Source of the DNA: Candidatus Pacearchaeota archaeon | GTDB taxonomy: Archaea; Nanobdellota; Nanobdellia; Pacearchaeales; GW2011-AR1 | Length of the DNA stretch: 64,000 bases | Assembly (NCBI GenBank): GCA_016188895.1 | Contig: JACPGZ010000017.1 | Coordinates: 2,538-66,537 of the forward strand | Reading direction: 5' to 3' | Part shown: positions 1 through 64,000 of the stretch, in pieces | Layout of the letters: every line of letters begins with the position of its first letter | Numbering within the stretch: position 1 is the stretch's first letter | Position numbers and translations under genes: made by a program | Notes under the pieces: model-generated | Seen by the model: only the letters and a program-made list of their open reading frames with translations | Databases searched by the model: none | Told to the model about the DNA's origin: nothing

Positions 1-2
1 AA

Positions 3-350
3 ACAATGGCCGCGCATATCAGAAACATGTTTGCTGGACTGAATGAGCCATTTGTATATAAATTACAGATAGCTTCTGTTCATTTTCCAATGAATGTTAC
101 CTATGACAGCGCTAAAAAAGAAATCTTGATAAAGAATTTTCTTGGAGAGAAAAATGCGAGGAAGGCCAAAATAAAAGATGGTGTTGATGTAAAAATAGAG
201 AGAGATTTCATTATTTTAACATCATCTGACAAAGAAGCTGCAGGGCAGAGCGCGGCAAACATTGAACAAGCTACAAAAATAAAATCAAGAGACAGAAGAG
301 TGTTTCAGGACGGTTGTTATATTGTTGAAAAAGCAGGGAGGAAATTATAA
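3..350 (+). CDS. rpl6: 50S ribosomal protein L6P, C-terminal part (5' end lies outside the window)
   Basis: ORF track 6..350. Motifs FPMNV...NFLGEK...AKI...GQSAANIEQATKIK...RVFQDGCYIVEK match the archaeal L6 C-terminus. Frame is open to the window edge. Confidence 0.8.
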   Translation, partial: TMAAHIRNMFAGLNEPFVYKLQIASVHFPMNVTYDSAKKEILIKNFLGEKNARKAKIKDGVDVKIERDFIILTSSDKEAAGQSAANIEQATKIKSRDRRVFQDGCYIVEKAGRKL

Positions 351-691
351 TGGCAAAAATATTTCTAAGAAGAAACTGGAACAAATACAAAAGGCTTGGA
401 TTAAGAAACAAGAAGAAGCAGGTTTGGAGAAAACCAAAGGGGATACATAATAAGATGAGGGAAAATAGGAGAGGATATAGTGCAATTGTCAGGATTGGAT
501 ACAGAAAAGGCAGGAAGAACAGAGGCAGGATTGAAGGATTTATTCCTGTGGTTGTGAGAAATTTATCAGATTTAAGCAATGTTGGAAATGATAATATAGT
601 TATAATTGGAAAGGTTGGAAAAAAGAAACGCCAGATTATTCTAGATAAAATTAAAGAATTAAACGCCCATTCCATAGGGCATCGGAGTTGA
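350..691 (+). CDS. rpl32e: 50S ribosomal protein L32e
   Basis: KYKRLG...RKKKQVWRKPKGIHNKMR is an L32e signature. The C-terminus AHSIGHRS-stop is encoded by a dispersed repeat copy. Confidence 0.85.
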   Translation: MAKIFLRRNWNKYKRLGLRNKKKQVWRKPKGIHNKMRENRRGYSAIVRIGYRKGRKNRGRIEGFIPVVVRNLSDLSNVGNDNIVIIGKVGKKKRQIILDKIKELNAHSIGHRS

Positions 692-693
692 TA
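665..693 (+). repeat. dispersed repeat copy (gcccattccatagggcatcggagttga) at the rpl32e/rpl19e junction
   Basis: Same 22-bp core as the other copies, in sense orientation. It supplies the last 8 codons and the stop of rpl32e. Confidence 0.85.
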
Positions 694-1086
694 ATGAATC
701 TTCTAAACAAAAAAAGGCTTGCTGCAGAAACACTTAATGTTGGAGCTGGTAGAATAAAGTTTAATAATGAAAGATTAAGTGAAATAAAAGATGCTATAAC
801 CCGGCAAGATATCCTAGACCTTGTTAAAAGCAAGGCAATAGAGGTAAAAGAGATTAGAGGAAGGAAGCGGAAATATAAAAGAAAGAAAAAAGGGTTCGGC
901 AATATAAGGAAAAAAGTTAAAACGAGAAAGCAGGATTATGTTATACTGACAAGGAAGCTAAGAGCTTATGTTAAAGAACTTAAAAAACAAGGGAGGATAA
1001 CCAAGGACCAATATTATGATATAAGGAGAAGAATAAGAGCAAGGATTTATAAAAGTAAATCTCACTTGAAAAGCTTGTTAGAATGA
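688..1086 (+). CDS. rpl19e: 50S ribosomal protein L19e
   Basis: Basic protein with the L19e pattern (RLAAETLNVGAGRIKF, KRKKKGFGNIRKK). Start overlaps the rpl32e stop (ATGA). Confidence 0.85.
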   Translation: MIMNLLNKKRLAAETLNVGAGRIKFNNERLSEIKDAITRQDILDLVKSKAIEVKEIRGRKRKYKRKKKGFGNIRKKVKTRKQDYVILTRKLRAYVKELKKQGRITKDQYYDIRRRIRARIYKSKSHLKSLLE

Positions 1087-1146
1087 TAAGAGTAAGGTGG
1101 TATATCGCGAGGCATAGAGAACAGGTATCGGAGTAGATCAGACAAA

Positions 1147-1647
1147 ATGAAAACACAAAAACGAAGAAGGAAGGAAAGAAAAACAGATTATAAGAACAGA
1201 TTCAATATTCTGAAATCTGAGCTGCCAAGAGTTGTATTTAGAAAAACTAATCGTTATATTATCGGCCAGTTGGTTGAGAGCAGAGATGCCCAAGATAAGA
1301 TTATTGTTAGTGTAAATTCTAAGGACTTATTAAAATTTGGATGGGTCTGGGCAGGATCGCTAAAAAGCGTTCCAGTATCATATTTGGCTGGAATATTGCT
1401 TGCAAAGAAGATTAAAGACAAGAGTTTTAATACAGCAATTTTGGATATTGGCTTAATACGTGATGTTAAAAAATCAAGGATTTACGCATTCGTAAAAGGT
1501 GTGCAAGACGGTGGAATATCACTAAGGGTTAATGAAAAATATTATCCATCTGAAGAAAGGATAATAGGGATGCATATGAAAAAGGATGTTAAAGGCAAGA
1601 TGGAGGAAATAATTAAAAAAATAGAACATGGAAGACAAAGAGAGTAA
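1147..1647 (+). CDS. rpl18: 50S ribosomal protein L18P (L5e family)
   Basis: N-terminal RRRKERKTDYKNRF... and conserved L18 core. Position in the L6-L32e-L19e-L18-S5 cluster. Confidence 0.85.
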   Translation: MKTQKRRRKERKTDYKNRFNILKSELPRVVFRKTNRYIIGQLVESRDAQDKIIVSVNSKDLLKFGWVWAGSLKSVPVSYLAGILLAKKIKDKSFNTAILDIGLIRDVKKSRIYAFVKGVQDGGISLRVNEKYYPSEERIIGMHMKKDVKGKMEEIIKKIEHGRQRE

Positions 1648-2425
1648 AAAAGCGGAAAAGACAAAGGAAGATAAGAATGACGAAGCTGCAAAAAAAGCAG
1701 AAGAAAAAGAAGAATTAACAGATGAAATAATAAAAGACGTCATTGAAGTAGCAGACGCTCCTGAAAAATTAATAGAGCCTGAAAAAGCGGAGATTGAAAA
1801 ATGGACTCCAAAATCTAAGCTGGGAAGAATAGTGAAATCTGGCAAGATAAAAAATATTGATGAAATATTGGATAAAAATCTCAAAATATTGGAGCCTGAA
1901 ATTGTATCTTCTCTTTTGCAGTTAAAAGCAGATTTAATAAACATAGGGCAATCAAAAGGAAAGTTTGGCGGTGGAAAAAGAAGAGTATGGAAGCAAACCC
2001 AAAAAAAGACGCAGGAGGGAAATATCCCGAAATTTTCCTCTATGGCTGTTGTTGGTGATGAAAATGGCCATGTCGGCATAGGTTATGGTAGTTCAAAAGA
2101 GACTTTGCCGTCACGGGTAAAGGCAGAAAGAAAAGCCAAGTTAAATATAATGCGCATAAAAAGAGGTTGCGGGAGTTTTGATTGCTCTTGCAATAATCCA
2201 CATTCAATTATATCCAGAGTTGATGGAAAGAGTGGGAGTGTAAGAATTGTGTTATATCCTGCTCCCCAAGGAACAGGGCTTGTTGTCGGAGATGAATGCA
2301 AGAAAGTATTAAAGCTGGCTGGAATAAAGGATGTTTATAGCAAAAGATTTGGGCAGAGCAGAACAACTATTAATCTTATCAAAGCTTGTGTTGATGCTTT
2401 GAAAAAGACAATGGAGATAAAATGA
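1628..2425 (+). CDS. rps5: 30S ribosomal protein S5P with a Lys/Glu-rich N-terminal extension
   Basis: GGGKRRVWKQTQKK...AVVGDENGHVGIGYGSSKE...RGCGS core of S5. First ~60 aa are low-complexity KE-rich. Confidence 0.9.
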   Translation: MEDKESKKAEKTKEDKNDEAAKKAEEKEELTDEIIKDVIEVADAPEKLIEPEKAEIEKWTPKSKLGRIVKSGKIKNIDEILDKNLKILEPEIVSSLLQLKADLINIGQSKGKFGGGKRRVWKQTQKKTQEGNIPKFSSMAVVGDENGHVGIGYGSSKETLPSRVKAERKAKLNIMRIKRGCGSFDCSCNNPHSIISRVDGKSGSVRIVLYPAPQGTGLVVGDECKKVLKLAGIKDVYSKRFGQSRTTINLIKACVDALKKTMEIK

Positions 2426-2775
2426 TTGCTGTGATTAGAATCAAAGGCCTAGTTGGAATTCCTATAGATATTAAGGATACACTTGACAAGCTTAGACTTA
2501 GAAGAAAATATGCTTGTGTTGTGCTTGAAGAGAAAAGAGAGCTTATAGGTATGGTTGAAAAAGTTAGGGATTATGTAGCTTATGGTAAGATATCTGATGA
2601 AGATTACAAAGAATTAGTAAAGAAAAGAGGGAAGAAAATAAAAGGAAAAGAATACAAGCCATTTTTCAGATTGCATCCGCCACGCGGTGGAATAAAAAGC
2701 AAATTGCATTATCCAAAAGGTGTTTTAGGAAATCATGGTGATAAGCTCAATGCGCTGTTGAGGAGGATGTTATGA
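2422..2775 (+). CDS. rpl30: 50S ribosomal protein L30P
   Basis: MIAVIRIKGLVGIP...TLDKLRLRRKYACVV is a typical L30P. Follows S5 as in all archaea. Confidence 0.85.
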   Translation: MIAVIRIKGLVGIPIDIKDTLDKLRLRRKYACVVLEEKRELIGMVEKVRDYVAYGKISDEDYKELVKKRGKKIKGKEYKPFFRLHPPRGGIKSKLHYPKGVLGNHGDKLNALLRRML

Positions 2776-3179
2776 TTCATTACCCTAGATTAAGCAGATA
2801 CGCGTCTGAATTTGAGTTAGATTTGAGATTGCCTGATGAATATAATGAATGGGTTAAAAGAATAAATCCGGAAATCAGAGAAAGTGTAGAACAAGGGGCT
2901 AGAAAAATACAAAAAAGTTTTGAGCTAGACGATTATGATGGTAGTTATCCTATATTAAATTGGAGTGAAGATAGGGGATTGGTAGGAATTCTTGTAGGAG
3001 CAAGGTCTGGTGCTGGATTGGCACAAGAGTCTGTTGATAGATTTTACTTTCATCATGTTAATTCTCCATTACAAGCTCTTACTCTTATAGGTATTATATC
3101 ATTTTATTTAAATGGATTGCAGAACTTGTATGAAAAGCAAAAAAGTTCAGGAGCTGAAAATGAAACTCAAAAAACGTAG
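2772..3179 (+). CDS. hypothetical protein inserted between rpl30 and rpl15
   Basis: 135-aa ORF, ATGA-coupled to the L30 stop and overlapping the L15 start. No recognisable family motif. Contains a GxGxG-like stretch GARSGAGLAQE. Confidence 0.35.
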   Translation: MIHYPRLSRYASEFELDLRLPDEYNEWVKRINPEIRESVEQGARKIQKSFELDDYDGSYPILNWSEDRGLVGILVGARSGAGLAQESVDRFYFHHVNSPLQALTLIGIISFYLNGLQNLYEKQKSSGAENETQKT

Positions 3180-3588
3180 AAAATCTGCAAGAATGCGCGG
3201 CTCAAGAACGCATGGCTGGGCGATGAAGAAGCACAAAGGAAAAGGAAATGTAGGTGGAAAAGGAAGAGCTGGAAGCGGAAAAAGAGCTAGCCAGAAGAAA
3301 ACACAAATATTGAATCTTAAGGAAAAGTATTTTGGCAAAAAAGGAATGAAGGCAAAGAGAAAAATAATAAAGATTATTAATGTTGGTGATATTGAGAATA
3401 ATATAGATAAAATGATTGCAAAAGGGAAGGCAAAAAGAGCAGGAGATGGTATTGAGATTAATCTTCCTGATTATAAAATATTGGGAGATGGTGAATTAAG
3501 CTTAAAGCTCATTGTTCATGCTCATGCTGTATCTTCATCTGCTAAGGAAAAGATTGAAAGAAGAGGAGGGTCTGTGATTTTGGAATAA
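3160..3588 (+). CDS. rpl15: 50S ribosomal protein L15P
   Basis: MKLKKRRKSARMRGSRTHGWAMKKHKGKGNVGGKGRAGSGKRA matches L15. Internal start chosen over the ORF-track start at 3112. Confidence 0.85.
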   Translation: MKLKKRRKSARMRGSRTHGWAMKKHKGKGNVGGKGRAGSGKRASQKKTQILNLKEKYFGKKGMKAKRKIIKIINVGDIENNIDKMIAKGKAKRAGDGIEINLPDYKILGDGELSLKLIVHAHAVSSSAKEKIERRGGSVILE

Positions 3589-4973
3589 TGGAATTCCGCA
3601 ATATATTGCAAAATCTTCCTGAAGTAAGGGCTCCCATTGAGAAAAGACTAAGCTTTAATAAGAAATTTAAATGGACGCTTATTATACTTGCTTCATTTTT
3701 TGTTCTTTCTAATATTCCTTTATATGGATTGTCAAGGAATGCATTAGAAAGATTTGAATTTCTTTCTATTATTCTTGGAACTGATTTTGGCTCAATTATT
3801 TCATTGGGAATTGGGCCAATTGTCATGGCTTCTATAATTCTTCAATTGCTTGTTGGCTCGCAAATACTGAAGATTGATACAAAAACAGAGGAAGGCAGAA
3901 AGTATTTTCAGGGATTGCAAAAGCTATTGGTATTTTTCTTTATTATTTTTGAGGCATTGATATATGTTTTAATGGGCGGATTAGAAGCTCTTCCAGGATT
4001 CACACTAATATTGGTATTTCAGCTGATTCTTGGGGGACTGGCAATTATGTTTATGGATGAAGTTGTGAGTAAATGGGGATTTGGCTCTGGAATCAGCTTG
4101 TTCATTATTGCTGGTGTTGGATGGAGGCTTTTTGCAGGATTATTCCAGTTTATTGGGATTAACGGTGAAAACTGTCTTCTTAATTTTTACAGCACTCCTT
4201 GTGCAGGACAGATTTGGATTATTATCCAATCCATATTAAAAGGCGATCCTACTCAGTTGTTTAATGCATCTGCTGTAATTATTATCACAATTTCCATATT
4301 TCTTCTTGTTGTATGGGCCCAATCGCTAAAGGTAGAAGTGCCTCTTTCATATGAAAGGCTCCGTGGATATGGCATAAGATGGCCTTTGTCATTTTTTTAC
4401 TCAAGTGTTATCCCTGTTATTTTGGTTTCAGCTCTTGCTGCAAATATCCAGCTATTTGCCGGCTTGATTGAAAATTACCTCGGAAGGCCAACACTTTTAG
4501 GAGGTTTTTCAGCAGGACAGCCTATTTCAGGGTTTGCTTATTGGCTATCATCCACAAATATTGTCAATGCTCTAATAACAGGAAGCTTCCAATCTTCGTT
4601 TTTTTTGCAGGCAATTACACACACTATTTTTTATATGGCATTATCAGCTGTTTTTGCTGTATTTTGGGTTAAGACAAGCGGGATGGATGCGTCAAGCCAA
4701 GCGCGAAATATTATGTCATCTGGATTGCAGCTTCCTGGATTCAGAAAAGATGAAAGAGTTTTGGAAAGCATATTAAACAGATATATAATGCCTTTAACAA
4801 TCATGGGCGGGATTGCTGTAGGATTGCTTGCATCTGTTGCTAACATTCTTGGTGCATTGACAGGAGGCACTTCAATTCTGCTTGCTGTCATGATAACATA
4901 CCAGCTTTATCAGAACATTGCCCAGCAGCATGTTGCAGATATGCATCCAATATTGAAGAAGTTGACTGGATAA
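3588..4973 (+). CDS. secY: preprotein translocase subunit SecY
   Basis: 461 aa, ~10 TM segments, conserved SecY motifs, immediately downstream of L15. Confidence 0.95.
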   Translation: MEFRNILQNLPEVRAPIEKRLSFNKKFKWTLIILASFFVLSNIPLYGLSRNALERFEFLSIILGTDFGSIISLGIGPIVMASIILQLLVGSQILKIDTKTEEGRKYFQGLQKLLVFFFIIFEALIYVLMGGLEALPGFTLILVFQLILGGLAIMFMDEVVSKWGFGSGISLFIIAGVGWRLFAGLFQFIGINGENCLLNFYSTPCAGQIWIIIQSILKGDPTQLFNASAVIIITISIFLLVVWAQSLKVEVPLSYERLRGYGIRWPLSFFYSSVIPVILVSALAANIQLFAGLIENYLGRPTLLGGFSAGQPISGFAYWLSSTNIVNALITGSFQSSFFLQAITHTIFYMALSAVFAVFWVKTSGMDASSQARNIMSSGLQLPGFRKDERVLESILNRYIMPLTIMGGIAVGLLASVANILGALTGGTSILLAVMITYQLYQNIAQQHVADMHPILKKLTG

Positions 4974-4989
4974 GGATTAATTATAATAT

Positions 4990-5376
4990 TTACTTAATTT
5001 CTAAAATACCTTCCTTAAAATCCAAATGAACATTAAAGTTTCTAAGGAAACTCAAGCCAAGCAAACCATCGACATAACTCTTAGATGGAAGGTCATGTAC
5101 AATCGCTTTAACATTGTGAGCTTCAGATTTATTTACCTTTATACGAGATAATGTAGCAATAGGAACTTTCTCAACGCCCGAAGCAGTCACCATATCTATT
5201 TTTTCTTGTAACAACTGAGGTTGCAAGCTTAATATTTCTGCTACTTCCCACGGGATCATTACATAAGTGGCTCCTGTATCTAAAGCCATTCTTACCTTTT
5301 TTTGTATTCCATTATGTTCGATGAATACATCCACAACTATAACACTCAACTCTCTATCAAAGTTTATTTTTCCCAT
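4990..5376 (-). CDS. retropepsin-like aspartic protease (clan AA)
   Basis: ALDTGATYVMIP active-site motif in a ~125-aa single-domain protein. Confidence 0.6.
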   Translation of the reverse strand: MGKINFDRELSVIVVDVFIEHNGIQKKVRMALDTGATYVMIPWEVAEILSLQPQLLQEKIDMVTASGVEKVPIATLSRIKVNKSEAHNVKAIVHDLPSKSYVDGLLGLSFLRNFNVHLDFKEGILEIK

Positions 5377-5603
5377 ATGATAAAGGCAACAGCATATCCC
5401 TTTTTTGGAATTTCTCCTGTGTAAAAATGATAAGTATATTTATCTGCATACTTTTTCATGGCGACATATGTATCATCCCTGTTCCTGCTATGAGCAAGAA
5501 CCCTGATTTTTATAGGTCTTCCTAAGTCATCTTCTTCTAATACTTCTGCTAACACCCATTCATCTTTATATTTCTCTTTAACCTGCTCTATATTCATTTC
5601 CAT
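5364..5603 (-). CDS. small protein co-transcribed with the retropepsin-like protease (DUF5678-like)
   Basis: 79-aa ORF overlapping the start of the protease gene. Pairing with retropepsin-like proteases is recalled from other archaeal genomes. Confidence 0.4.
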   Translation of the reverse strand: MEMNIEQVKEKYKDEWVLAEVLEEDDLGRPIKIRVLAHSRNRDDTYVAMKKYADKYTYHFYTGEIPKKGYAVAFIIWEK

Positions 5604-5718
5604 AATAATCTAAATACTACCTTATTATTAAAGTTTTCTAAAAGTAACTTCTTAAGAAGATTTTTCTTAATTTAAATGTATTTGGTCACATTTAAAAATC
5701 CTCAAATCATCTAATCTT

Positions 5719-6132
5719 ATGGTGTTTGAGTTCATAGAAAATTTTATTGTTTCTAATCCAAAGATAGGAGTTATAGCTATTGCTGTGTTTATCAGCTTGA
5801 TTGTAACTCTTGCAAATTATTTTTTGATGGATAAGAAAAGGATGAAAGAGATAAAAGAGAGGCAGAAAGAGCTTCAGGCAGAGCTTAAAAAGCACAAAGG
5901 AAATACTGACAAGGAAAAAGAAATTGGGCAGGAATTGATGAGCCATGCTGCAGAGATGCTGAAGCATTCTTTCAAGCCAATGCTTATAACAATCCTTCCC
6001 ATAATATTAATATTTGGATGGATGCGTAAATTGCTTGTAGATACCAGCATTGCTGGGACATGGTTTTGGTGGTATTTGATAGGAGCAATAGTTTCAGGCA
6101 TGATATTCAGAAAGGTCTTTAAACTTCCATAG
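5719..6132 (+). CDS. DUF106 family membrane protein (Oxa1/EMC3-like insertase homolog)
   Basis: TM1, charged coiled-coil (KRMKEIKERQKELQAELKKHK), then TM2-TM3. This is the DUF106/Mj0480 architecture. Confidence 0.5.
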   Translation: MVFEFIENFIVSNPKIGVIAIAVFISLIVTLANYFLMDKKRMKEIKERQKELQAELKKHKGNTDKEKEIGQELMSHAAEMLKHSFKPMLITILPIILIFGWMRKLLVDTSIAGTWFWWYLIGAIVSGMIFRKVFKLP

Positions 6133-6155
6133 CCCGTTGCATAGGACGAGATAAA

Positions 6156-6614
6156 ATGCACCAAGAAGATTTGTACAAATTAAGCTTGCTTGAGCAGCAG
6201 GCAGGACAGATTCAAGAGCAAGTAGCTCTTGTAATCAAAAAGATGCAGGAATTAGATTTGCTTGCATTGTCTCTTAATAAAATTGATAAAAGCAAGGAGA
6301 AAAGAATACTTGCGTCAATTGGAGAGGGAATTTATATTGATACTGACCTGCGCGACAAAGACCTTCTGGTTAATGTTGGAAAAAATATTTTTGTCCACAA
6401 AAATATTGGCGAAACCAGGAAACTGATTGAAAAGCAAAACAAGCTTCTTGATGAACTGAAGAAAAAAATGGAAAGCGATATTGAGAAAATATCAAAAGAA
6501 CTTAATGTTTTAGTTGAAAAAATAAGAAACGAGAATGAGCAGGAATCTGGAGAGCAAGAAAAAGAAAGGAAAAAGCCGAATCAAAAGAAGAATAGTTCTA
6601 AAAACAATGTTTAA
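6156..6614 (+). CDS. pfdA: prefoldin alpha subunit
   Basis: 152 aa with coiled-coil, beta-hairpin region (GEGIYIDTDL...NVGKNIFVHKNIGE), coiled-coil. Acidic/KE-rich tail. Confidence 0.6.
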   Translation: MHQEDLYKLSLLEQQAGQIQEQVALVIKKMQELDLLALSLNKIDKSKEKRILASIGEGIYIDTDLRDKDLLVNVGKNIFVHKNIGETRKLIEKQNKLLDELKKKMESDIEKISKELNVLVEKIRNENEQESGEQEKERKKPNQKKNSSKNNV

Positions 6615-6638
6615 ATATAATATTTAATCTATTCCTGT

Positions 6639-8288
6639 ATGAACAAAAAAGAATTGGAAAAAAAGATATTAGCATATGCACTAGACAATGCTGTTTCTCA
6701 TAATGGCGAAGCTGTTGCAAGCAGTGTTGTTAACCATCTTTTCAGAGAGGGATTGAAGAAAGAGGAGCTGAAAGATGTTATGCTTGTTGTGCAGAGAATT
6801 GTAAATGAAGTCAATAATATGGAACTTGATGAGCAGAAAAAAAGATTTAATGAGTTAAATATTGAACTAAAGAAATTTGAGCAGAAGGAAAAGGAACTTA
6901 CAGAATTACCTAATGTTTCTGAAAATATGGTTTTCAGATTAGCACCATATCCTTCTGGTGATTTGCATATTGGCAATGCAAAAACATACATATTAAATGC
7001 TCTTTACGCTGAAAAATATAAAGGAAGGATAATTCTTGTAATAGATGATACGATAGGAAGCAAGGAGAAGCAGATTGCTCCTGATGCTTATAAATTAATT
7101 CCAGCCAGCTTAAAATGGCTTAATATAAAGTTTGATAAAAAAATCGTATATAAATCAGACAGGCTTGATCTGTATTATCAATATGCTGAAAAAATTATAG
7201 AGCTTGGGCATGCATATGTCTGCACATGTCCTGCAGATATTATGAGAAAGAACAAGATGGGTGGAAAAGAGTGTGAGCATCGCAATCTTCCAATTAAAGA
7301 GCAAAAACAAAGATGGAAGGAGATGTTCCATATGAAAGAAGGCTCTGCAACATTGAGAATTAAAACAGACATGAAGCATGAAAATCCTGCATTTAGAGAC
7401 AGGGTATTATTCAGGATTAGCGAAAGAGCTCATCCAAGGGCAAAGAAAAAATATCGTGTGTGGCCTCTTTTGGAATTTTCATGGGCTATTGATGATGTTT
7501 TGCTTGGTATAACTCATGTTATCAGGGGAAAGGACTTAATGATTGAAACAGAGATGGAAAAATATATATGGAAAATATTTGGATGGAAAGGTCCTGTGAT
7601 TGTGCATTCCGGGCTGGTTAATATAGAAGGGATTAAGCTTTCAAAATCAAAAGCACAGCACGAAGTTGAAACAGGCAAGTACTTTGGATGGGATGATCCT
7701 AGAACATGGGGCATACACTCTTTGAAAAGAAGAGGTTTTAAGCCAGAAGCGTTAAAGCAGTTTGTTTTTGGTATTGGTTTAAATCAAAATGATATTACAG
7801 TTCCTGTAGATGTTTTTTATTCGATTAACCGGAAATTAATAGATAAAGAGACAGATAGATATTCGTTTGTCGAATCTCCGCAAAGATTAGATATTTCAGG
7901 CATTCCAAAAGAAGCAAGCATTCCTGTTCATCCTGAAAAAAAAGAGAAAAGAAAAATTAAGCTTGGGAAGCATGTCTATATAGCAAAAAAGGATTATGAA
8001 ATGTTTAAAGGAAAAGAAATAAGGCTTATGCATTTGTGCAACATAATATTAGACGACAAGCCAAGAATTACATCAATTGAGAGAAAAGAATTGCCTGTTG
8101 TAAATTGGGTTTCAAATGGTGTTAAAACCAAGGTATTGATGGATGATAGCACAAGGAAAACAGGGATTGCTGAAAGTGACATCAAAAAACTTAAACTAGG
8201 AAGTGTTATACAATTTGAGCGAAATTTCTTCTGCAGGTTTGACCGCAGGAATAAGGATGCTTATGAGTTTTGGTTTACTCATTGGTAG
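6639..8288 (+). CDS. gltX: glutamyl-tRNA synthetase (archaeal type)
   Basis: Class I HIGH motif (PSGDLHIGNAKT) and KMSKS motif (IKLSKSK). 549 aa as for archaeal GluRS. Confidence 0.85.
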   Translation: MNKKELEKKILAYALDNAVSHNGEAVASSVVNHLFREGLKKEELKDVMLVVQRIVNEVNNMELDEQKKRFNELNIELKKFEQKEKELTELPNVSENMVFRLAPYPSGDLHIGNAKTYILNALYAEKYKGRIILVIDDTIGSKEKQIAPDAYKLIPASLKWLNIKFDKKIVYKSDRLDLYYQYAEKIIELGHAYVCTCPADIMRKNKMGGKECEHRNLPIKEQKQRWKEMFHMKEGSATLRIKTDMKHENPAFRDRVLFRISERAHPRAKKKYRVWPLLEFSWAIDDVLLGITHVIRGKDLMIETEMEKYIWKIFGWKGPVIVHSGLVNIEGIKLSKSKAQHEVETGKYFGWDDPRTWGIHSLKRRGFKPEALKQFVFGIGLNQNDITVPVDVFYSINRKLIDKETDRYSFVESPQRLDISGIPKEASIPVHPEKKEKRKIKLGKHVYIAKKDYEMFKGKEIRLMHLCNIILDDKPRITSIERKELPVVNWVSNGVKTKVLMDDSTRKTGIAESDIKKLKLGSVIQFERNFFCRFDRRNKDAYEFWFTHW

Positions 8289-8832
8289 ATTTTGACCCAG
8301 TCTTATCAAATAGCTTCTCCAACTTAAGTTCCCTTATCTCGCATAAAGAAAGTGGATAAAGCTTTTTCAGCTTAAGGCTTAATGGCTTTTGAATCTTGTT
8401 GTTTATTACACTTGAAAAAAATGTTTCATAATCTGAATTTTTTATCTCTTCTGTTAATAATTCTTTAACCTTATCCCTTAGCGCTTTTCTTACGCTTCTG
8501 TGGACTTTTTTCCTTGTTATTAAAAATGGTTTAATACGAAGTTGCGCATTTTTACACTGCGTGGAAAATGAATCTTCAATATAGCTCACAGAATCTTTCA
8601 TCATTCTCTGGATAAAATATGGCATTAGTTTCATCCTTACTGGCTTTCCAACTGCCTTTTTATCATCAAGAACAATTTTGAATATGGCTTCTGTGCTCTT
8701 GCCTTTTAACTGTCTTGACAGATCAATCTTCACAAATCTTCCTTCAAGCGATTCTAAAGATGTACTCAGCAATGAAGATTCTTTGTTTAAAATAGGAAAC
8801 GATACATCAAAAAATTTTTTCTTTACGACCAT
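8275..8832 (-). CDS. rps3ae: 30S ribosomal protein S3Ae (S1e)
   Basis: KKKFFDVSFP... N-terminus and ...KLYPLSLCEIRELK C-terminus resemble archaeal S3Ae. Confidence 0.7.
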   Translation of the reverse strand: MVVKKKFFDVSFPILNKESSLLSTSLESLEGRFVKIDLSRQLKGKSTEAIFKIVLDDKKAVGKPVRMKLMPYFIQRMMKDSVSYIEDSFSTQCKNAQLRIKPFLITRKKVHRSVRKALRDKVKELLTEEIKNSDYETFFSSVINNKIQKPLSLKLKKLYPLSLCEIRELKLEKLFDKTGSKSTNE

Positions 8833-8833
8833 T

Positions 8834-9142
8834 TTATTCTAATTGAATCTTGTTTGTTCTTTTTCCTTTTTTCTGATATTTAGATTTTTTGCATACACTG
8901 CATGTGTACATTATATTTGTCTTTTTTGATGATTTTGTTTTTCTCTTCCATTTTGAAATTGGCTTCTTACTCCATTTTCCCAAATTGCCGAGACCAATGC
9001 CTCTGCCCCTCATTGCAGCCCTTTCCTTTGAGCCTTTTTTCAAAGCCCCTCTTTTCGCGCCTGTGCTGACTAAAACAACCTTTTGCTCTGTCTGCTTCCT
9101 GCAATAAGGACAGTATCTGCTTGTTTTTTTTGGTATTTTCAT
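8834..9142 (-). CDS. rpl44e: 50S ribosomal protein L44e
   Basis: MKIPKKTSRYCPYCRK...CSVCKK: C4 zinc ribbon and basic composition of L44e. Confidence 0.8.
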   Translation of the reverse strand: MKIPKKTSRYCPYCRKQTEQKVVLVSTGAKRGALKKGSKERAAMRGRGIGLGNLGKWSKKPISKWKRKTKSSKKTNIMYTCSVCKKSKYQKKGKRTNKIQLE

Positions 9143-9232
9143 ATTAATGAAGAATTGTAATAAGGGGTGTTTTTAAAGTTAATGGATTGGTGCAATAATC
9201 TATTTAAAGTTGAATTTTTAGTCCTTATCATG

Positions 9233-9585
9233 CTAGATATTCAGGAAAAAATCAAAAAATTTAATGATGAAAGAGAATGGAGTTCGCCACACACGATAAA
9301 AGATTTATTGCTTAATATGAATGAGGAGATAGGTGAATTCTGGAACATAATTAAATGGGTTGATACAGAAATGCAGCAAAATTAATTAAACAAGAGAAGG
9401 AAGATGTTGATAATTTTATAGGAGATATGGTATATTTAATCCTTAAGATTTCTTATTTGTGCAATGTTGATTCAAAAAAGGCAGTTGAAGATGTTCTGGT
9501 AGAGTATGAAAAAAGATTTCCTGTAGACAAAGCTAAAGGCAGCCATGGAAATAAGCTGGCTGGAGGTATTGATTTGAAGCAATGA
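9233..9585 (+). pseudogene. MazG-like NTP pyrophosphohydrolase interrupted by a stop/frameshift near 9383
   Basis: Frame 2 gives ...NEEIGEFWNIIKWVDTEMQQN-stop. The +2 frame continues LIKQEKEDVDNFIGDMVYLILKISYLCNVDSKKAVEDVLVEYEKRF (MazG EExxE/D motifs) to the stop at 9585. Confidence 0.5.
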
Positions 9586-9628
9586 GCAAAAAGAAAGCCT
9601 TTTAAACCTTGCTTTTAATGATGTTAGC

Positions 9629-9826
9629 ATGATAATTCCAATTCGTTGTTTTTCATGCAACAAACCCATTGCTCATTTATGGGAGAAATACAAAGAAAGA
9701 ATAGCTAATGGAGAAGAGCCTGCGAAAGTGCTTACTGATCTAGGATTGACAAGATATTGCTGCAGATCAGTGTTCTTGGGGCATGTGGATCTTCTTCAAG
9801 AAATAGCAAAATTCAAGAAGTTTTAG
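9629..9826 (+). CDS. rpoN: DNA-directed RNA polymerase subunit N (Rpb10)
   Basis: MIIPIRCFSCNKPIAHLWEKY...RYCCR: Rpo10 zinc-bundle signature, 65 aa. Confidence 0.8.
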   Translation: MIIPIRCFSCNKPIAHLWEKYKERIANGEEPAKVLTDLGLTRYCCRSVFLGHVDLLQEIAKFKKF

Positions 9827-9858
9827 CCCGGAGTTTAATAACAACCGTTAAACTACAA

Positions 9859-9885
9859 GCCCACTCTGTATGGCATCGGAGTTGG
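9859..9885 (+). repeat. dispersed repeat copy (variant gcccactctgtatggcatcggagttgg) between rpoN and rpl1
   Basis: Core matches with 3 substitutions. Lies in the 5' UTR just before the rpl1 RBS. Confidence 0.7.
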
Positions 9886-9904
9886 ATAGAACGTAGGAGG
9901 TTAT

Positions 9905-10534
9905 ATGAAAGAAGAAATATTGAAAGTATTGAAAGAACTGAGAAAGTCTAAAGAAAGGAAATTTGACCAGAGCATAGATTTTATTCTAAACCTGAAAAAA
10001 TTTGACCCTAAGAAAGAATCTGTAAATCTTTTTGTATTCCTGCCCCATAAAATTTCTGACAGAAAGATTTGTGCGTTTTTGACAAAAAAATCAAAGATTG
10101 TGGATACAATCATTAAGGAAGAGTTTGACAGATTCAAGGATAAAAAAAGCATTAAGAAACTTATAGAGCAATATGACTTCTTTATGGCTTCTTCTTCTCT
10201 TATGCCAGTAATTGCTACAAAATTTGGCAGATACCTTGGACCTGCTGGAAAGATGCCAAATCCGCAGAATGGGGTAATAACAACTGAAACAGACGAGACT
10301 GTTAAAAATGTCCTGGAGAAATTTAATACTGCTATAAGGATAATAACAAAAGAGCCATCTATCAAGCTTAGAATAGGAAAGTTAAGCATGACAGATGAGC
10401 AAATAGCTGAGAATGTGGCTCATGTGTTCAATATACTTATCAATGCTCTTCCTAAAAAACAGGAAAATATAAAGTCTTTGATGATTAAACTAACAATGAG
10501 CAAACCTGTGAGGATAAAATGGGAGTCAAAGTAA
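9905..10534 (+). CDS. rpl1: 50S ribosomal protein L1P
   Basis: Conserved L1 motifs (FDQSIDF, GRYLGPAGKMPNP). Strong RBS AGGAGG at 9894. Confidence 0.9.
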   Translation: MKEEILKVLKELRKSKERKFDQSIDFILNLKKFDPKKESVNLFVFLPHKISDRKICAFLTKKSKIVDTIIKEEFDRFKDKKSIKKLIEQYDFFMASSSLMPVIATKFGRYLGPAGKMPNPQNGVITTETDETVKNVLEKFNTAIRIITKEPSIKLRIGKLSMTDEQIAENVAHVFNILINALPKKQENIKSLMIKLTMSKPVRIKWESK

Positions 10535-11304
10535 AAATCTCTGATAAAAAAAGAACATTGCTGAAAGATATTGTTTCTCTTATTAACAAATATAAAACAA
10601 TTATGGTTTGCTCTATCCAAAACCTTCCATCAAGCCAGTTTCAGTCAATAAGAAAAACATTAAGAGATATATGCATTATAAAAGCATTCAAAAAGAACAT
10701 TGTTGTCAGGGCAATTGATAGCATAAAAAATGATAAAATCTCCAAATTAAAGGACATAATTGAGGCAAATTGCGTTCTTTTATTCTCTGAAAAAGATCCT
10801 TTTGAATTGTCAGCAATACTTAATGACAGCAAAACATCATCTTTTGCCAGGGCTGGAAATACAGCACCCATGGACATAACAATTGAGCCAGGGCCAACAG
10901 AACTTGTGCCAGGGCCTGCAATTAGTGAATTTGGAGCATTAGGAATAAAGATTGCTGTTGAAGATGGAAAGATATCTATAAGAGAGCCTAAAACAATAGC
11001 AAAGAAGGGGGAAGAAATTAATGGTAAAGCTGCAAGCATAATGATGAAGCTTGGCATTAAGCCTATTTTTATTGGATTAGAGCCTCTTGCAGCATATTCT
11101 AGAAAAGATAATGTGTTATATAAAGATATAAAAGTTGATAGGGCTGAAACGCTATCTGAATTGAGAGAAATTTATTCTAAAGCTCTTGCATTTGCAGTAA
11201 GCATATCATATGCATGCAGAGAGACAATATCTTACCTTCTTTTCAAGGCATATAGAAATGAAATGGTTTTGCAAAGATTTTTAAATATTGAAAAATCAAC
11301 TTAA
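10519..11304 (+). CDS. rpl10: 50S ribosomal protein L10 (acidic P0)
   Basis: N-terminal L10/P0 domain. Order L1-L10-L12. Confidence 0.85.
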   Translation: MGVKVKISDKKRTLLKDIVSLINKYKTIMVCSIQNLPSSQFQSIRKTLRDICIIKAFKKNIVVRAIDSIKNDKISKLKDIIEANCVLLFSEKDPFELSAILNDSKTSSFARAGNTAPMDITIEPGPTELVPGPAISEFGALGIKIAVEDGKISIREPKTIAKKGEEINGKAASIMMKLGIKPIFIGLEPLAAYSRKDNVLYKDIKVDRAETLSELREIYSKALAFAVSISYACRETISYLLFKAYRNEMVLQRFLNIEKST

Positions 11305-11315
11305 ACGCAGGAAAA

Positions 11316-11597
11316 ATGGAATATTTATACGCTGTTTTACTTTTACATAAATTAGGAAAGCCTATAGATGAAGAGCATCTAAAGAAGGTTGTATCAGCAG
11401 CTGGAGTAAATGTTGATGAGGCAAAAATTAAGACAGTTGTTGCAAGCCTGCACGGAGTTGACATAGAGAAAGAGCTTGCAAGCGCGTCATTGGCAATGGC
11501 TGTCTCTCAAGAGAAACCGAGCGAGGCTAAGGAAGAGAAGAAAAAGGAAGAAAAGCCGAGTGAAGCGGCAGAGGGTTTGAGCTCATTATTTGGTTAG
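11316..11597 (+). CDS. rpl12: 50S ribosomal protein L12 (P1 stalk protein)
   Basis: MEYLYAVLLLH... N-terminal dimerisation helix, Ala/Glu/Lys hinge, conserved C-terminal GLSSLFG. Confidence 0.85.
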   Translation: MEYLYAVLLLHKLGKPIDEEHLKKVVSAAGVNVDEAKIKTVVASLHGVDIEKELASASLAMAVSQEKPSEAKEEKKKEEKPSEAAEGLSSLFG

Positions 11598-11661
11598 ATT
11601 AATTTGTTCTTATTATAGTTAATACTAAAACTTTAAAAGAAAGGTATCTTCTCATTTGTAT

Positions 11662-11757
11662 GCCGCTGTCGCATAATGGTAGTGCACCAGCCTTGAGTTA
11701 TAAAAATAAGTAAGCTGGGCCCTTCGGGGCTTCCAGGTTCGATTCCTGGCAGCGGCG
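11662..11757 (+). tRNA. tRNA-Ser (anticodon TGA/UGA) with a ~15-nt intron at the canonical 37/38 position and a long variable arm
   Basis: Acceptor GCCGCTG/CAGCGGC, discriminator G. D-stem GCAT/GTGC. Anticodon stem CCAGC/GCTGG with loop CTTGAG, then intron TTATAAAAATAAGTA. Variable hairpin GCCCTTCGGGGC. T-arm CCAGG-TTCGATT-CCTGG. Confidence 0.7.
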
Positions 11758-11758
11758 T

Positions 11759-12277
11759 TCAGTATTGTTCTTGGTAAATCCTGTTTTTCTTGATTGGAAG
11801 ATTAGAATCAAGTCTCTTATGCATGGATTCTAGCTTCTTAATCTCTTTTTCCAACCCATTTTCTGTTCCATTATTTATGCTTTTTAATAAACTTTCTAAA
11901 GCCTTTGTGTATACTATTATAAATGCTCTTTGCTCTTCTAATGCCTTATTCATTCTATTTTTATGCGAGTCTAATCTTGAGTCAATTAATAATTGAATTC
12001 CTGAATTTAGTTTTTCAGCTTCTCTTTTATTTACTTTTGTTTTAATATAATCTCTCGCCATTAATCCTCCTGCAAATAATAATCCTCCTAAAACAGCGAT
12101 TCCTGTATATGGTGCTTTTATTACATCAAGCATATCAATCTGCTGGGAAAGATGATTATAGTATTGATGAAAGATGTTTTTTGCCATTGCTGTAACTCCT
12201 GTAATAAGTCCTGTATATTGCGCCAGATATGCTATGCAATTAGCAGTTCTTTCCAGATTGCCTAAATTTTCAGTCAT
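11759..12277 (-). CDS. hypothetical membrane/coiled-coil protein
   Basis: 172-aa ORF with one hydrophobic segment (IAVLGGLLFAGGLMA) and a coiled-coil tail. No family recognised. Confidence 0.35.
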   Translation of the reverse strand: MTENLGNLERTANCIAYLAQYTGLITGVTAMAKNIFHQYYNHLSQQIDMLDVIKAPYTGIAVLGGLLFAGGLMARDYIKTKVNKREAEKLNSGIQLLIDSRLDSHKNRMNKALEEQRAFIIVYTKALESLLKSINNGTENGLEKEIKKLESMHKRLDSNLPIKKNRIYQEQY

Positions 12278-12345
12278 TTTTAAAAAAATTAAACTATACA
12301 GAAATAAATCTTTATAAAACTTATGGTGATATTACTATTGTCGTA

Positions 12346-12924
12346 TTATTTTTTCAATGCTTTTCTGTGTATAATTGTTCTTCCTTGCTTTGCAACGTGC
12401 TTTTGCTCATGGGCTGTTTTTTCAGCTGTTTTCAATCCTGCTTCAATTGTTGCTTCTTTCTTTTCTTTTTCCTCTATCTTTTGTTCTTCTGTTTTTTCAG
12501 GCTTTTCTTCTAATTTCTCCTCTTGTTTTTCTTTTGTTTCCTCTTTTACTTTCTCTGCCTTTTTCTTTTCCTCTTCAGTTTGTTTTTTCCTTTTTTCTTC
12601 ACGAATCACGCGCCATTTTACAGCTTCTGGAATTATGGCAAGCTCTACATTGACTATGTCTTCTTGTTTTTTTGCTTTGACCTTTATTTTTGTGGGTGGC
12701 TTTGAAATGCCTCTAAACCATATTTCTTCATTTAGATATTTGTTAATCTTAACTTTTCTTATGTCCCTGTCTTGAACTTTCATATGCTTTGCTATGAAAA
12801 TTTTAATTGCCTTGATAGCGCGATTTGTTCTTCTATATCTTGGAACTTTAAGCCACTGCTTTCTTAAAGGTATTACATATTCCCGTTCAAGAACAGCTTT
12901 AGGTTTATCTGCCATTTTATCCAA
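12346..12924 (-). CDS. rpl31e: 50S ribosomal protein L31e with a long Lys/Glu-rich C-terminal extension
   Basis: REYVIPLRKQWLKVPRYRRTNRAIKAIKIFIAKHMKV...EEIWFRGISKPPTKIKV is the L31e core. It is followed by ~90 aa of KE-rich low complexity. Confidence 0.8.
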   Translation of the reverse strand: MDKMADKPKAVLEREYVIPLRKQWLKVPRYRRTNRAIKAIKIFIAKHMKVQDRDIRKVKINKYLNEEIWFRGISKPPTKIKVKAKKQEDIVNVELAIIPEAVKWRVIREEKRKKQTEEEKKKAEKVKEETKEKQEEKLEEKPEKTEEQKIEEKEKKEATIEAGLKTAEKTAHEQKHVAKQGRTIIHRKALKK

Positions 12925-13117
12925 TAAACTCCTTTTTTACTCTTCGTGGCTTGAGCTTCAACTTTCTGGTTCTCCAGTTTCTTCTTACTCTTGTTATTGC
13001 AGAAGGATGCACTCTCTTGCCTTTGCCAAATTTTTTTAATATAATCCAAAATGGAGCCCATTTTGTCCTTCTTTCCAGTTTTGCAAGATGAACTTTTTTC
13101 TGATAATGTTTCGTCAT
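12917..13117 (-). CDS. rpl39e: 50S ribosomal protein L39e
   Basis: 66-aa highly basic protein, ...RVHPSAITRVRRNWRTRKLK. Confidence 0.8.
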   Translation of the reverse strand: MTKHYQKKVHLAKLERRTKWAPFWIILKKFGKGKRVHPSAITRVRRNWRTRKLKLKPRRVKKEFIG

Positions 13118-13398
13118 TTTTTATCAGGTTTAGCAAGAAAATCTAAAATATCTTTTGTAACAACCCCTCCTTGTCTTAATTGTTCTAATATTGATGGATA
13201 ATGTGTTCCTATTACTTCTTCTCTATATATCCTATCATCTGCTGAAGCATTAAATCCTAATCTTGCTCTTCCCTTTTTAATTTCTACCAAAGTTATAATT
13301 ATTGGATTAGCATTTTCTCTTAAGATATATATTTTTTCATCTTGCTCTCTTGCTATAACAAGTCCTATTTTGTCAGGATTATAGTTTTCAGATGTCAT
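13114..13398 (-). CDS. CsrA-like small RNA-binding protein (tentative)
   Basis: IGLVIAREQDEKIYI...IIITLVEIKKGRARLGFNASADDRIYREEV resembles bacterial CsrA (LVLSRK..E.I.I....I.V..V.G.QVKLGI.AP....I.R.EI). Start overlaps the stop of the upstream PDCD5-like gene. Confidence 0.4.
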   Translation of the reverse strand: MTSENYNPDKIGLVIAREQDEKIYILRENANPIIITLVEIKKGRARLGFNASADDRIYREEVIGTHYPSILEQLRQGGVVTKDILDFLAKPDKK

Positions 13399-13613
13399 CT
13401 TAAACTCCTTAATATCTCTTTTAATTTTGCATCATCAATTTCTTCAATTCCAGATTGAACTATTTGCGTTATTTGAACAATTGCCTTTAATGCTCTCTCT
13501 GGATGTGCAAGCTTTAAATTTCCGTATCTTGATATTGCTTCTTTTGTCATATGCTTTTTTGCAAATGACTCTATCATCTCAATGTTCTTTTCTATGTTTT
13601 CTTGTTCTGTCAT
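13395..13613 (-). CDS. PDCD5/TFAR19-like DNA-binding protein (COG2118)
   Basis: ...AISRYGNLKLAHPERALKAIVQITQIVQSG...LKEILRSL matches the PDCD5 C-terminal motif. This is the usual position next to S19e/L39e/L31e in archaea. Confidence 0.55.
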   Translation of the reverse strand: MTEQENIEKNIEMIESFAKKHMTKEAISRYGNLKLAHPERALKAIVQITQIVQSGIEEIDDAKLKEILRSLR

Positions 13614-13618
13614 TTTAA

Positions 13619-14032
13619 TTATTTTAATTTATTTGCAGTTTCTTCTAAAAACTTTGTTCCTTTGTCAGTCAGCTTTCTGCCTGTTCTTTTTCCTTTTACT
13701 TTTTCAAGAAAACCTGCTTTTTCAGCTTGCTGCAAGATAACTCGGATAATTTTTCCGCTTGCTTTTCTGAACATCTCTGGCTTCATTCCTCTAATCTGCC
13801 TTCCTCCGTATCTTGTTCTAAGCCTGTTAACCCCAACAACCCTGTTTTTATGTATCTGCCTTAAGATGCTTGCAGCTCTTTTATACCAGAAGTCATCATC
13901 AGCAGGCGGTCTTGATTTTGACGGGCCTGTTTTAACATAAGACGCCCACTCTGGCATGGTAAACTCTTTCAAATTTTTCAATTCGCTTGCTAGTGTTTCA
14001 TTGAATTTTTGCGCATCAACTTCATATATCAT
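13619..14032 (-). CDS. rps19e: 30S ribosomal protein S19e
   Basis: EWASYVKTG...DDDFWYKRAASILRQI...RLRTRYGG...ASGKIIRVILQQAEKAGFLEK. Confidence 0.85.
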   Translation of the reverse strand: MIYEVDAQKFNETLASELKNLKEFTMPEWASYVKTGPSKSRPPADDDFWYKRAASILRQIHKNRVVGVNRLRTRYGGRQIRGMKPEMFRKASGKIIRVILQQAEKAGFLEKVKGKRTGRKLTDKGTKFLEETANKLK

Positions 14033-14130
14033 GAGAAATCTGGAGAATCTTGGCTTATAAATGTTATGGCTTTGAAAAGGTAAATATTAAATACATATCA
14101 AAATAAGTAGATTAGAGGTAAATAAGGTAA

Positions 14131-14158
14131 GGGGAACTACGTTCCCCCTTAGACCCCC
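14131..14158 (+). promoter_or_regulatory. conserved hairpin motif GGGGAACTACGTTCCCC + CTTAGACCCC upstream of the antiporter gene (second copy at 19905..19935)
   Basis: Perfect 7-bp stem/3-nt loop followed by CTTAGACCCC. A near-identical motif lies ~40 nt upstream of another gene start at 19975. Confidence 0.35.
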
Positions 14159-14178
14159 AATAAACCCTGGACAAAAAG

Positions 14179-15132
14179 ATGGTATATATCAATTTCTTGG
14201 TGCTTGCATTATGGATTGTTTTATTAGTGGGGGGATCTGATTATTTTGTTAAATCTGCATCAAGAATTGCCAAAAGATTAGGGGTATCTGAGCTGGTCAT
14301 TGGTTTAATACTTGTGGCAAATGGCACATCTATTCCAGAGCTTACTGTATCTATATTTTCGGCAATTAAAGGACATACAGAAATTATAGCTGGAAATATT
14401 GTTGGGAGTAATATAGCTGATCTTGCATGGATTGCAGGATTAAGTGCATTGCTATATGGTGGAATGAAGACAAATAAATTAATTTTGAGGAGAGATGGCT
14501 ATATGATGCTCTTTACAACTATTATATTTTTTGTATTTGCACTAACAGGAAGCATAAAATGGTATATGGGTATATTATTTTTGATATTGTATGCAGGATA
14601 TACATATTTTTTATTAAAGAAGAAGCATAGAGGAGAAAAACACCATCTGAAAGAGCATCTCGAGATTAAAGATGGTCTATGGAAGGATATATTAATATTT
14701 ATTATTAGTTGTATAGCAATTTTTATTGGCGGAAAATATCTTGTTGGAGAGATAATATTTATTGCAGCTTTTTTTAGTATTCCTGAAACAGCAATTGGAA
14801 TATTAAATGCAATTGGCACAACACTGCCTGAATTAACAGTTTCTATAATAGCTGGAAGAAAAGGAATGTTAGATTTATTATGGGGCAATATAATTGGAAG
14901 TAATATTACAAACATACTATTTGTTGTTGGAGCATCTTCATTGATTTCTCCCGTTGAAATCATTAAGTTATCTTCTTACTTTACAATTCCGTTTTTGCTT
15001 GGATTGACAATTCTCTCGCTTATATTTATGAGAACCAAATGGAAGGTTTCGCGTTTTGAGGGCGGGATTCTTTTTGCTTTGTATCTGATATTCCTTGCTG
15101 GATTATTTTATTTAAGGACTGGATTGATTTGA
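14179..15132 (+). CDS. Ca2+/Na+ antiporter, CaCA family (YrbG-like)
   Basis: Two alpha-repeat signatures (GTSIPELTVSI...GNIVGSNI and GTTLPELTVSI...GNIIGSNI). ~10 TM segments. Confidence 0.8.
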   Translation: MVYINFLVLALWIVLLVGGSDYFVKSASRIAKRLGVSELVIGLILVANGTSIPELTVSIFSAIKGHTEIIAGNIVGSNIADLAWIAGLSALLYGGMKTNKLILRRDGYMMLFTTIIFFVFALTGSIKWYMGILFLILYAGYTYFLLKKKHRGEKHHLKEHLEIKDGLWKDILIFIISCIAIFIGGKYLVGEIIFIAAFFSIPETAIGILNAIGTTLPELTVSIIAGRKGMLDLLWGNIIGSNITNILFVVGASSLISPVEIIKLSSYFTIPFLLGLTILSLIFMRTKWKVSRFEGGILFALYLIFLAGLFYLRTGLI

Positions 15133-15159
15133 TTAACTCCGATGCCCTATGGAATGGGC
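15133..15159 (-). repeat. dispersed repeat copy (minus orientation) at the YhbY 3' end / antiporter 3' end
   Basis: Reverse complement ggagaaaagcccattccatagggcatcggagttaa. It encodes the YhbY C-terminus AHSIGHRS-stop. Confidence 0.85.
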
Positions 15160-15387
15160 TTTTCTCCATTTTTTTATGAAGATAGTGTAGCCAACAATCT
15201 TGCTTGTGTATTTGTTACCTAGCTCATTAATAATTGACGTATTAATTTCTTTTAACTTTTCCCTGTCCCTGCAGAAATTTTTGAGTACAGTAATCCTTAC
15301 ACTGTCTGAATTTTTAAAGGCATTTTTCACACTCGCCAGAAAACCTGATGTTATGCCTTTCTTTCCAAGCTGAATTGTTATTTGCAT
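15133..15387 (-). CDS. YhbY/CRM-domain RNA-binding protein
   Basis: IQLGKKGITSGFLASVKNAFKNSDSVRITVLKN pattern of the CRM/YhbY fold. C-terminus AHSIGHRS is contributed by a dispersed repeat copy. Confidence 0.6.
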   Translation of the reverse strand: MQITIQLGKKGITSGFLASVKNAFKNSDSVRITVLKNFCRDREKLKEINTSIINELGNKYTSKIVGYTIFIKKWRKAHSIGHRS

Positions 15388-15929
15388 ATTGCGAATCTTC
15401 CTGAAGGCAATGCCTCAATTATCTCTTGCTTGCTGCGTTTTAAAATCTTGCTAATCTGATATGCAAACAGCTCTTTTTCTATTCCGCCGATTGTGATGCA
15501 TAATTTGCTTGTTTTTGCCGGAATAAATCTGGCTTTTCCTTCTTGCTCTTTGTAATATAATTTGAGCTCTATTGTCTTTTTATCAGATATTTTTCTTACT
15601 CCAAATGTGCCTTCTTTCATGCTCTTTTTCTTGTAAATATCCTTTGAATAAAACCAGTGCACTTCTGTAAGTTTCTTGTTGTTTTTCCATGACTTGCTAA
15701 AGCATCCGCAAAAAATAAGGCATTCGTCCAAATCTTTTGCTGAATATTTATCAGAAAGAATAATGCAGAATGGGCTTCCTGGCTCTTTTGTGTGGGTAAT
15801 GACACATTCTGATTTATCTTTCATAACATACTGCATTATTTCCTCGTTCTGCTTGGCATTCTTGCCTCCGATAACTAACTTGCCAGATGAGGTGAAAAAC
15901 CAGCGGTATTTTTGGTAGTTTTGAAGCAT
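15378..15929 (-). CDS. NFACT-R (DUF814) domain protein
   Basis: RWFFTSSGKLVIGGKNAKQNEEI is the DUF814/NFACT-R signature. Confidence 0.5.
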   Translation of the reverse strand: MLQNYQKYRWFFTSSGKLVIGGKNAKQNEEIMQYVMKDKSECVITHTKEPGSPFCIILSDKYSAKDLDECLIFCGCFSKSWKNNKKLTEVHWFYSKDIYKKKSMKEGTFGVRKISDKKTIELKLYYKEQEGKARFIPAKTSKLCITIGGIEKELFAYQISKILKRSKQEIIEALPSGRFAICK

Positions 15930-16025
15930 GCTTGGGAAAGGAATTAAGGATTTTTATGTTTAATGGTTGAGTTCAACAATTTTTAAATATCATCAAATTT
16001 AAATATCATCAAAAAATGATAAGAT

Positions 16026-16544
16026 ATGGCTTTTGATTTTAATTTTCACGGGATTGAAGACAGAACTGATTTGAAAGAACTTATTGACTTTCTTGCATAT
16101 CAGGATTTAGGTTATCCTCGCTATCAAGAATGGGTTCAGAGAACAGAGCATGAATTGGATTCTGGATACAAAAAAGCTATTCTTGCTTTTAGCGAAAGGT
16201 ATTTAGTCGCTGATCTTATATATCAACAGCATAAGGAAGCTGCATGTTTCTTGGAACTAAAAAATCTTCGTATACATCCTGCCTTTCGTTTAAGAGGTTT
16301 TGGAAGATTTATGCTTCGTCAAGTTGAGGTTGAACATGCTGAACAATATGAAGCTATAATTTGTGATGCCAGAGCGAATCAATCTGATACTATCAAATTT
16401 CTTGAATCATGTGGATATTCGCCACTTATTACTTGCCCTCTTTATGATCAAAACACTCCAGAAATAGTCATGATAAAATCCTTAAATAAGGATAAAAAGC
16501 AATTTATTATAGCAACAGCACTTGATTTTATTAAACCCAATTGA
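16026..16544 (+). CDS. GNAT-family N-acetyltransferase (tentative)
   Basis: LELKNLRIHPAFRLRGFGRFML resembles GNAT motif A (Q/RxxGxG/A). Confidence 0.45.
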   Translation: MAFDFNFHGIEDRTDLKELIDFLAYQDLGYPRYQEWVQRTEHELDSGYKKAILAFSERYLVADLIYQQHKEAACFLELKNLRIHPAFRLRGFGRFMLRQVEVEHAEQYEAIICDARANQSDTIKFLESCGYSPLITCPLYDQNTPEIVMIKSLNKDKKQFIIATALDFIKPN

Positions 16545-16595
16545 TTAAATCTCATTTTTCAAAACCTCTTTAAACCCTTAATTCCTCTTATTGGA

Positions 16596-17492
16596 ATGAA
16601 GATAAATATTGTGTTTTTAGGAACAGGCTCGTCAATTCCAACTGCAAAGCGGAATCATCCTGGAATTTTGCTGCAGTATGGTGCAGAGCAGATTCTGATT
16701 GACTGCGGTGAAGGAATTCAAAGGCAGTTCAGGATAGAAGGGCTTAATCCGTGCAATATAACGAGAATATTGATTACTCATTGGCATGGCGACCATGTTC
16801 TAGGCATTCCAGGACTGCTGCAAACACTTGTTCATAATAACTACAACAAGAAACTATTTATCTATGGGCCAAGAGGAACAAAGAAATACATGGAAGTTAT
16901 GATGCAGATGTTTATTTTTCATGGACGGCTTGACATAAAGATTGAGGAAGTTGAAGGCAGATTTCTTGATGCCAGGGATTTTTATATTGATGCTGCTCCT
17001 ATGAAACATAATATTGAGGCGAATGCTTATGCATTTGTTGAGAAAGACAAATTAAGAATTAAAAAAGATGTTCTCAAGAAGAAAAAGATTTCAAACTCGC
17101 CTGAACTTAAAAGTTTGTTGCTGGGAAAGGATGCAAAGATTGGCAGTATTATCTTGAAGGCCAAAGAATCAACATATCTGCAAAAAGGCAAGAAAATCGC
17201 TATTGTTCTTGACACTTTGATGAATGAAAATGTGATAAAGATAGCTAAAGACTCCTCGTTGCTTATATGTGAGTCTAGCTTTTCAAAAGATGAGGAAGAT
17301 AAAGCGGAAGAATATTTTCATTTAACTGCAGAACAGGCTGCGGCAATTGCAGAAAAGGCAAATGCAGAGCAGTTAATTCTTGTGCACTTAAGCCAGAGAT
17401 ATGATAAAAGCGAAAGTAAGATTTTGGCTGAAGCTAAAAAGGTATTTCCTAAAACCAGGATTGCTCATGATTTTATGAAATTAGAAATATAA
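16596..17492 (+). CDS. rnz: ribonuclease Z (tRNA 3' endonuclease)
   Basis: Metallo-beta-lactamase HxHxDH motif (ITHWHGDHVLGIPGLL). N-terminal FLGTGSSIP...GILLQ. ~300 aa. Confidence 0.85.
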   Translation: MKINIVFLGTGSSIPTAKRNHPGILLQYGAEQILIDCGEGIQRQFRIEGLNPCNITRILITHWHGDHVLGIPGLLQTLVHNNYNKKLFIYGPRGTKKYMEVMMQMFIFHGRLDIKIEEVEGRFLDARDFYIDAAPMKHNIEANAYAFVEKDKLRIKKDVLKKKKISNSPELKSLLLGKDAKIGSIILKAKESTYLQKGKKIAIVLDTLMNENVIKIAKDSSLLICESSFSKDEEDKAEEYFHLTAEQAAAIAEKANAEQLILVHLSQRYDKSESKILAEAKKVFPKTRIAHDFMKLEI

Positions 17493-17510
17493 AAACAACC
17501 AGCAGGTCAT

Positions 17511-17529
17511 CAAAAACCTTTGGTTTTTG
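17511..17529. terminator. hairpin CAAAAACC-TT-TGGTTTTTG between convergent rnz and Sm genes
   Basis: Inverted repeat with 8-bp stem flanked by T/A runs, in a 110-bp convergent intergenic region. Confidence 0.3.
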
Positions 17530-17604
17530 ACTGCTGTCAAAAATGCAATTTTGCAACATTTTTGAAGTTTTATGAATCCTGCAACCAGAAATATAGGTGT
17601 GCTA

Positions 17605-17865
17605 TTATGTAGCTGAAGATGCTGTTGATGCTGGCGAGATGAATATAATTGTATCTCCGCGCAAAAATGTTAAGCCGACATTTCTCTTTACTTCTCCATT
17701 ATGCAGCTCTTTGGCATTATCCAATACAATATTGATGTGTATATCAAATGCTTTTAAAGTTCCTGTAACCTGCTTCTCATTCTTTAACTGCACTAAAATT
17801 TCCTTTCCCTTAGAGCTGTTCAATAAATCAAGCGGGCGCTCTATGTTATTTGCCATAAAGTGCAC
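17605..17865 (-). CDS. Sm-like archaeal protein (LSm)
   Basis: PLDLLNSSKGKEILVQLKNEKQVTGTLKAFDIHINIVLDNAKE is the Sm1/Sm2 pattern. Probable start at the second Met. Confidence 0.75.
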   Translation of the reverse strand: MHFMANNIERPLDLLNSSKGKEILVQLKNEKQVTGTLKAFDIHINIVLDNAKELHNGEVKRNVGLTFLRGDTIIFISPASTASSAT

Positions 17866-18053
17866 TCAACAAACTAGTTTTTAAAGCTTTCTACAATTTA
17901 GAGAATTTCAGGCAAAGCCTGCGCAGACAATAGGTTTATAAACCATGAAAATTTGTAATTATATCCGATTTCTAGATTGGTAGAATAAGGAGAAGTAATA
18001 AGGAAAACAATTTCAATTGTTGCTGGATGCTTGATTCCTTATACTACATTAAG

Positions 18054-19283
18054 ATGAAGTTTGAAGAACTAAACATAGACAAAGACGTATTGAAAGTAAT
18101 TAATGAGATGAAATTCTCAGAGATGACTGAAATTCAGGAGAAAGCGCTTCCTTTAATAAAAGCAGGAGAAGATGTTATTGGTGAGTCTGCTACAGGATCT
18201 GGAAAGACACTTGCATTTGCAATACATCTAATAGAGAAAAGCGTAAAAGCAGGGAGTGTTCAATCTTTAGTTCTTGTGCCAACAAGGGAATTGTGCGAGC
18301 AAGTATCAAAAGAGATAAGAAAATTTTCTAAGTACAAAGGCCTTAATATAGCTTCTATATACGGCGGCGTTTCTTATGCACCTCAGAAGGATATGCTTAA
18401 AAAATCTGAGATTGTTGTTGGTACGCCTGGAAGAATACTTGACCATATCAGGCAGGGGACATTTGAAACGCATAATATAAGGATATTTGTAATTGACGAG
18501 GTTGACAGAATGCTTGACATGGGATTTATTCATGATGTTGATCAGATAATAAAAAACATACCCTTAAAAAGACAGACATTGCTTTTTTCTGCAACTATAG
18601 ATTCTGATATTGAATATCTGGCAAGAAAATATATGAAAAACTCAAAATTAATAAGTGCTGAAAATCATGTTGATCCTTTATTATTAAGGCAATATTATTA
18701 CGATGTGCCTGGCAGAAATAAGTTCTCTCTTTTTGTTCATCTTTTAAAAAATGACAGGACTAATTTAGTAATTGTTTTTTGTAACACAAGGCATAATGTT
18801 GATTTTTTATCACGAAATCTGAGAAAACAGGGAATTAATGCCCGCTCACTGCATGGTGGACTGACGCAAAGCAGAAGAAATAACATTATGGATATGTTTC
18901 GGGCCAGCGATATCAATGTATTGGTTGCAAGCGATGTTGCTGCAAGAGGGCTTGATATTAAAAATGTTTCTCATGTCTATAATTATGACATGCCTAAAAC
19001 ACAGGATGAGTATATCCATAGAATAGGAAGAACAGCCAGGGCTGGAAAAGAGGGCAAAGCTATAAGTGTTGTTTCTGAAAGAGATTATGATAATTTTTCC
19101 AAGATAATAAGAGACATTCCAATTGAAAGATTAGAAACACCTAAATTTGACAGAGTTGTGTTCATAGCATATAAAAAAGAGGGATTTGGAGACAGAAATA
19201 GAGGTAGAAGATTTGACAGGCAAAATATTGGAAGAAGAAAAATATTCTTTAAAAGAAGAAGATTTGTTTTTCAGAGACAATAG
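18054..19283 (+). CDS. DEAD-box ATP-dependent RNA helicase with RG-rich C-terminal tail
   Basis: Q motif, Walker A (ATGSGKTLAF), PTRELC, DEVD (variant of DEAD), SAT, HRIGRTAR. C-terminal GDRNRGRRFDRQNIGRRK. Confidence 0.9.
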   Translation: MKFEELNIDKDVLKVINEMKFSEMTEIQEKALPLIKAGEDVIGESATGSGKTLAFAIHLIEKSVKAGSVQSLVLVPTRELCEQVSKEIRKFSKYKGLNIASIYGGVSYAPQKDMLKKSEIVVGTPGRILDHIRQGTFETHNIRIFVIDEVDRMLDMGFIHDVDQIIKNIPLKRQTLLFSATIDSDIEYLARKYMKNSKLISAENHVDPLLLRQYYYDVPGRNKFSLFVHLLKNDRTNLVIVFCNTRHNVDFLSRNLRKQGINARSLHGGLTQSRRNNIMDMFRASDINVLVASDVAARGLDIKNVSHVYNYDMPKTQDEYIHRIGRTARAGKEGKAISVVSERDYDNFSKIIRDIPIERLETPKFDRVVFIAYKKEGFGDRNRGRRFDRQNIGRRKIFFKRRRFVFQRQ

Positions 19284-19353
19284 CGCAAAAATAGAGTTAA
19301 ATTTAAAAACTAATATAACTTTTACTAGATAAATTTTTCAAAAAGAGGGTAAA

Positions 19354-19533
19354 ATGAAAAGATGCATATATTGTAAAACCGATATCTCTGATGATAGTGT
19401 TGTTGATTTTTGCCAGAGATGCGGGCATAATGTATGGGGTGAGAAAATGTTCAATGCAATTATAGACAGCATGACAAAAGCAAGGGATAAAGGCGATTTG
19501 CTTCAGGGTTCTGTTACTGACAATTTCAAATGA
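19354..19533 (+). CDS. small zinc-ribbon protein (59 aa)
   Basis: MKRCIYCKTD...DFCQRCGHNVWG: CxxC...CxxC. RBS-like AAAGAGGGT upstream. Shorter than the ORF-track threshold. Confidence 0.35.
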   Translation: MKRCIYCKTDISDDSVVDFCQRCGHNVWGEKMFNAIIDSMTKARDKGDLLQGSVTDNFK

Positions 19534-19904
19534 AGAAAACAGGATTGATTGTGAGTGTATAACTTTAATTTTTTATATTTTTTATGAATATATTCTGGTT
19601 TCTTATCTTAGCAAGATAAATTTTTCTGATTTTCTAAGTTTTTCTGATGGAATATTTATATTAATATTAAGAATTAATTTAATAATTTCAGGATTATTTA
19701 TAATCTTTCCGATAATTTCTCTTTTATTAGCAACAATAAAACCAAAGAAAGGAAGGGATATTACTTTATTAATTTTAAATATTATAATCATATTAATTGC
19801 GGTATATTTTGCTTTATTGATGGGATTTAGCTAAAAATCTTTCTACCGCAAGCCTTAAAAACAATAGAAAAGCTTTTTAATCTACCTTTAATAAGTAATA
19901 ACAT

Positions 19905-19935
19905 AAGGGAAATTACGTTTTTCCCCTTAGACCCC
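19905..19935 (+). promoter_or_regulatory. second copy of the hairpin + CTTAGACCCC motif
   Basis: AAGGGAAATTACGTTTTTCCCCTTAGACCCC, ~40 nt upstream of the 19975 ORF. Compare 14131..14158. Confidence 0.35.
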
Positions 19936-19974
19936 TTCCTTTAAAGAAGATACCATTCCTTTAAAGAAGGGCTT

Positions 19975-20328
19975 GTGAGTGAGAATAAGCAGGAGTATAA
20001 CATGGAGCTTGAAGGAGTTTTGCTTAGCGGATTTAATGAGCTAGAAGAGATAGACAAAAATGCTGTAAATAGGGTACTAGGCGAATATATGAAGAAGATG
20101 AAAAGGCATCATGACTTCAAGCAGCTGCATATACATATTAAGAAAAATATTAAGGGTAAGGTTGAGCTGTTTGAGATTAAGGCAAACCTCCAGGCAAGAA
20201 AAGTATTAAGCTCAAGTGTTGAGGGATACAATCCTTATAAGACGCTTGCTGAAGTGCTTGAAAATCTGATGAAGGAATTAGAACACGAGCACACAAGAAA
20301 CATAAGGGCAAGCCCAAGAGAATTATAA
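19975..20328 (+). CDS. hypothetical protein (117 aa)
   Basis: ORF immediately upstream of rpl21e. No family recognised. Confidence 0.35.
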   Translation: MSENKQEYNMELEGVLLSGFNELEEIDKNAVNRVLGEYMKKMKRHHDFKQLHIHIKKNIKGKVELFEIKANLQARKVLSSSVEGYNPYKTLAEVLENLMKELEHEHTRNIRASPREL

Positions 20329-20345
20329 TAAAACTAAGCAGAAAA

Positions 20346-20744
20346 ATGTTAAAGAAAAAACCTGTAAAGGAAAAGGGAAAGATCAGGCTTAGTGAATACT
20401 TTAAAGGCCTGAAAGCAGGAGACATGGTAAGCATTGTTAGAGAGCTAAGCCTTGCTACTGGATTTCCTAAAAGATTGCAGGGAAGAACAGGGCAGGTTAT
20501 CAGCAAGAAAGGAGAAGCTTATATAGTGAATATAAATGATAATAAAAAAACTAAACAATACATCATAAGAGCAATACATTTAAGAAAAGCCCATTCCAGC
20601 CCATTCCATAGGGCATCGGAAACACAGAGTACGAGCCCACTGCGTAGGGCATTGCAGACACAGAGAACTGGCCCACTGCGTAGGGCATTGCAGACACAGA
20701 GAACTGGCCCACTGCGTAGGGCATTGCAGACACATCGGAGTTGA
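20346..20744 (+). CDS. rpl21e: 50S ribosomal protein L21e with a repeat-encoded ~45-aa C-terminal tail
   Basis: KIRLSEYFKGLKAGDMVSIV...RLQGRTGQVISKKGEAYIVNINDNKKTKQYIIRAIHLRKA is L21e. The ORF then continues through the 36-bp tandem repeats (HSSPFHRASETQSTSPLRRALQTQRTGPLRRALQTQRTGPLRRALQTHRS). Confidence 0.8.
   Translation: MLKKKPVKEKGKIRLSEYFKGLKAGDMVSIVRELSLATGFPKRLQGRTGQVISKKGEAYIVNINDNKKTKQYIIRAIHLRKAHSSPFHRASETQSTSPLRRALQTQRTGPLRRALQTQRTGPLRRALQTHRS
20589..20744 (+). repeat. tandem array (4 units, 36-bp period, no spacers) of the dispersed CCCAYTSCRTAGGGCATYG repeat
   Basis: Units: cccattccagcccattccatagggcatcggaaacacagagtacgag, cccactgcgtagggcattgcagacacagagaactgg (x2), cccactgcgtagggcattgcagacacatcggagttga. 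Confidence 0.9.
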
Positions 20745-20745
20745 A

Positions 20746-21045
20746 ATGATAAAAGAAAACATGCCATTGAGCCTTTTGGAAGTTAAAGAACTGCTTGACG
20801 AACTGAAGATAGAGAACAAAGAGCTTGATGGATTTTTAAAGAAGTTTATTAAGATAAAATCAGTTGATGAGATTAAAAAGGAACTAAACGGACTTGGGTT
20901 TATCAAGATGAAAGCTGAGCATATTGCAAAGCTCATTGATATCATGCCTGAAAACATACAAGAATTAAACAAGATATTTACAGATGTTACGCTTGATGAA
21001 AATGAGGCAAATAAAATACTTGATATTATTAAAAAACATAAATAA
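20746..21045 (+). CDS. rpoF: DNA-directed RNA polymerase subunit F (Rpb4 homolog)
   Basis: 99 aa. LSLLEVKELLDEL...KIAKLIDIMPENIQELNKIF pattern. Conserved archaeal order rpl21e-rpoF-DUF655. Confidence 0.55.
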   Translation: MIKENMPLSLLEVKELLDELKIENKELDGFLKKFIKIKSVDEIKKELNGLGFIKMKAEHIAKLIDIMPENIQELNKIFTDVTLDENEANKILDIIKKHK

Positions 21046-21047
21046 AA

Positions 21048-21587
21048 ATGACAATCAAAGAAGAACACGCAATCATACTAGATTTCTTACCTTATGGATA
21101 CCCGCTAGAAGGTAAAAGGGTTCCAATAGCCCAGGCTATAGGAATTAATAATTTTATTCTATTGCAGCTTGTTCCAAGAAAGGAAACAGTTTTAGAGATT
21201 AAAGAAAGGGTTTATATTGGAGAAGGAAAAAGAGATAAAATATATTATATTCTTGGAAGACTTCCCAGAGAAAAACTGACGGAAACTGCAAAAAACCAGC
21301 TGAGAGAATTTATTGATAATACTGTTGATGAGAATGAACAAAAATTTGTTGAATTTTTTAATACTTGCCAGCCAATAAACACGCGCTTGCATCAATTAGA
21401 GCTTCTTCCTGGAATGGGAAAAAAGCATACAAGGGAGATTATTGAAGAAAAGAAGAATGGTGAATTTAAATCATTCGAGGATATGAAGAAAAGATTACCT
21501 CACTTGCCAGATCCAAAAACAGCTATAAAGAAAAGAATCTATGAAGAGCTTACGGAATTACAAAGACATAATCTTTTCATAAAATAA
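21048..21587 (+). CDS. DUF655 (COG1491) predicted RNA-binding protein
   Basis: EEHAIILDFLPYGYP...PIAQAIGINNFILLQLVP...ERVYIGEG...FVEFFNTCQPINTRLHQLELLPGMGKK...FKSFEDMKKR. Confidence 0.6.
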   Translation: MTIKEEHAIILDFLPYGYPLEGKRVPIAQAIGINNFILLQLVPRKETVLEIKERVYIGEGKRDKIYYILGRLPREKLTETAKNQLREFIDNTVDENEQKFVEFFNTCQPINTRLHQLELLPGMGKKHTREIIEEKKNGEFKSFEDMKKRLPHLPDPKTAIKKRIYEELTELQRHNLFIK

Positions 21588-21601
21588 CAAGATTTAAGAA
21601 T

Positions 21602-21660
21602 GCCCATTCCAGCCCATTCCATAGGGCATCGGAGTGATGCAGAGCAGAAGCGTCGCGAGG
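21602..21660 (+). repeat. dispersed repeat copy with extended 3' part (…catcggagtgatgcagagcagaagcgtcgcgagg) upstream of rps13
   Basis: cccattccagcccattccatagggcatcggagtgatgcagagcagaagcgtcgcgagg. The 3' extension is shared with the copy at 22696..22743. Confidence 0.85.
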
Positions 21661-21687
21661 CATAGAGGACGGGCGTCGGATTATAAG

Positions 21688-22155
21688 ATGAAGAAAGAAG
21701 ATAATGTAAAGGCAGAAAACGTTTCTCTAGTTAGAATTATGGCGGCAGATATTCCTGGGAACAAGAGCGTCTATGCTGGGCTAACAAGAATAAAAGGTAT
21801 ATCATGGGGCTTATCCAACGCTATTTGCAAAAAACTTGGGATAGATAGATATAGAAAAATATCTAGTTTATCGCACGATGATATCAAAAAGCTGGAGAAA
21901 TATGCTGAAAACCCTGACCTGCCTGTATTTTTAGTTAATAGAAGATATGATAGAGAGACTGGCAAGAATATGCATTTATTTGTGTCTGATTTAGAGCTTG
22001 TTAAAGAGTTTGATATTAAAAGATTAAAACAAATCAGGTCTTACAGAGGATTAAGGCACGCGAGCGGACAGCCTGTAAGAGGGCAGAGAACAAAAAGCCA
22101 TTTTAGAGAGAACAGGGTTGTTGGAGTAATGAAAAAGAAGGTAAAAAGAAAATGA
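21688..22155 (+). CDS. rps13: 30S ribosomal protein S13P (an alternative upstream ATG at 21634 lies inside the repeat)
   Basis: VRIMAADIPGNKSVYAGLTRIKGIS...: S13 N-terminus. The ORF-track start at 21634 would add MMQSRSVARHRGRASDYK, encoded by the repeat. Confidence 0.85.
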   Translation: MKKEDNVKAENVSLVRIMAADIPGNKSVYAGLTRIKGISWGLSNAICKKLGIDRYRKISSLSHDDIKKLEKYAENPDLPVFLVNRRYDRETGKNMHLFVSDLELVKEFDIKRLKQIRSYRGLRHASGQPVRGQRTKSHFRENRVVGVMKKKVKRK

Positions 22156-22607
22156 TGTTCGGAAAAAAACATAGCAAATACAAAAGACCGCGAAAGCTGT
22201 ATGATAAATATAGAATAGAAGCTGAGAAAGAAATTGTCAAGAAATATGGGCTAAAAAATAAGAAAGAGATTTGGAAGGCAGAAGCGGCTATAGAAAGCAT
22301 CAGAAGAAGAGGCAAGATGCTGATAGTTGCTGAGCCTGAAAAACAAAGAAAATTTGTCTCCAAATTGAAAAAAATGAATTTTGATATCAATGAAATTTCA
22401 GATGTCCTTGCATTAAACAAGGAAGATTGGTTAAAAAGAAGATTACAAACTATTGTTTATGAAAAAAAACTTTCTGAAAGCCCTAAGCAGGCAAGACAAC
22501 TTATTGTGCACAAGCATATCGCAGTTGGAGACCATATAATCAATAAACCTTCATACATGGTTGATATGGATGACGAAAAAAAGATAAGGAGGGTTAACAA
22601 TGGCTGA
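22152..22607 (+). CDS. rps4: 30S ribosomal protein S4P
   Basis: KYKRPRKLYDKYRIEAEKEIVKKYGLKNKKEIWKAEAAIESIRRR... and C-terminal S4 domain. Overlaps the S13 stop. Confidence 0.85.
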   Translation: MMFGKKHSKYKRPRKLYDKYRIEAEKEIVKKYGLKNKKEIWKAEAAIESIRRRGKMLIVAEPEKQRKFVSKLKKMNFDINEISDVLALNKEDWLKRRLQTIVYEKKLSESPKQARQLIVHKHIAVGDHIINKPSYMVDMDDEKKIRRVNNG

Positions 22608-23118
22608 AAGCCCACTGCATAGGGCATTGCAGTTGCATAGTACCAGCCCACTGCATAGGGCATCGGAAACACAGAGTACGAGCCCATTACGCTCCCATTC
22701 CATAGAGCATCGGAGTGATGCAGAGCAGAAGCGTCGTGAGGTGGGAGAACGAGAAGGAATTGTTTATATTTTCACATCATTTAACAATACAATTGTTCAT
22801 GCTACAGATTTATCAGGAAATACAATATCGCGCATATCTGGAGGAATTGTTACAAAACAAGATAGACTTAAAGCCAACCCGACTGTTGCTATGTTTGTTG
22901 CAAAAAGGGTGGCTGAAATGTTAAAAGATAACGGGGTAAATGCTCTGTATATTAGAATACGTGCAAAAACAGGAAGCTCTGGGCTAGGACCTGGAGCGCA
23001 TGCTGTTGTAAAGAGCCTATCAAAAGAAGGATTTAGAATTATAAGCATTGTTGATACAACAAGAATACCAAGAGGCGGGCCAAAGCCTGCAGGCGGTAGA
23101 AGGGGAAGACGTGTTTAA
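22600..23118 (+). CDS. rps11: 30S ribosomal protein S11P, either with a ~47-aa repeat-encoded N-terminal extension or starting at GTG 22741
   Basis: GIVYIFTSFNNTIVHATDLSGNTISRISGG is the S11 core. The only in-frame ATG is 22600, upstream of the three repeat units (MAESPLHRALQLHSTSPLHRASETQSTSPLRSHSIEHRSDAEQKRREV...). Confidence 0.8.
   Translation: MAESPLHRALQLHSTSPLHRASETQSTSPLRSHSIEHRSDAEQKRREVGEREGIVYIFTSFNNTIVHATDLSGNTISRISGGIVTKQDRLKANPTVAMFVAKRVAEMLKDNGVNALYIRIRAKTGSSGLGPGAHAVVKSLSKEGFRIISIVDTTRIPRGGPKPAGGRRGRRV
22610..22745 (+). repeat. three tandem units of the dispersed repeat at the rps4/rps11 junction
   Basis: cccactgcatagggcattgcagttgcatagtaccag / cccactgcatagggcatcggaaacacagagtacgag / cccattacgctcccattccatagagcatcggagtgatgcagagcagaagcgtcgtgagg. 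Confidence 0.9.
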
Positions 23119-23119
23119 G

Positions 23120-23815
23120 ATGAAAATAATTGAAAAAAATAAATCAAAAATTGTATTTACACTTGACATAGATGCTTCTTTAGCAAATGCTATCAGAAGA
23201 AGCATTAATGAGATCCCCATTCTTGCAGTTGATGAGGTTGAATTTTATAAGAATGATTCTGTACTTAATGATCAGATAATTGCTCACAGAATTGGGCTTC
23301 TGCCTCTTAAAAGAGTAAATGTCAAGGATAGCAATCCTCTTCAGCTAAAACTTTCTGTTAAAGGTCCGAAAACCGTGTATGCAAGCGAGCTTGGGTCTCA
23401 GATAGTATATCCTGATATGCCCATAATTGTGCTTGAGAAAGGACAAGAACTAGAGTTTGTTGCATATGCGCGAATGGGAAAAGGAATAGAGCATATAAAA
23501 TATTCTCCAGGGCATGCTTATTACAGGCATCTTTATGATATAGATATAAAAAAGAATGTAGATAAAATAAAGGTATTTCTTGAAGATAAAAGAGCGATGC
23601 TAATAGAAAAACAAGAAAAAGAAACCTATCGCTATGACCTTGCAGAATCAATGCTAGATGCTCTAAAAGAGGAATTTAAAGATTCTGTTGATATTAAAGA
23701 ATCTGGCGACATTATATTTTTTATAGAATCATTCGGGCAGATTGATGCTGACAAGATTCTTTTGGAAGCAATAGATGTCTTGCGAGAGAACTTGCAGGAC
23801 ATTGGGAAAGCTTAA
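23120..23815 (+). CDS. rpoD: DNA-directed RNA polymerase subunit D (Rpb3 homolog)
   Basis: MKIIEKNKSKIVFTLDIDASLANAIRRSINEIPILAVDEVEF...IIAHRIGLLPLK. Follows S11 as in the archaeal S13-S4-S11-RpoD operon. Confidence 0.85.
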   Translation: MKIIEKNKSKIVFTLDIDASLANAIRRSINEIPILAVDEVEFYKNDSVLNDQIIAHRIGLLPLKRVNVKDSNPLQLKLSVKGPKTVYASELGSQIVYPDMPIIVLEKGQELEFVAYARMGKGIEHIKYSPGHAYYRHLYDIDIKKNVDKIKVFLEDKRAMLIEKQEKETYRYDLAESMLDALKEEFKDSVDIKESGDIIFFIESFGQIDADKILLEAIDVLRENLQDIGKA

Positions 23816-23866
23816 ACTTTTTCTAAACAGATATACTTAAAAGTCAATTAAATCCTATGTTTTTAT

Positions 23867-23961
23867 GCAGGAGTGCCAGAGCGGTCAAATGGGCTTGGCT
23901 AAGGCCTATGTAGAAACCAAGTGGCTTAGTGCCTGCGAAGGTTCGAATCCTTCCTCCTGCA
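23867..23961 (+). tRNA. class II tRNA, probably tRNA-Leu (A73 discriminator, long variable arm), with an ~11-nt intron in the anticodon loop; anticodon not resolved
   Basis: Acceptor GCAGGAG/CTCCTGC+A. T-arm GAAGG-TTCGAAT-CCTTC. Anticodon stem CTTGG/CCAAG encloses CTAAGG+CCTATGTAGAA+A. Variable arm TGGCTTAGTGCCTGC. Canonical parsing gives anticodon AAG, which is unusual. Confidence 0.55.
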
Positions 23962-23966
23962 TTGAA

Positions 23967-24242
23967 ATGGAAATTAGAAGGCTTGAGGAAATATTTGATG
24001 ATAGGGAAGATGTGATAATGGCGAGAAGAATCTTAAATGCTGTAGAAAACTCTCCATTTAGTGAATATGAGGTAGGGGTTCCAATTTCCTCTATATTAGT
24101 AAAAATTAATGGGTATAATATTAAAAATAATAATTATGCAAAGGGACTAATAGCCGCCTTGGTTGAGTGGAGTTACTTGGAGTATCATGATAATAGCGAA
24201 AAGGGGGCTCCAAGGGTAGCTATTCCAGCAGATCTAAGATAA
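23967..24242 (+). CDS. hypothetical protein (91 aa) between the tRNA and rpl18e
   Basis: ORF MEIRRLEEIFDDREDVIMARRILNAVEN.... The ORF-track version (23865) includes the tRNA and is rejected. Confidence 0.3.
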   Translation: MEIRRLEEIFDDREDVIMARRILNAVENSPFSEYEVGVPISSILVKINGYNIKNNNYAKGLIAALVEWSYLEYHDNSEKGAPRVAIPADLR

Positions 24243-24289
24243 ATTTAAATAACCTCATTTTTCTATATCGCTATTAATTTATATTAATA

Positions 24290-24658
24290 ATGATAAGCAA
24301 AACAAAGATAGACAAGAAGATGAAGAGAAAGACAAATCCCGAATTAGTGAAGCTTGTAAGAAAATTAAGGAAAAGCAAAGGATGGATTGGTGTTGCTAAT
24401 ATTCTATCATATCCAAGAAGGAAAAAAATAGAAAAGAACATTGACGAGCTTAATAAGGAGGCAGAAGAGAATATTACTATTGTTGTGCCTGGAAAGGTAT
24501 TGGGCGGGGGGGATGTTAACAAGAAGATTAAAGTTGTTGCGTTTTCTTTTTCAAAAGAGGCTTTAAGGAAATTAAAAGGAAAACATTGCGAAGCTTTATC
24601 AATTGAAGAGGAATTAAACAAAAACCATGACGGAAAGGGATTGAAGATATTAAAATGA
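24290..24658 (+). CDS. rpl18e: 50S ribosomal protein L18e
   Basis: KRKTNPELVKLVRKLRK...ITIVVPGKVLGGGDVNKKIKVVAFSFSKEA. Confidence 0.8.
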   Translation: MISKTKIDKKMKRKTNPELVKLVRKLRKSKGWIGVANILSYPRRKKIEKNIDELNKEAEENITIVVPGKVLGGGDVNKKIKVVAFSFSKEALRKLKGKHCEALSIEEELNKNHDGKGLKILK

Positions 24659-25065
24659 TTGTCATTGATGCTACAAATGCTATTCTTGGAAGACTTGCAA
24701 GCTTTGCTGCTAAGCAAGCTCTATTAGGGAACGAAATAGCTATTGTCAATGCAGAAAAAGCAATAATAGTAGGCAATGAAAAAAATATTGTTGGGAATTA
24801 TATGGAAAGAAGGCAGAGGGGTGGGAGCTCGCAAAAAGGGCCTAATTTTCCTACATTGCCTGAGATGATAATGAAAAGAACTATAAGGGGAATGATTAAT
24901 TACAAAAGCGGAAGGGGGCAGGTTGCTTTCAAGCGAATTAAATGTTTCAGAGGGATGCCTGATGAATTTAAGGATTCAAACAAAATTGTTTCTAAAAAAA
25001 AGAAACTTAAAAAGTTTACAAGACTTGAGAATTTATCAATGCATTTAAGAGGAAAAGCTCAATGA
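24655..25065 (+). CDS. rpl13: 50S ribosomal protein L13P
   Basis: MIVIDATNAILGRLASFAAKQALLGNEIAIVNAEKAIIVGN.... Confidence 0.85.
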   Translation: MIVIDATNAILGRLASFAAKQALLGNEIAIVNAEKAIIVGNEKNIVGNYMERRQRGGSSQKGPNFPTLPEMIMKRTIRGMINYKSGRGQVAFKRIKCFRGMPDEFKDSNKIVSKKKKLKKFTRLENLSMHLRGKAQ

Positions 25066-25472
25066 AAATTCAAAAAGAAATTATTGTTTCAGGAAAGAGA
25101 AAGACTGCAGTAGCTAAAGCAATTATCAAACCTGGGGGCGGGAAGATCTTGATTAACAATATTCCGTATGAAAATCTAAATATGCTACATATATATGCAA
25201 TAAGAGAGCCTGTTGATATTGCAAAAAATATACTTGGTAATTTCAACTTTGATATTGTTGTAAATGTTAAAGGTGGGGGACACGAGGGGCAGATAGAAGC
25301 GGGCAGGCTTGCAATTGCAAAGGGATTGGTTGCAATTACAAAATCAAATAAACTAAAAGAGGCTTTTTTTAATTATGACAAGCATCTTTTAGTGGCAGAT
25401 ACTAGAAGAAAGGAAACGTATAAACCTGGCGATTCAAAAGCAAGGGCGAAACGGCAAAAAAGCTATCGCTGA
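25062..25472 (+). CDS. rps9: 30S ribosomal protein S9P
   Basis: ...VNVKGGGHEGQIEAGRLAIAKGLV...RRKETYKPGDSKARAKRQKSYR. Confidence 0.85.
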   Translation: MKIQKEIIVSGKRKTAVAKAIIKPGGGKILINNIPYENLNMLHIYAIREPVDIAKNILGNFNFDIVVNVKGGGHEGQIEAGRLAIAKGLVAITKSNKLKEAFFNYDKHLLVADTRRKETYKPGDSKARAKRQKSYR

Positions 25473-25558
25473 AGCAGTAACATATTTATAGAGTTTAATT
25501 TTATAGAATGCACTTTTCACTTTTCACACTTTTTAGGCACTAACAAATTGATGAATAG

Positions 25559-26422
25559 TTAATCTGAAGGTTTTTCTTGTAATTGATTAGCGTCCTTTGC
25601 AATAACATCCTTTAAAGCGTCAAAGGGATTCTTAACCTGTTTTATTTGTTCTTTGCTGATATGGGTGTATAATTGTGTGGTTTGAAGATTACTATGGCCT
25701 AAAATTTCTTGTATTATTCTTATGTCTGTGCCCTGCTCAAGCAAGTGGGTGGCGAACGAGTGGCGAAGTGTGTGCGGCGTAACTCGTTTCTTTATCCCAG
25801 CTTTTTTTGCCACGCTGCTTACTATTTTTTGGATGTTTCTTGTTGTCAATGGCTTGTATTTGGAAAATATATAGCTATTGACGCTGTTTTCTAAATAAAA
25901 AGAAAGTTGTTTTGATATCTCTTTAGACATTATGAACAGGCGATCTTTTTTGCCTTTGCCTCTCCGCACCCATCCTGTGCTTTCCTCGATATCAAGATCT
26001 TCTGGTTTTAGATTTACTAATTCAGAGACCCTTAATCCTGAAGAGTACAAAAGAGATATTATCAAATGAGATTTTTTTGTATCACATGAATTAAGGAGTT
26101 GTTTTACCTCTTCTTTTGTTAATACAGTAGGAAGCTTTTTTTCCTTTTTTGGGATTTTTATATTTGAAAGCTGTTTTTTTAATATCTCCTGGAACATAAA
26201 CCTGATTGCAGAGACTGCTAAAGAAACGGTTGACTTGCTTTTGTCCTTTAATAAATTAGAGAGATAATCTTTAACGTCATTTTCTGTAAGGTTTTCTATA
26301 TTTTTTTGAGAATAAGAAAAGAACTTGTCATTAAAAAAACAATAGTTTCTTATGGTTAATTCAGAGAATCCGCGCAGCCTTAATTCTGATGTCAGTTTTT
26401 CCAATGCCTCTTTATTATCCAT
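25559..26422 (-). CDS. xerA: tyrosine recombinase (XerA/XerCD-like integrase)
   Basis: R...HTLRHSFATHLLEQGTDIRIIQEILGHSNLQTTQLYTHIS: catalytic R-H-R-Y box. 287 aa. Confidence 0.8.
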   Translation of the reverse strand: MDNKEALEKLTSELRLRGFSELTIRNYCFFNDKFFSYSQKNIENLTENDVKDYLSNLLKDKSKSTVSLAVSAIRFMFQEILKKQLSNIKIPKKEKKLPTVLTKEEVKQLLNSCDTKKSHLIISLLYSSGLRVSELVNLKPEDLDIEESTGWVRRGKGKKDRLFIMSKEISKQLSFYLENSVNSYIFSKYKPLTTRNIQKIVSSVAKKAGIKKRVTPHTLRHSFATHLLEQGTDIRIIQEILGHSNLQTTQLYTHISKEQIKQVKNPFDALKDVIAKDANQLQEKPSD

Positions 26423-26504
26423 AAAATATCATAATAAACCGATATTTATAAATTAATTGCCCAATCGCAAGTATATTATAAAAAAGAGATAAATTTAATA
26501 ATGC

Positions 26505-26789
26505 TTGATGCATGGATTATTTAATATGGAAAAGGATATTGGAAGAATTCAGAAGAACGAAAACACTGATATAGTTGTCAGAGTTGATGATTTTGGCGGC
26601 AGGATTGGAGTGACTATAAGAGAGCATGTCAAGGGAGAAAGATATACAGGATTTACAAAAGCTGGAACAAGGGTGCCTGCTGACAAGTTTTTAGAGTTTA
26701 GAGAGCTAATAAATAAGGTTAATTTAGATGACCTGAATTCTTCGCCAAATTCAGAAGAAGTAGTTACAGAGAATATTGATGATTACTAA
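26505..26789 (+). CDS. PC4/YdbC-like ssDNA-binding protein (tentative)
   Basis: VRVDDFGGRIGVTIREHVKGERYTGFTKAGTRVPADKFLEFRELINKV resembles the PC4 C-terminal domain pattern. Confidence 0.45.
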   Translation: MMHGLFNMEKDIGRIQKNENTDIVVRVDDFGGRIGVTIREHVKGERYTGFTKAGTRVPADKFLEFRELINKVNLDDLNSSPNSEEVVTENIDDY

Positions 26790-26831
26790 GATTTTTAAAC
26801 ATCAGATTCTTAAATTTATCAACACTGAAAA

Positions 26832-27230
26832 ATGAAAAAGAGGCAGTTAAAGGCAAGTAAAATAAGTTCTGGCGAGAGTGCTGAAAGCATTGTAAAATTA
26901 ATAGCTATATTGCATTATATCAGCGCTGTGTTCTTGGGGATATTGGGTTTTCTAATGATTGTTTTATCCTCGTTTTTTTGGAGTGTTGTCTCAGGGCTTA
27001 TTAGGATTCCGTTGGCTTTTATGATAATGATTTCTTTATTTATATTTGCTTTTGGTGTGTTTCAGTTTTTTGTAGCAGGCGGATTGTTGAAAAAAGAGTC
27101 ATGGGCAAGAACATCTGCTATTGTGCTTGGAATCCTGATGCTGTTTAGCTTTCCAATAGGAACATTTATTGGGATTATTACAATTTATTTTTTGGTATTT
27201 AACAGAGAAGTGATAAGGATGTTTAGGTAG
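26832..27230 (+). CDS. hypothetical 4-TM membrane protein
   Basis: 132 aa, four hydrophobic segments. Confidence 0.4.
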   Translation: MKKRQLKASKISSGESAESIVKLIAILHYISAVFLGILGFLMIVLSSFFWSVVSGLIRIPLAFMIMISLFIFAFGVFQFFVAGGLLKKESWARTSAIVLGILMLFSFPIGTFIGIITIYFLVFNREVIRMFR

Positions 27231-27280
27231 TTATTCTAAAGTTAAGAAATGTTTATATACGGGCATTTAAAAGCTAAATA

Positions 27281-28204
27281 ATGGAAATTCGTGCTGATCT
27301 TCATATGCATGGACCAATTGGATTTCAGCCATATTGGTTAAGAAAACAGAGCTATGCGGGAAAAAACCTCCTTCAATTGATAGCTGATGAATGCTTTAGT
27401 AAAGGAATTACAATTTGTGCTATTACAAGCCAGGCTGATGAGATTCCTAAAGGAAGTGTGCATGATAGATTGGGTTGTTTGAGAGATTATGAGGCAGGAC
27501 TTCTGCCAAAAGAATATTGTACAGATACTATTGGAAATGATATCTTAGTTGTCGAAATGGGCAAAGAGAGGGTTTATTTAGTAAATGGACAGACTGCCAT
27601 GCCTAAAGAAAATGGAAAGAAATATGATTTACTTATTGTTGGATCTAATCGAGTACCAAATTTTAAATCATTTAGAGATACCCTTAATTACGGAAAAGAT
27701 CATGGTTTAATACAAATTGCAGAGCATCCTTATGTTGAAACTCATAGAGGAATGGGAAAGGAACTTTTAGAGAGATATATTGATGATTTTGATGCAATTG
27801 AAGGGCATAATTCACAGGCTATATTCTGGAATTGGATGACTAAACTGCCGAAGATTGGATCAATGTTCTCAAGAGCTGGAAGGAAGATGAATGAACTGGC
27901 ACAAGAAACAGCTAAAAGATATAATAAACCTTGGATTGCAACATCTGATGCGCACCAAATTGAAGATCTAGGAATTTCCTATATAAGTTGGGATGGGGAA
28001 ATTAATAATTCAAATGAAGATAAATTCTTTTCGGATCTTAAAAATATAATAAGAAGAAATGAGTTTGATATTGATTGTAATTATGAATCAGTATTTCAAT
28101 GGTTTAAATGGATTGGAATATTCCAAATTGGATGCAAGGCAATTAAAGTAGGCAAGTTTGATGTTATTACAGATGCTTATACCCCCTCTAATGAATTGAG
28201 ATGA
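27281..28204 (+). CDS. PHP-domain phosphoesterase (tentative)
   Basis: N-terminal ADLHMHG and later ...TSDAHQIEDLG resemble PHP metal-binding motifs. Confidence 0.45.
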   Translation: MEIRADLHMHGPIGFQPYWLRKQSYAGKNLLQLIADECFSKGITICAITSQADEIPKGSVHDRLGCLRDYEAGLLPKEYCTDTIGNDILVVEMGKERVYLVNGQTAMPKENGKKYDLLIVGSNRVPNFKSFRDTLNYGKDHGLIQIAEHPYVETHRGMGKELLERYIDDFDAIEGHNSQAIFWNWMTKLPKIGSMFSRAGRKMNELAQETAKRYNKPWIATSDAHQIEDLGISYISWDGEINNSNEDKFFSDLKNIIRRNEFDIDCNYESVFQWFKWIGIFQIGCKAIKVGKFDVITDAYTPSNELR

Positions 28205-28878
28205 AATTAGACAACAAGATATTAATAACTGGATCTAGTGGTATTATAGGCGGTATTATTACAGAATATCTTAAGAAGGATGGATATATTGTTACAGAAC
28301 TTGATATAAAAAATCAAGATAATAATGTTGATATTCTTTTATATGATATATTTCCATATTTTTATAATGTTAATACTGTTATACATTTAGCTGCAAATCC
28401 TAATCCCTTTATTGGTAAGATAGAGGCTGATAAGAATATAGAGATAACAAAAAGAGTAATAGATGCTTGTCAAGGTTCAAGGACAGTTAGAAGAATAATA
28501 AATGCAAGTTCAATTAATGTTTATCCTTATAGAACAATTGATAGAATAACAAAAGAAACTCCATTAACATCCAATATACATTTTAATCCAAAAGGATATT
28601 ATGGAAAAGCGAAGATTGAATGTGAAAGATTGTTTGAAGAATTTTGTAGGAATAATAATCTTTATTTATTAAATTTAAGGTTAGGTTGGGTGACAAAAAA
28701 TGATTTGCATCCTCCAAATAACGAGCCTGCTCATACAAGAGATATAGAGGTCGCATTAAAGCATGAAGATTTAAAGAAAATTATAAGCAGGGCAATCAAT
28801 TACAAAGGAATAGGGAATTATGTTTGTGTATCTAAACGAAATGGTTTTATAGATGATAGTATACTATTTCCACTATGA
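28201..28878 (+). CDS. NAD-dependent epimerase/dehydratase (SDR superfamily)
   Basis: ILITGSSGIIGG Rossmann motif and YGKAK catalytic YxxxK. Confidence 0.6.
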   Translation: MKLDNKILITGSSGIIGGIITEYLKKDGYIVTELDIKNQDNNVDILLYDIFPYFYNVNTVIHLAANPNPFIGKIEADKNIEITKRVIDACQGSRTVRRIINASSINVYPYRTIDRITKETPLTSNIHFNPKGYYGKAKIECERLFEEFCRNNNLYLLNLRLGWVTKNDLHPPNNEPAHTRDIEVALKHEDLKKIISRAINYKGIGNYVCVSKRNGFIDDSILFPL

Positions 28879-29327
28879 AAGTCTTATTTTTGTGCAGTTC
28901 AAATGTATTTAGAAGCCAAATAGCAGAGGCTTATTTTAATTTTTATTCTAAAAAGCACAAAGCTCAAAGTGCCGCTTTAATTAAACCTCAAGACAAGATG
29001 CATAAACTTGTTGTTAGAGCTATGCATGAAAATGGAATTAATATTAAAGAAAATAAATCAAAGAAGGTTACAAAAGAGATGCTGCAAAATGCAGATGTAA
29101 TAATATTAATGAATTCTGAACTTAACGAATATGTTGAGAATTTAAAGAAACATTTTAAGCCAAATGTGAAAATTGAAACTTGGAATATTCCAGATGTGAT
29201 TGCTAAAGAAACAGACGAGCATCTTTATCCAGAATTTGTAAAGGCAAGGGATATAATAAAGAAGAAGGTTAAAGAATTAGTAAAAAGATTAGACAAAGGT
29301 TTTAATATAGAAAAGTTGAATATATAA
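28875..29327 (+). CDS. low-molecular-weight protein tyrosine phosphatase / ArsC-like
   Basis: VLFLCSSNVFRSQIAEA: CX5R(S) P-loop of LMW-PTP. Confidence 0.7.
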   Translation: MKVLFLCSSNVFRSQIAEAYFNFYSKKHKAQSAALIKPQDKMHKLVVRAMHENGINIKENKSKKVTKEMLQNADVIILMNSELNEYVENLKKHFKPNVKIETWNIPDVIAKETDEHLYPEFVKARDIIKKKVKELVKRLDKGFNIEKLNI

Positions 29328-29343
29328 TAAAAAAGAGGGAAAA

Positions 29344-29865
29344 ATGCCATTTGCAGTTACTCATATTTTAGCGCCCTTAATATTAGTGGCAATAATAAGA
29401 GATTTCTTTTTAAAAAAGAAATTTTCTTTGCATTATGTTTTGATTGCTGGATTGGCTGGAATTTTGCCTGACATTGATGTTGCTCTCTTTTGGGTGCTTT
29501 ATTTTTTTGGATTTACATTTGAACAAATACATAAAACATTTTTGCACTCGATTCTTATACCGTTATTTTTCTTTTTGCTTTATCTTACATTTTTATCTAG
29601 AAAAGATAAAAACAAAAAATTAAGATTAAGTATTGTATTCTTGATGCTTGCAATCGGTAGTTTAATTCATTTAATCTTGGATGGAATCTTTGGACCGACA
29701 TTTCAATTATTTTATCCTATATCAAATCTTCAGGTTGGATTTTATCTGACTGACTATTTGCCATATGAATTACAAAGTTTATTCCTGCCATCGTTAGATG
29801 CTTTATTGTTGATTATATGGCTTATTTATCTTGAGGTTAAACACAAGATTAGTGATTTTATTTGA
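29344..29865 (+). CDS. DUF457-like membrane-bound metal-dependent hydrolase (tentative)
   Basis: Multi-TM protein with conserved His residues in/near TM helices (THILAPL..., HKTFLHS, LIHLILD). Confidence 0.4.
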   Translation: MPFAVTHILAPLILVAIIRDFFLKKKFSLHYVLIAGLAGILPDIDVALFWVLYFFGFTFEQIHKTFLHSILIPLFFFLLYLTFLSRKDKNKKLRLSIVFLMLAIGSLIHLILDGIFGPTFQLFYPISNLQVGFYLTDYLPYELQSLFLPSLDALLLIIWLIYLEVKHKISDFI

Positions 29866-30865
29866 TTATATTTATCGGCTTTCTTTTAATAAAGGAAGTT
29901 ATATTCTCAAGTGTTGTATCAAGTATTCTGTGCAATGTCTCATTTGAGTTAAATGCATTATGCGGAGTTATTATAACATTGTCCATCTTAATTAATATAT
30001 GATCTTCTAATAATGTTTGTATGTTGCAGGATTTTTTGTATATGTGACTAAGAACTGCTTTTTCTTCTTTAATCTCGCATTCGTCTTCAAGAACATCTAA
30101 ACCTGCTGCTGAAATCTTTTTGTTTTTAAGTCCTTTGACTAATGCATGCGTGTCTATAATTCCTCCTCTTGATGTATTTATTATTATTGCTCCTTTTTTC
30201 ATTTTGTTTATTGTATTTTCATTGAACAAATGATGTGTCTCTTTGTTGTAAGGAATATGCAATGTAATAATATCTGATTGTTTGAGTAATGTGTCAAAAT
30301 TTACATAGCCAAAACCAATGCTTTTTGCTAATTCTTTTTCAGAATGCCTGTCAAATACAATAACATTCATTTCAAATCCAACCCCGATTCTTGCAACATG
30401 TTTTCCTATGTTTCCGCATCCTATGATACCTAGTGTTTTTCCCTTCAGCTCAAATCCTTTTAAATCATGACTTGTTTCAAATGAGTGCTGCTCATGTGTT
30501 CTTTTTATTGAAGGATATAATCTTCTTGACAATGCTAAAATTAGCGCAAATGTATGCTCTGCAACTGTGTTCTCGCCATATCTTGGCACATTTGCTATCT
30601 TGATTCTTTTTTTATTGCAGTGTCTAACATCAATATGGTCATAGCCTGTTGACATTGTCACGATAAATTTAAGAGCTGGAAGATTGTCAATTATTTCTTT
30701 TGTAATAGAAGAATAAATAAATACAACTAAGACTTCTATGTCTTTGATTTGCTTTACATTTTTATTATTTAATGGCTCTTTAAATAAAAGAAGTTTGTAT
30801 TTTTTAAATGAGTTTGATATAATCTCTTTTTCCCAATCCTCTATTTCAAAAAATGCTATTTTCAT
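29858..30865 (-). CDS. D-isomer-specific 2-hydroxyacid dehydrogenase (NAD-binding)
   Basis: GKTLGIIGCGNIGKHVARI Rossmann motif and family catalytic residues. Confidence 0.8.
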   Translation of the reverse strand: MKIAFFEIEDWEKEIISNSFKKYKLLLFKEPLNNKNVKQIKDIEVLVVFIYSSITKEIIDNLPALKFIVTMSTGYDHIDVRHCNKKRIKIANVPRYGENTVAEHTFALILALSRRLYPSIKRTHEQHSFETSHDLKGFELKGKTLGIIGCGNIGKHVARIGVGFEMNVIVFDRHSEKELAKSIGFGYVNFDTLLKQSDIITLHIPYNKETHHLFNENTINKMKKGAIIINTSRGGIIDTHALVKGLKNKKISAAGLDVLEDECEIKEEKAVLSHIYKKSCNIQTLLEDHILIKMDNVIITPHNAFNSNETLHRILDTTLENITSFIKRKPINIIK

Positions 30866-30884
30866 TCTGCCTCTTTTACTTATA

Positions 30885-33305
30885 TTATATTTTTCTTCTT
30901 TTTAAAAGATTGGCATTTGTTACAACTGTTATTGATGAGGAGGCCATTGCAATCTCAGCTATGATTGGATGTAAAATACCGATAATTGCGAGGGGAATTG
31001 CTATTGTGTTATAAGCATATGCCCAGAATAAATTCTGCTTGATTTTTCTGAATGTTGCTTTTGAAAGATTTATTGCTTGAACAACTCCTATTAAAGAGCC
31101 TTTTGCTAAAACAATATCACCTGCTTCAATTGCAATATCTGTTCCAGTTCCAATTGCAATTCCGACATTTGCTTGCTTTAAAGCAGGAGCGTCATTGATT
31201 CCGTCTCCTATAAAAGCTACAAATCCTTGTTTTTGCAATTCTTCTACTTTTTTTGCCTTTTCTTCTGGCAAAACATTTGCAATAACTTCTTTGATTCCAA
31301 CTTCTTTTGCAATTGCCTTTGCTGTTCTTTCATTATCACCGGTTATCATAATTGTGATATATCCTTCTTTATTCAGCGAGGCAATTGCTTCAATTGAATC
31401 TTCTTTAACAGAGTCTGCAATTCCTATTATCCCGATTGCCTTGTTATTTTCTGCAACTGTAATAGTTGTATAGCCATTGTCCTCAAATTCATTGATTTTA
31501 GACTCAAATTCTTTTAATGGAATATTTCTTTCTCTCATTAATGTTGTGTTTCCAATAACAACTTTATTATTTCCTATATTTCCCTCAACACCCCTGCCTC
31601 TTAAAATCTTGAAATTGCTTACTTGATTATATTTCTTTAGAGCTGCTTTTGCTACAATTGCTTTTGATAATGGATGCTCGCTTAATTTTTCTAAACTCGA
31701 TGCTATTTCTAAAAGATAAGATTCATTTATCTTGGAATATATAGCTCTAACCTCTGGCTTTCCTTTTGTTATAGTTCCTGTTTTATCAAAGATAATTGTT
31801 TTGATTTCTTTCATTGTCTGGATTGCCTCTCCCTTTCTGATAAGAATGCCTTTTTGAGCGCCTATTCCAGAGCCAACCATTAATGCAGTTGGTGTTGCTA
31901 ATCCTAAAGCACATGGGCATGCAATTACAAGAACAGCAATTGCTGCAAATAATGCCAAGGTTAAGTTTCCTGCATTTAAGTTAATCCATGGAATAAATGA
32001 AAAAACTCCTACAATGCTTTTCATGGCATCTGGAAAAATAAGCCATGTCAAAAATGTAATTACAGAAACAATAAGAACTATTGGAACAAAATAACTTGTA
32101 ACTCTGTCTGCAAATTCCTGAATTGGAATTTTTGAGCCCTGCGCTTCTTCAACAAGCTTTATAATCTGGCTAAGAAATGTCTCTTTTCCTATTTTTGTGG
32201 CTTTGACATACAATATGCCATCTTGATTTATTGTTGCTCCTATTACAATATCTTTTTTCTTCTTTTCCACAGGCAGGCTTTCTCCTGAAACCATTGATTC
32301 GTCAACACTTGACTCTCCTTTAACAACTTCTCCATCTGTCGGGATTTTTTCTCCAGGCCTTACGAGCATAATATCGCCTATCTTAACCTCATCTATTCTA
32401 ACCTGTTTTTCCTTGCCATTAACTATGATATTTGCTGATTTTGCCTCAAGCTTAAGAAGTGCTTTAATAGCAAGGCTTGCCCTGCCTCTTGCCTTTGCTT
32501 CTACATATCTTCCTGTCAGGAAAAAAGCCATAATCATTCCTCCTATTCCTGAATAGTCTTCTATTGGAAGAAAAAATCTCAATATGCCTGTTAAAAAAGC
32601 AATTAGTGTTCCTAAAGAAATCAAGACATCCATATTAAATGACAAGTATTTTATTGATTTGAATGCGCTTCTTAATGTTGGAAAACCTACAAAAAATAAT
32701 ATGGGGATTGATAGAATTAATGGAAGAACCATAAAAAATGTATTATGTATTCCAAATACTCTCTCAATTATTAAGCTTATTATGGCAATTGGTATTGCAA
32801 AAAGCCATGCAATCCACATTCTTCTTTTTGCCTCGCTCATCTCTTTTATTTCTGTATCTTCCAATCCTGCTTCCTCCCCTATTACTTTATAGCCTGCGTC
32901 TTCAATTGCTTGAATTATCTTTTCTTTTGCAATTGATGAGGTTATTGTAGCTTTCTTCATATTAATATTAAGGGCGAGTTTTTTAACACCTATTTTTCTT
33001 AACGCATTTTCAATAGTCATGGCGCAATGAGGATTATCTAAGCCTTGAACAAGAAATATGTAAGTCGCTTCTCCTTGCGATGCCTTATGCGGGCTTTCGC
33101 TGTCTTTTGTGTCAGAATAAATTTTATAACCCAAATCCTCAACTATATTTTTAATCTTATTTTCATCACCCTCGTCAACATATAATTTTCCTGTTGCAAA
33201 ATTAACACTTGGATTTTCAGCTGTTTTTGCTCTTTTTAATGCAGACTCTATGTTTGCTGCGCAGCTTGCACAATGCATTCCTTCTACCTTAAATATTTTT
33301 TTCAT
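30885..33305 (-). CDS. copA: copper-translocating P1B-type ATPase
   Basis: Two N-terminal HMA domains ([12 protein letters not shown]; second HCAMT), CPC motif, [15 protein letters not shown]. Confidence 0.9.
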
Positions 33306-33314
33306 CTTTTAATT

Positions 33315-33461
33315 TTATGTTTTATTTATAAATTTTTCTGGATTTTCCTTAAATGTAGATTCACAGTTTGAACTGCAAAAATAATATACTCTATCTTTAT
33401 ATTTTGTCTTTAATGATTTTTTCTCATCTAATTTCATTCCGCATACAGGGTCTTTTGTCAT
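33315..33461 (-). CDS. TRASH/YHS-domain small metal-binding protein (48 aa) immediately upstream of copA
   Basis: MTKDPVCGMKLDEKKSLKTKYKDRVYYFCSSNCESTFKENPEKF. RBS GGAGGT upstream. Not in the ORF track (<60 aa). Confidence 0.55.
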   Translation of the reverse strand: MTKDPVCGMKLDEKKSLKTKYKDRVYYFCSSNCESTFKENPEKFINKT

Positions 33462-33473
33462 TTTTACCTCCTT

Positions 33474-33971
33474 TTATTTCTTGTTTTTGATAATAAGATA
33501 AATAAGAATAACAATTAACATAACAATCAATAATGCCATAACCCACGTAAGAGCCCACAAATTATTATATCTGTAATTCTGCATCATTCCTGAGCCCATC
33601 CCTCCATAACCCATCATGCCTCTTCCCATCATCATGCTCATCATTCCTGTGCTCATTGCATCATGCTCTCCGCAATAAAATGCCTTGCCCATGCTGACAT
33701 GAATTTGTTTCAAACTTGCAGAGCCCTCGCCCCCCATCATCTCGTCCATCTGCTCATGTAACTCGCCAGGATGCATCTGCTCCATGTAATATTCTCCAAG
33801 TATTTCAAGCTGCTCTTCGCTAAGATTGCTACATGATATTTTTTGTTTTATAATTTCTTCAGCTTGAGCAAAATCCTCTTCTCCATGAGCGCTGGCAAAA
33901 ATTGCTATGTTTACTGCTAAGATACCAATTATCAAAAAACTTATCAGATATATTTTGTATTTATTTATCAT
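33474..33971 (-). CDS. Met-rich secreted/membrane-anchored protein, paralog 1 (putative Cu-binding)
   Basis: Signal peptide, HGEEDF..., Met/Gly-rich stretch (MMGGEG...STGMMSMMMGRGMMGYGGMGSGMM), C-terminal TM. ~98% nucleotide identity to 48234..48397 over ~170 bp. Confidence 0.6.
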   Translation of the reverse strand: MINKYKIYLISFLIIGILAVNIAIFASAHGEEDFAQAEEIIKQKISCSNLSEEQLEILGEYYMEQMHPGELHEQMDEMMGGEGSASLKQIHVSMGKAFYCGEHDAMSTGMMSMMMGRGMMGYGGMGSGMMQNYRYNNLWALTWVMALLIVMLIVILIYLIIKNKK

Positions 33972-34213
33972 TGTCTTATGCTTTGAATTATTAAATATAA
34001 TCCTAAAATAAATATTGAAATTACTATCAAAAACCAAAATATGCTGAAAAATCCAAAACCATATCCAAAACTAGACATCATTCCAATTCCGCCAAAGCCC
34101 ATCATGCCTGCTCCAAGCATTCCAAGTGCTGGCAGTGAAATTAATACTAAAATAATTCCTATTATCAATCTGAGTGTTTTATCCTGCATCTCTTTTGAGT
34201 TTTCTTTTGCCAT
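33968..34213 (-). CDS. small Gly/Met-rich membrane protein
   Basis: 81 aa, GMLGAGMMGFGGIGMMSSFGYGFGFF between two TM helices. Confidence 0.4.
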   Translation of the reverse strand: MAKENSKEMQDKTLRLIIGIILVLISLPALGMLGAGMMGFGGIGMMSSFGYGFGFFSIFWFLIVISIFILGLYLIIQSIRQ

Positions 34214-34306
34214 TACTACTATAATTCATTGGAGTTTATAAATATATCGGATTCTGATATATCAAAATATGTAAAGTTTTATATAGTTGCATTATCTTTT
34301 AATATC

Positions 34307-34723
34307 ATGAAAATAAATAGTATAACTAAATTATGCATTCTAGCTCTGATTAATAATGAGAAACTGCATGGATATGAAATTCTTAAAGAAGTAGGGAAAA
34401 AAACAGGGATAAAATTGTCTGCGTCACATGTCTACCCATTTCTGAAAGAATTAGAAAAGAATAATTTTGTTGTTGCAGAGGCGTATGATAGAGGGGGGCA
34501 TGAAAAAAATGTTTATCAAATGACTAAAAAAGGGAAAAGATTTTATAGGAATTTTATGAATCGTTTTTCAATTATGCTAGAATCAGGAATTAAGAATAAT
34601 ATCAAAGAATGCCATCATTGTGGATGTGAGGTATATAAAAATCATTATCATGAAATAATAAAAGGCAAAAGATATATATTTTGCTGTATGCATTGTGCAA
34701 AAGCATACAAGCAGGAAAATTGA
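34307..34723 (+). CDS. PadR-family transcriptional regulator fused to a C-terminal TRASH-like metal-binding domain
   Basis: PadR wHTH (LCILALINNEKLHGYEILKEV...SHVYPFLKELEKNNFV). C-terminal CHHCGCEV...YIFCCMHC. Confidence 0.55.
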   Translation: MKINSITKLCILALINNEKLHGYEILKEVGKKTGIKLSASHVYPFLKELEKNNFVVAEAYDRGGHEKNVYQMTKKGKRFYRNFMNRFSIMLESGIKNNIKECHHCGCEVYKNHYHEIIKGKRYIFCCMHCAKAYKQEN

Positions 34724-34725
34724 AG

Positions 34726-35178
34726 ATGTTTCAGCTAAATAAAGATATAAAAAACTTGTTTGAGAAGTTCCCTTTTGGTTTTAGTATTTGGGAGAGGGAA
34801 GATAATAAAATGTATGCTGTTTATAGAAATGCCATGGCTGACAAGCTGATGGGAACAAAAAGAGAGAAAATGGTTGGAAAAGAATTTGAAAAATGTTGGC
34901 CTGATTCAAAAGAAAGTAAAAAAACAGCGTTCAGGGTTCTTGATGAGGGTACTACGCATAAAGTTGAGGAGTCAAGATTTATCAGTAAAAAAAAGGAAGG
35001 ATTGTTTCGTTTTACTTTAATGAAACTTGATGAAAACATGATTGGAGTTGTTATTGAGCCTTTGAATAGGTGCATAAAGATTAATAGGGACGGGACACAA
35101 TGCTCTAATACATCTGTTCTGGGTAATTTTTGCATGAGCCATGCACTTACTCAGCTGAAGAAAACATCGTTAATCTAA
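34726..35178 (+). CDS. PAS-like sensor domain protein with C-terminal Cys cluster (tentative)
   Basis: FGFSIWEREDNKMYAVYRNAMADKLMG...VGKEFEKCWPD: PAS-like. C-terminal C..C......C...H. Confidence 0.35.
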   Translation: MFQLNKDIKNLFEKFPFGFSIWEREDNKMYAVYRNAMADKLMGTKREKMVGKEFEKCWPDSKESKKTAFRVLDEGTTHKVEESRFISKKKEGLFRFTLMKLDENMIGVVIEPLNRCIKINRDGTQCSNTSVLGNFCMSHALTQLKKTSLI

Positions 35179-35333
35179 ATTTCAACGGCATGTTTTGTTA
35201 TCTCAATATTGCAGGAATGGTGCTTTGTGCACCATTCTTCACATCTTTTGGCTAACTCTTTTGTCTTGTAGAAGAAACTGCATGACTCGCATTGAAAATA
35301 TTTATCTCCGTGTTTGTTTATCTCTTTTACCAT

Positions 35334-36344
35334 TTAATTTACTCTTATTTTTACATCTTTATTTACTATATTCTCGGGAATTCTTCCATTTGCAATATCA
35401 ATTATACTCTTAGCAGCGACAACCGCCATTTTTATCCTTGTATCTATTGTTGCTGATGCAATATGAGGAGTAAGAATAGTATTATTAAGATCTTTTAATT
35501 TAATTGGTGAATTAAAATCGCAAGTAATTTCTGGCTCACATTCAAATACATCTAATGCGGCTGCGAATATCTTTTTATTTTTTAAGGCATAAATCAATGC
35601 CTTTTCGTCAACAATTGGGCCCCTCGCTGTATTTATCAAAATTGCTGTTTTTTTCATAATGTTAAATTCCTTTTTACTTATCATATGCTTTGTTTCTGGT
35701 GTCAAGGGCAGATGAATTGAAATAAAGTCGGATTCTTTTAGTAATATTGGTAAGTCAGCAAATCTAGCTCTGTATTCTCCTTCAAATTTCTTATCCCTAT
35801 GTCTCGTATTGTAAATAATCTTCATTTCCATTCCTTTAGCAGCTCTTTTTGCAACTTCATATCCTATTCTTCCTAATCCAAGAATCCCCAAAGTTTTTCC
35901 TTTTAAGTCTTGACCAAGAAATAAGAATGGACTCCATGCCTTGTATTTTCCTTGTCTAGTAAATTTATCAGCTTCTACAATTCTACGGGCTGCAGCCAGC
36001 ATTAATGCGATAGTATGCTCTGCAACTGTCTCTGTGAGAACATCTGGAGTATTTGTAACGATGATTCCTCTTTTTGTTGCTATTTTGACATCAATATTAT
36101 CAAAACCAACTGCATAATTTGAGATAATCTTTAATTTAGGATTTGGTTCAATAACTTCTTTGTCAATATTATCTGTTAATAAACTAAGAAGAGCGTCTTT
36201 ATCTTTAATTTTCTTAATCAATTGCTTTTTTGAAAGAACTCTGTCTTCGCTATCATTAATTTCTACATTAAATCCTGACTTTCTTAATAATTCTATTCCT
36301 GCCTCTGGAATTTTGCGGGCAATAAATACATTAAATTTCTTCAT
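35334..36344 (-). CDS. D-2-hydroxyacid dehydrogenase (glyoxylate/hydroxypyruvate reductase-like)
   Basis: GKTLGILGLGRIGYEVAKRA NAD-binding motif and catalytic R/E/H pattern. Confidence 0.8.
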   Translation of the reverse strand: MKKFNVFIARKIPEAGIELLRKSGFNVEINDSEDRVLSKKQLIKKIKDKDALLSLLTDNIDKEVIEPNPKLKIISNYAVGFDNIDVKIATKRGIIVTNTPDVLTETVAEHTIALMLAAARRIVEADKFTRQGKYKAWSPFLFLGQDLKGKTLGILGLGRIGYEVAKRAAKGMEMKIIYNTRHRDKKFEGEYRARFADLPILLKESDFISIHLPLTPETKHMISKKEFNIMKKTAILINTARGPIVDEKALIYALKNKKIFAAALDVFECEPEITCDFNSPIKLKDLNNTILTPHIASATIDTRIKMAVVAAKSIIDIANGRIPENIVNKDVKIRVN

Positions 36345-37330
36345 TTTTTTCTAATCATATCTTTAACAGCTTTAATAACATCTTGAGCAGTGCAACCAAA
36401 TTTTTTTAATAATTCTTGTGGTTCTCCTGACTCGCCAAATCTATCTTTTATGCCAACAAATCTTATAGGAGTAGGATAATTTTGGCTTAAAATTTCTGCA
36501 ACAGCTCCTCCTAATCCTCCTGTTATTTGATGTTCTTCTATTGTAACTACTGCTTTTGTTTTTTTAACTGCATTTATTATTGTATTTTTATCAAGAGGTT
36601 TTATTGTATGGCTGTTAATGACGATAGAACCGATACCTTGACTCTTAAGTTCGCGTGCTGCTAGAAGAGCTTCATAGACAAGTGATCCGCATCCTATAAT
36701 GGTAACTTTAGGATTTTTTGATTCCCAAAAGATTTCTGCTTTTCCTATCTTAAATGGGGTTTTATTTGTTGTAAAAACAGGTGTTTTTTCTCTTGTAAAT
36801 CTAATATAAATAGGTTTCGCTGTTTGAGCAGCAGATATTGTTGCTTTTGTTGTTTCTATTGAATCGCATGGAGCAATAACCATCATGTTAGGCATTGCCC
36901 TCATAATTGCTATATCCTCTAGTTGTTGATGAGTTGCTCCATCTGGCCCTACAGATATTCCTGAATGTGCGCCTGCTATTTTTACAGGTAGATCATTTAA
37001 TGCAATTGTTGTTCTTATTTGTTCCCAATTTCTTCCAGGAGAAAATGCAGAATAAGATGCAATAAATGGTATCTTTCCATAGTTTGCCATGCCAGCTGCA
37101 AGTGTTGCTAATAATTGTTCTGCAACCCCTACTTCTATAAATCTCTCTGGAAATACTTTTTTAAAATACTCTGTTCTTGTTGATTCTGTAAGATCTGCGC
37201 ATAATGCAACAACTCTTTTATCCTTTTTTCCTGCTTCAACTAATCCTTCTCCATATCCGTTTCTTGTTGGAACTTGTTCTATATCACTAGAAAAAATCTT
37301 TTTTGACAGATGTGCTGATTTTTTAATCAT
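36341..37330 (-). CDS. transketolase, C-terminal subunit
   Basis: PTRNGYGEGLVEAG...ADLTEST, Pyr-binding and C-terminal domains. Split-transketolase arrangement. Confidence 0.85.
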   Translation of the reverse strand: MIKKSAHLSKKIFSSDIEQVPTRNGYGEGLVEAGKKDKRVVALCADLTESTRTEYFKKVFPERFIEVGVAEQLLATLAAGMANYGKIPFIASYSAFSPGRNWEQIRTTIALNDLPVKIAGAHSGISVGPDGATHQQLEDIAIMRAMPNMMVIAPCDSIETTKATISAAQTAKPIYIRFTREKTPVFTTNKTPFKIGKAEIFWESKNPKVTIIGCGSLVYEALLAARELKSQGIGSIVINSHTIKPLDKNTIINAVKKTKAVVTIEEHQITGGLGGAVAEILSQNYPTPIRFVGIKDRFGESGEPQELLKKFGCTAQDVIKAVKDMIRKK

Positions 37331-38205
37331 TCATGCTCACCTCTTATTTTTCCTCCTAATGTTCTTAACTCGTGCAAAGCTTTTTTAGCTTCTTCTACGG
37401 TTGGAGGCTTGCCGTGCCATTCTGGAAGATTTTCCATGAAAGAAACACTTTTTCCTGGAATTGTATGAGCAATAATTACACTTGGTTTTTCGTAAACAGC
37501 TTTTGCATGATTAACAGCATCAATAATTTCTTGCATATTATGTCCGTCAATGTGCAAAACATGCCAGTTAAATGCCTTGTACTTGTCTTCAAGAGGTTCA
37601 AGGGGCATTACATCTTCTGTATATCCATCAATCTGAATGTTATTACGATCTATCACAACTGTTAGATTCGATAGCTTATACTTGCCTGCAAAAAGCACAG
37701 CCTCCCAATGATTTCCTGCATCATGCTCTCCATCTGAACAGAAACAATAAACCCTGAATTTTTTGTTATCCATTCTTGCTGCATATGCGTATCCTGCTGA
37801 TTGAGCTAATCCTGATCCTAATGGCCCAGAAGTTGTTTCAACTCCGGGCAATCTTGTTCTTTCTGGATGTCCTTGAAGACGTGAACCAAGTTTTCTTAAT
37901 GTCATTAATTCCTGCTTTGGAAAATAACCAGCGTGAGCCATTGCAACATATCTTACAGGAGTTATGTGCCCATTTGAAAGTATAAGCCTATCTCTGTCTT
38001 GCCAGCCCGGATTTTTTGGATTGTGATTTAGTATGTTAAAATAAAAAGCAGTAAAAACATCTGCCATTCCTAAGGGGCCGGCTGAATGCCCGGATCCTGC
38101 TTTAACAAGCATTTTTATTATATCTTCTCTAATTCCATTTGCGATCTTCTGTAATTTTTTGATATCTGTAATTTTTTTGAATATAATTTTATCCTCTTTT
38201 TTCAA
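37327..38205 (-). CDS. transketolase, N-terminal (TPP-binding) subunit
   Basis: GHSAGPLGMADV...GDGEHDAGNHWEA thiamine-diphosphate binding motifs. Confidence 0.85.
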   Translation of the reverse strand: MKKEDKIIFKKITDIKKLQKIANGIREDIIKMLVKAGSGHSAGPLGMADVFTAFYFNILNHNPKNPGWQDRDRLILSNGHITPVRYVAMAHAGYFPKQELMTLRKLGSRLQGHPERTRLPGVETTSGPLGSGLAQSAGYAYAARMDNKKFRVYCFCSDGEHDAGNHWEAVLFAGKYKLSNLTVVIDRNNIQIDGYTEDVMPLEPLEDKYKAFNWHVLHIDGHNMQEIIDAVNHAKAVYEKPSVIIAHTIPGKSVSFMENLPEWHGKPPTVEEAKKALHELRTLGGKIRGEHE

Positions 38206-38659
38206 TATATGTTTTAAATTTTTTAAGTGCCTTTATTTGACTGGGTGTTGGATGTGCTGATGGACGCTTGCTTTTTATCTTTTTAATTGCATCCGCAACA
38301 TCCATGCCTTCTGAAATAAAATATGCTGCAGCAAGTGTTGGAGCTCTTGTGTGGCCTTGCCTGCAATGTATATACACTTTAATGTCATTTTCAATTAACC
38401 ATTTGATGAAATATGTCCCAATAATCATCTGTTTCATTGTTGGGGCTTTGTGGTCTTTTGTTGGGAGCCATAGATAATAATCAACTCCAAATGGATGGTC
38501 TAGTCTTATCTCTTCCAAACTTATATCAGCTGTTATTCCTTTTGATAATAAGGTTTTTTTAAAATGGGTTATGCAGCATTTATTTGTTCCAATATAAATG
38601 TTTGGAGTAATTTTTGAGTATTCAAATTCTGATTTTTCTTTATGAAGTTTTTTTCTCAT
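38189..38659 (-). CDS. dual-specificity protein phosphatase
   Basis: VYIHCRQGHTRAP = HCxxGxxR(S/T) active-site loop. Confidence 0.55.
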   Translation of the reverse strand: MRKKLHKEKSEFEYSKITPNIYIGTNKCCITHFKKTLLSKGITADISLEEIRLDHPFGVDYYLWLPTKDHKAPTMKQMIIGTYFIKWLIENDIKVYIHCRQGHTRAPTLAAAYFISEGMDVADAIKKIKSKRPSAHPTPSQIKALKKFKTYIEKRG

Positions 38660-38663
38660 TTTC

Positions 38664-39044
38664 TCAATCCCTTTTTAATTTTTCTTCATTATTTTTTCCT
38701 TCATTACCTCGGTAAGTTACCCAATGACTCTCTGTTTCATAAACTTTTATCTCGTACAGTCCTTCTAATTTTCCTTCTAATTTGTTCCAAGTCCATACTG
38801 CGATGTTTTCGGCACTAGGAACATCGATATGATCATTAAGATAACTATGATCTAATATCTCTATGACTTCTTCTTGAACTATCTCTCTTAGTTTGTTAAG
38901 ATCTACAACCCGACCATTTTTAACTTGGCCCTCTATTGTTATTTCCAGTCCATAAGTATGTCCATGAAGTTGTGTTTCTTTTTTTCCAAAATCTTTCATT
39001 AAAGTGTGGGCTGCATCAAACTTAAATTTTCTTGTAAATTGCAT
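38664..39044 (-). CDS. 6-pyruvoyl-tetrahydropterin synthase family (PTPS/QueD)
   Basis: FKFDAAHTL...HGHTYGLEITIEG and C-terminal H..E motif. Confidence 0.8.
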   Translation of the reverse strand: MQFTRKFKFDAAHTLMKDFGKKETQLHGHTYGLEITIEGQVKNGRVVDLNKLREIVQEEVIEILDHSYLNDHIDVPSAENIAVWTWNKLEGKLEGLYEIKVYETESHWVTYRGNEGKNNEEKLKRD

Positions 39045-39060
39045 TTTTACTTTCTTAAAA

Positions 39061-39885
39061 TCATTTTAATAAATCTTTAGGAGTGAAGCTGGAATTTACA
39101 ACTTCTTCGGTTATGTTTTCCGAATGATAAAAATCTTTAGGTTCGGATGGAAGATATGTCCTTACAATTCCTCTGCCAGGATAGTATCCAATTCGCACGT
39201 CTCTCGTCGGTGTCTTGTCTAAGAGCAAGTCAATAGCAGCATCTACAACCGACTCCAACTTAACAGGGTCTTGGACTTGATTAGCTCTAATAGCATCCAT
39301 CATTTTATCTGTAGCAACGGTGTTTGGGTATAATCTATAAAGCCTAACATTTTCAACGCCTTCTCTTTGTAGTTCTTCCTCGAGATGAAATAGTCCTGCA
39401 ACAAGTCCCATCTTAGCAGGCCCATAGCCAAGACCGGAGTCCATAACTTTAAGTGCGGCTTGGGAAGCAACTGTCAAGATTCTTAGATTATTTTCTTTCT
39501 CGCCACTAAACCTGCTAGTTAAAAAATGCGTTAGTTCGTAAGGTGCCTTCATATCAAATTCAATCAGTTTCCAAATATCTGCAAAGGGTGTATCAAGAGA
39601 TTGTCCTTTCCATGCGCCCGCATTATTAATGAAAAAATCCAAACGACCATTTTCATGATAAACTCCTTCCACAATTTTTTTCATTGCTTCAATATCTGTA
39701 ATATCTGCAGGTTTAATATATGCTTTTCCGCCTTGTTGTATTATTTTTTCTTTTGCTTTTTCTAGTTTTTCTTGCGTTCTAGCAATCAAATAAACGAGAG
39801 CTCCTTTAGAAGCCAAAGCAGATGCTATTCCAAAACCGATGCCTTCGCTTCCGCCTGTTACAATAGCAACCTTATTCTCCAACAT
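39061..39885 (-). CDS. short-chain dehydrogenase/reductase (sepiapterin-reductase-like by context)
   Basis: VAIVTGGSEGIGFGIA (TGxxxGxG), NNAG, Y...K. Located between PTPS and FolE. Confidence 0.7.
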   Translation of the reverse strand: MLENKVAIVTGGSEGIGFGIASALASKGALVYLIARTQEKLEKAKEKIIQQGGKAYIKPADITDIEAMKKIVEGVYHENGRLDFFINNAGAWKGQSLDTPFADIWKLIEFDMKAPYELTHFLTSRFSGEKENNLRILTVASQAALKVMDSGLGYGPAKMGLVAGLFHLEEELQREGVENVRLYRLYPNTVATDKMMDAIRANQVQDPVKLESVVDAAIDLLLDKTPTRDVRIGYYPGRGIVRTYLPSEPKDFYHSENITEEVVNSSFTPKDLLK

Positions 39886-39886
39886 T

Positions 39887-40483
39887 TTAACTATTCCTCA
39901 TTGACTCATAGAATTTTAATTCCATTTCGGGCTGTGTGAGAAAAATACCATTAGCTGCGCTTGTCGTTGTAGCTACATCTTTTTGTTTAACTCCTCTCAT
40001 CTGCATACAATAATGCTCTCCACGAACCATACAGATTGCTCCTTTTGTATGCATATTTTTTTCCATAAGCTCAACAATTTCTTGTGTAAATGTTTCTTGT
40101 AGTGCCGGTTTTTTTGCTAGTAATTCAATTATTCTAACTAACTTACTTAGACCAACGCCACAGCCGTCTGGAATATACCCTACAGCAACTTCATACCTAA
40201 CTGGGAGAAAATGATGTGGACACATAGAAAATACAACTATATTCTTTTCAAACACCATTCCTTTGTAGTCAGTTGGAAAACATGTTTTGAATATTTTTTC
40301 TACATCCTCTTTTGTATGATCCAAACCAGCAAAAATTTCTTTGTATGCCCTAGCAAATCTCGAGGGCGTTTCTTTAAAATTTGGATCATTGATATCTAAT
40401 CCTAGCCCTCTCTCAAGTATTTCTCTAAAATGTTCCCCAATTACCTCTTCATTAATTCCGTTGTTTATATTTGCTTTTTCCAT
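39887..40483 (-). CDS. folE: GTP cyclohydrolase I (FolE type)
   Basis: ...VVFSMCPHHFLPV... (CxHH motif of GCH-I). ~200 aa. Confidence 0.75.
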   Translation of the reverse strand: MEKANINNGINEEVIGEHFREILERGLGLDINDPNFKETPSRFARAYKEIFAGLDHTKEDVEKIFKTCFPTDYKGMVFEKNIVVFSMCPHHFLPVRYEVAVGYIPDGCGVGLSKLVRIIELLAKKPALQETFTQEIVELMEKNMHTKGAICMVRGEHYCMQMRGVKQKDVATTTSAANGIFLTQPEMELKFYESMRNS

Positions 40484-40677
40484 TATCTATATTCCAATTT
40501 TTTGGCTTTATTTAAGTTTGATATCTGGGCATCGTATTTCTTACAAAAAGCTTCATGCTCTTCTGCTAATTTTCTTTTTTTATATATTAATCTACAAAAC
40601 ATACACCTGAAATATTTTCTGCCTCTTATATTAACTTCTTTCACCATTTTATCACTCCACACAGCACGCCATTTCAT
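40483..40677 (-). CDS. small Cys/His protein (possible zinc finger)
   Basis: 64 aa, FRCMFC...H...FC. Confidence 0.3.
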   Translation of the reverse strand: MKWRAVWSDKMVKEVNIRGRKYFRCMFCRLIYKKRKLAEEHEAFCKKYDAQISNLNKAKKLEYR

Positions 40678-42061
40678 CTAAATTTTGGTCAAAGCTTTGA
40701 GCAACTTTCTTTATCATCTCGCTTAATGTAGGAAAAACATGGACTGTATCTCTGATATCGTAGATTGTCATTTTGTTCTTAATTGCATAAGTGGCTGTTG
40801 TTATTATATCGGCAGCCATTGGTCCAACAATATGAACTCCAATAACGACCTTTGTTTTAGGATCAAGCACCATTCTAATTAAACCACGAGTATCTTTAAT
40901 TGCTGCTGCTTTTTCTACATGGTCTAGTGTTATTGTTCTGCACAAGCAAACGTTATATTTTTTCATAAATTCTTCTTCTGTTATTCCAACTGCTGCAACT
41001 TCTGGAGAAGTGAACACAGCATGGGGAACTTCATTATAATTTATTTTTTTCTCTGCGTTTTCAAACATGTTTAGAATAGCAATATTTCCTTCTTTTGCTG
41101 CTGTTGTTTCAAGAGGCAATAATCCTGTAACATCGCCAGCAGCGTAAATATGCTTCTGAGAAGTTTGCATATACTCATTTACTTTGACAAATCCTCGCTC
41201 ATCAAGCTCGATATTGGCTTTTTCTGTTTCAATAAGTTTTGTATGTGGTTGTAAGCCAGCAGCCAGCATTAACATTTCAGCAGATAAAATATTTTCTTTT
41301 CCATCAATTTTTACATTTAATTCTATTCCGTTTTTTGTTTTCTTTACTTCTTGTATATCTGTTTTAGTATAAATTGTAATTCCTTCTTCTTCCAAATATT
41401 TTTGTAACTCCTCGCCAAGCATTGAATCAAATTTTGGTATAATTCTTTCTGAGCGCTGTAAAACTGTAACTTTAATTCCAAAATGATGGAAAATTTGAGA
41501 AAATTCCATACCAAGTGGACCACCACCAATTATAATTACAGATTCTGGTTTTTTCTTTAGATTGAAAATATTAACATTTGTTATGTAATCAATTTTATCA
41601 ATGCCTTTTATTGCCGGGACAAAAGTAGACGCTCCTGTTGCTATAAGAAAGTATTTTCCTTTGAATGTTTCATTGCCTACTTTTACAGTGTGTGAATCTA
41701 AAAAAGAGGCTAACCCTTCTTTAAAGTCAACATATTCTTGTTTTTCAATAACTTTCTCGTAATTTTTACTTCTAAACTTTTCAACCATTTCATGAGTTTC
41801 TTTTAATGCTTCTATAAAATCAGCTTTGCCTTCTAATTTTATTGCCCTAAACTGACCCCTCAATGCGTAAAAATACTCCTCTCCTTGATGAAGCATTATT
41901 TTTGACGGCACACACCCAACGTTTACGCATGTTCCGCCAAGAGGCAGGATTTTCTCATAGTTTATTAGAAGTGTTTTCTTTTTCAGCTTGTTTGCTGTGT
42001 TTGCTGCTGCAAAAGCCCCAGCTCCTCCGCCAATTATAATTAAATCATATTCCTTATCCAT
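40652..42061 (-). CDS. merA: mercuric reductase-like FAD pyridine-nucleotide-disulfide oxidoreductase (no N-terminal HMA domain)
   Basis: LGGTCVNVGCVPSK redox-active disulfide. C-terminal vicinal Cys pair (MACCVE) typical of MerA rather than Lpd. Confidence 0.7.
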   Translation of the reverse strand: MDKEYDLIIIGGGAGAFAAANTANKLKKKTLLINYEKILPLGGTCVNVGCVPSKIMLHQGEEYFYALRGQFRAIKLEGKADFIEALKETHEMVEKFRSKNYEKVIEKQEYVDFKEGLASFLDSHTVKVGNETFKGKYFLIATGASTFVPAIKGIDKIDYITNVNIFNLKKKPESVIIIGGGPLGMEFSQIFHHFGIKVTVLQRSERIIPKFDSMLGEELQKYLEEEGITIYTKTDIQEVKKTKNGIELNVKIDGKENILSAEMLMLAAGLQPHTKLIETEKANIELDERGFVKVNEYMQTSQKHIYAAGDVTGLLPLETTAAKEGNIAILNMFENAEKKINYNEVPHAVFTSPEVAAVGITEEEFMKKYNVCLCRTITLDHVEKAAAIKDTRGLIRMVLDPKTKVVIGVHIVGPMAADIITTATYAIKNKMTIYDIRDTVHVFPTLSEMIKKVAQSFDQNLDEMACCVE

Positions 42062-42392
42062 CTTTAATCACTCCGCAATTTTCTAGTCTTTCTTTGTATT
42101 TCCGAATGTGTTTATCAAATAAATCAACTATTGGAATTATGGTTTCTTCATCAAGAGAATATTCTCTGAAATTGCCATTTTGGGTTACTTTTACAAATCC
42201 GCAATGCTCCAAACATCTAAGATTATGAGATACTCTGCTTTGTTCAAATCCCGTCTTTTCACATATTTCTGTAACTGTGAGAGGTTTCTTTCTTAATAGC
42301 TGAATAATTTCCAATCTCGTGTAATTGGAAAATGCTTTGAAGAATAACCTGTGAAGATTATCCATCTGATGAATTTGTTGTAGTTTAGGCAT
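42054..42392 (-). CDS. ArsR/SmtB-family metalloregulator
   Basis: HTH ...LTVTEICEKTGFEQSRVSHNLRCLEHCGFV. Translationally coupled to the merA-like gene. Confidence 0.7.
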   Translation of the reverse strand: MPKLQQIHQMDNLHRLFFKAFSNYTRLEIIQLLRKKPLTVTEICEKTGFEQSRVSHNLRCLEHCGFVKVTQNGNFREYSLDEETIIPIVDLFDKHIRKYKERLENCGVIKDG

Positions 42393-42442
42393 ATGATAAA
42401 GTTATCATATAGACTATTTAAATGTTTTGTTATGCTTTAAAA

Positions 42443-42892
42443 TTAAAATTCGCATCCACTTATAGCAGATAATCTCTCAAATGTCTGAACCTGTGGATAG
42501 AATTCGTTATTTATCTCCCATGTTGGTGTAACGCCTATTCCTTTTCTATCGCATAATTCTTTATTCTCTGAACACTTTACATAATTAAGATATTGCTTTG
42601 AATTGCCAAAAAAATTTAATTGCTTTGCTGTATATTGGCAGAAATCATTTCCATATACTACAGCGCCTTTTTCAGCCAGGCATTTTGCAAATGCGTCATA
42701 GTCGCCTGGTTTTTTCATGTATGAAAAAACAGAGGCTACAGAGAATATTCCGATTAATATTATTAATGATACTATCGCATATTTTCTGAAATTTGTTTTT
42801 TTAACTGGAGAAGAATGTTTTGCTTGAGCGTGCTGACTTAAAGCTTCTTCTGAATCAAAGCTACGATTACAAATTTGACATATGCTTGCCAT
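42443..42892 (-). CDS. membrane protein with N-terminal cytoplasmic C2H2 zinc finger, one TM, and an extracytoplasmic thioredoxin-like domain
   Basis: CQICNRSFDSEEALSQHAQAKH (C2H2). TM helix IVSLIILIGIFSVASVF. ...VVYGNDFCQYTAKQ...GIGVTPTW is thioredoxin-fold-like (VKOR-partner type). Confidence 0.5.
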   Translation of the reverse strand: MASICQICNRSFDSEEALSQHAQAKHSSPVKKTNFRKYAIVSLIILIGIFSVASVFSYMKKPGDYDAFAKCLAEKGAVVYGNDFCQYTAKQLNFFGNSKQYLNYVKCSENKELCDRKGIGVTPTWEINNEFYPQVQTFERLSAISGCEF

Positions 42893-42911
42893 TTTTCAAA
42901 AATTTTAATGA

Positions 42912-43073
42912 TTAACGACCGCATCCGCCGCCGCCATATTGGCTTGGCACTGATTGTGGTGCTACTGCAGCTCCTGATATCTTGTCTGAATTGTCATTGC
43001 GCAGACTATTTATACCAAAAACAACTACAGCAAGTATCAATATTACAAGCAAGATAACAACTGTTTTGTCCAT
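42912..43073 (-). CDS. small signal/TM peptide ending in GGGGCGR (53 aa)
   Basis: MDKTVVILLVILILAVVVFG... low-complexity tail ...QYGGGGCGR-stop. Below the ORF-track threshold. Confidence 0.3.
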   Translation of the reverse strand: MDKTVVILLVILILAVVVFGINSLRNDNSDKISGAAVAPQSVPSQYGGGGCGR

Positions 43074-43115
43074 ATTAACCTCCTTTCATGTTTCTCATTT
43101 TAATATATCACATAG

Positions 43116-43547
43116 TTATTTAAATATTTGTTTATTTTTTAATTTATCTTTGAGCAAAAATAACATGCTTAAGAAGACAATGCTACCCCCTATTATCCAG
43201 AAGAATATAGAATAATCTTGGAAAAATGGTGTGCCTGCTATAATTATGCCTGCATTAAGTATTATCATATTTTTTGAGATGCATCTGCTTCTGAAATAAA
43301 ATACTAATGCTGTTGCTAAAAGCAAAAGGGCTGCAATCCAAAAAGGAACAGCTACTTTTTGAAGGAATAACAAAGGCATGCCTACAATTGTTATCCCAAT
43401 AACAGATAGCAGGGCAATAATGCCTAAGCAGACATTATGGCAGACTTGATAGCCTCCTAAGAAGCTCAAAACTCCTGATAATCCACTTGATATTCCAATT
43501 GTTTTTTCTTTTAAATTTGATTTTTTCATCTTAATGATCCTTGGCAA
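43116..43547 (-). CDS. 4-TM membrane protein with CxxxC in TM1 (possible MerT-like metal transporter)
   Basis: GGYQVCHNVCLGIIALLS followed by three further TM helices. Confidence 0.4.
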   Translation of the reverse strand: MPRIIKMKKSNLKEKTIGISSGLSGVLSFLGGYQVCHNVCLGIIALLSVIGITIVGMPLLFLQKVAVPFWIAALLLLATALVFYFRSRCISKNMIILNAGIIIAGTPFFQDYSIFFWIIGGSIVFLSMLFLLKDKLKNKQIFK

Positions 43548-44295
43548 AATCAGTTATTGAATTTAATTGTTGTTCAAGAGAGCCATTTCCATCTGTTATT
43601 AAAATTTTATCTAAATCATTAAAGACATAATTTCTGTAATCTGAAATTTCCTTTCCATTGACATATGCTCTTATTCCTTGTGGAAATTCTAATTCAATGC
43701 TGTCAAAGAGTATCCATAAAGGAACTCCTGTTGCATGCATATGTAAGACACTTGAAGCGTCTTCTTTGTTTAGATTATCATCTAAATGAAGAAAACTACT
43801 TTTCATATAATATTTTTCATTTGCAAAATTTATTGTATTTCCATTAACATATACTTTAATATCAGCATGAATATGCTCTGAGCCTAAAATTCCTATAGTT
43901 GATTTTGAATCCATATTGCATTGCATTTGCCCTGAATCTATGCATTGTTCAACAGGCATGCCACAAGCATCACATTTTCCATCATTATCTTTGTCCATAA
44001 ACTGCTTTGCAAGCTCTATGTCAAAGGGTGTAAGAGACATGCGACTCATTCTTCCTGCCATAGGATTAGAAGCTGCTCCTGTAATCTTTTGCGCTAAGAA
44101 TAAAGATTTAGAGGCATAAAAAAGTGCTGATATGGCTACTATGAATACGAATATTATAAAGCCTGTAATTAATTTATCAGCCATGCTTTTATTATCTTTA
44201 ACTGTGCTGACTACTTCCTTATTTTCCATTACTTCATTTTTATCTTGGATTTTTTCTTCTGGAATTATCATTTTATCCTCTTGATTCATATTCAA
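43531..44295 (-). CDS. membrane-anchored protein with extracytoplasmic Cys-rich segment and HxH motifs
   Basis: N-terminal TM. DGKCDACGMPVEQCIDSGQMQC, then EHIHADIKVYVNG...VLHMHATG...WILFDSI. Paralogous pattern to the 44273 gene. Confidence 0.4.
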   Translation of the reverse strand: MNMNQEDKMIIPEEKIQDKNEVMENKEVVSTVKDNKSMADKLITGFIIFVFIVAISALFYASKSLFLAQKITGAASNPMAGRMSRMSLTPFDIELAKQFMDKDNDGKCDACGMPVEQCIDSGQMQCNMDSKSTIGILGSEHIHADIKVYVNGNTINFANEKYYMKSSFLHLDDNLNKEDASSVLHMHATGVPLWILFDSIELEFPQGIRAYVNGKEISDYRNYVFNDLDKILITDGNGSLEQQLNSITDFAKDH

Positions 44296-44941
44296 TAACT
44301 ATTTCGTCTTTGTCTTGCATAATATAATTCTCAAATTCTGTGTTTTCTTCTCCACCAACATACATCTTTAATTCACCTTTGTCTGTGCAATAATCAAAAA
44401 TACATGAAGAACTAAACTGCTTATCCCACACATAAAAGAAATATCCTAAAGTAAGTGTTTCTGGTTTTTTGCTTGGATTATTATTTTCTAAGTGTATAGT
44501 GCCATCGCTCTCATGTGTATGAGTTGGGGACATTCTCATTCCGCTAAGACCTGTATCTATAATTTTTCCAATAGTAATTCCTATTCCTACAGGAATTAGT
44601 TGTTCATCTCCGTCAATAATAATCTTTAATTTTGGATGCCAATGCACTGCCCCTTGAGGAATCTTCTGGAGACTTTCATTAGATAAGATTATATTAAGTC
44701 CGTCATTATTGTTATTTGAAGTTTTATCTTTTCGCACAAGATATACTCCAAAAATAATGAGTATTATAACAATGGCAATTATCCAATTTCTTATCTTCTT
44801 TTTGTTTTGCGGAAAAAGTGAAGTTGATGGTTTAATGGATTGTTTTGTATCTCCATAATGTTTTGCTTTATTATGCATTGCTAAAGCATCTGCTGTTGAA
44901 AATTCTCGATTATTGCATTTTTCACATTTATAATCTGCCAT
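44273..44941 (-). CDS. membrane protein: N-terminal C2H2 zinc finger, one TM, extracytoplasmic His-rich (HxH) domain
   Basis: YKCEKCNNREFSTADALAMHNKAKH (C2H2). TM NWIIAIVIILIIFGVYLV. AVHWHPKLKIIIDG...MSPTHTHESDGTIHLE...LGYFFYVWD. Confidence 0.45.
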   Translation of the reverse strand: MADYKCEKCNNREFSTADALAMHNKAKHYGDTKQSIKPSTSLFPQNKKKIRNWIIAIVIILIIFGVYLVRKDKTSNNNNDGLNIILSNESLQKIPQGAVHWHPKLKIIIDGDEQLIPVGIGITIGKIIDTGLSGMRMSPTHTHESDGTIHLENNNPSKKPETLTLGYFFYVWDKQFSSSCIFDYCTDKGELKMYVGGEENTEFENYIMQDKDEIVIEYESRG

Positions 44942-44943
44942 TT

Positions 44944-45417
44944 TTATGATGTATCTACATTAGTACCATATGGATGAATTAATTTCCATCCCTGAATGAT
45001 ATCTCCTTGCCTGAATTTAAGTGTAAATTTATCGCTAAATTGTCTTTTGCTTCCTTCGCTAAGAATAAATTCAACTGAATATTCAACTGATGCTGTTTCT
45101 CCATCATTTGAAATCTCTTTTATATTTATGACATTGATATTATCTATTCCTTGCAAGGCTGCAAAATTCCTAAATGTGGCTAAATCTTTAGCATTAGGGT
45201 CAAGCTTTTTGAAGCCATCTGAAAAAGTTGCGTACATATTTGCGTAATCCTTATTATTCCATGCTGTGAAATACTGCCTTACAACTTCTTCTGGTGATGG
45301 AAATGTATATGATTCTTGCTGGAGCTTCTTATTTCTTATTGTTACAAAAATGACGCCTAAAACAAAAATAATCATTATAATTATTAATCCAAAATACATT
45401 ATTTTTTTATTGAGCAT
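44944..45417 (-). CDS. NTF2/SnoaL-like domain protein with N-terminal TM anchor
   Basis: VRQYFTAWNNKDYANMYATFSD is an NTF2-like signature. Confidence 0.45.
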   Translation of the reverse strand: MLNKKIMYFGLIIIMIIFVLGVIFVTIRNKKLQQESYTFPSPEEVVRQYFTAWNNKDYANMYATFSDGFKKLDPNAKDLATFRNFAALQGIDNINVINIKEISNDGETASVEYSVEFILSEGSKRQFSDKFTLKFRQGDIIQGWKLIHPYGTNVDTS

Positions 45418-46531
45418 TATCTTCTACTACTTGGTTAGTAGCTAAATTTTTGTAAGTTCCTATAACCTCTGGACTCCGCATAACAAACCATCCATCACTC
45501 TCTACACTGCCAACATCATCCCATGCATTTACAAATGAGATATATACAGATGCGTCTGGCGAAACAATGATTATTGGAACTTTTGTTATTTTATATTTAG
45601 AAATTAACTCCTTGCCTTCTTTTGATGTTATATCATATGTATTTTCTTTATCTATATACATTCCAAATCTAAGAAGTATTTGTTTATTTATTGAGAGATC
45701 ATAACATTGTTGGCATGAACTATCTTTTAGCATTATTAATTCAACAAGCCCTGATATTTCGCCTGATGTTAGATTTCTATATGGAGGAACTGTAGAATGG
45801 ATTGCATAGAATCCATTTTTTTCTCTTGCATTTAGTTGAATTAGTAGTTGCTGTATGCTTGGATAGAAATTAATGTCTTGAGATATTAAAATAGCTGGGA
45901 CATGTTTTATATCAAATTTTTGGATAAGCTCTTGTCCTTCTTGCGAATTATATTCAACAAATCTCTCTTCTTTTACAAAAACACCTCCTTGTTTCAAACT
46001 CTCTGAAAATCCTGTTAGTGAAATACATTCTTTGCAAGAAGAATCAATAACATTAGTAATAGATACCTCGCCAACAATCTTATCAAGGGCATTATCATAA
46101 TAAGGTGGGCTTATTGATGTATATATTACGACATCTTCTTTTACATCGCCAATCTCATGCATATAGTTCATAACTTGCTCTTTATTAATCTCTCCGTTTA
46201 TAATTATTGTTGGCAATTTTTCAATAGAATATTTTTCTATCAGCTCTTGTCCTTCTAGAGAATTAATCTCAATTTCTTGCTCTTTTGTTATCTTAACATT
46301 TTGCTTTTTAAGGTCATTCAGTGCATTTTCAACATCATAGCAATTAGCGCAATCTGATAATAATTTTATTACTTCTAATTCAGCTGGTTTACTTTGTTCT
46401 TCTGCAATCTCTTTAGAATCTTTAACCTTGCTTATTCGTGATTGAAGTATAAAAACATTAATTACAGAGAATAAAACAACAAATATCATCACAACATGCA
46501 AGTATCTACTAATAAAGTTTTCTTTCTCCAT
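45407..46531 (-). CDS. membrane-anchored protein with three tandem thioredoxin/glutaredoxin-like domains (CxxC x3)
   Basis: Three ~110-aa repeats, each with CxxC (CANC, CKEC, CQQC) and a cis-Pro-like motif (KLPTII, HVPAIL, KVPIII). N-terminal TM. Confidence 0.55.
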   Translation of the reverse strand: MEKENFISRYLHVVMIFVVLFSVINVFILQSRISKVKDSKEIAEEQSKPAELEVIKLLSDCANCYDVENALNDLKKQNVKITKEQEIEINSLEGQELIEKYSIEKLPTIIINGEINKEQVMNYMHEIGDVKEDVVIYTSISPPYYDNALDKIVGEVSITNVIDSSCKECISLTGFSESLKQGGVFVKEERFVEYNSQEGQELIQKFDIKHVPAILISQDINFYPSIQQLLIQLNAREKNGFYAIHSTVPPYRNLTSGEISGLVELIMLKDSSCQQCYDLSINKQILLRFGMYIDKENTYDITSKEGKELISKYKITKVPIIIVSPDASVYISFVNAWDDVGSVESDGWFVMRSPEVIGTYKNLATNQVVEDNAQ

Positions 46532-46544
46532 CTTTTATATTAAA

Positions 46545-46751
46545 TCAGCACCCGCCAACCATTGATGGAAGACTCTGCAGGTTTGTTGGAACTGACTGGC
46601 TTGCGCCAGAGCTTGATGGTGCTGACGAGCTAGGACTGCTTGAAACTACAACCTTTGCGCTACTAAGACTCACTAACTGGATTGTTTGTATTGCTGTGGC
46701 TAAAAGCAATATACCAATCAAAGCAATCATCAATAGTTCTTTTCTTTCCAT
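46545..46751 (-). CDS. small signal/TM peptide with Ser/Pro-rich tail ending in GGC
   Basis: MERKELLMIALIGILLLATAIQ...SSPSSSAPSSSGAS...SMVGGC-stop. Confidence 0.35.
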   Translation of the reverse strand: MERKELLMIALIGILLLATAIQTIQLVSLSSAKVVVSSSPSSSAPSSSGASQSVPTNLQSLPSMVGGC

Positions 46752-46776
46752 TTTTGACCTCCTATAAATTTAGATA

Positions 46777-47547
46777 TCATACTAGAGCCTCCTGTATAAT
46801 TCTTTCAATTGTGCCTTTTGGATACCATAATGCATACCATCTCGCCATCTCGCCATAAATCTCTTCATCAGAATATTTATCTCCATAATTTTTAATAAAC
46901 CATTTCGCCATGCCTTGTGCTGCAATTGAGTGAGCACATCCGCAGTGTGTTATGATTGTTGGGTTTTTTGGAGAGCCGCAGCAATAATCACATGTAAATG
47001 AGTTTACTATCCTGTTCCATCTTTCTTGTTCTGAAGAGCTTAATTGCAATGAGCGATAAGTTCCCCAGTTCTTTTGAGAGGTAATTGGATCATCAAATGA
47101 TACTTGCGCTTCTTGTCCGTAAAATGGAGTGCCTGTTGGAACAACATTATTTAGCAAATCTTGGACAGAATCGCCTGTTGATGGTGTTGTTGATAACTCA
47201 CTTATTGTTGGGATTGGTTTTACCTTGCTTTTATATCCTGATATAGCTGGCTCTTCGCCCTGTGCAAGAGGCATTGGCTTTAATGTGATTTTTGAGCCAT
47301 ATTCAAACTTTCCTAGATTGACAGTTCCTCCAATAATTCCAGAGGCATATGCCCTTGGTATTAAAAGCTGATTTATAAAAAGCAAGATAGTCAAAATAAC
47401 CACTCCAGCTAAAATATAATTATTTCTAAATAAAAATGGTTCTGTATCTTGCGATACCCTATGGAATGGGCTCGTGCTCTGTGTTTCCGATGCCCTACGG
47501 AGTGGGCTTTCTTCCATTTTTTCTTCTTTTGTTATGTTGTTTTCCAT
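46777..47547 (-). CDS. membrane-anchored protein with C-terminal CxxCC...HCxCxH cluster; N-terminus encoded by the dispersed repeat
   Basis: FTCDYCCGSPKNPTIITHCGCAHS. N-terminal ...ESPLRRASETQSTSPFHRVSQ comes from the repeat. TM ILAGVVILTILLF. Confidence 0.45.
   Translation of the reverse strand: MENNITKEEKMEESPLRRASETQSTSPFHRVSQDTEPFLFRNNYILAGVVILTILLFINQLLIPRAYASGIIGGTVNLGKFEYGSKITLKPMPLAQGEEPAISGYKSKVKPIPTISELSTTPSTGDSVQDLLNNVVPTGTPFYGQEAQVSFDDPITSQKNWGTYRSLQLSSSEQERWNRIVNSFTCDYCCGSPKNPTIITHCGCAHSIAAQGMAKWFIKNYGDKYSDEEIYGEMARWYALWYPKGTIERIIQEALV
47457..47507 (-). repeat. dispersed repeat copy (two units, minus orientation) inside the 5' end of the 46777..47547 gene
   Basis: Reverse complement cccactccgtagggcatcggaaacacagagcacgagcccattccatagg. 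It is translated as ESPLRRASETQSTSPFHRVSQ. Confidence 0.85.
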
Positions 47548-47548
47548 T

Positions 47549-48103
47549 TTACTTGTTTAGTATATTGCAAGCCTCGCAGTGCCCTGTATAAATACTTTCT
47601 GCTTTAAGGAATAAGGCAAGCCCTAATAATCCTATTGATGATATCTTGAAAACAGATGAGTATTGGGTTAAGAAAGATGTTGGAATATTAAGAAGGGTAG
47701 AGCCAAGTGCAACAACCACAATTCCTTGGCAAACAGGGCATATTGCTCCAAAAAATCCAGCTAATCCTCCGCCAAATCCACCAATAGATGATATAGAAGA
47801 TGAGCGAGTAATATTTTTCTTTTCATATATGAAAAGAACTATGAGAATAGATGCAAATATTGTTATTGCTGCAATAAACACATAATCAAATATACTGACA
47901 GCTGACATCCTGCTAATTCCAAAATCTATGACAGGGATTCTCCATAAACCATATAAAAAGGAGTATGATACTAGAAAAATTAAGATAGTGATGAGCAGAT
48001 TTTTCCTGTGTTGCTTCTCATTCAAAATACTAATAGCATGTTTTATTGCTCCTTCTCCTTTAAATTTGTCTTTCATTTTCTTTTGTTTGTTTTCAATAGC
48101 CAT
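47549..48103 (-). CDS. CPxC-motif multi-TM protein, paralog A
   Basis: GGFGGGLAGFFGAICPVCQGIVVVALGSTLL in a TM helix, C-terminal HCEAC. Confidence 0.45.
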   Translation of the reverse strand: MAIENKQKKMKDKFKGEGAIKHAISILNEKQHRKNLLITILIFLVSYSFLYGLWRIPVIDFGISRMSAVSIFDYVFIAAITIFASILIVLFIYEKKNITRSSSISSIGGFGGGLAGFFGAICPVCQGIVVVALGSTLLNIPTSFLTQYSSVFKISSIGLLGLALFLKAESIYTGHCEACNILNK

Positions 48104-48576
48104 ATTATTATTGCTATAACAACGAGGATTATTAGTATTAATACAAGCAAGACTATAGGATTATTATAATTTGCTCCTTGTTGATTAAACATGCCTTCCA
48201 TCATGCCACTAGAACCTATCATCCCTCTGTTCATCATCATGCTCATCATTCCTGTGCTCATTGCATCATGCTCTCCGCAATAAAATGCCTTGCCCATGCT
48301 GACATGAATTTGTTTCAAACTTGCTGATCCCTCGCCCCCCATCATCTCGTCCATCTGCTCATGTAACTCGCCAGGATGCATCTGCTCCATGTAATACTCG
48401 CCAATTACTTCGAGCTGATCGTCTGTGAGCTGGTTGCATTGAATTTTGCTCTTAATTAACTCTTCTGCCTTTGCAAAATCTTCTTCGCCATGAGCGCTTA
48501 CAATTGCAATTCCTATTAAGAAGATTGCAATAAATACACCTATTTTTGCTTTCATTTTATTCTTATGTTTTATCAT
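48073..48576 (-). CDS. Met-rich secreted/membrane-anchored protein, paralog 2
   Basis: Same architecture as the 33474 gene. Central 56 codons nearly identical at the DNA level. Confidence 0.6.
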   Translation of the reverse strand: MIKHKNKMKAKIGVFIAIFLIGIAIVSAHGEEDFAKAEELIKSKIQCNQLTDDQLEVIGEYYMEQMHPGELHEQMDEMMGGEGSASLKQIHVSMGKAFYCGEHDAMSTGMMSMMMNRGMIGSSGMMEGMFNQQGANYNNPIVLLVLILIILVVIAIIIWLLKTNKRK

Positions 48577-48716
48577 ATTACTATTTTAAATATTAATAAA
48601 TATCTATATATAACTTTTAGGGTTGAAACCATCATAGCTAAAAGGCTTAAAAACCTTGTATATGCAGAAAGGAACGTTTATAAGCCAAATTAATTAATAA
48701 GTTAATTAGTATTTTG

Positions 48717-49223
48717 TTAAAAATTCTCTAAAAAATGCAATGTATAGGTTTTTCCTTTTTTTATTCTTTTAACAAGTTTTTTCTTTTCAAGTTGAGTTAC
48801 AATCTGGCTTGTTTTTGCTTTTGATAAATCAATGCGCAATTTTAATGTATTCTGGGTTATACCATCTTGCTCTCTAATTGATTTTAATGCTTTTTTTTCA
48901 TATTCATCAAGCCCTTTTGAAAGTATAGAGAATTTTTCCTCGCTAAGTTTTTTATTTTTATCATCTTCAAGTCTCTTCAAAATGCTTTCTTCTCCTTTAG
49001 AAAAGAACACAAGATAAATGCCAAGTGAAAGCAGGAATGCTAGTATGCCTATTACTGCATTTGATAATGTAAAGTAGTTTTGTATTCTTATACATTGAGA
49101 ATTTTGAGGAAAACATCCTGAATTGGTGCCGAGTACATTGAGTCTGCTTATAATGCCAATTATAATAATCCCGAGAAGAACACTAAGGATAATAAGTGCT
49201 ATACCTAACCTTTTATTTAGCAT
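48717..49223 (-). CDS. membrane-anchored winged-helix (MarR-like) transcription regulator
   Basis: Two N-terminal TM helices with a CxxxxxxC loop, then ...ALKSIREQDGITQNTLKLRIDLSKAKTSQIVTQLEKKKLVKRIKKGKTYTLHF (wHTH). Confidence 0.5.
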   Translation of the reverse strand: MLNKRLGIALIILSVLLGIIIIGIISRLNVLGTNSGCFPQNSQCIRIQNYFTLSNAVIGILAFLLSLGIYLVFFSKGEESILKRLEDDKNKKLSEEKFSILSKGLDEYEKKALKSIREQDGITQNTLKLRIDLSKAKTSQIVTQLEKKKLVKRIKKGKTYTLHFLENF

Positions 49224-49522
49224 TTACTTAGATTAATTATCAAAATATATAAACTTTATGCAATTATGTTTGTTGAACAGTAATGATACCATGTTGTTCA
49301 TTTCAATTGAGTTTGAGTTTTACTTGGGGGTCGCTGTCAGGTGGCTCCGCCACATATTGCCTCACTTCGTGAGAAATTATGTTTGAATAGCATGCTTTGT
49401 GATTTCAATATTGCAGCTATGATGCTCCTTGCACCACTTTTTTCATTTTTCTGCCCATCCTTTTTCTTTGTATGCAAAATTACATTCAGGATAGGTATAC
49501 AATTTGTTTTTTGTGACTTTGG

Positions 49523-50038
49523 TCATTTACACCACCTACATTTATTCTCTATAGATTTTGAAGTAGTGTATATAGATAGTATAATCAATGCAATTGCCAA
49601 CAAGAGAATCGGTGTTCTATATTCAACTATGAATGTTGTTGCAGTGCTTCCTATAACAGCCGCGATAATTACAAGGCAAGCAGGACAACCTGCAACCGCG
49701 CCTAATCCGCCAAAAAATCCGCTGGATATGCTGCCACCTGCCTCAACTATTGGTATTGGTTGAGCTTTATTTGTCTTAATTTCTTTTCGCAGATAAAGCT
49801 GCATGGCTATCCACATACCAAATAAAATTGTTAGTAGAATAATGAGGGTAACTTGTAAGGAACTGTTGGATAATACCGATTTAATCATCCCTATATCAGT
49901 AAGGATCTTCGGAGTGATAAAAGAAAATGAAATAATATACAGTGATAGCATTACCAATGCCGAGAATACAGCTATAAAGAAATATCTCCTTTTAGATAAG
50001 ACAATATACATGACTTTCAATATATTTATCTCTTTCAT
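49523..50038 (-). CDS. CPxC-motif multi-TM protein, paralog B
   Basis: SGFFGGLGAVAGCPACLVIIAAVIGST and C-terminal CRWCK. Paralog of the 47549 gene. Confidence 0.45.
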   Translation of the reverse strand: MKEINILKVMYIVLSKRRYFFIAVFSALVMLSLYIISFSFITPKILTDIGMIKSVLSNSSLQVTLIILLTILFGMWIAMQLYLRKEIKTNKAQPIPIVEAGGSISSGFFGGLGAVAGCPACLVIIAAVIGSTATTFIVEYRTPILLLAIALIILSIYTTSKSIENKCRWCK

Positions 50039-50060
50039 ATTCTCATATTCATCATTCTAC

Positions 50061-50204
50061 CTTAAGCAAGTTCTTTTAATAGTAATTTTCGTGCTTCTGG
50101 AGAAAGCAGCTTCTTCAACTCTTTTGTACAAATGCAAATACAACATTCGCAACAAGGGCATTTTCCAAAATTGCAGCATGGTTCTCTTTTCTCTTTCTTT
50201 TCAT
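50061..50204 (-). CDS. metallothionein-like Cys-rich small protein (47 aa)
   Basis: MKRKRKENHAAILEKCPCCECCICICTKELKKLLSPEARKLLLKELA. RBS GGAGGT upstream. An ATG 4 nt upstream in another frame gives MNEKKEKREPCCNFGK... which would join this frame if the A5 run were A4. Confidence 0.4.
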
Positions 50205-50277
50205 TCATTTTCTTTACCTCCCTTATAATAGTATATTTTATATACTTAATGAATTATATAAACTAGGCAGTTTCCAA

Positions 50278-50634
50278 ATGGTAAGCATAATAACAACAGA
50301 CGAAAATTGTAAAATGAAATCTGATAGTGGCCATTGCCCCAGACCGTTAGAATCTGTTTCTGATTTTCTCAGTAAGAAATGGGCAATCTCTATTATAATA
50401 ACTATAGGTAATTTTGGTAAATTAAGATTTAATAACATCATAGCAAGACTTGAAAATGCTACTCCAAAAATTCTTACCGAACGCTTGAAAGAATTAGGAA
50501 AAAATGGCATAATTCAACGGCGTTATTATAATGAGATACCTCCGAAAGTAGAATACTCTCTGACAAAGGTTGGAAAAGATTTAATGAATTCTCTTCGTCC
50601 TCTAATTAATTGGGCTGAGAAGAGAATTAAATAA
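50278..50634 (+). CDS. HxlR-family transcriptional regulator
   Basis: CP...SVSDFLSKKWAISIIITIGNFGKLRFNNIIARLENATPKILTERLKELGKNGIIQRRYYNEIPPKVEYSLTKVGKDL. Confidence 0.7.
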   Translation: MVSIITTDENCKMKSDSGHCPRPLESVSDFLSKKWAISIIITIGNFGKLRFNNIIARLENATPKILTERLKELGKNGIIQRRYYNEIPPKVEYSLTKVGKDLMNSLRPLINWAEKRIK

Positions 50635-50670
50635 TCAATAAATTTAAATTAGCAAAATATATACCTTTTT

Positions 50671-51336
50671 ATGCATAAAGAAGCCGGAGTTGAAGATTAC
50701 TTAAAAGACATTGCTGGTCACAGGATTCTTACCAGAGATGAGGAGATTGAACTAACAAATAAGATTAGAAATGGCGATAATTATGCAAGAGAAACAATGA
50801 TTAATTCTAATCTTAAATTAGTGTTTAGTATTGCAAAACATTATGCACACAGAAAGATTGGATTAAATGATGCAATTGAAGAAGGCAACAAAGGCTTGAT
50901 TAAAGCTGTTGAGAGATTTGATCCCAGCAGAGGATATAAATTTTCTACATATGCTACATATTGGATTAGACAAGCTATAGAAAGGGTGTTAGGGCAGGAA
51001 GAAAAAAGGCTTAAAAGATTAGAGTTTATTTTTTATAATATGGAAGATAAGAATAACTTTGTAGACAGCATAGCTGATAATTCTCAAAGCCATGAAGAAG
51101 AGTTATTGAAAAATGAAAGATATTCTATATTAGAAGATTTGATGAATATGCTTGATGACAGAGCCAGGACAATTATTGAAATGAGATACGGACTTAATGG
51201 CTACCATCCTATGTCGCTTGTTGAGATTGGAAAGAGAATATATTTATCTAGGGAGAGAGTAAGACTAATTCAATATGAAGCTGAGCAAAAATTGAGGGGA
51301 ATTGCTAAAAATAGGGGTTTATCTGATATTGTTTAG
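50671..51336 (+). CDS. bacterial-type sigma-70 family RNA polymerase sigma factor (regions 1.2/2 and 4 only)
   Basis: Region 2: [39 protein letters not shown] (compare E. coli RpoD [39 protein letters not shown]). Region 4.2: [28 protein letters not shown]. Confidence 0.75.
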   Translation: [221 protein letters not shown]

Positions 51337-51435
51337 CAAGCGATAAATTTAAATATCTGCATGAATTTTTCATGTCATGAAAAAAGGCAAACATCCTAAA
51401 GGTGGACATCATAAGAAAAAGGGGAAGAAGGAAAG

Positions 51436-52239
51436 CTATGAGAAAAAAGAAGAGACGGAATCTGGTGATGCAATGATGTCTTCTGGCGAAGATATGTAAC
51501 CGGGAATAAAGGTTAAATTATCTGGGCTGAATTTTGAAATATCCTTCAAGTCTAGTGGTGTAACTATTCTTGATGACAAAGAATTAAGTGTATATGGCAA
51601 TCGTATCAGATGGATTCTGCCATGACTAACCCATGGATCAATTGCAAATTTTTTATATTTCTTGTTCAAAGAATTGCGCTGTTTTAATGTCAGGTAATAA
51701 GCATTCTTGTCAAGAACATGAACGTGAGCGCCTCTTCCTGAAAATACAACTTTAACATCGCTGAATTGTTTTTTCAGTTCAAGATAAAAATTATATGTGT
51801 TCTGTATTGCAATTTTTGAGCATGCCTCACAAAAATCATGTGCAGATTTTTTTGCGCATTCCTTGCATTTAATGTTTTCAGGGTCAATGTCAAAAACCAA
51901 TTCCTGGCCAAGATAATTAGTTGACAGATGTGCTTTCTTGAAATCAAAATTTTTAATACATAGATTAGCATCTTTGTATATGTCTCTGTCATAATAGACA
52001 TCTTCTGGCAGATAAAAAATCAATTTTTTCCTAAGCTCTTTTAAAGATAGATTCGGCTTGAAATAAATTAATTTTCCTTTTTTTGATTTGTCTTTGATAA
52101 TTCCAGAGTCTGTTCCGCAGTCAATTGCAAAAAAGCATGGCTTAAATGGAAGCTGATTTAACCATGATTCAACTTTTTTAATATCAAACTCCTTTTCATA
52201 GAATTCTTTTCTCTCTTGAAGAGTTGCTGGGCGGAACAT
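51436..52239 (-). CDS. priS: DNA primase small subunit PriS (archaeo-eukaryotic primase)
   Basis: AEP motifs LVFDIDPE (DxD) and SGRGAHVHV. Zn knuckle CKECAKKSAHDFCEAC. Confidence 0.7.
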   Translation of the reverse strand: MFRPATLQERKEFYEKEFDIKKVESWLNQLPFKPCFFAIDCGTDSGIIKDKSKKGKLIYFKPNLSLKELRKKLIFYLPEDVYYDRDIYKDANLCIKNFDFKKAHLSTNYLGQELVFDIDPENIKCKECAKKSAHDFCEACSKIAIQNTYNFYLELKKQFSDVKVVFSGRGAHVHVLDKNAYYLTLKQRNSLNKKYKKFAIDPWVSHGRIHLIRLPYTLNSLSSRIVTPLDLKDISKFSPDNLTFIPGYISSPEDIIASPDSVSSFFS

Positions 52240-52277
52240 AAAATTAGATGTTGTAATGGTTTAAAATGATTTTGGAT

Positions 52278-52427
52278 TTAACCCAATTTATCAAGAAACA
52301 GCTGCAATATTCCAAATAAGATAAGATAAAAGCCAATTGCAAGCCTTATGAGCTTTGGCCAGATTAAAATCAAAATTCCTATAATTATTGCTAAAACAGC
52401 AGATATTGTTAAGACTATGGTTGGCAT
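52278..52427 (-). CDS. small 2-TM membrane protein (49 aa)
   Basis: MPTIVLTISAVLAIIIGILILIWPKLIRLAIGFYLILFGILQLFLDKLG. Confidence 0.3.
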   Translation of the reverse strand: MPTIVLTISAVLAIIIGILILIWPKLIRLAIGFYLILFGILQLFLDKLG

Positions 52428-52487
52428 GAATGCTAATGGGAGAAGGGATTTATAAAATTATGTAACAACTTTTGAATGCTTTTAATT

Positions 52488-52892
52488 CTAATTTATCAAA
52501 CCTTCTTTTATTAAATCTGGAATTAATCCTTTTTCATTCTCTTCGATCATAGGATACTTCTTTGTAAGAAAGTCATCTTTTCCATACCAAACAATAGATT
52601 CAATTTCCTTATCTGCTTTTGGTTCTCCTTTTGCTTCTACTAAAAAACATTTTGTTTCTGTCATCCAATTATTGCTATAAGGAGATTGCATAAAATACTC
52701 TCTGAAAAATACCATTGATTGTAGATCTAAATTTATTTCTTCTTTTAATTCCCTTTTAAGAGTCTCTTCTTCAGATTCCCCTTCTTCTCTCTTTCCACCT
52801 GGAGTCCAAAGTTCAGAATAACCTTTTCCTTTAACTAAAAGAAGTTTATTATTTTTTATTATAAGAGCTACAATCCTATGCCTAATGTTCAT
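52488..52892 (-). CDS. NUDIX hydrolase
   Basis: Nudix box GGKREEGESEEETLKRELKEEINL. Confidence 0.75.
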   Translation of the reverse strand: MNIRHRIVALIIKNNKLLLVKGKGYSELWTPGGKREEGESEEETLKRELKEEINLDLQSMVFFREYFMQSPYSNNWMTETKCFLVEAKGEPKADKEIESIVWYGKDDFLTKKYPMIEENEKGLIPDLIKEGLIN

Positions 52893-52982
52893 ATTATCTT
52901 AAGAAAGGACTAATTTTATATATTTATTCAATTTCTAAATAACATAGGGAATAAATTTTTATACAAGTATGTATTAATATAA

Positions 52983-53246
52983 ATGCAAAAAAGAGATAAA
53001 ATGCCAAGATTATGGATTCAAAAAACAGGTCTGAAAAAAGATGTATTTAGCAATCAGCTTGGCATTCCTCCTAAACAAAAGATTCCAATGTCCTTACTTA
53101 ACAGGATAATTGCTGCAAAACCTGGAGACATGGTTAAAAATCCTTCAAAGATTGGCAAAAAGTCAATTAAAGTTACTCCTTTACTTAAAAAGAGGGCAAT
53201 TCTTGTGAGGAATTTGAAAAGAATTTCTGAAGCTAGGAAGAGATGA
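52983..53246 (+). CDS. hypothetical basic protein (87 aa)
   Basis: Lys/Arg-rich ORF. No family recognised. Confidence 0.3.
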   Translation: MQKRDKMPRLWIQKTGLKKDVFSNQLGIPPKQKIPMSLLNRIIAAKPGDMVKNPSKIGKKSIKVTPLLKKRAILVRNLKRISEARKR

Positions 53247-53265
53247 TAATTATGAAGCAGAAAAA

Positions 53266-53784
53266 CTAGCCATTCAGTTGCCAGACATTACCATTATGTA
53301 CCATTGGAACATTTCCACAACTATCAAAAGCCTGTGCTTGAATTTCAATACAAACCATAACTTCTGAATAATCTACATCTGGAAGTGTTGCACGCGTATC
53401 AAGCAATTGAATTTCCCATTTATCTGGAAATATCTTCAATTCGAATCTTTCTAAACCTGTTTCAGACCTGCCTAAATCGTTCAATCTGTAAGTTGTTCCA
53501 TCTGTAGTTGAAAGCCCTTCAGCTGGTATAAATCTAGCATAATGTAAGCATGGAGGAAGAGGGCAATCAGCTAGAGTGAAAATTTCAAAAAAACTATCTG
53601 CTGGAGTCTGTGAAAGCGGCGTCACTGGTGTTATTGTAGCGTCTAAAGAAACCTTTTCAGTACCTTCGCTTGTACCACCAATAACTAGTCTTAGATTATT
53701 AACATTAACTGCCAAAGCAGCGAGTACAATAGATGATAGAACTGTTATAGTTAATACAAATGATAAAAGAATGATTTTTTTCAT
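53266..53784 (-). CDS. secreted hypothetical protein with N-terminal signal/TM
   Basis: MKKIILLSFVLTITVLSSIVLAALA signal-like N-terminus. Beta-rich remainder. Confidence 0.4.
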   Translation of the reverse strand: MKKIILLSFVLTITVLSSIVLAALAVNVNNLRLVIGGTSEGTEKVSLDATITPVTPLSQTPADSFFEIFTLADCPLPPCLHYARFIPAEGLSTTDGTTYRLNDLGRSETGLERFELKIFPDKWEIQLLDTRATLPDVDYSEVMVCIEIQAQAFDSCGNVPMVHNGNVWQLNG

Positions 53785-54104
53785 AAATAAAATAGATATC
53801 TGAAATTCTTAAATTTATCGGTGTTTTTTGGCAATGATTATTAAATCGATAGCTTTAAATATAGGATATTTATCAAAATTCCATGGCAAGAAAAGCAAAA
53901 GAAAAAAAACAACCAGAGCAACCACAAGCAGAACAAGAGAAGCCAGCTGAACAAGAAACTCAAGAAGAGATGTAGTTAATTCTGCAGAAACTGGGAATTA
54001 ATTTGAATTAAATGTTAATATGTTAATTGATTTAGTGATTTAAGCGAACTTATTCTTAGAGTGAAGAAAAAAATATTTATATAGTATAGCCTATTGTTTT
54101 ACAT

Positions 54105-54299
54105 ATGGAACAATGGGAAAAAGATAGTGGGAAGTTTAAAAGTGATTGTAGGAAAAGTTATCCAGTACCAAGAGAAGAACAAAGGACTGAATATTGTAAA
54201 ATATGTGAGAAATATTATACTCCTTCTGAAATGTTTAAAAGTGGAATATGCAGGGATTGTGATTTGGATGATTATTTAAATAATTATTCTGAAGATTAA
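54105..54299 (+). CDS. small Cys-rich (zinc-ribbon-like) protein flanked by 20-bp direct repeats
   Basis: C...CKICEKYYTP...CRDCD. Flanked by GAACTTATTCTTAGNGTGNA at 54047 and 54401. Confidence 0.3.
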   Translation: MEQWEKDSGKFKSDCRKSYPVPREEQRTEYCKICEKYYTPSEMFKSGICRDCDLDDYLNNYSED

Positions 54300-54424
54300 G
54301 AATTTGGGCTGGTAAAATAAAGTTTGCAACTAAAACGGCTTTTAATGGCTCAAGGGAACTACCATACACTGAAGTGTATGGCGTCCACAAGTCAATTCAG
54401 AACTTATTCTTAGTGTTAAAAGTT

Positions 54425-54931
54425 TTATTCTAGGATTATAAACCTTTTATCATCTTTGTAATTCTTAAAGAATTCGTCGTCTTTATACTTTTCAAGAATG
54501 ATGTATCCTTTGTCTTTAAGAAATGAGTTAATCTCTTTTCTGAATCTACGGTCATGAATCATTTTATGATGGTTTGGACATAAACCAACTAGATTGGAGT
54601 CAGCGTTATTTTCATGATTATGATCTAAATGATGAAGATCTATAATTTTATCAAAACCACAGATAATACAGCTTGAAGTAATCTTTCTATATTTTTCTCT
54701 CTCAATATTATGGGATTTTATTATATTTTGTTCTTTAACCTTTTCTATATGGAAAACAGAGTTGTAGCAACCATCACATAATCCTTTAGCATGCATTGGT
54801 TTTTCTCTTCCACACCTTTTACAAGTTATTAACTTTGGTTGCCAAATTAATTTTTTATAACAAGTAGTACACATCTGTTTAGCATGATGTTCAACCTCTT
54901 TTTTACAATTTTTACAAATAATAATATTCAT
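54425..54931 (-). CDS. HNH endonuclease with N-terminal zinc ribbons
   Basis: Four CxxC pairs, then DLHHLDHNHENNADSNLVGLCPNHHKMIH (HNH motif). Confidence 0.7.
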   Translation of the reverse strand: MNIIICKNCKKEVEHHAKQMCTTCYKKLIWQPKLITCKRCGREKPMHAKGLCDGCYNSVFHIEKVKEQNIIKSHNIEREKYRKITSSCIICGFDKIIDLHHLDHNHENNADSNLVGLCPNHHKMIHDRRFRKEINSFLKDKGYIILEKYKDDEFFKNYKDDKRFIILE

Positions 54932-55037
54932 AAATTAATTAATCCGTTCGCATATATAAATATTTATTCCAACTTTAGAATGATTACGTTCGCATACTTA
55001 ATTACAGAACTACTCTTAATGGAGCTTGTGCGAAGGT

Positions 55038-55496
55038 TTAGGGATTATAGGGAAAATCAATATAATAAAAACTTATTTTTTGCGATTTTGGGAATCGATA
55101 AGGGTGCTTGATATATTTAATCCATTCTGAATGAATCCTAAAATCAACTAATTCGCTTAATCTTTCAAGTATTTCCTTTTGGCCTACTAACAACTCTTTT
55201 ATTCTATTAACCTTAAAACGTGAAGTATATGCAGGATGTGTTCTACCAAAAATTTTATCTCCTATTGCGAAAGAAGGATAAATCATAATTGGAGAGGGTT
55301 CTTGAGATAATTGAATGGAAGACCAGCCAGATACATCAATGTATGATACTACCCCTAGTGTAAATGGTCTTTGTTCTTTTGTTGTTCTATTTTGTTGTGG
55401 GCAGGGTCTTATCAATACAAGATCTCCTTCATTGACATCTATTGGTTTGGTAATTCTTTCTGGTAAGCTTTGGATGATTAATTCTAGTTGTGTCAT
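55038..55496 (-). CDS. hypothetical protein (152 aa)
   Basis: No confident family. Possibly a PUA/ASCH-like beta-barrel. Confidence 0.3.
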   Translation of the reverse strand: MTQLELIIQSLPERITKPIDVNEGDLVLIRPCPQQNRTTKEQRPFTLGVVSYIDVSGWSSIQLSQEPSPIMIYPSFAIGDKIFGRTHPAYTSRFKVNRIKELLVGQKEILERLSELVDFRIHSEWIKYIKHPYRFPKSQKISFYYIDFPYNP

Positions 55497-55596
55497 GGAA
55501 GAAGTCAGATTAGTTATTTTTAAATTTATCTATTAACACGAACTTTTTGCTGATGCGAAAAGTTCTGCGAGAAGTGAGGAAGTTTTAGCTATAAGA

Positions 55597-55803
55597 TTAG
55601 GTTGTAAGATTTTCAACAGACACATTAGACAGAAGATTTTTTGGAATGTGCTTGCTTACGAAAAGAAGTTCTATGCCTATGACATTGCCCTTTTCATCTA
55701 GATTCAGAATGGTGTTTTGATCTATAATCTTAGTCTTACTAAATTTTTCATTCGTTAATTTGATGTATATTGCATCTGCTTCTTTATCATATGTTATTTT
55801 CAT
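55597..55803 (-). CDS. DUF2283-family small protein (antitoxin-like partner)
   Basis: YDKEADAIYIKL...D.....G..IGIELL pattern. Overlaps the start of the upstream DUF4258 gene. Confidence 0.5.
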   Translation of the reverse strand: MKITYDKEADAIYIKLTNEKFSKTKIIDQNTILNLDEKGNVIGIELLFVSKHIPKNLLSNVSVENLTT

Positions 55804-56009
55804 AGTGGATATACGGTAATGACTTTTATATATTTTTCTCTTATATAAACAACTTCTATAATTGCTCTGCCTATATTCTTCCTTGCATAATAAACATTAT
55901 TGATTTTATTAATCATTTCTGCATATTTAATTGTTGAAATTACCTCGTCTTCCAAGATATTTCTCTCCCTCATTTGCTCTTTTGCATGTTTGGTAAACTC
56001 TATATGCAT
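55800..56009 (-). CDS. DUF4258-family small protein (toxin-like partner)
   Basis: HAKEQMRERNI.E.EV..TI......I.......R.+...........VV.....IKVITVY. Confidence 0.5.
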   Translation of the reverse strand: MHIEFTKHAKEQMRERNILEDEVISTIKYAEMINKINNVYYARKNIGRAIIEVVYIREKYIKVITVYPL

Positions 56010-56047
56010 CGGTGAATAAAATGAAGCTTATATAAATAATTTCTCAT

Positions 56048-56063
56048 CCCGAGCGCGCTCGGG
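56048..56063. repeat. perfect 16-bp GC-rich palindrome CCCGAGCGCGCTCGGG in an AT-rich intergenic region
   Basis: Self-complementary. Embedded in a locally GC-rich ~50-bp stretch. Confidence 0.8.
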
Positions 56064-56152
56064 CTTCGCCCTCGCTTGTTATCACCAGAAATCTTAGGAT
56101 TTTGCTCGGAATTTGAGAATTAAACGAACATTAAAATTGAAAATAAAGAAAT

Positions 56153-56488
56153 TTAGGATTCGCCTGTTATTTCTCTTTTAAGTTTATTTGCCTCTGCTTT
56201 ACGTCTTAAAAACATATAACAATCTAAAAAACCTAGTTTATACCCCTGTGCATGATCGTGTGTTCTCATCCAATCATGAAGCTGTTTGTTGTCTTTTTTT
56301 AATCTCTCTTCTTCTTCATTTCTATATTTTTGTGCTAAAAAATAAGCCATTGATTCCAAATCAACAACTGATAAGCCTTCTGGTGTATATTTTTCATCTG
56401 TCATAAAGTATACAGGAAATCTTTGTTTTAAAAATCTATCGTTTAACCGAACTTTATTGTTATGCTGGAAGTTGTTGGAAAAACGCAA
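56153..56488 (-). CDS. hypothetical protein (111 aa)
   Basis: ORF only. Confidence 0.3.
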   Translation of the reverse strand: MRFSNNFQHNNKVRLNDRFLKQRFPVYFMTDEKYTPEGLSVVDLESMAYFLAQKYRNEEEERLKKDNKQLHDWMRTHDHAQGYKLGFLDCYMFLRRKAEANKLKREITGES

Positions 56489-56842
56489 AAGCTTTAGCTT
56501 AAAAGATATTAAAAAATAAAAATTAGAAGAAGTGGGAAAGAATAAGTTGTATTTATCTTTTCATTAGCTTGTAGTTTCTTAAAAGTTTGGTAATGCCAAT
56601 TACAAGAAATGATAATCCAATAAGCCAATTGCTGACATTAGCTGGGAGATTAACGTTAATTAAAGGCAGTACCCAAAGCACACCTATAAGAGTTATAAGC
56701 CAAGCTGTTGTCTTCGCCATTTTAGTTTATTCTACCTCCTTTTTTAATAATATAATGATGCAAAAGAGGTTTATAAAATCTTGCTTTGTCTAGTATAAAA
56801 TTAGGTTTGAAAAATACGAACTTTTATGATGCTTTATAAAGC

Positions 56843-57000
56843 TTGTGTTGGAAAATGTGTTGGGTTTTGTGTTGGAGTTTATTTGACGACGATAAAATTG
56901 GGTGTTGAAAGGTGTTTAAGGGTGTTTAGACAGCTGTCTAAAGGGTTTTTTCGGTGTTGAAAAGGGTGTTTAAAACAGATTTTTCTGTGATTTTGATGAT
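56843..57000. repeat. iteron-like cluster of GTGTTGG / GGTGTT(T/G)AAA direct repeats plus palindrome TAGACAGCTGTCTA
   Basis: tgtgttggaaaatgtgttgggttttgtgttggag ... ggtgttgaaaggtgtttaagggtgtttagacagctgtctaaagggttttttcggtgttgaaaagggtgtttaaaa. Related motifs recur at 57350-57470 and 58380-58660. Confidence 0.6.
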
Positions 57001-57110
57001 TGGACACTATAAAAACATGATCAAAAATGATTGCTTTAAAATAAACAATTTATCGACGATATTGGCATTGAGTGGAAAAGATTTATAAAGAAGAATTTGG
57101 TTAATTAATT

Positions 57111-57770
57111 ATGTTTAGGTGGCTGTTTAGTGGCAAAAAAGAGATAGATAAGATAAAAGAAGATACTCGAAGAGCTTTTGAATCTGTGAAAAATGATATG
57201 GATAAGGCTGGCAAATGGTTTAAACACCTGTCCAAAACTGATTCTGACCAGGAAGATAAGATTAGTGAGCTAAAATCAAAAATATCGACGCTGGAAAAAG
57301 ATATTGAAAAACTGCATAAAATTGTTTTGTTGAACAAAAGTGAAAATTTTAGACAGGTGTTTAGACAGCCTTCAACAGCTGTCTATAGACAAGCACCTGT
57401 CCAAGCTGTCCAAACAGGTGTTGAAAACGCTGTCCAAACAGGTGTTGAAGGCTATTTTTTGATTGATTTAAATAACTTGTCTGTGATGGAAAGAGCAATT
57501 GTTTATTTATTGTTGAATAGTGACATGAAATTAAGCTATGAGGATATTGCTGCAATGCTTGGAAAAAGCAGGTCAACAATAAGAAGCCAAATAAGTGTGA
57601 TAAAACAAAAAAGTGAGAATTTAATAAAAGAGTATATTGAAAAAAACGGTAAGAAAAGAGTATATATTCCTGATGAAATCAAAGAAAAGATACTTAAAAA
57701 TAAGAAAGTGAAGGAGATTAAACGAAAAAATAAGAAAAATAGTGAGAAAGAAGAGGTGAGTTATGCGTAA
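57111..57770 (+). CDS. coiled-coil / repeat / C-terminal HTH protein (paralog of the 58025 gene)
   Basis: N-terminal coiled-coil. Central repeat (VQAVQTGVENAVQTGVEG) encoded by iteron-like DNA. C-terminal HTH LSYEDIAAMLGKSRSTIRSQISVIKQK. Confidence 0.4.
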   Translation: MFRWLFSGKKEIDKIKEDTRRAFESVKNDMDKAGKWFKHLSKTDSDQEDKISELKSKISTLEKDIEKLHKIVLLNKSENFRQVFRQPSTAVYRQAPVQAVQTGVENAVQTGVEGYFLIDLNNLSVMERAIVYLLLNSDMKLSYEDIAAMLGKSRSTIRSQISVIKQKSENLIKEYIEKNGKKRVYIPDEIKEKILKNKKVKEIKRKNKKNSEKEEVSYA

Positions 57771-58024
57771 GATGGTGATTTGTGTATGTGAAAATGAAAA
57801 AGTGAGGGTAATTAAACGAAATTTAATTAGAAGATTAGATAAAATAAAGTAAAATAAGTTGAAAATAAGTAAGTGAGAGATAAAAATAACCGCTCAAACA
57901 AGTAAAAGTGAGGATTAAAGGGGAGAATAAATTTTAAAATAAAAAGTGAAAATGTAGATAAAAATATCTAATAAGGCTTAGGGAACATTAATAATGCTGT
58001 TGTAGAAGCTATTCGGTATAGCGT

Positions 58025-58816
58025 TTATAGTTCTCTAAGCCTTAATATTGTGTCTAAAGTAGCTATTTTCTTTAGATCAGGTGAAATGTGAAGGAGTATT
58101 TTTTTGTTGTTTATTTTTTCTTTTGATATTGGGATGCCTTTATTAATTAAGTGCTTTATATATTCTCGAATAGAGCTTTCAGATATATTCATTTCAGATG
58201 CAATTAGATGGTAATTCACTTCGCGACCTTCTTCCTCAAGTTGGTAGAGATGTGAAAAAACAAGTAACTCCTTTTTAGTTAATCTTTTAAATTTGAGGCG
58301 GATTTCTTTCTTTATTGTGTCTAAAGAGGCAAGGATTTCAGATGCTTTTTCCATGCTTTCCCTGGTTTTCCGGCTCGATACTTCATCATTAAAGCGAACT
58401 TTATCTGTTGGAAAATGTGTTGGATTATCTGTTGGTTTGTTTGTTGGTTTGTTTGTTGGATTATCTGTTGGAACCCCTCTGTTTCCTATGGAAACATCAT
58501 TATACTGGCTTTTTACAGCTTTTAAAGGCAAATCATCTGTTGGATTTTGTGTTGGATTTTGATTATCTGTTGGAATTTCTATGTTTTGTGTTGGATTTAT
58601 GTGTTGGATTGTTGGAAAATGTGTTGGGTTTTGGGTTTTGGTGTTTTCATCTGGTTTTTTCTGTTTTATCTCGTTAGATACTTCCTGAATCAGTGATATT
58701 AGTGCTGGGAATTCGTCTGTAATTTTATTGATTTTTAGCTTTAATGATTCTATCTCCTGCTCTATTCTATTGATGTCTTCTTTTACTTTTGAGAATGCTT
58801 GTTTTATCTGTTCCAT
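58025..58816 (-). CDS. coiled-coil / Pro-Thr-Asn repeat / C-terminal HTH protein
   Basis: N-terminal coiled-coil. NPTHFPT / PTDNPTNKPTNKPTDNPTHFPT repeats. C-terminal HTH NYHLIASEMNISESSIREYIKHLINKGIP. Confidence 0.4.
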   Translation of the reverse strand: MEQIKQAFSKVKEDINRIEQEIESLKLKINKITDEFPALISLIQEVSNEIKQKKPDENTKTQNPTHFPTIQHINPTQNIEIPTDNQNPTQNPTDDLPLKAVKSQYNDVSIGNRGVPTDNPTNKPTNKPTDNPTHFPTDKVRFNDEVSSRKTRESMEKASEILASLDTIKKEIRLKFKRLTKKELLVFSHLYQLEEEGREVNYHLIASEMNISESSIREYIKHLINKGIPISKEKINNKKILLHISPDLKKIATLDTILRLREL

Positions 58817-58846
58817 GATTATAGATGAGTTTGGGATTTAATAATA

Positions 58847-59113
58847 TTATTGGGTTTTTTTATAAGCATCATATGCTTGAGGAGAAAGCATCCAGCGTTT
58901 TCTTCTGAGATAGATATCACCTTCGCTATTCTTGTTGATTTCAGTTACTAGCTGTTTTTCTTTTAATTCTAAAAGAATTGATTTTATGAATTCCTCGTCT
59001 CGTGCAAGCTCTCTTGCGAGATTTACAGTATACTGCGGTCTTGGGAAATTGTGAAATAAGATTGATAGAATCTGCTCTGATATCTTGTCCTTTTTCTCTT
59101 TTGAGATTTTCAT
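58847..59113 (-). CDS. small winged-helix DNA-binding protein
   Basis: 88 aa, ...TVNLARELARDEEFIKSILLELKEKQLV... wHTH-like. Confidence 0.4.
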   Translation of the reverse strand: MKISKEKKDKISEQILSILFHNFPRPQYTVNLARELARDEEFIKSILLELKEKQLVTEINKNSEGDIYLRRKRWMLSPQAYDAYKKTQ

Positions 59114-59234
59114 TTTCCTGTGAAAGAAAGGTTTAATAAGCTTTTAAAATTTTCAGTTCTGCTATTTTTATGATCAGATGAAAACGAATAAATAATATTT
59201 AATAAATATCCGATTTAGTAAAGTATTTATAGGT

Positions 59235-60281
59235 GTGATATATTATTTTATGATGAAAGTATATAATGGTTTATCTAGAAATCAGGTAATTGAAATTCAT
59301 TCTTTTGTTATGAAAAAACGAAAAGATTTAGGATATGGACAAACAAGGATTTATAGATTAGTTAAGGAAAAATTTGGAGTTGAAATAAAAGAGAATACCC
59401 TATCTGGATGGATTTTTCGAGGAATAAAACCATTTGGAAATGAAAAAACTCAATTTAAACCTAAGCCAAGACCTCAAAAAGAAGAGCTTTACGAATTGTA
59501 TATCAATCAAAAACAAAGCTCTGAAAAAATAGCCAAGAAGTATGATGTTTCAACGATTATTGTAATTAATTGGCTTAAATCTTATAAAATTCCTACCAGA
59601 AATCATCTTGAGTCTATGCGTACTTTGGATGTAAGAAGACAACTTAGAGAAATAAAACTAAGAAGACCAACTAAAAAGTATAATGAATTAATTCCTGAGA
59701 AAGCGTATATTCTGGGGGTCTTATGTGGGGATGCTTGTTTATATAAAAAAACGATTAAATTAGAAATAAGGCGTGATGAAGATTTTATTGACGAATTTGT
59801 TAGATGTTTTGAGAAAGTTTATGGTTTAGAATATAATTATAAATATTATAAACCAAAAAATACATTTGTTGCACAGATTAATTCTGAAATCATATCTCAA
59901 GATATTATCAAATATGGTAATTTTAAAACCCGAAGTTGGGAAGTTCCAAAAGAAATAATAGAATCGAAAAATGAAAAGATTATTGGTTCTTATTTAAAAG
60001 GTTTTTATGATAGTGAGGGAAGTGTTTCACGTTGTGCAATAACTTCTTCTTCGATTAATAAAGATGGTCTAAGAAATATTGCTCTTTTATTGAAAAAATT
60101 GGGAATAGAAACAACTTTAAAAAGCTATGGAAATGGAAAATATTGTGTTTTGTATATATTTAGAAAGGGAAGATTTAAGATATTTAGGGAAAGAGTTGGG
60201 TTTACGATAAAAAGAAAATTGAATAAGATAGACGAAACTTTAAATACAGGTTTTTTTAGTAAAAGATCTATTGCTAATTAG
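59235..60281 (+). CDS. LAGLIDADG-family homing endonuclease (two-motif, free-standing) with N-terminal HTH region
   Basis: Two LAGLIDADG-like motifs: AYILGVLCGDACLY and YLKGFYDSEGSV. Confidence 0.65.
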   Translation: MIYYFMMKVYNGLSRNQVIEIHSFVMKKRKDLGYGQTRIYRLVKEKFGVEIKENTLSGWIFRGIKPFGNEKTQFKPKPRPQKEELYELYINQKQSSEKIAKKYDVSTIIVINWLKSYKIPTRNHLESMRTLDVRRQLREIKLRRPTKKYNELIPEKAYILGVLCGDACLYKKTIKLEIRRDEDFIDEFVRCFEKVYGLEYNYKYYKPKNTFVAQINSEIISQDIIKYGNFKTRSWEVPKEIIESKNEKIIGSYLKGFYDSEGSVSRCAITSSSINKDGLRNIALLLKKLGIETTLKSYGNGKYCVLYIFRKGRFKIFRERVGFTIKRKLNKIDETLNTGFFSKRSIAN

Positions 60282-60321
60282 TTTAATTCCAAATATTTTT
60301 AAATAGTTTAAGAAAAATAAA

Positions 60322-62907
60322 ATGACAATAAGTTATGTTGAAAAACCACATACAAGAGAAGAAGTTGAAAAAACTTTAAATCCTCTTGTAAGAGAATGGT
60401 TCTATAGTAAATTTAGAGAGTTCTCTCTTACACAACTCTATGGAGTAAAAAATATAAGAGATAGAAAAAATATTCTAATCACTGCGCCAACGGGGGGGAC
60501 AAAAACTCTAACAGCTTTTCTGAGTATTATCAATTACTTAGTTGAATTATCATTAAAGAATGAATTGGAGAATAAAGTTTATGCTGTTTACATAAGCCCA
60601 CTTAAAGCACTTTCTTCAGACATCTTCGTTAATCTTGTTCAACCTCTAAAAGAGATAGAAGAGTTGTCACGAAAAAAGGGATTAAAATTACAAAATATTA
60701 GAGTTGGTCTTAGAACTGGAGATACTGATGCAAAGGAAAGAGCACATATGCTTAGAAAACCTGCTCATATATTGATAACCACTCCAGAAACACTCGGAAT
60801 TGTTCTTAATGCGCCAAAGTTTTCCCAGGCTTTGAAAGCTGTTGAGTTTGTCATTATTGATGAGATACATGCTCTTGCTAATAAGAGAGGAGTGTTTTTA
60901 TCATTATGCATTGAGAGATTAGTTGATTTGAGCAGCATTACTCCTGTCAGGATTGGATTAAGTGCTACAATTGCTCCTTTAGAAGAGATTGCTAGATTTT
61001 TGTCGCTGAAAGAGAAATGCATTATAGCTGATGTTCAGTTTATCAAGAAAACAGATATTGATGTTTTTATTCCTGTAAGGCATCTTATTGAGACTGATTC
61101 TAAAGAGATGCATTCTGGATTATATGGGCTAATTGATGAGCTGATTCAGGAGCATAAAACAGTTATTGTATTTACAAATACGAGGTCTGCTACTGAAAGG
61201 GTTGTGCATCATTTGAAAGAGAAATTTCCTAAGAAATATATTGATGCTATTGGAGCGCATCACTCTTCTTTGAGTAAGCATCACAGACAAGGGATTGAGC
61301 AGGGATTGAGAGATGGGAAATTAAAGGTAGTTGTGACAAGCACTAGCTTAGAGCTTGGGATTGATATAGGATATGTTGATTTAGTTATTCTTTTGGGAAG
61401 CCCTAAGAGCAGTGCAAGAGCTTTGCAAAGAATTGGAAGATCAGGGCATAAGTTGCATGATGTTGCAAAAGGAAGATTTATTGTGCTTGACAGGGATGAT
61501 TTGGTTGAATGCGGGATTTTGATGAAGGAGTGTAAGGAAAAGAAAATAGATAAGGTGCAGATTCCTAAAAATTGTTTAGATGTTCTTGCCCAGCAAATTT
61601 ATGGAATGGCTATATATAAGGTTTGGAATGCTGATGAGATGTTTAATCTGATTAGAAAAAGCTATTGCTATGAAACATTATCAAGAAATGAGTTTTTTTC
61701 TGTTGTAAGTTATCTTTCAGGAGGATATAACTTAGAGAACAGGAGTGTTTATGCAAAAATATGGTATGACCCTGATAGTAATGAGATTGGAAAAAGAGGA
61801 AAGCTTGCTAGAATGATTTATATGACAAATCTTGGGACAATTCCTGAAGAGAGTTTTGTCAATGTGGTTATATCTGGCGGAGAAAAGAAAGGAGAAAAGA
61901 TTGGGGTAATTGATGAGGCTTTTTTGGAAAGGATGAAACCAGGAGATGTTTTTGTTTTAGGCGGTGAAAGATATGTGTTTAATTATACAAAAGGAATGAA
62001 TGTTTATGTTTCTCACAGTGTTCATCGCCAGCCAACAATTCCTTCATGGTTTTCAGAGATGCTGCCTTTGAGTTTTGACTCTGCGTTAGAGATTGGAAGA
62101 TTCAGAAGGCTTGTTAATGAGAGGTTTGATAAGAAGTCTGCGAAAAAAGAGATAATAGAGTTTATAAAAAAGCATCTTTATTGCAAGGATGATGTTGCAG
62201 GGTCTATTTACGAGTATTTTTTGCACCAGTATAAGTTTTCAAAGATTCCTCATGACCAAAGAATTATTGTTGAGGAGTATAAAGGTGAAAAGAGATATTT
62301 TGTATTTCATACGCTTTTTGGAAGAAGGGTTAATGATGCGCTTTCAAGGGCGTTTGCAATGACTGCAGCATATTCTGGTGGGAGAGATGTTGAAGTTGGA
62401 ATAAGTGATAATGGATTTTTCCTTTCAGGAGAAAAGATAAATATTCAGAAATGCATTGAGCTTGTTAAGACTAAGAATTTTGATGCCTTGCTGAAAGAAA
62501 GTATTGAGAAAAGCGAGATTTTGAAAAGAAGATTTAGGCATTGCGCAACTAGGGGATTGATGATATTAAGAACATATAAGGGGGTAAGCAAGAGTGTTGG
62601 AAAGCAGCAGATGAAATCTGGTTTTATTTTAGGTGCTGTGAAAAAGATATCTGATGAATTTCCTATATTAAAAGAAGCTCGGCGCGAGGTTTTAGAAGAT
62701 GTGATGGATATTAATAATGCGAGAAAGGTTTTGCAGTGGATTGAGCAAGGAAAGATAAAGATAGAATTGCAAAGGACAGAGCTTCCAAGCCCGTTTGCAA
62801 CTAATTTGATATTGCAGGGCTATAGTGACTTGATAAAGATTGAGGATAAAATTGCATTCCTGAAGAGGATGTATGATGAAGTAAAGAAGAGGATTGGGGA
62901 AGAGTGA
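60322..62907 (+). CDS. lhr: Lhr-family ATP-dependent DNA helicase (superfamily 2, DEIH box)
   Basis: Motif I APTGGTKTL, motif II DEIHAL, motif VI QRIGRSGH. 861 aa with Lhr-like C-terminal domains. Confidence 0.8.
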   Translation: MTISYVEKPHTREEVEKTLNPLVREWFYSKFREFSLTQLYGVKNIRDRKNILITAPTGGTKTLTAFLSIINYLVELSLKNELENKVYAVYISPLKALSSDIFVNLVQPLKEIEELSRKKGLKLQNIRVGLRTGDTDAKERAHMLRKPAHILITTPETLGIVLNAPKFSQALKAVEFVIIDEIHALANKRGVFLSLCIERLVDLSSITPVRIGLSATIAPLEEIARFLSLKEKCIIADVQFIKKTDIDVFIPVRHLIETDSKEMHSGLYGLIDELIQEHKTVIVFTNTRSATERVVHHLKEKFPKKYIDAIGAHHSSLSKHHRQGIEQGLRDGKLKVVVTSTSLELGIDIGYVDLVILLGSPKSSARALQRIGRSGHKLHDVAKGRFIVLDRDDLVECGILMKECKEKKIDKVQIPKNCLDVLAQQIYGMAIYKVWNADEMFNLIRKSYCYETLSRNEFFSVVSYLSGGYNLENRSVYAKIWYDPDSNEIGKRGKLARMIYMTNLGTIPEESFVNVVISGGEKKGEKIGVIDEAFLERMKPGDVFVLGGERYVFNYTKGMNVYVSHSVHRQPTIPSWFSEMLPLSFDSALEIGRFRRLVNERFDKKSAKKEIIEFIKKHLYCKDDVAGSIYEYFLHQYKFSKIPHDQRIIVEEYKGEKRYFVFHTLFGRRVNDALSRAFAMTAAYSGGRDVEVGISDNGFFLSGEKINIQKCIELVKTKNFDALLKESIEKSEILKRRFRHCATRGLMILRTYKGVSKSVGKQQMKSGFILGAVKKISDEFPILKEARREVLEDVMDINNARKVLQWIEQGKIKIELQRTELPSPFATNLILQGYSDLIKIEDKIAFLKRMYDEVKKRIGEE

Positions 62908-62988
62908 TGAATGAAAGACTTTCTTATGATATCGTATATAATCCTCATTTATTATACGATAGCATCGTAAAGTTTAAATAGTCTTCTT

Positions 62989-64000
62989 ATGTCTATATTT
63001 CATGGAAACAGAGCTCTATAAACAAAATCCTTGGTGGGAGGGTAAATCTGAAATTGAAAGCATTCCTAGAGAAGAGCATCTTACTAGACTTATGCAAAAT
63101 TTAGAAAGTAGGGAGATATTATTTTTGATGGGGTTGAGGAGAGTTGGCAAAACAACAATAATGAAACAGTTTGTAGCGAGATTGTTGAATAAAAAAATTG
63201 CTCCTGATGATATTTTGTATGTCAGTTTGGATTCTTTTAATTTATCTGAATTTTCTATCCATGAAATTGTAAAAAAGTATAGAGAAATTCATAAAAAAAG
63301 TGTTGAGAAAAGAGTATACTTATTTTTTGATGAAGTTGTGGAAAAAGAAAATTTTGAGCAGGAACTAAAAAGCTTATATGATTCTGAAAATGTTAAAATG
63401 ATTTGTTCGTCTTCCAAAGCCACATTAATGATGGATAAGAGGGCATATTTGACTGGTAGGACAAAAACAATAGAAGTTATGCCTTTAACATTTCAAGAAT
63501 TTTTGATTTTTAAAAAAGTAGAAATCAAAAAAGCAGATAGGGCTATTCTTGAATCTTATTTTAAGGATTATTTAAAAACCGGAGGAATACCTTATTATGT
63601 GCTGACAGAAGATAGAGAATATTTAAATGAGTTAGTGCAAAATGTTATATATAAGGATATAATTGCCAGATATAATATAACCAATGAGAAAGTGATTAAG
63701 GAGTTGTTTAATTTATTATGCGAAAGAGTTGGGAAGATAACCAGCTATAATAAACTTGCTAATATATTGGGAATCTCTGTTGATAGTGTAAAGAGATATG
63801 TTAGATATTTTGAGAAATCTTATCTCTTTTATGTTGTTGATAGATACTCCAAATCTTTGAACGAGAGGATAACTTCTCCGAAGAAAATTTATATAGGAGA
63901 TGTTGGTATTAAAAACCTAATTACTGGTTATAGAGATCTTGGCGCGAGTTATGAGAATCTTGTTTTTCTTAAGATCAAAAATAAAGATCCTTATTATTAT
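62989..64000 (+). CDS. AAA+ ATPase with DUF4143-like C-terminal region (3' end outside the window)
   Basis: Walker A GLRRVGKTT, Walker B LFFDEV. Frame is open to the window end. Confidence 0.6.

What the first reader, a model, noticed from the sequence alone, without database searches (positions are those of the whole stretch)
53800..60300. Mobile-element-like segment: HNH and LAGLIDADG endonucleases, DUF4258/DUF2283 pair, iteron-like repeats and paralogous HTH proteins
Within ~6.5 kb there are an HNH endonuclease with zinc ribbons (54425-54931), a putative toxin/antitoxin-like DUF4258-DUF2283 pair with overlapping stop/start (55597-56009), a GC-rich perfect palindrome (56048-56063), a dense field of GTGTTGG / GGTGTTNAAA iterons with a TAGACAGCTGTCTA palindrome (56843-57000), two paralogous proteins with coiled-coil, low-complexity repeat and C-terminal HTH (57111-57770, 58025-58816), a small wHTH protein, and a free-standing two-motif LAGLIDADG endonuclease (59235-60281). 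The composition is typical of an integrated plasmid/virus remnant or a replication-origin-like region.
Basis: partly seen in the sequence, partly recalled or inferred. Interest (0 to 1): 0.55.

Follow-up and report, generated by a model that had tools for sequence, protein, structure and literature searches.

The report
Replication-origin neighbourhood, not a mobile element
This stretch is a resident part of a Pacearchaeota (DPANN archaeon) chromosome that lies beside the replication origin in related species, and it is unusual because origin-type DNA signals, including a textbook origin recognition box, are written into the coding sequence of two DNA-binding protein genes.

Summary
The main interpretation, an integrated plasmid or virus remnant, is not supported. 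The fallback, an origin-like region, is close.

The core (56.8-59.1 kb) holds iterons, gene P6 (57111-57770), gene P7 (58025-58816) and a small winged-helix gene, wH88. It recurs in the same order in at least 81 of 83 related loci. Relatives of P6 occur in 485 GTDB species genomes.

In 46 of 83 loci a canonical oriC-orc1/cdc6-dp1 unit follows 1-1.5 kb downstream. In genomes with the Lhr helicase after wH88, as here, it follows behind Lhr. In this genome it probably lies just past the window end.

P7 carries a consensus origin recognition box (58473-58493) in its coding strand, in 77 of 77 complete copies. Rare codons are fixed there at 99-100%. P6 encodes iteron copies in its linker. The arrays are spaced in step with the DNA helix.

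Only the TA pair, o152 and part of o111 vary. The LAGLIDADG gene travels with Lhr.

Most likely this is an origin-associated protein-DNA platform bound by Orc1/Cdc6 and by P6 and P7. All binding is inferred.

The parts
54425..54931 (-). HNH endonuclease with N-terminal zinc ribbons; a semi-conserved upstream neighbour of the core
   Evidence: PHROG HNH families score 8.8e-8 to 3e-6. Pfam is only weak. Homologues at 40-61% identity lie 1-3 kb upstream of P6 in 18 of 83 loci, and also in L168.
55519..55590 (.). Conserved 72-nt hairpin-containing element beside the variable toxin-antitoxin cassette
   Evidence: It is 90% identical to L084:4610-4682, and L084 has a second copy at 3763-3835. The flanking genes differ between the two genomes.
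55597..56009 (-). DUF4258 (55800-56009) and DUF2283 (55597-55803) toxin-antitoxin-like pair; a variable cassette
   Evidence: Pfam E 5e-10 and 9e-16. The pair is absent from all 83 related loci. The closest relative has a ParE-type pair at this position instead.
56048..56063 (.). GC-rich perfect 16-nt palindrome; function unknown; lies inside the variable segment
   Evidence: It is unique in the window and is not shared with L084.
56553..56720 (-). 55-aa small membrane protein (TM55), a conserved left neighbour of the repeat field
   Evidence: tblastn hits in 13 of 83 loci, in L084 (85% identity) and in L168.
56845..56875 (-). Three CCAACAC repeats at a 12-nt period. This is the same motif as the tail of the ORB and the PT-repeat DNA of P7.
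   Evidence: The same triple repeat lies upstream of the P6 homologue in L001.
56886..57062 (+). Iteron field. It holds five GGTGTT(T/G)A copies (56901-56972), including the palindrome TAGACAGCTGTCTA (56927-56940). CG(A/T)CG palindrome elements flank it at 56886-56892 and 57053-57059.
   Evidence: The motif [GC][GC]TGTTTA occurs at 13.2 per kb in the 400 nt upstream of P6 in 82 of 83 loci, against 0.1-0.5 per kb elsewhere. Spacing peaks at 10, 20-21 and 30-31 nt. The window count is 11 against 2.1 expected.
57077..57089 (+). Probable P6 promoter (BRE/TATA, AAAGATTTATAAA), 22 nt upstream of the start codon
   Evidence: The sequence is and its position. The same element lies at the same place in all relatives printed. 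The promoter assignment is inferred from the archaeal consensus.
57111..57770 (+). P6: coiled-coil, disordered linker, winged HTH, basic tail. The coding DNA carries iteron copies at 57219-57228(-), 57354-57363 and 57405-57448 (VQTG repeats), a TCGACG element at 57285-57290, and AAGTGA(G/A) copies at 57611 and 57706.
   Evidence: 681 homologues. Model: helix 3-79, disordered 79-117, wHTH 120-186. Synonymous-codon fixation sits at the motif positions: TCG 91% against 4% background, CAC 82% against 21%, AGT 100% against 19%, GTG 100% against 13%.
57611..57950 (+). Array of AAAGTGAG(AGTTA) repeats, all on one strand. It spans the 3' end of P6 and the P6-P7 spacer, with copies at 57611, 57706, 57754, 57800, 57871, 57906 and 57944.
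   Evidence: The motif is present in 65 of 76 spacers. Spacing is phased at about 10.4 nt (R 0.48, p about 1e-13).
58025..58816 (-). P7: coiled-coil, disordered PT-rich linker, helix, MarR/Lrs14-like winged HTH. It is a paralogue of P6 in the HTH domain.
   Evidence: 1283 homologues. Model: residues 54-143 are disordered. hhalign probability 95.9%. Foldseek gives MarR-type hits.
58473..58493 (-). Consensus origin recognition box TTCCATAGGAAACAGAGGGGT inside P7, encoding S-I-G-N-R-G-V
   Evidence: It is the sole match in 64 kb at up to 2 mismatches. It is present in 77 of 77 loci with a complete P7. Codons TCC, GGG and GAC are fixed at 99-100% against backgrounds of 5-21%. It matches published ORB consensus sequences (PMC4153887).
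58406..58627 (-). Thirteen CCAACA repeats (the ORB-tail motif), mostly at a 12-nt period, encoding the PT repeats of P7
   Evidence: The codons CCA and ACA are 85-100% fixed at these columns.
58847..59113 (-). wH88: an 88-aa winged-helix protein, third member of the conserved triad
   Evidence: tblastn hits in 76 of 83 loci. Pfam HTH_69 is weak. It shows no unusual synonymous constraint, so it serves as an internal control.
59235..60281 (+). Free-standing LAGLIDADG endonuclease with N-terminal HTH, linked to the Lhr gene that follows
   Evidence: Pfam 7e-10. About 130 homologues in DPANN. It is absent from all 83 loci, yet homologues sit immediately upstream of Lhr in L166-L169.
60322..62907 (+). 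Lhr-type helicase. It is the right-hand neighbour in the genome class to which the window belongs.
   Evidence: NCBIfam PRK13767, 1139.7 bits. It follows wH88 in 21 of 83 loci. It lies 5-6 kb upstream of cdc6 in six metagenome loci.

Best explanation
The segment is a resident, lineage-wide part of the Pacearchaeota chromosome that belongs to the replication-origin neighbourhood.

Its core is a protein-DNA platform. Two paralogous coiled-coil/winged-helix proteins (P6 and P7) and a small winged-helix protein (wH88) are encoded amid four families of repeated DNA signals:
- GsTGTTTAA iterons;
- a TTATCGwCGATAA palindrome;
- AAAGTGAG repeats;

Many of these signals are written into the DNA that encodes the disordered linkers of P6 and P7. 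Those protein segments are therefore conserved because the DNA is.

The likely mechanism is as follows. Orc1/Cdc6 binds the ORB in P7. P6, P7 and wH88 bind the phased repeat arrays as coiled-coil dimers or oligomers. Together they form a higher-order complex beside oriC that controls or organises initiation, or origin-region segregation.

Shown here: the conservation, the adjacency to the origin in relatives, the DNA-level constraint, the helical phasing and the protein architecture. Inferred: every binding event and the functional outcome.

The HNH gene, the LAGLIDADG gene (which travels with Lhr) and the DUF4258/DUF2283 cassette are selfish passengers.
For: Synteny. The P6-P7-wH88 order holds in 81 of 83 and 76 of 83 loci, and 485 GTDB species genomes carry a P6 relative.

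Origin adjacency.
- orc1/cdc6 (Pfam Cdc6_C 1.6e-25) lies 2.8-4.7 kb downstream of the P6 start in 45 of the 46 loci with cdc6 (6.0 kb in L044), followed by dp1.
- The cdc6-upstream spacer shows ORB(-), a microsatellite AT-rich region, then two ORB(+).
- Genomes with Lhr after wH88 have the order triad, Lhr, p140, p86, cdc6.

ORB.
- The window has a single hit, with no mismatch.
- The ORB is present in 77 of 77 complete P7 genes and never in the 5.5 kb upstream flank.
- Its sequence and spacing match published ORBs.
- Extended copies that are not coding lie upstream of P6 in 6 loci.

DNA-level selection.
- Rare codons are fixed at the motif positions. In P7, TCC is 100% against 5% background, GGG 99% against 21%, and GAC 99% against 20%. 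In P6, TCG is 91% against 4%.
- wH88, analysed at the same depth, shows nothing comparable.
- The amino acids that vary in P7 map to the degenerate ORB positions.
- The constrained segments are predicted to be disordered.

Helical phasing of two arrays.

Precedent. Cdc6-bound ORB clusters lie inside the dp1 coding sequence of Thermococcales (PMC1904270).
Against: - No protein-DNA binding has been tested, and there is no experimental origin mapping.
- The window has only one ORB, no strongly AT-rich unwinding region (maximum 84% AT per 80 nt in 56.5-59.1 kb) and no cdc6, p140, p86 or dp1. The locus is therefore not shown to be an origin in this genome. Its closeness to oriC here is extrapolated from other genomes.
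- The winged-helix folds are generic MarR/Lrs14 types.
- Small iteron palindromes also occur at scattered sites 1.3-5.6 kb upstream in 14 loci. That would also fit an ordinary transcription factor.
- The sequences are phylogenetically related, so the p-values for phasing and codon fixation are overstated.
Confidence: 0.6

Rival explanations
1. Integrated plasmid or virus remnant: the 6.5 kb segment entered as one mobile element carrying its own Rep-like HTH proteins, iterons, endonucleases and a TA module.
For: Selfish genes are present: HNH, LAGLIDADG and a TA pair. The TA cassette differs from that of the closest relative. Archaeal origins are thought to have been captured from extrachromosomal elements (PMC4010727), so a very ancient mobile ancestry cannot be excluded.
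Against: The core is conserved in order in 81 of 83 loci and is widespread across 485 species genomes. L168 shares nearly the whole layout at 45-62% identity. There is no integrase, tRNA or boundary repeat, and GC content matches the window. There are no relatives in plasmid, phage or IMG/VR collections, and PHROGs gives only a generic HTH hit.
Confidence: 0.03
2. Ordinary autoregulated transcription-factor locus. P6, P7 and wH88 are regulators, and the repeats are operators for their own and nearby promoters. The ORB is an Orc1 regulatory site or a coincidence, and there is no role in replication.
For: The folds are generic MarR/Lrs14-like wHTH. A CG(A/T)CG palindrome sits right next to the P6 TATA box at -75 to -25. 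Isolated iteron palindromes lie in other intergenic regions nearby.
Against: Four motif families spread over about 1.8 kb, with 5-15 phased copies each. Many are deep inside coding DNA and in a convergent 3' spacer, far from any promoter. The ORB matches the full 21-nt consensus, is fixed in 77 of 77 loci, and recurs as non-coding copies. The locus is persistently linked to oriC-cdc6-dp1.
Confidence: 0.15
3. A separate origin with its own initiators. P6 and/or P7 would be lineage-specific initiator proteins whose genes contain their own origin, as phage lambda ori lies inside gene O and as Sulfolobus oriC3 pairs with WhiP.
For: Iterons lie in the linker-coding part of the gene for the presumed binding protein. 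This is the lambda O arrangement, which I cite from established knowledge and did not test here. The iterons are phased. The ORB lies within the module. The module stays intact when Lhr separates it from cdc6. P7 has weak Pfam hits to HTH_36 and DnaD_N.
Against: There is no marked AT-rich unwinding element in the module. A textbook oriC lies only 1-1.5 kb away in about half of the species. The folds show no Rep, Cdt1 or WhiP-specific features. No helicase-loading partner is evident.
Confidence: 0.12
4. Origin-proximal centromere. The palindromic iterons act like parS sites, and P6/P7 act like centromere-binding proteins for chromosome segregation.
For: P6 gives weak hits to the ParB HTH (Pfam 6e-6; TIGR00180 3.7e-5). 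There is a main array plus scattered palindromic sites in the origin-proximal kilobases. The arrays are phased, and the proteins have coiled-coil oligomerisation domains.
Against: No ParB N-terminal domain was found, and no ParA/SegA-type ATPase gene appeared in the conserved neighbourhood. The HTH hits are below family cut-offs.
Confidence: 0.1

Closest known systems
Thermococcales oriC-cdc6-dp1 island, with a second ORB/mini-ORB cluster inside the dp1 coding sequence (Matsunaga et al. 2007, PMC1904270)
   Same: The gene order oriC-cdc6-dp1 is found in the relatives. ORB elements lie inside a protein-coding gene near the origin and are conserved across an order. In Pyrococcus, Cdc6 was shown to bind such sites.
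   Different: Here the ORB lies in a lineage-specific wHTH gene upstream of oriC, not in dp1. It is a single full-length consensus ORB with a repeat tail. It sits with three other repeat families and two paralogous DNA-binding genes. No binding data exist.
Canonical archaeal ORB (consensus CTTCCAGTGGAAACGAAAGGGGT; Methanomassiliicoccales GTTCCAGTGGAAATGA-AGGGGT; PMC4153887 Table 2)
   Same: The window element TTCCATAGGAAACAGAGGGGT and the family consensus TTTCCAnnGGAAATgaaGGGGT share the dyad, the 4-nt spacer and the G-string.
   Different: In Pacearchaeota the element extends as GGGGTTCCAACA followed by (GACA)n or CCAACA repeats. It is translated as part of a protein.
Phage lambda ori inside gene O, and iteron plasmids generally (established knowledge, not tested here)
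   Same: Repeated, helically phased binding sites lie in the DNA that encodes the flexible linker of a DNA-binding protein. The gene and the cis-acting site therefore overlap.
   Different: The motifs are shorter (9-10 bp against 17-22 bp). P6 and P7 have no Rep or O fold and no significant family match. The setting is a chromosome with an Orc1/Cdc6 origin next door.
Lrs14/MarR-type archaeal winged-helix regulators (for example AbfR2, PDB 6cmv)
   Same: These are the best structural matches for the C-terminal domains of P6 and P7 (Foldseek E about 2e-4 to 1e-3). NCBIfam gives weak Lrs14 and Sta1 hits.
   Different: P6 and P7 add a 50-80-residue N-terminal coiled coil and a long disordered linker. 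All family scores lie below the curated cut-offs.
Free-standing LAGLIDADG and HNH homing endonucleases; DUF4258/DUF2283 toxin-antitoxin pairs
   Same: Domain content. Presence/absence polymorphism at a fixed site next to Lhr. Cassette swapping of the TA pair.
   Different: The HNH gene and the LAGLIDADG gene keep their positions in a relative at about 60% identity (L168). They are therefore long-term residents, or repeated homers, rather than recent arrivals.

Membership tests
Archaeal oriC region (ORB-type origin) | Consensus ORB (dyad TTCCAnnGGAAA plus G-string) | tested here: met
   Located at 58473-58493(-) with no mismatch, and the only hit in 64 kb. Present in 77 of 77 complete P7 loci. 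Matches published consensus sequences.
Archaeal oriC region (ORB-type origin) | Two or more ORBs in inverted orientation flanking an AT-rich unwinding element | tested here: not met
   Within the window there is one ORB only, and no segment above 84% AT per 80 nt in 56.5-59.1 kb. The feature is met in relatives, but in the cdc6-upstream spacer 1-1.5 kb away.
Archaeal oriC region (ORB-type origin) | Adjacent initiator gene orc1/cdc6 | tested here: inconclusive
   There is no cdc6 in the window. It is present downstream in 46 of 83 related loci. In genomes of the Lhr class it lies 5-6 kb beyond the start of Lhr, which in the window would fall past position 64000.
Archaeal oriC region (ORB-type origin) | Initiation of replication at the site, and Orc1/Cdc6 binding | not testable with these tools
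   This needs marker-frequency analysis, 2D gels, ChIP or gel-shift assays.
Integrated mobile element (plasmid, virus or island) | Integrase or recombinase, plus att repeats or a tRNA target at the borders | tested here: not met
   None of the 13 ORFs scanned between 53266 and 62907 has a recombinase domain. The only tRNAs lie at 11.7 and 23.9 kb. There are no long direct repeats bounding the segment.
Integrated mobile element (plasmid, virus or island) | Patchy presence or absence among relatives | tested here: not met
   The core is present in 81 of 83 loci. Only o152, the TA pair and part of o111 are variable.
Integrated mobile element (plasmid, virus or island) | Homologues in virus or plasmid collections | tested here: not met
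   No matches for P7 in plasmids, or for P6 in phages or IMG/VR. PHROGs gives only a generic HTH hit.
Iteron replicon (Rep plus iterons; lambda O type) | Directly repeated, helically phased binding sites | tested here: met
   Spacing peaks at 10, 20-21 and 30-31 nt for the GsTGTTTA motif. The AAGTGAG motif is phased at about 10.4 nt.
Iteron replicon (Rep plus iterons; lambda O type) | Initiator of a Rep or O family fold | tested here: not met
   There is no Rep family hit at or above cut-off. The folds are generic MarR/Lrs14.
ParB-parS centromere | ParB N-terminal (CTPase) domain and a partner ParA ATPase | tested here: not met
   Only the HTH segment matches, and below cut-off. No ParA-like gene appeared in the loci whose gene families were listed.
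DUF4258/DUF2283 toxin-antitoxin pair | Both domains in adjacent, overlapping small genes | tested here: met
   Pfam scores lie above the gathering cut-offs (40.0 against 25, and 58.2 against 23). The genes overlap by 4 nt. Toxicity is not testable.
LAGLIDADG homing endonuclease (free-standing) | LAGLIDADG domain(s), and presence/absence polymorphism at a fixed site | tested here: met
   LAGLIDADG_3 scores 39.4 bits against a cut-off of 22.5. Two motifs are visible in the sequence: ILGVLCGDA and LKGFYDSEG. The gene is absent between wH88 and Lhr in 21 loci and present upstream of Lhr in L166-L169. Cleavage is not testable.
HNH endonuclease | His-Me finger (HNH) motif recognised by a family profile | tested here: inconclusive
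   Pfam HNH_2 E 0.57. Five PHROG HNH families score E 8.8e-8 to 4e-4. The motif DLHHLDHNHENNADSNLVGLCPNHHKMIHD is visible in the sequence.

The most novel reading that the evidence does not exclude
Pacearchaeota have a lineage-specific origin-associated system in which the genes for two paralogous DNA-binding proteins also serve as the cis-acting DNA. A consensus Orc1/Cdc6 box and arrays of iterons are encoded in-frame in their disordered linkers. The same 1.8 kb therefore acts both as coding sequence and as a phased protein-DNA scaffold. That scaffold could be an auxiliary origin, a centromere or an initiator-titration site. P6 and P7 would then be new archaeal replication or segregation factors.
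Probability: 0.35. Interest if true: 0.8.

Novelty: new variant of a known kind. Interest (0 to 1): 0.62.

Why it matters
Nothing on replication origins in Pacearchaeota or other DPANN archaea turned up in the paper library I searched.

This locus gives a concrete marker of the origin neighbourhood across a whole order that is computable from sequence. It also supplies three candidate origin-associated proteins.

It is an unusually clean natural case of DNA-level function dictating protein sequence. Invariant 'protein motifs' such as SxGNxGVPT, VQTG repeats and PT repeats sit in disordered linkers and are explained by embedded binding sites.

That has practical consequences. Conservation-based annotation would misread these segments as functional protein motifs.

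It also gives testable predictions for Orc1/Cdc6 binding and for how very small genomes overlay regulatory and coding information.

Tried and rejected
- **Pseudogene idea.** I first read the intergenic repeats as a decayed fragment of a P7 or P6 paralogue, because the minus frame reads TPTQNPTHFPTQAL*. I rejected this for three reasons. The array is kept at high density in 82 of 83 loci. It is palindromic and helically phased. The TAA stop is part of the intergenic consensus, whereas the coding copies read CAA.
- **Known RNA.** Rfam and ARAGORN find nothing in 53.8-60.3 kb.
- **GC skew for origin prediction.** The profile follows the coding strand and is uninformative at this scale.
- **Sequence search of solved structures with the P6 profile.** It returned only coiled-coil noise and weak sigma-factor and Lrs14 hits.
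- **Fold searches.** They gave only generic MarR/ArsR/Lrs14 winged helices, with no initiator-specific fold.
- **Plasmid, phage and IMG/VR searches for P6 and P7.** All were empty.
- **Extending the window.** I tried to look up its own proteins, but Lhr and P6 are not on record, and P7 is found only on a 1.1 kb contig. The position of cdc6 in this genome could therefore not be read directly.
- **Scan of ten large window ORFs for Cdc6.** None was found. tblastn with a Pacearchaeota Cdc6, p140, p86 and dp1 also found nothing in the window.
- **Search for a second strong ORB near P6 and P7.** It is present upstream of P6 in only 6 loci and is absent from the window.

Full report
**Observation**

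- The toxin-antitoxin-like pair is DUF2283 (E 9e-16) and DUF4258 (E 5e-10), overlapping by 4 nt.
- The 59235-60281 ORF has a LAGLIDADG_3 domain (E 7e-10).
- The 16-nt GC palindrome at 56048-56063 is perfect and unique in the window.
- The HNH assignment of 54425-54931 is not significant in Pfam. PHROG profiles support it (E 8.8e-8).
- The repeat field is real and non-random. GGTGTTKA occurs 11 times in the 64 kb window against 2.1 expected. No shuffle reached 11, and 9 of the copies lie in 56901-57448.
- The two 'paralogous' proteins are not similar by BLASTP (E 0.19). Their C-terminal HTH domains are homologous by profile comparison (probability 95.9%, E 5.8e-9).

**Organism and conservation**

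The window comes from a Candidatus Pacearchaeota (DPANN) contig of 110 kb. I call 57111-57770 'P6', 58025-58816 'P7' and 58847-59113 'wH88'.

P6 and P7 each have hundreds to more than a thousand full-length homologues at about 45-50% identity. Relatives of P6 occur in 485 GTDB species genomes.

I fetched 83 related loci. The order P6(+), P7(-), wH88(-) holds in 81 loci for P7 and in 76 for wH88. Most failures are at contig ends.

Other neighbours recur less often:
- An HNH homologue lies 1-3 kb upstream in 18 loci.
- Small membrane proteins (TM49, TM55) recur in 13 loci each.
- Lhr follows wH88 in 21 loci.

The LAGLIDADG gene, the DUF4258/DUF2283 pair, o152, o111, PriS and the 172-aa protein were not found in any of these loci.

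The closest relative (L084, about 76% nucleotide identity) shares PriS, TM49, o87, the 5' part of o111, TM55, the repeat field, P6 and P7. Where the window has the DUF4258/DUF2283 pair, L084 has a ParE-type pair.

A more distant genome (L168) has HNH, TM55, iterons, P6, P7 with its ORB, wH88, LAGLIDADG, Lhr, then p140 and a PRC-barrel gene. That is nearly the whole window layout at 45-62% protein identity.

The LAGLIDADG gene sits immediately upstream of Lhr in three other contexts (L166/L167, L168, L169), so it travels with Lhr.

There is no integrase, tRNA, bounding repeat or compositional break. P6 and P7 have no relatives in plasmid, phage or IMG/VR collections. The mobile-element reading is therefore rejected for the core. 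Only small passengers are mobile.

**The repeats are conserved DNA elements**

Upstream of every P6 homologue lies the same kind of array. The motif [GC][GC]TGTTTA occurs at 13.2 per kb in the 400 nt upstream of P6 in 82 of 83 loci, against 0.1-0.5 per kb in the flanks. It is often arranged as the palindromes AAACAGCTGTTT or TGTTTAAACA. Spacing peaks at 10, 20-21 and 30-31 nt.

A second element, TTATCG(A/T)CGATAA, sits at two preferred positions. One is next to the P6 TATA box and the other is at the far side of the array. In the window they are at 57053-57059 and 56886-56892.

A third family, AAAGTGAG(AGTTA), fills the convergent P6-P7 spacer in 65 of 76 loci, always on one strand. Its spacing is a multiple of about 10.4 nt. 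The Rayleigh R is 0.48 and p is about 1e-13, even when only pairs that include a non-coding copy are counted. These p-values ignore shared ancestry and are upper bounds on significance.

**A consensus origin recognition box inside P7**

On the coding strand of P7 the window has TTCCATAGGAAACAGAGGGGT (58473-58493). It is the only match in 64 kb at up to two mismatches.

The family consensus is TTTCCAnnGGAAATgaaGGGGTTCCAACAGACAGACAG. It is present in all 77 loci with a complete P7, always on the P7 coding strand. It never occurs in the 5.5 kb further upstream.

Its dyad, 4-nt spacer and G-string match the published archaeal ORB (CTTCCAGTGGAAACGAAAGGGGT) and the Methanomassiliicoccales ORBs (GTTCCAGTGGAAATGA-AGGGGT) (PMC4153887).

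Six loci have an additional non-coding copy upstream of P6. In the three strongest (L001, L004, L046) it keeps the extended tail (GGGGTTCCAACA, or GGGGCTTCGACA in L046). The element is therefore a DNA element first.

The CCAACA 'PT repeats' of P7 and the three CCAACAC copies in the window's intergenic field (56845-56875) are repeats of that tail.

**The DNA signals dictate protein sequence**

I built codon alignments of 81 P6 and 76 P7 genes and compared codon use with that of other ORFs in the same loci.

In P7:
- Ser109 is TCC in 100% (background 5%).
- Gly114 is GGG in 99% (background 21%).
- Asp118 is GAC in 99% (background 20%).
- Gln is CAG in 97% (background 39%).
- The ACA, CCA, GTT and AGA codons in this segment are at about 100%.

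In P6:
- The L-S-S/T-I codons read TTA TCG TCG ATA. TCG is at 91% and 88% (background 4%). This is the palindrome element.
- W-I-K-H-L contains TTAAACACC. CAC is at 82% (background 21%).
- K-Q-L/V-F-K is AAACAG(C/G)TGTTTAAA.
- The conserved VQTG repeats are GTT CAA ACA GGT. This is the iteron with TAA changed to CAA.
- Ser168 AGT (100% against 19%) and Val200 GTG (100% against 13%) create AAAGTGAG.

wH88, analysed at the same depth, shows nothing comparable: its maximum log-likelihood ratio is 26, against 200-221 for P6 and P7. The amino acids that vary within the P7 segment (codons 110 and 113) coincide with the degenerate ORB positions. Codon 116 has two forms, CCA (Pro) and TCG (Ser).

AlphaFold models place these invariant segments in disordered linkers with pLDDT below 50. 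These are residues 54-143 of P7 and 79-117 of P6. They lie between an N-terminal long helix and a C-terminal winged HTH.

**Link to the replication origin**

In 46 of 83 loci a 403-aa Orc1/Cdc6 (Cdc6_C 1.6e-25, Cdc6_lid 7e-24) lies downstream, 2.8-4.7 kb from the P6 start in 45 of them (6.0 kb in L044). It follows wH88, a 140-aa gene and an 86-aa PRC-barrel gene. The PolD small subunit dp1 comes next.

The spacer upstream of cdc6 is a textbook oriC. It has an ORB on the minus strand, then a very AT-rich microsatellite tract, then two ORB-like boxes on the plus strand.

I then started from cdc6 in metagenomes. Fourteen loci show the triad 2.3-4.2 kb upstream. Six show Lhr 5-6 kb upstream of cdc6 with p140 and p86 in between. 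One of these (L130) also has wH88 beyond Lhr.

The genome class to which the window belongs therefore has this order: triad, (LAGLIDADG), Lhr, variable gene(s), p140, p86, oriC, cdc6, dp1.

The window itself contains no cdc6, p140, p86 or dp1. After Lhr comes an AAA_14/DUF4143 ATPase that runs off the end. Its oriC is thus probably just beyond position 64000. This is an inference. I could not fetch the rest of the contig.

**What it most likely is**

The segment is a resident origin-neighbourhood module. I consider it most likely (0.6) that it is a protein-DNA platform. Orc1/Cdc6 would bind the ORB in P7. The coiled-coil/wHTH proteins P6 and P7, and perhaps wH88, would bind the phased arrays. 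The resulting complex would act on initiation control or origin-region organisation.

The precedent is the Cdc6-bound ORB cluster inside the dp1 gene of Thermococcales (PMC1904270). The closest formal analogy for 'binding sites encoded in the linker of the binding protein's own gene' is lambda ori within gene O. I cite that from established knowledge and did not test it.

**Weaknesses**

- No binding data exist.
- The window has only one ORB and no strong AT-rich element inside the module.
- The winged-helix folds are generic.
- Isolated iteron palindromes occur elsewhere nearby, which would also fit a transcription factor.

**Rivals**

An ordinary autoregulated regulator locus gets 0.15, a separate origin with its own initiators 0.12, a centromere 0.10, and a mobile-element remnant 0.03.

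**Novelty**

The kind of system is known: an archaeal origin region with ORBs and origin-linked genes. I found no description of Pacearchaeota or DPANN origins in the library. The dual use of coding DNA over about 1.8 kb, with 99-100% fixation of rare codons across an order, is unusual. I rate it a new variant of a known kind, with interest 0.62.

Noticed in passing
window 55519-55590; L084:4610-4682 and L084:3763-3835: A 72-nt element with a near-perfect hairpin (GAACTTTTTGC...GCGAAAAGTTC) followed by GCGAGAAGTGAGGAAGTTTTAGC. It is 90% identical between genomes whose flanking genes differ. It lies next to swapped toxin-antitoxin cassettes and has two copies in the relative. It could be a cassette junction, a small RNA or a terminator.
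   Followed up: partly
P7 homologues in L004-L083, just 3' of the ORB (window equivalent 58406-58471): In most species the ORB is followed by an in-frame (GACA)n tetranucleotide repeat read as T-D-R-Q repeats, with GAC, AGA, CAG and ACA fixed at 93-100%. The window's lineage has CCAACA-based 12-nt repeats instead.
   Followed up: partly
P7 codon 116 across loci (window 58469-58471): The ORB tail has two discrete forms, GGGGTTCCAACA (Pro, CCA; 50 loci) and GGGGTTTCGACA (Ser, rare codon TCG; 24 loci). This is a two-base switch that changes the amino acid but keeps a defined DNA variant.
   Followed up: no
L025, L031 and L061 at about -2.7 to -3.2 kb from P6; L007, L010, L028 and L068 intergenic sites: Isolated iteron palindromes (CCTGTTTAAACAGCTGTTT) occur 1.3-5.6 kb upstream in 14 loci. 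In three loci the site lies inside an ORF of 213-217 aa, where it would read K-Q-L-F-K-Q.
   Followed up: partly
L016, L028, L032, L037, L049 and L054, spacer upstream of cdc6: The presumed unwinding region of the relatives' oriC consists of pure AT microsatellites, (AAT)n or (ATA)n and (TATAA)n, of variable length. It is flanked by ORBs that are more degenerate than the one inside P7.
   Followed up: partly
L166:2501-6493: In one relative the Lhr helicase itself carries an intein with a LAGLIDADG domain (1330 aa), while a free-standing LAGLIDADG gene sits directly upstream. That makes two endonucleases of the same kind at one gene.
   Followed up: no
window 11662-11757 and 23866-23962: Two tRNA genes of about 96 nt are probably intron-containing. 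Rfam finds both, while ARAGORN finds only the second (tRNA-Leu, anticodon AAG).
   Followed up: no
window 62967 to the end (>64000): An AAA_14/DUF4143 ATPase gene follows Lhr and runs off the window. In relatives this position holds other genes, such as a metallophosphoesterase in L168, so the slot between Lhr and p140 is variable.
   Followed up: partly
L019, L022 and L060 at about -3.9 to -4.6 kb from P6: These stretches contain GTTCAAACAGCTG-type repeats that resemble the VQT-repeat coding DNA of P6. This suggests a further P6-like paralogue or repeat-bearing gene upstream in some genomes.
   Followed up: no
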